DNA of 18,065 bases, taken from Bacteroidia bacterium. Its GTDB lineage: Bacteria; Bacteroidota; Bacteroidia; J057; JANWXU01. The DNA lies in NCBI GenBank assembly GCA_033579355.1, contig JAVQVV010000208.1, positions 1-18,065 on the forward strand. Direction: 5' to 3'. Numbering within the stretch: position 1 is the stretch's first letter; each line of letters starts with the position of its first letter. The notes beneath the pieces are model-generated. The model did not search any database and was not told the DNA's origin. It was given only the letters and a program-made list of their open reading frames with translations. A program made the translations under genes and the position numbers. Positions 1 to 18,065 of this stretch are shown in pieces.

Positions 1-3000
1 GCTAAAGCGATTAAGGCCACTAACCACTTGACTTTCAATTAACTGGCGTGGATTTTCTTGCCATAGTTCTACAGTAGTACCTGGTTCATTAATGAAAGCT
101 TGTATATTCACTTCGCTTACGCCACAAATCCAAGCAGGAGCTTGGAGTATTGGCTGCTGAGGTTGTGACAAAACTTGTATTGCTACAGGCACTCGCTGGC
201 TTTTACAAATTCCTAATTCTGCTTCTACAAAGAAAAAAGTATTACCACTTACGGTAGGAGTTTCTAAAATATAGGGTGCTGTATGAGCAGTGGCAATTGG
301 ATTATTATCCTGTTGGCTTGAATAAAGACGTACAATTGTACCTAAGGGAGAAGCTGTGGCAGTAATATTCACTTTACCCTGCCCACATCGAGTTACCGGG
401 GTAACTACCTCCAGAGTAGGAGTAGGTAAGAAACGAATAGGCACGACTACTCTTTCTGAAAAACAACTGCCTAATTGAGATTGAAGATAATAAGTAAGAG
501 ATGGATTTGCATTCGAAATGCTAAATAAATATGGAAAAGTAGTCAAAGTTTGTAAAGGCGATTGGGCATTGTCGCTTTGCCATAAGTGGATATGGCTAGG
601 AGTAGGAGAAGCAGTTTGTACACTAAAATGTAAACTTTGGCCCTGGCAAACAGTCTGTGGTAATACACTAGGAGCCCCAGGTACAGGCAATACGTTTACA
701 CTAAAACTTACTCGGTTGCTTTCACAGCCTGTTTGGTTATCTTTAGCACTTAACCAAAAGGTAGTATTACTACTAAGAGTACCTAATGTAAGAACATAGG
801 GAGATAAAATACTTTGTAAGGGTGTAATAGCACTTGCAGTAGAATATAAGTGCAAGGTAGTATTCACGCTATTAGGATACGCAATGGTAATAGTTAACTG
901 CCTAGCACCACAAATATCGTAGTTAGTAACTGTTGGAGTTAAGGGTAAAGGCAAAATCTGAATCGGCAAGGGCATTAGAGTAGAGGGGCAGTTGTTACTA
1001 CTTATCACTTCTACATAGTAGGTAGTAGTTTGATTTACCATTCCCCAATTTTGAAAGACAAAGCTAGGCCCTCCACTTACTGCAGCTAAAGGTTGGGAAC
1101 CTGGAATTGCATAAAGCCTTGCCTGAGAACCATTTGTAGAAACCACAGTAAAGGTTACCGTGCCCGCACCACATCTTTGTAATGGTGAAGGAGTAATTGA
1201 AAAAGTAGTAGGCAGCTCTACAGTTACCACAAAAGGAGTACGCAAACTACTACAGCCATTAACTTCTACCTCAGCATAAAAAGTAGTAGTGGCATTGATA
1301 AAGGGTAAAATAACTTCAAAAGGAGAAGTGCGTCTTTGTGCTATTTCCACGCCTCCCTGTGCAAGATTGAAAACGCGCAATACCTCAGTACTGGGAGGTA
1401 AGAAAATAGGGCGTATGGTTGCTACACCACCTTGGCAGAGAGTAGTTGTAGGTATTTGGGGCGCACTAGGCAAAGGAGTAACAAAAATTTCTGTAGTGGA
1501 AGTAGCTACACAACCATTAGCAGCCCTTACTTCCAGAGTATATATTCCTGCTTGAAGAGGCTGGGCATTTTGCAAAAACAGCACTGGATTCGAAGAAAAG
1601 TAATTATTGGGTCCACGCCAAGTATACTGAGCAAAATTGCCAGGCGCCGTGTAACTTATATCTTTTCCTTGGCAAACCACTTGCCTAACGGGCAAGGAAA
1701 GCATAGGTACTTCTAAAATCGTAATAGCTACACCTACTTTTTCGCTTTCACATTGCAATTGTGCATCAAAAGAAGAAATGTAATAAGTGGTACTAGTAGT
1801 AACAGTGCTCGTATTCCAAGCTAAAGGAGTTTGAGTAGTTTGAAAAATAAGTTGCTGTGAAAAGTTATATATTCTAAAACTAGTAGCACTGGCAGAACTA
1901 TGAGTAGCTTCAAGTGTAAAAGCGGCAGCACCACAGTGACTCAAATTACTGGAATTAACGAGAGGGGGCCTAGGAGGAGGTGCTACTGCTACTACAAAAG
2001 GTTGCTTTTCTCCCGCACAATTTGCTTGAACAGCCTCTACTAAATAAGTAGTAGTTGTGCTTACCAAGCCAACATGCCATAGCCACGGATTCTGGGTAAT
2101 AGTTGCAATTTTATTTTGATTGTGGTAGATATTAAGTGCAACACCATTGGGTTGTGGAGGCAAGGGTATAGAAAGAGAATTTCCTTGACAAATTGTTTGC
2201 GGAGCAATAATTGGAGTAACCGGGGGAGGAGTCACAATAATACTAAATGGTACTCTTTGGGTAGTACACTGAGGGGCCTCTACATTTATTGCTTGCAAAT
2301 AATAAGTAACGGTAGTTGTAACAGATACATTCATCGCTCCCCCTAAAGTTTCAAGAATAGGAATACCTCCATTAGGCTGGGTAAATAGTAATATTCTATC
2401 ATTAGCTAAAGCATTATTTACAGTAAATTCTACAATACCTGCTCCACAACGGCTAAGATAAGAAACAGCAGGTGACAATGGCATACGCTGTACAATAGCA
2501 CTCACAGCAATACGCTGACTCTGACAACCACTACTGCTAGCAGCTATATAAAAAGTAGTAGTTTGAGTAATAGGGGGCGTAGTTAAAGTAAATGGTAATG
2601 TACTACTGCTTGCAAGCGGTAGAGCTGCCTGAGCACTTTCAAAAAGAAATACCTCATTAACAGCACCTCCAGCGAGAGGACTAAAAGTAACCACCCCCAT
2701 GCCACATCGAGTTACAGGACTTACTATTGGTGGGGCAGGCTTTTGCGTAGGATCAATAAATAACGTTACTTTAGTACGGGTATTACTTACGCAATTTCTA
2801 TTGAATGACTCTAAGTAATAATCCGCTAAAGTAGTTCCAGTAGGAATAGGTAATAAGAAAGAAAACGGCTGTGAATTATCTTCAGCTATAGGAAAACCCC
2901 CTATACTTTGAGTATACAACCTTACCCCTTGCACAGAGGGGTCTGTTTGTACTCCTTGCAAAAAGTATTGTGAAGCACCCTCACATATGCCAATCAAGGA

Positions 3001-6000
3001 GTTGGGTAAAACTGGAGGCAGCGGAGTAGACAATATTTCAATATTCAAAGGACTTCGAGAACTTTCACAGCCATTTTGCCTATTGCGCAAAGAATAATAA
3101 ATGTTTTGACTTTGACTAAAAGTATAAGTCAAATTGTTAGGGGGTAGTACCTGCAAAGGAGCGCTGGAATGAGCATCGGCATATAAAACAATTTCAAAAT
3201 TAGGGTCATTTATCAAAAAGGTGTGGCTTATGGAAGTATTGCAAGAACTAAGGCTCAATGGGGAGGGAGCAGAAGGAGTAGGAAATACATCAATATTTGC
3301 AGCAATCCTCGAACTATTACATTGTCTTGTTGTTTCAAAAAAATCAAAGTAAAAGGTAGTAGGAAAAGTAGCAGTAGTAACAAACTGAAAGGGTAAACTC
3401 GATAGACTAGCAATGGGAGTAGTAGCATTTGCACTTAAAAAAACTCTAGCGATAGTATTTGCAGGTAGAGCTGCACTAGGTAAAATGGTAAAAGTAACTA
3501 TACTGCCAGCACAAGCCTGCAAGCGGTTAACAATAGGCACGGGTAAATTATTTTCAAGAGTAATAATAACAGGGACTCTTTCACTTTTACAGTTATTTTG
3601 AAAATTGAAGCTTTGAACAAAAAATGTAGTGGTGGTAGTAATGTAGGGTGTGGTAATTAAAGCAGGATTACCACCCGCAGTAGCAAAGGGTTCATTAGCA
3701 ACAGGAGTAGTATATAAAGCTATAGCTTGCCCTCCTGCACCTTCTTGCTGAATGGTAAGCGTAACCATAGAAGCCTGACAAATAGAAACGGGAGCCACCT
3801 TAGGAGCCGCAGGAGTACTAAGCACTTCAATACGACTACTTACTCTAGGGCTGACGCAGTTACTTGCTATATCTATAGATTCAAAGTAGAAAGTTGTTGT
3901 AGTATTCAAAAAAGGAGTTTGCCAGCTGCAAGCGGATAAACAAACTACTGAATCTACGGAGAAAAGGTTTATATCTAATATTCTTACTTTTTTACCTGTA
4001 GCATTTAGGATATTCAAAAGAGCTTTACTGCCCTGACAAATACTTACACTTTGCACCATAGGAGTCATTACTCTAGGAGCTACTACTATTGGTACAGCAA
4101 GCGTATCACTTGGACAAAGGTTATTAGTTTGAACAAAATAAAAAGTAGTGCTTTGACTAATAGCTATTTCTACATTAGTAGCCCCTCTATATAATTGCGC
4201 AATAACAGTATTGCCCAAGTAAGAAGAATACGCTTTGACTGTATCCGCTTCAAAATTAGGGGGTAATGCGAAGCTTACATTTCCTGGTCCACAAAGCTGT
4301 ACAGGGCTTACTATTACCTGGGGTTTAGGGGGTCTTTGCAAAACTCTTGCAATGATAGGTATACTTTCCGAAAAACACCCATCATTACTAGTGCGAAGGT
4401 AAAAAGTAGTAGTAGTAGCGACGGAGGTTTCAAAAATAGCAAAATTTGCCCTTTGGCTCTGTAGTACTTCTTGGTTCTGGGAAAGAAGTTCTATAGCAGT
4501 ACCACCAGGTCTTCCTTGCAACGCAGTAATCGTAATACTTCCACTACCACAGCGTGTAAGTATGGAAGTTGCTGTAGGCGGAGCTGGTCTTTCATGAATA
4601 TAAACTGTTAATAAAGTTCTTTCTCGAGTGCTGCAGCCACTTTGGGTATTAATAGCTTCTAGCCAAAATCTTGTAGTAGTAGTAAGGTTATTGAGAATAA
4701 AAGTATGGGAAGGACCTAAGCTTTCTTGTAAGGGTTCGCCGCCGCTACGTTGTGAATATAAGCGGATAAGGGTATTAGGACTAGCACTGATTGAAAACGA
4801 GATATTGCCTGCACCACAGCGATGTACTTGGTTACTCGAGACTTCAATGTTGGGTAATGGTAATACGGTAATACTTGCGGGCTTACGATCACTTTCACAG
4901 CCTAAGCCTGAATGAAATACTGAAGCATAAAACGTAGTATGAGTAGTAATATTATTAAGCGTGAAAGTATAAGGAGCAGAACTACTAACTGCCATAAGCT
5001 GCCCGTCTTGTGGCGCATCGTATAAACGAATTTCTGTACCAGCCGGACTGCCCATATTTGCCGTGAGAGTAACTATGCCCCCTCCACAGGTAGTTATTGA
5101 ATTTATTTGTGGAATCGATAGGTGAATAACTTCAATTCGTAAAGGTACTCTTTCACTTTCGCAGTTACCATAAGCAGCAGAGAAATGATAAGTTGTGGTG
5201 GTAGTTATATTGTATATAGGAAATAAGTAAGGTGCCATAGGACGTGTATCTAAAGGCTCTGCGTCTTGCATACTTTCATACATTCGAATTTCAGGTGCTA
5301 GAGCATTATTAGGCAATACAGTAATTATTGTTTGCGCTGCCCCACAAAGTCGAATATTCTGCACTATAGGTGGGTTAGGTTTATTAACAATTTGAAAAAA
5401 CACGGGCTTCAAAGTAGTACATCGGGTTTGTTGATTAATAACCTGCACATAATATGTAGTAGAACTAGTTAAGATAGGAGTAATAAGAACAAAGGGTTCT
5501 GTAACGGCACTACTTAAAACTGTTCCCAAGGGATCTTGCAGCAACCGTACTTCTGTGCCTACGCTGGGATTAGGTATTTGAACACTAAAACTAATTTTTC
5601 CACTGCCGCAACGAGTAAGCTCTTTGGTATTAATAAAAGGCTCTTGGGCAGAAAATATAGTTACAGAAGCAGCAGAACGTACTAAGCTTTCGCAGCCCGT
5701 TCGAGAGTCTACGGATACAAAGTAATAGGTAATAGTTTGATTAGCCGCTGTAGAAAAAAGAAAAGGTTCTCTTTCCAGAGTTGCTACAGGTCTTGTTCCT
5801 TCGCTTTGAGTATACACTCTTACAAAGTGCCCTTGGGGAACACCTAAAGCAGTAAAAGTAACTAACCCAGTCTCACAGCGCTGAATGTTTTCTACAATAG
5901 GTGGAGTTGGCCCCTCTGAAAGCTGCACTACCACAGGAGTACGGGTAGTACTAGCACAACCATTAGCACTGTATCGGGTGCTTAAAAAGAAAGTAGTGGT

Positions 6001-6989
6001 AGTAGTAAGTTCGGGTGTTTCAAAAACATAAGGCGAGGTAGCATCCACTGCCAGCGGCTCACCCCCAAAAGGGGTTGCATATAGCAGTACCTCATCGCCG
6101 GGAGGAATATTCATAAAAGCAGAAATACTTACTTTTCCTGCTCCGCATCGACTAATATTTTGGGCTATAGGAGGTGCGGGTGGATTAATTGCTGTCGCCG
6201 TAACCTTCATACGGCTCGTACTACTACAACCACTTTGAGAAAAATAGCTACCTATCCAAAAATCTTGAGTTTCTCCCGCCATAAGGGTAGTAGTAAGCTC
6301 GTTGATACCCACGGCTATAGGCTGCCCTCCCTGCTCTTGAGTATATAAATGGACTTCGTCCCCCGAAGGATTACCCATTGTAACACTAAAGGTAACATTT
6401 CCACTACCACAGATAGTTACATTAGTATTTTCTACACTAGGAGTAGCAGGAGTAGTAGTTACTTGTACAAAAACTGGGGTGCGGGTACTGCTTTCACAAT
6501 ACCCAAGCCTAGTAGAAAGATAAAAAGTAGTAAGAGTTGTAACAACAGGCGTAGTAAGCAAATAAGGGGCATTAGAAGTAGAATCAATAGCTTGGGTAGC
6601 TTGCTCTTGGGTATATAAATATATTGTAGTACCGGGAACTAAGCCCATAGTTGCTGTAAAAGTCGCTACCGAGCTAGCACATAAATTTATCGAAGAGGCT
6701 GTGGGCGGCGAAGGAATAGGAGAAATATTTACTTCTAAAGAAGTGCGAGTAGGAGAATAACAATCTGTTAGTACATCCACGGTTTGCAGATAAAAGGTAG
6801 TAGGACCTGTAATATCTGGAGTAATAAGCTGATAAGGAGCTGCATTGGTAAAAGTAATTACAGTGCTTGAAAAGGGTGAATCATAAAGCATAATTGTACT
6901 TCCTGCCGGGTTACCCATAAAAGCAGTGATAGTTACTGGCCCCGGTCCACAGCGCGCATAGGCAATTGCAGTTGGGGGAGCGGGAGGCA
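1..6989 (-). repeat. Tandem array of ~27 coding repeats (~250-260 nt, ~85 aa each) encoding two-cysteine Ig-like domains. The array continues past window position 1.
   Basis: Each unit has a P-rich linker, [RLTI]CG.G.V[TS][FI][TS]A, G..I.LY......G.P[LI]A, TTT[FY][FY], GC.S.R, then PV.V.V. Repeats with [RLTI]CG.G-type motifs in order: AYARCGPGPVTITAF, VTICGSGNVTF, ISRCGAGKVSISAF, LTRCGSGKISFSV, ITTCGGGIVTLTA, VHRCGAGNISFSI, LTRCGSGSITITA, VTRCGMGVVTFS, LSRCGAGIVEFTV, LQRCGAGTVTFTV, VTRCGQGKVNITA. Near-identical nucleotide strings recur, e.g. cccacatcgagttaccgg at 381-398 and gccacatcgagttacagg at 2700-2717. Confidence 0.75.
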
Positions 6990-9186
6990 AACTGCAAACT
7001 AAAGAATCTCCAAATTTTATAATATATGCATCGCTAATACCAGCAAAAGATTGCATAAATTGCCCAGGCTGTTGCAAAAGGGGTAGATTGGAACTACTAC
7101 TTCCTGCTACCAAAACAGCATTATGACAATCATCAATGGTAATGCCTTTAGCAAAGTCTAAACCCGTAGAGCCTAAATAAGTAGACCAACTCAAGCTACC
7201 TGTACTTACATGAAAGCGCGTTAATAGAATATCTTCTGCACCTGCCAAAGTAGTATTTTGGAAAGGTCCTCCTGATTGCAAAGGAATATCTAAACTACTG
7301 GTTTTACCTACCGCTAACCAATAATTAGGAGGCATGTATTGCAAACTTTCCAATAGATCAGACCCTGTACTTCCACCCAAAGCGGTTGCCCAAAGCAAGG
7401 CACCTGTAGAATTGAAGCTTAGAACCATTGCATCCCAAAAGCCTGCCAAAGCTTGAGAATACTGATTAGTATTTTGAGTAATAGGAAAATCATTGCTAGC
7501 TGTTGCTCCTATTATGCACACTGTATTATTAGGCGCTACTTTAATATCGGTTACAACTTCATCGCTACTTCCCCCATAAAAGCAACCCCAATTATAAATA
7601 CCGCTACTTGTAAATTGCATTATAAAAGCCTCGCTAGCTCCACTACCACTATAAGCCTGATAATATTGCCCAGCATTTTGAGTAATAGGAAAATCAAGAC
7701 TAAAGGTAGTTCCTGCTAGGTATATTAAGTTACCTGTGCTACTAAAAGCAACACTATTTACTCGGTCTTGGTCAGTTCCTCCTACATAGGTAGACCAAAG
7801 TAGATTATCTTGGTCATCAAGCAAAAATAGAAAACCATCCCCTGTATTTCCGCCAAAGGGTTGGTTGTACTGCCCAGGGTTGTTGGTTATAGGAAAGCTA
7901 GTACTGGTAGTAAAACCAACACAAGCAACTTTATTATCAGGTGAAATAGCTATTTTCAAAACTTCATCGAAAGAATTACCCCCTCCGCCTAAGTAAGTAG
8001 ACCATAATAATGCACCATCGGTATCCAATTTCGTAATAAAACCATCACTATAAATGCCGTTTACTCCTTGAAAGCTTTGGGTATATTTGCTAGAATCATT
8101 AGTATAAGGGAAATTACTACTAAAAGTAGTACCTCCTACATAAACTTCACCATTCGAATTAACAGCAATAGTAGTACCAAAATCGTCTTCATTTCCGCCT
8201 AAATAAGTAATCCATAGTAGCTGCCCACATTTATTAAATTTAGCTACCCAAGCTTCGGCATTTCCTTTGTGAATAGGCTGCCATGCACCTGGTAAAATAT
8301 TAATATCGTTACTATAAGTAGTGCCTGTAATATAATTAGCACCTACTAGATCAGTGGCAACAGCTTCTGCATTATCTGGTTGGCTACCCCCTAAAAAACT
8401 GGCCCATAAGATAGGGTCAATAATTAAAGTCTTTTGTTTGTCGTAATTTTCAAGAGTGAAACTCCAAGTTTCAGTTTCTGTATTGTAGTACCAATTGGCA
8501 TTTAAAAGATTTGCTTTTGCGCTTGAAAAAGGAGAATATTTTGTAAGCTCAAAATTTTCTACCGAAAAGGCTACTGGTTTAGTTTGAACAACATAACCAT
8601 TGGGGAAAGAAATTTTTTGATGTTTTTCTTCTTCACTAAGTAAAATTTCTTGCGCTCCTTGAATTTTTAATTGAATATCTCTGGGATTAGCACCAGGATG
8701 TAGCACAAAATCATATTCGAAAACTAAATCTTTGGAACTAGAGCCCCCAGGGGACTTTGATGGAATAGAATAAACTAAATCAATTTTAGGATAAACATTT
8801 TTTATCCAAACTCTTTGATAAGTGGCTAATTGAGCTCGAGTACCTTGAGTGTAAACATTTACAAAAGGAATGGATTTTTCTAAAAATACAACCTGAGCAT
8901 TAGGATTAGCTTCCACCAATTCAAAAGCTAAGCGATAAACCTGAGTACTATAATAAGAATTATACGTACCCAATTTAGAAGCAGAAGCTTGAAAAAAATC
9001 TAGGGTAAAAGTGTTACTTGCAAAATTTGCTCTGATATTTCCGTTTTGGAGGGTAAAATAATTATCAAATGGTGCCCTTGGTAGAAAATAAGTATTTTGA
9101 GCAAGCCCTTTAGCCCCAAGTAGCAAACTTAAGTAACTAGCGCTCAACCAAAAGGCAAGGGTAAATTTTAGTATGATTTTCTTCAT
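1..9186 (-). CDS. Giant secreted cell-surface protein (adhesin-like), partial: signal peptide + N-terminal module + SBBP beta-propeller + ~27 tandem Ig-like repeats. C-terminus lies beyond window position 1; >=3062 aa are in the window.
   Basis: Minus-strand ATG at 9184-9186; hand translation gives MKKIILKFTLAFWLSASYLSLLLGAKGLAQ... The frame is exactly in register down to position 1. The ORF track shows no terminated minus-strand ORF in this frame anywhere in 1-9186; the only other minus ORF (4716-4898) is in a different frame. Spot translations stay in frame: 382-399 gives PVTRCG, and 1560-1670 gives GKDISYTAPGNFAQYTWRGPNNYFSSNPVLFLQNAQ. All plus-strand ORFs listed for 1-9186 are short and antisense. 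Confidence 0.85.
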   Translation of the reverse strand, partial: MKKIILKFTLAFWLSASYLSLLLGAKGLAQNTYFLPRAPFDNYFTLQNGNIRANFASNTFTLDFFQASASKLGTYNSYYSTQVYRLAFELVEANPNAQVVFLEKSIPFVNVYTQGTRAQLATYQRVWIKNVYPKIDLVYSIPSKSPGGSSSKDLVFEYDFVLHPGANPRDIQLKIQGAQEILLSEEEKHQKISFPNGYVVQTKPVAFSVENFELTKYSPFSSAKANLLNANWYYNTETETWSFTLENYDKQKTLIIDPILWASFLGGSQPDNAEAVATDLVGANYITGTTYSNDINILPGAWQPIHKGNAEAWVAKFNKCGQLLWITYLGGNEDDFGTTIAVNSNGEVYVGGTTFSSNFPYTNDSSKYTQSFQGVNGIYSDGFITKLDTDGALLWSTYLGGGGNSFDEVLKIAISPDNKVACVGFTTSTSFPITNNPGQYNQPFGGNTGDGFLFLLDDQDNLLWSTYVGGTDQDRVNSVAFSSTGNLIYLAGTTFSLDFPITQNAGQYYQAYSGSGASEAFIMQFTSSGIYNWGCFYGGSSDEVVTDIKVAPNNTVCIIGATASNDFPITQNTNQYSQALAGFWDAMVLSFNSTGALLWATALGGSTGSDLLESLQYMPPNYWLAVGKTSSLDIPLQSGGPFQNTTLAGAEDILLTRFHVSTGSLSWSTYLGSTGLDFAKGITIDDCHNAVLVAGSSSSNLPLLQQPGQFMQSFAGISDAYIIKFGDSLVCSLPPAPPTAIAYARCGPGPVTITAFMGNPAGSTIMLYDSPFSSTVITFTNAAPYQLITPDITGPTTFYLQTVDVLTDCYSPTRTSLEVNISPIPSPPTASSINLCASSVATFTATMGLVPGTTIYLYTQEQATQAIDSTSNAPYLLTTPVVTTLTTFYLSTRLGYCESSTRTPVFVQVTTTPATPSVENTNVTICGSGNVTFSVTMGNPSGDEVHLYTQEQGGQPIAVGINELTTTLMAGETQDFWIGSYFSQSGCSSTSRMKVTATAINPPAPPIAQNISRCGAGKVSISAFMNIPPGDEVLLYATPFGGEPLAVDATSPYVFETPELTTTTTFFLSTRYSANGCASTTRTPVVVQLSEGPTPPIVENIQRCETGLVTFTALGVPQGHFVRVYTQSEGTRPVATLEREPFLFSTAANQTITYYFVSVDSRTGCESLVRSAASVTIFSAQEPFINTKELTRCGSGKISFSVQIPNPSVGTEVRLLQDPLGTVLSSAVTEPFVLITPILTSSTTYYVQVINQQTRCTTLKPVFFQIVNKPNPPIVQNIRLCGAAQTIITVLPNNALAPEIRMYESMQDAEPLDTRPMAPYLFPIYNITTTTTYHFSAAYGNCESERVPLRIEVIHLSIPQINSITTCGGGIVTLTANMGSPAGTEIRLYDAPQDGQLMAVSSSAPYTFTLNNITTHTTFYASVFHSGLGCESDRKPASITVLPLPNIEVSSNQVHRCGAGNISFSISASPNTLIRLYSQRSGGEPLQESLGPSHTFILNNLTTTTRFWLEAINTQSGCSTRERTLLTVYIHERPAPPTATSILTRCGSGSITITALQGRPGGTAIELLSQNQEVLQSQRANFAIFETSVATTTTFYLRTSNDGCFSESIPIIARVLQRPPKPQVIVSPVQLCGPGNVSFALPPNFEADTVKAYSSYLGNTVIAQLYRGATNVEIAISQSTTFYFVQTNNLCPSDTLAVPIVVAPRVMTPMVQSVSICQGSKALLNILNATGKKVRILDINLFSVDSVVCLSACSWQTPFLNTTTTFYFESIDIASNCVSPRVSSRIEVLSTPAAPKVAPVSICQASMVTLTIQQEGAGGQAIALYTTPVANEPFATAGGNPALITTPYITTTTTFFVQSFNFQNNCKSERVPVIITLENNLPVPIVNRLQACAGSIVTFTILPSAALPANTIARVFLSANATTPIASLSSLPFQFVTTATFPTTFYFDFFETTRQCNSSRIAANIDVFPTPSAPSPLSLSSCNTSISHTFLINDPNFEIVLYADAHSSAPLQVLPPNNLTYTFSQSQNIYYSLRNRQNGCESSRSPLNIEILSTPLPPVLPNSLIGICEGASQYFLQGVQTDPSVQGVRLYTQSIGGFPIAEDNSQPFSFLLPIPTGTTLADYYLESFNRNCVSNTRTKVTLFIDPTQKPAPPIVSPVTRCGMGVVTFSPLAGGAVNEVFLFESAQAALPLASSSTLPFTLTTPPITQTTTFYIAASSSGCQSQRIAVSAIVQRMPLSPAVSYLSRCGAGIVEFTVNNALANDRILLFTQPNGGIPILETLGGAMNVSVTTTVTYYLQAINVEAPQCTTQRVPFSIIVTPPPVTPIIAPQTICQGNSLSIPLPPQPNGVALNIYHNQNKIATITQNPWLWHVGLVSTTTTYLVEAVQANCAGEKQPFVVAVAPPPRPPLVNSSNLSHCGAAAFTLEATHSSASATSFRIYNFSQQLIFQTTQTPLAWNTSTVTTSTTYYISSFDAQLQCESEKVGVAITILEVPMLSLPVRQVVCQGKDISYTAPGNFAQYTWRGPNNYFSSNPVLFLQNAQPLQAGIYTLEVRAANGCVATSTTEIFVTPLPSAPQIPTTTLCQGGVATIRPIFLPPSTEVLRVFNLAQGGVEIAQRRTSPFEVILPFINATTTFYAEVEVNGCSSLRTPFVVTVELPTTFSITPSPLQRCGAGTVTFTVVSTNGSQARLYAIPGSQPLAAVSGGPSFVFQNWGMVNQTTTYYVEVISSNNCPSTLMPLPIQILPLPLTPTVTNYDICGARQLTITIAYPNSVNTTLHLYSTASAITPLQSILSPYVLTLGTLSSNTTFWLSAKDNQTGCESNRVSFSVNVLPVPGAPSVLPQTVCQGQSLHFSVQTASPTPSHIHLWQSDNAQSPLQTLTTFPYLFSISNANPSLTYYLQSQLGSCFSERVVVPIRFLPTPTLEVVTPVTRCGQGKVNITATASPLGTIVRLYSSQQDNNPIATAHTAPYILETPTVSGNTFFFVEAELGICKSQRVPVAIQVLSQPQQPILQAPAWICGVSEVNIQAFINEPGTTVELWQENPRQLIESQVVSGLNRFS
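6990..8406 (-). other. SBBP-type beta-propeller repeat region, about 7-8 blades
   Basis: Translated repeats of ~55-60 aa with a recurring pattern: LLW[SA]TYLGG...D.g..IAv...G.vYv.G.T.S.DFP.T.N..Q....G..DgFi.kf. For example: LLWITYLGGNEDDFGTTIAVNSNGEVYVGGTTFSSNFPYT, LLWSTYLGGGGNSFDEVLKIAIS, LLWSTYVGGTDQDRVNSVAF, LSWSTYLGSTGLDFAKGITID. This is characteristic of the SBBP beta-propeller repeat family. Confidence 0.7.
8407..9096 (-). other. N-terminal ~230-aa module of the giant protein, preceding the propeller; function unknown
   Basis: Translated segment contains ...KDLVFEYDFVLHPGANPRDIQLKIQGAQEILLSEEEKHQKISFPNGYVVQTKPVAFSVENFEL..., resembling the conserved N-terminal module found in front of SBBP repeats in large Bacteroidota surface proteins. 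This is from memory, not searched. Confidence 0.4.
9097..9186 (-). other. N-terminal signal peptide of the giant protein (about 30 aa)
   Basis: Translated MKKIILKFTLAFWLSASYLSLLLGAKGLAQ: positively charged n-region (KK), hydrophobic core, and an AKG-LAQ-type small-residue cleavage region. Confidence 0.7.
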
Positions 9187-15889: not shown

Positions 15890-18049
15890 ATGAAAAAAAT
15901 TCAGTATTGCTTCCTCATTGTAGTACTACTTGCTTCCGTAAGGGGGAATGTTAAAGGTACGCCGCCTGACGAAGGAATGTGGCTACCGCTTTTAATTTCA
16001 CAAAATTTTAGTGAAATGCAGCGCTTAGGTCTAAAGCTGACTCCTGAGCAAATTTATTCGATCAATCAATCCAGCCTAAAAGATGCAATTGTTCATTTTG
16101 GGGGGGGCTGCACAGGAGAAATCATTTCTCCCGAAGGACTTTTACTTACCAACCATCACTGCGGCTATGGTCAAATTCAAAGTCACAGCACTGTGGAAAA
16201 TGACTATCTTACCAACGGCTTTTGGGCTAAAAGTAAAAAAGAAGAACTTCCTAACGAAGGACTAGTAGTATCCTTTTTGGAAAGAATAGAAGATGTTACA
16301 GAAAGAGTAAAAAGGCAGCTTAGTGATGATATGTCTGAAATTGAAAGGCAACAAAAACTACAAACTCAAATTATTCCGCAAATAGAAAAAGAAGCTAGCC
16401 AGGGTGGAAAATACCGAGCAGTAGTTAAGGAAATGTATGCTGGCAGCGAATTTTACTTATTTGTGTATCAAGACTATAAAGATGTTCGGCTTGTAGGAGC
16501 TCCACCCGAGTCTATTGGCAAATTTGGGGGAGATACAGATAACTGGATGTGGCCAAGGCATACGGGCGATTTTACATTATTCCGCGTATACATGGCACCT
16601 GATGGCAGTCCTGCCGAATATAGCCCCAATAATGTACCCTATCGCTCCAAACATTATCTTCCTATCTCGGCTAAGGGTATACAAAAAAATGATTTTGCTA
16701 TGATTATGGGGTACCCCGGCCGCACTAACCGCTACCTTACTTCCTATGAAGTAGAACAAATTTTTGAGCAAGATAACCCACTGCGTATCAAACTAAGGGA
16801 AAAAAGACTTGCCCTCATGAAAGAAGATATGGATGCTGACCCTATCATTCGTATCAAATACGCCTCCAAGTATGCTGCTATAAGTAATTACTATAAGTAT
16901 TTTATTGGTCAAAATAAAGGGCTGCGACGTTTACGTACTATAGAGTATAAGAGAGAACAGGAACAAAAATTCATGGAATGGGTGAATGCTGACCCCCAAC
17001 GCAAGCAACGCTACGGAAAAATTTTTCAAGAAATGAAAGAAGCCGTGGAGCAAAACCGCACTATAAACCCTACTAATATCTATTTTCGAGAAGCAGTATT
17101 AGCCTCAGAACTACTTTTGCTAGCCCACCGACTAAGCTTTACTTATGATAAGCTCGTAAGTGGTAAAAAACCTACCCAAGAAGAACTCGAAGACCTTAAA
17201 GAGATGGCGGCTAAAATACACAAAGACTACAACTACGCCACTGATATTAAAATAACAAGTGCCCTTTTTCAAATGTACGAAAAAGATATACCCAAAGAAC
17301 ACCAGCCAGAAGTTTTTCAACTGATCCAAAAAAAGTATAAGGGTAACTACAAGGCCTTCTTTGAAAAAACTTTTGGAGCTTCCATTCTGAAAGACCCTAA
17401 AAAACTTGAAAATTTTATTACTAATTTTGACCATAAAGTGCTAGAGAAAGACCCCGCTTTTAAGCTATACTTAGATATCCGTACGAAAGTTCGAAGTGTA
17501 GTAACTACTATCTCACAAAACTATGAGCTTACTCGCCTTAAAAACACAAGACTGTATATAGAAGGACTTCGTAAAATGCATAGTAATAAGCTCTTCTACC
17601 CCGATGCCAATTCTACTATGCGTCTAACCTACGGCAAAGTGCTGGACTACAAACCTATGGATGCAGTACATTTTGATTACATTACTACTATTGACGGAAT
17701 TTTTGAAAAAGAAGATCCTACCAACCCTGAATTTATTGTTCCATCTAAATTAGCAGAGCTTTATAAAAAGAAAGACTACGGCCGCTGGGGAAGCAATGGT
17801 ACTTTAGTAACCTGTTTTATTACTGATAACGATATTACGGGTGGAAATTCTGGAAGTCCTGTAATTAACGGAGAAGGACACCTTATTGGCGTAGCTTTTG
17901 ATGGCAATTGGGAAGCAATGACTGGCGATATTGTTTTTGATAAGGAACTTAAGCGAACAATTTGTGTAGACGCGCGCTACGTACTTTTTATTATTGATAA
18001 ATTTGCAGGCGCCACTAATATTTTGAAAGAATTGGATATTCGATACTAA
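15890..18049 (+). CDS. S46-family dipeptidyl-peptidase (DPP7/DPP11-like serine peptidase), 719 aa, secreted/periplasmic
   Basis: Signal peptide MKKIQYCFLIVVLLASVRG, then the conserved S46 mature N-terminus DEGMWLP. Catalytic His in the TNHHCGYG context, and catalytic Ser in GGNSGSPVINGEGHLIGVAFDGNWEAM (chymotrypsin-fold GDSGGP equivalent). The length and the alpha-helical insert (aa ~280-560) are typical of S46. Confidence 0.9.
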   Translation: MKKIQYCFLIVVLLASVRGNVKGTPPDEGMWLPLLISQNFSEMQRLGLKLTPEQIYSINQSSLKDAIVHFGGGCTGEIISPEGLLLTNHHCGYGQIQSHSTVENDYLTNGFWAKSKKEELPNEGLVVSFLERIEDVTERVKRQLSDDMSEIERQQKLQTQIIPQIEKEASQGGKYRAVVKEMYAGSEFYLFVYQDYKDVRLVGAPPESIGKFGGDTDNWMWPRHTGDFTLFRVYMAPDGSPAEYSPNNVPYRSKHYLPISAKGIQKNDFAMIMGYPGRTNRYLTSYEVEQIFEQDNPLRIKLREKRLALMKEDMDADPIIRIKYASKYAAISNYYKYFIGQNKGLRRLRTIEYKREQEQKFMEWVNADPQRKQRYGKIFQEMKEAVEQNRTINPTNIYFREAVLASELLLLAHRLSFTYDKLVSGKKPTQEELEDLKEMAAKIHKDYNYATDIKITSALFQMYEKDIPKEHQPEVFQLIQKKYKGNYKAFFEKTFGASILKDPKKLENFITNFDHKVLEKDPAFKLYLDIRTKVRSVVTTISQNYELTRLKNTRLYIEGLRKMHSNKLFYPDANSTMRLTYGKVLDYKPMDAVHFDYITTIDGIFEKEDPTNPEFIVPSKLAELYKKKDYGRWGSNGTLVTCFITDNDITGGNSGSPVINGEGHLIGVAFDGNWEAMTGDIVFDKELKRTICVDARYVLFIIDKFAGATNILKELDIRY

Positions 18050-18065
18050 TTTGGAAAACATTAGT

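Follow-up and report, generated by a model that had tools for sequence, protein, structure and literature searches.

GhpA of Aureispira sp. [quoted passage not shown] It is a proven heptamer, its domains are linked by inter-domain disulfides (e.g., Cys2988-Cys3140, 152 residues apart), and ghpB and ghpC, which encode PorP and PorE homologues, lie downstream of its gene (bioRxiv 10.1101/2024.01.29.577165). SprB of Flavobacterium johnsoniae is likewise a very large, repetitive surface filament exported by T9SS. A further group joins DUF7948 (PF25778) to SBBP propeller repeats (PF06739); these proteins are mostly 600–1400 aa long and carry varied other C-terminal modules. [quoted passage not shown]

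We conclude with good confidence that the giant gene of the locus described here encodes a 3632-residue Bacteroidota surface protein that is exported by T9SS and carries a propeller head on a stalk built from 31 Ig-like domains, and that the MVP homologue encoded beside it is an unrelated neighbour.

The giant gene and its complete product

The window, that is, the whole stretch of DNA analysed, is an entire contig of 18,065 bp, and the giant gene is therefore cut by the contig end. It occupies positions 1..9186 on the minus strand, covers codons 1–3062 of 3632 in a stop-free frame, and is deposited in GenBank as MDW8159314.1 (“SBBP repeat-containing protein, partial”). An in-frame TAA two codons upstream of the ATG makes 9186 the first possible start. 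By exhaustive representative search and cluster look-up, the window protein (identical to P0267) was traced together with P0413, a complete 3632-aa protein from a sister MAG that differs from it by two substitutions across the 3062 shared residues (aa 1–3062); word-index searches with the head and with the array recovered neither of the two. P0414, a 487-aa fragment from the same MAG as the window, is 100% identical to aa 3146–3632 of P0413. The earlier note had described an incomplete reading frame of more than 3000 aa, and both the open frame running off the contig and the complete form agree with it. P0413 was the sole orthologue found and comes from the same species; when metagenomes were scanned with the final 300 residues of the window protein, no close relative came up.

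The C-terminus, which lies outside the window, was read from these two proteins. In P0413, Pfam places an fn3 domain at 3446–3518 and Por_Secre_tail (PF18962) at 3557–3629 (9e-13), and P0414 scores 43.6 bits against TIGR04183 (cut-off, 23), so that in both proteins fn3 is followed by a terminal T9SS sorting domain of type A. CHU_C (PF13585/TIGR04131, type B) gave no match in full-length P0413. A T9SS sorting domain of the TIGR04183 or TIGR04131 type had been anticipated before the end of the gene was available; the type A form is what was found and the type B form is absent. The predicted T9SS targeting now rests on an observed type A sorting domain in a near-identical full-length protein. The label “gliding-associated,” which had also been attached to the protein, is not borne out: SprB repeats (PF13573) are absent from both the window protein and P0413, the sorting domain is type A and that of SprB is type B, and no sprF-like partner is visible. 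The 18-kb contig carries no T9SS machinery genes. Related loci encode other Por_Secre_tail and CHU_C proteins.

An Ig_7 stalk with regularly spaced cysteines

Within the window, the stalk spans aa 738–3062 (positions 1..6975, minus strand) and comprises units R01–R26 complete and R27 cut, as supported by Pfam Ig_7, repeat analysis, AlphaFold2 (AF2), and matches to GhpA; the full-length protein has 31 units at aa 738–3438. The units follow a period of ~88 aa, and each contains two invariant cysteines. Pfam Ig_7 matches 20 stretches of the window protein (2e-155), and an NCBIfam search of that part of the protein gave no match. One unit is odd: R21 (aa 2497–2575; positions 1462..1698, minus strand) is Ig_2-like, with the motif Y-x-W-x-G-P-N and a weak Pfam Ig_2 match at aa 2502–2569. 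Sites matching the Bacteroidota O-glycosylation motif, D-(S/T)-(A/I/L/V/M/T), number 5 where 6.7 would be expected, so the motif shows no enrichment.

The AF2 model of unit R08 (pLDDT 95.2) is a seven-strand sandwich with its two cysteines at opposite ends of the domain, the first at the A'-B turn and the second within the F-G loop. The spacing from the first cysteine of one unit to the second cysteine of the next is 140–153 residues (mean, 148). Judging from the model and by analogy with GhpA, the invariant cysteines probably staple neighbouring Ig domains into a rod; this pattern is deduced from secondary-structure topology and cysteine spacing. A conventional disulfide within each domain, where the cysteine pair is 54–64 residues apart, is a less probable alternative.

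A populated family of Ig_7-array cargo

The array places the protein in a large and uncharacterised set of T9SS type A cargo, which includes P0269 (4965 aa), P0271 (4832 aa), and P0272 (6444 aa). These proteins have 12–47 units with 32–39% identity to the array described here; most begin with a signal peptide, and of the complete members checked, the majority have fn3 followed by Por_Secre_tail at the C-terminus. Among the 22 best giant Ig_7-array relatives (2.9–6.4 kaa), 18 have a terminal Por_Secre_tail and 4 are truncated; an fn3 match directly precedes the tail in 17 of these 18, and CHU_C occurs in none of the 22 (18 complete). CHU_C does appear in more distant Ig_7 proteins, namely in 14 of the 26 weak matches from a word-index array search and also at the MVP loci L001 and L038. 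A scan of the 144 top representatives found 54 with at least three such Ig units. The giant protein is of an ordinary, well-populated kind, the giant Ig_7-array T9SS cargo, and it is the heads of these relatives that differ from its own DUF7948-SBBP head.

Comparison with the GhpA appendage

The strongest PDB sequence match by far was GhpA (phmmer E 1.2e-85, many matched stretches), and in a PDB fold search with a stalk unit the top TM-scores belonged to the GhpA stem fragments 9fls and 9flw (Foldseek TM 0.71–0.72, rmsd 2.5–2.7; a third GhpA entry is 9flp). All above-threshold matches fall in the Ig array, at query residues 2320–2858, with the strongest at ~aa 2386–2593, around R21, and phmmer returned no GhpA match in the head. 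Among solved structures, GhpA is the stalk's closest relative.

The resemblance raises the question of whether this could be a genuine grappling hook, i.e., a GhpA-type heptameric, rigid appendage for capturing prey or particles, here tipped with propellers in place of hooks. The homology of stalk and stem (E 1.2e-85; TM 0.72) speaks for it, as do the cysteine spacing, which fits the GhpA inter-domain disulfide, and the shared layout of Sec signal peptide, distal N-terminal binding module, Ig stem, and C-terminal T9SS signal. Among the MVP-bearing lineages, moreover, are two ixotroph genera, Aureispira and Saprospira, as well as Microscilla, which has been observed to bear grappling-hook-like structures. 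Against these points, the head is DUF7948 plus SBBP and not an adhesin-like hook module, the protein has 31 units and 3632 residues against 52 and 5898 in GhpA, and its sorting domain belongs to type A; GhpA, by contrast, is depicted as type B cargo and has its PorP/PorE homologues downstream. The likeness to GhpA is, in addition, a likeness to the widely shared repeat counted above. We therefore consider a true grappling hook unlikely. The same low weight is given to the broader proposal that the protein represents a new class of rigid, disulfide-stapled, possibly multimeric GhpA-like appendage, with a ring of propeller tips and type A anchoring, that captures cells or particles; should this doubtful proposal be true, grappling-hook-type structures would extend past the ixotrophic Saprospiria and Cytophagia to an uncultured Bacteroidia lineage.

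A DUF7948-SBBP head on an Ig_7 stalk

By a rule-based reading of the translation, the N-terminus (aa 1–29; positions 9100..9186, minus strand) is a Sec signal peptide, with MKKIILK followed by a hydrophobic core and GLA|Q. Three lysines make its n-region positively charged, the hydrophobic core is 17 residues long, small residues occupy positions −3 and −1, and signal peptidase I cleavage is predicted to leave Gln at +1. The N-terminus lacks a lipobox cysteine, the first cysteine of the protein being aa 320. DUF7948 follows at aa 44–259 (positions 8410..9057, minus strand; PF25778, E 1.9e-27) as a module that is all-beta in the AF2 model, and precedes the SBBP beta-propeller at aa 260–737 (positions 6976..8409, minus strand), which is supported by Pfam SBBP (E 6e-18), seven sequence repeats, and the AF2 model. 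The model of aa 31–745 has a pLDDT of 81.8, mostly >85 in the propeller, and has 28 strands beyond DUF7948, equivalent to seven blades and not eight. The architecture proposed in the earlier note, with signal peptide, N-terminal module, SBBP propeller, and Ig stalk, is upheld by these results, including the PF06739 match to the propeller region, and its “7–8” blades are narrowed to seven.

The succession of PF25778 and PF06739 repeats (Pfam, AF2) is the layout of the DUF7948-SBBP proteins, from which the giant protein differs in its length and its Ig_7 array. By word-index search, thousands of head homologues with ~30% identity occur across Acidobacteriota, Cyanobacteria, archaea, and further groups, and none of the 120 best word-index matches to the head contains Ig_7. 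Both the top PDB fold match (E 2e-27) and the PDB sequence match of the head are to CylK, so the head might be regarded as a secreted CylK-like catalytic propeller enzyme, with the Ig array a mere spacer. Yet this best solved match amounts to only 17–18% identity and a TM of 0.5, its sequence part is limited to generic SBBP blades, and heads of this type occur in thousands of secreted proteins from many phyla with diverse C-terminal modules; an enzyme of the CylK type is accordingly very improbable, and CylK, unlike the giant protein, is not a stalked surface protein.

For the surface protein favoured here, the rare trait is the combination of head and stalk. Among the representatives scanned, no other member with at least 10 units has a DUF7948 plus SBBP head, and in the sequences compared the combination is otherwise found only in a paralogue of the same genome. 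This paralogue, RML72_07815 (P0364/P0411), lies on a separate contig and has a full-length orthologue, P0412, of 4003 aa. It is colinear with the giant protein (signal peptide, DUF7948, SBBP, an Ig_7 array with the same starting position, and TIGR04183 at the C-terminus), at 28% identity, and differs from it in that the array turns into many Ig_2-like units.

The MVP homologue as a neighbour

The MVP homologue (814 aa; positions 9414..11858, plus strand) is recognised by the Pfam families MVP_shoulder (2.8e-26) and Vault_3 (5e-8). It has 6678 scored database matches, and nearly all of the 120 listed come from bacterial genomes or metagenomes. The head-to-head arrangement reported earlier is exact: the divergent start codons are separated by an AT-rich spacer of 227 bp (positions 9187..9413). 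The accompanying suggestion of a shared regulatory region fares less well, as promoter signals in the spacer do not rise above chance. The spacer contains one Bacteroidota-type −7 motif, TATTTTTG, at 9321–9328 on the plus strand, and such motifs are no more frequent in the window than chance predicts (21 occurrences against 25 expected). No sigma-70-like site lies in the spacer, the one found (9032–9059) falling inside the giant gene; no terminator-like site was detected in 9000–9600, and Rfam and tRNA scans returned nothing.

Conservation of the adjacency was assessed from the MVP side, the sole orthologue of the giant protein being from the same species. The set comprised 87 MVP loci, drawn from the three closest relatives and 80 species genomes, of which 60 had at least 3 kb upstream. 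None of the 87 has a homologue of the giant protein's head within 10 kb of MVP, and the three closest MVP relatives (73–77% identity) have iPGM/LplA, IPT, or unrelated genes upstream. There is no conserved MVP neighbour family, each family recurring beside MVP at 13 or fewer of 82 loci. Only two distinct loci have an Ig_7 protein near MVP, in both cases downstream and with another architecture. The Ig_7-PKD-CHU_C protein of locus L001, 7.6 kb from MVP, was considered as an orthologue and rejected (29% identity, type B sorting domain, downstream, different orientation). In the Aureispira locus L073, a 2260-aa open reading frame upstream of MVP had no Pfam or PDB match.

These data bear on the idea that the two genes are functionally paired and under common control from the divergent region between them. 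Their head-to-head placement, the occurrence of MVP homologues in gliding taxa (10.1101/872010), and the presence of some large surface protein close to MVP at L003, L046, and L001 would favour such a pair, but the large neighbours at other MVP loci are mutually unrelated (Calx-beta, TMEM260-like, FG-GAP, alpha-2-macroglobulin, and TPR proteins). The locus survey and the spacer scans largely refute the pairing, which we regard as highly improbable. On the sequence comparisons made here, the MVP gene appears to stand beside the giant gene by chance and not as part of the same system.

Integrity of the gene

The minus-strand frame that opens with the ATG at 9186 reads through 3062 codons to position 1 with no stop, and the five alternative frames of this stretch contain 146–363 stops each. 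Stalk units share a mean pairwise identity of 25%, and no long near-identical DNA repeats were found in the stalk-encoding region, which together argue that the stalk is not an assembly artefact. Although the gene ends at a contig edge and repeats frequently break assemblies, a pseudogene or collapsed-repeat artefact is refuted as an extremely improbable reading by this open frame, by the divergence of the repeats, and by the complete copy in a second, independent MAG, with its two substitutions in 3062 residues.

A proposed surface fibril and its significance

For a Bacteroidia surface fibril exported by T9SS, with a propeller head and an Ig_7 stalk, the following course can be proposed. The Sec signal peptide, as read from the sequence, would carry the protein to the periplasm, and the type A sorting domain (TIGR04183) at its C-terminus, together with the preceding fn3, would route it through T9SS. 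After export, the sorting domain would presumably be removed and the protein either attached C-terminally to the outer surface or set free, as suggested by type A cargo of Porphyromonas gingivalis; type A cargo may be released instead of anchored. Scaled from GhpA (5898 aa, 240 nm), the 31 Ig_7 domains and fn3 would form a stalk of ~110–130 nm, probably stiffened by disulfides from the first cysteine of each unit to the second cysteine of the next, as the model topology and GhpA suggest. The DUF7948 and seven-blade head would then stand at the far end of the stalk, where it may bind a ligand on a surface, a particle, or another cell.

The suggestive pairing of a vault protein with a giant adhesin is not conserved, which is a clean negative and therefore provides no handle on the function of bacterial MVP homologues. 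The sister MAG allowed the gene to be completed to 3632 aa, and the protein connects a large uncharacterised family of Ig_7-array T9SS cargo to its only solved example, GhpA. It also offers a structural prediction, in which inter-domain disulfide staples would run in a chain down the stalk.

Recovered C-terminus and sorting signal

The giant gene comprises 3062 stop-free codons on the minus strand, from an ATG at 9186 to position 1, and the remaining five frames over these 9186 bases contain 146–363 stops. Its start is fixed at 9186 because an in-frame TAA lies two codons 5' of the ATG, and as the window is the entire 18065-bp contig, the gene is truncated by the assembly end. The coordinates and layout described in the earlier note proved correct, with the open frame, the Pfam domains and the 227-bp spacer to the major vault protein (MVP) homologue all recovered; a stop codon, which would indicate a pseudogene, was absent from all 3062 codons.

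Word-index searches returned matches at about 30% identity only for the head and, for the Ig-like array, 26 matches at ≤38% identity (≤29% where at least one fifth of the query was covered), and a metagenome scan using the last 300 window residues revealed no near relative. The window protein itself (P0267) emerged from an exhaustive search of representatives, and a cluster look-up then gave two further members: P0413 (MCS6905547.1), a complete 3632-aa protein of a sister MAG with 2 substitutions over 3062 shared residues, and P0414 (MDW8158327.1), a partial 487-aa protein from the window MAG's accession series that is 100% identical to P0413 aa 3146–3632. P0413 carries 31 Ig_7-type units (aa 738–3438) followed by a short Cys-containing linker, an fn3 domain (3446–3518) and a Por_Secre_tail domain (3557–3629, E 9e-13), and TIGR04183 scored 43.6 bits on P0414 (cut-off 23). 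T9SS targeting, formerly a prediction, is therefore observed; of the two sorting-domain types proposed earlier, the ends of P0413 and P0414 bear TIGR04183 (type A) and not the TIGR04131 type (type B, CHU_C). The giant protein is a real and correctly described feature, extended now to 3632 aa, and is a type A T9SS cargo despite the Pfam name of Ig_7, which suggests type B.

Domain anatomy of head and stalk

The translation begins with a predicted Sec signal peptide (aa 1–29: MKKIILK, a hydrophobic core, then GLA before the cleavage point and Q after it) in which no lipobox Cys was found; a Gln at +1 is in keeping with what has been described of Bacteroidota signal peptidase I substrates. Pfam identified DUF7948 (aa 44–259) and SBBP, and an AlphaFold2 model of the head (aa 31–745, 63 homologues, pLDDT 81.8, pTM 0.76) adopts an all-beta fold whose 28 strands after the DUF7948 part form seven four-stranded blades, bearing out the SBBP propeller of seven or eight blades claimed previously. 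Its best solved match is the CylK propeller (Foldseek E 2e-27, TM 0.5, 17–18% identity).

The stalk is a regular array from aa 738 with a unit of ~88 aa, of which the window holds 26 complete and one cut; Pfam assigns Ig_7 to 20 stretches (E 2e-155). The units share two cysteines as their only invariant positions, their mean identity is 25% (maximum 42%), and repeats that are long or nearly identical are absent at the DNA level; the array is therefore old and not an assembly artefact. Unit R21 (aa 2497–2575; window 1462–1698, minus strand) is a single Ig_2-like break in the otherwise uniform Ig_7 array, being shorter, with the motif YTWRGPNNYF and one weak Ig_2 match (aa 2502–2569). The strongest matches to GhpA, the Aureispira grappling hook protein, lie in the query stretch surrounding it (about aa 2386–2593).

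Comparison with GhpA and proposed architecture

A model of unit R08 (pLDDT 95.2) is a seven-strand sandwich whose best TM-scores in a PDB fold search were to GhpA stem fragments (TM 0.71–0.72, rmsd 2.5–2.7 Å), and the whole giant protein matches GhpA at E 1.2e-85; its stalk and the GhpA stem are relatives. Features of GhpA are a Sec signal peptide, a distal N-terminal hook module, a rigid, heptameric, 240-nm stem of 52 Ig-like repeats with inter-domain disulfides (e.g. Cys2988-Cys3140), a C-terminal T9SS signal, and PorP and PorE homologues encoded downstream (bioRxiv 10.1101/2024.01.29.577165). The head of the giant protein differs from the hook module, which places it outside the GhpA family proper, and because it has a type A CTD, its anchoring mode is probably different as well. 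Its repeats and CTD type likewise separate it from the SprB family.

In the R08 model, the first invariant Cys occupies the A'-B turn (C-terminal end of the domain) and the second the F-G loop (N-terminal end), placements that do not readily allow the two to pair inside a single domain. From the first Cys of one unit to the second of the next there are 140–153 residues (mean 148), compared with 152 spanned by the GhpA disulfide, and the pattern extends into fn3 (C3366 to C3519/C3522, 153–156 residues). From the modelled Cys positions and this GhpA-like spacing we infer a chain of disulfide staples that would link neighbouring stalk domains. Scaled from GhpA, the stalk may measure ~110–130 nm and would bear the propeller head at its distal tip, its C-terminus being either anchored or released. 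C731 (in GDSLVCSLPP; nt about 6992–6994) sits just where the propeller ends, and C809 (nt about 6758–6760), the second of the two cysteines in the first Ig unit, is otherwise without a partner; under the staple model, C731 could be that partner.

The neighbouring vault protein gene

The MVP homologue (9414–11858, plus strand) matches Pfam MVP_shoulder (2.8e-26) and Vault_3 (5e-8) and is one of a very large family with numerous bacterial members. A word-index search gave 6678 scored hits, of which the 120 listed come almost exclusively from bacterial genomes or metagenomes, and a scan of species genomes confirmed 267 stretches across many phyla, including Cytophagales, Saprospiraceae, Desulfonema, Anaerolineae, Myxococcota, Sericytochromatia, Riflebacteria and others. 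A single MVP entry was matched in the PDB (9z4w_A, E 2e-11, aa 442–785, shoulder and cap helix). The genes 3' of MVP (11996–18049: acyl-CoA dehydrogenase, phosphoribosyltransferase, short-chain dehydrogenase, fatty-acid desaturase and S46 DPP7/11-type peptidase) are ordinary housekeeping genes, the S46 peptidase being consistent with a Bacteroidota origin.

The three closest MVP relatives (73–77% identity) all have upstream genes different from that of the window, namely iPGM and LplA (L006/L007), IPT with small ORFs (L001), or two co-directional PKD/Ig/fn3 proteins (L003). The latter pair (L003 1139–9218, plus strand; MVP 75% identity) consists of large T9SS-type surface proteins preceding MVP on the same strand, one of 1704 aa (Ig_2/PKD/Ig_7) and one of 999 aa (fn3 plus Por_Secre_tail). 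Six-frame translations of 87 fetched MVP loci, 60 of them extending 3 kb or more upstream, were searched with the head and with a unit HMM built from all 27. The head had no homologue in any of the 87, and Ig_7 units occurred only in L001/L008 (an Ig_7 x7-PKD-CHU_C protein 7.6 kb downstream, 29% identity) and L038 (NHL propeller-Ig_7 x3-CHU_C). Large upstream ORFs at other loci were mutually unrelated (Calx-beta/Big_9, TMEM260-like, FG-GAP, alpha-2-macroglobulin, PKD-CHU_C, TPR), and none of the families obtained by all-against-all clustering of MVP neighbours reached beyond 13 of 82 loci. Bacterial MVP behaves as a stand-alone gene without a conserved neighbour, and the recurrence of orthologous giant genes beside MVP in relatives, raised in the earlier note, was not borne out in the 87 loci.

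The shared regulatory region suggested there also finds no support, as the 227-bp spacer holds one Bacteroidota -7-like motif, at a frequency in the window equal to chance, and no other regulatory signal. The 87 loci, neighbour clustering and spacer scan gave no evidence linking the giant protein to the vault-protein homologue. In an Anaerolineae MAG (L046 3–6185, minus strand), a giant gene is transcribed divergently from MVP and truncated where the contig ends, as in the window; its product is unrelated (at least 2061 aa; CBM_11, Calx-beta, Big_9), and the arrangement appears to be coincidental, among filamentous bacteria with large genomes. An uncultured Aureispira sp. (L073 3053–9832, plus strand) carries a 2260-aa ORF directly 5' of MVP in the same direction, with no Pfam match and no PDB sequence match. 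According to a preprint (10.1101/872010), bacterial MVPs occur in gliding taxa; this is a matter of lineage distribution and not of gene linkage. On evidence from the MVP side only, the sole orthologue of the giant gene being conspecific, we regard the head-to-head placement of the two genes as incidental.

A populous family and a rare head-plus-stalk combination

The representative search returned dozens of giant relatives (2–6.4 kaa, 12–47 Ig_7 units) that are 32–39% identical to the array. Among 22 of the best relatives, 18 end in Por_Secre_tail, preceded in 17 by an fn3 match, and 4 are truncated; none has CHU_C, and their heads are unlike that of the giant protein. In a scan of 144 top representatives, at least three Ig_7 units were present in 54 and a DUF7948-like head in 29, and the two coincided in just two proteins, the giant protein and P0364 (RML72_07815), a paralogue on a different contig of the same MAG. 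This paralogue is colinear with the giant protein over aa 44–1200 (28% identity) and shares its layout of DUF7948, SBBP, Ig_7 and type A CTD; a full-length orthologue (P0412, 4003 aa) and a C-terminal fragment with TIGR04183 (P0411) were also recovered. The paralogue's stalk turns into many Ig_2-like 'W-x-G-P-x-G-F' units, resembling the GhpA neck. Giant Ig_7-array surface proteins with type A T9SS signals are a known and populous group, within which the head-plus-stalk pairing of the giant protein is rare.
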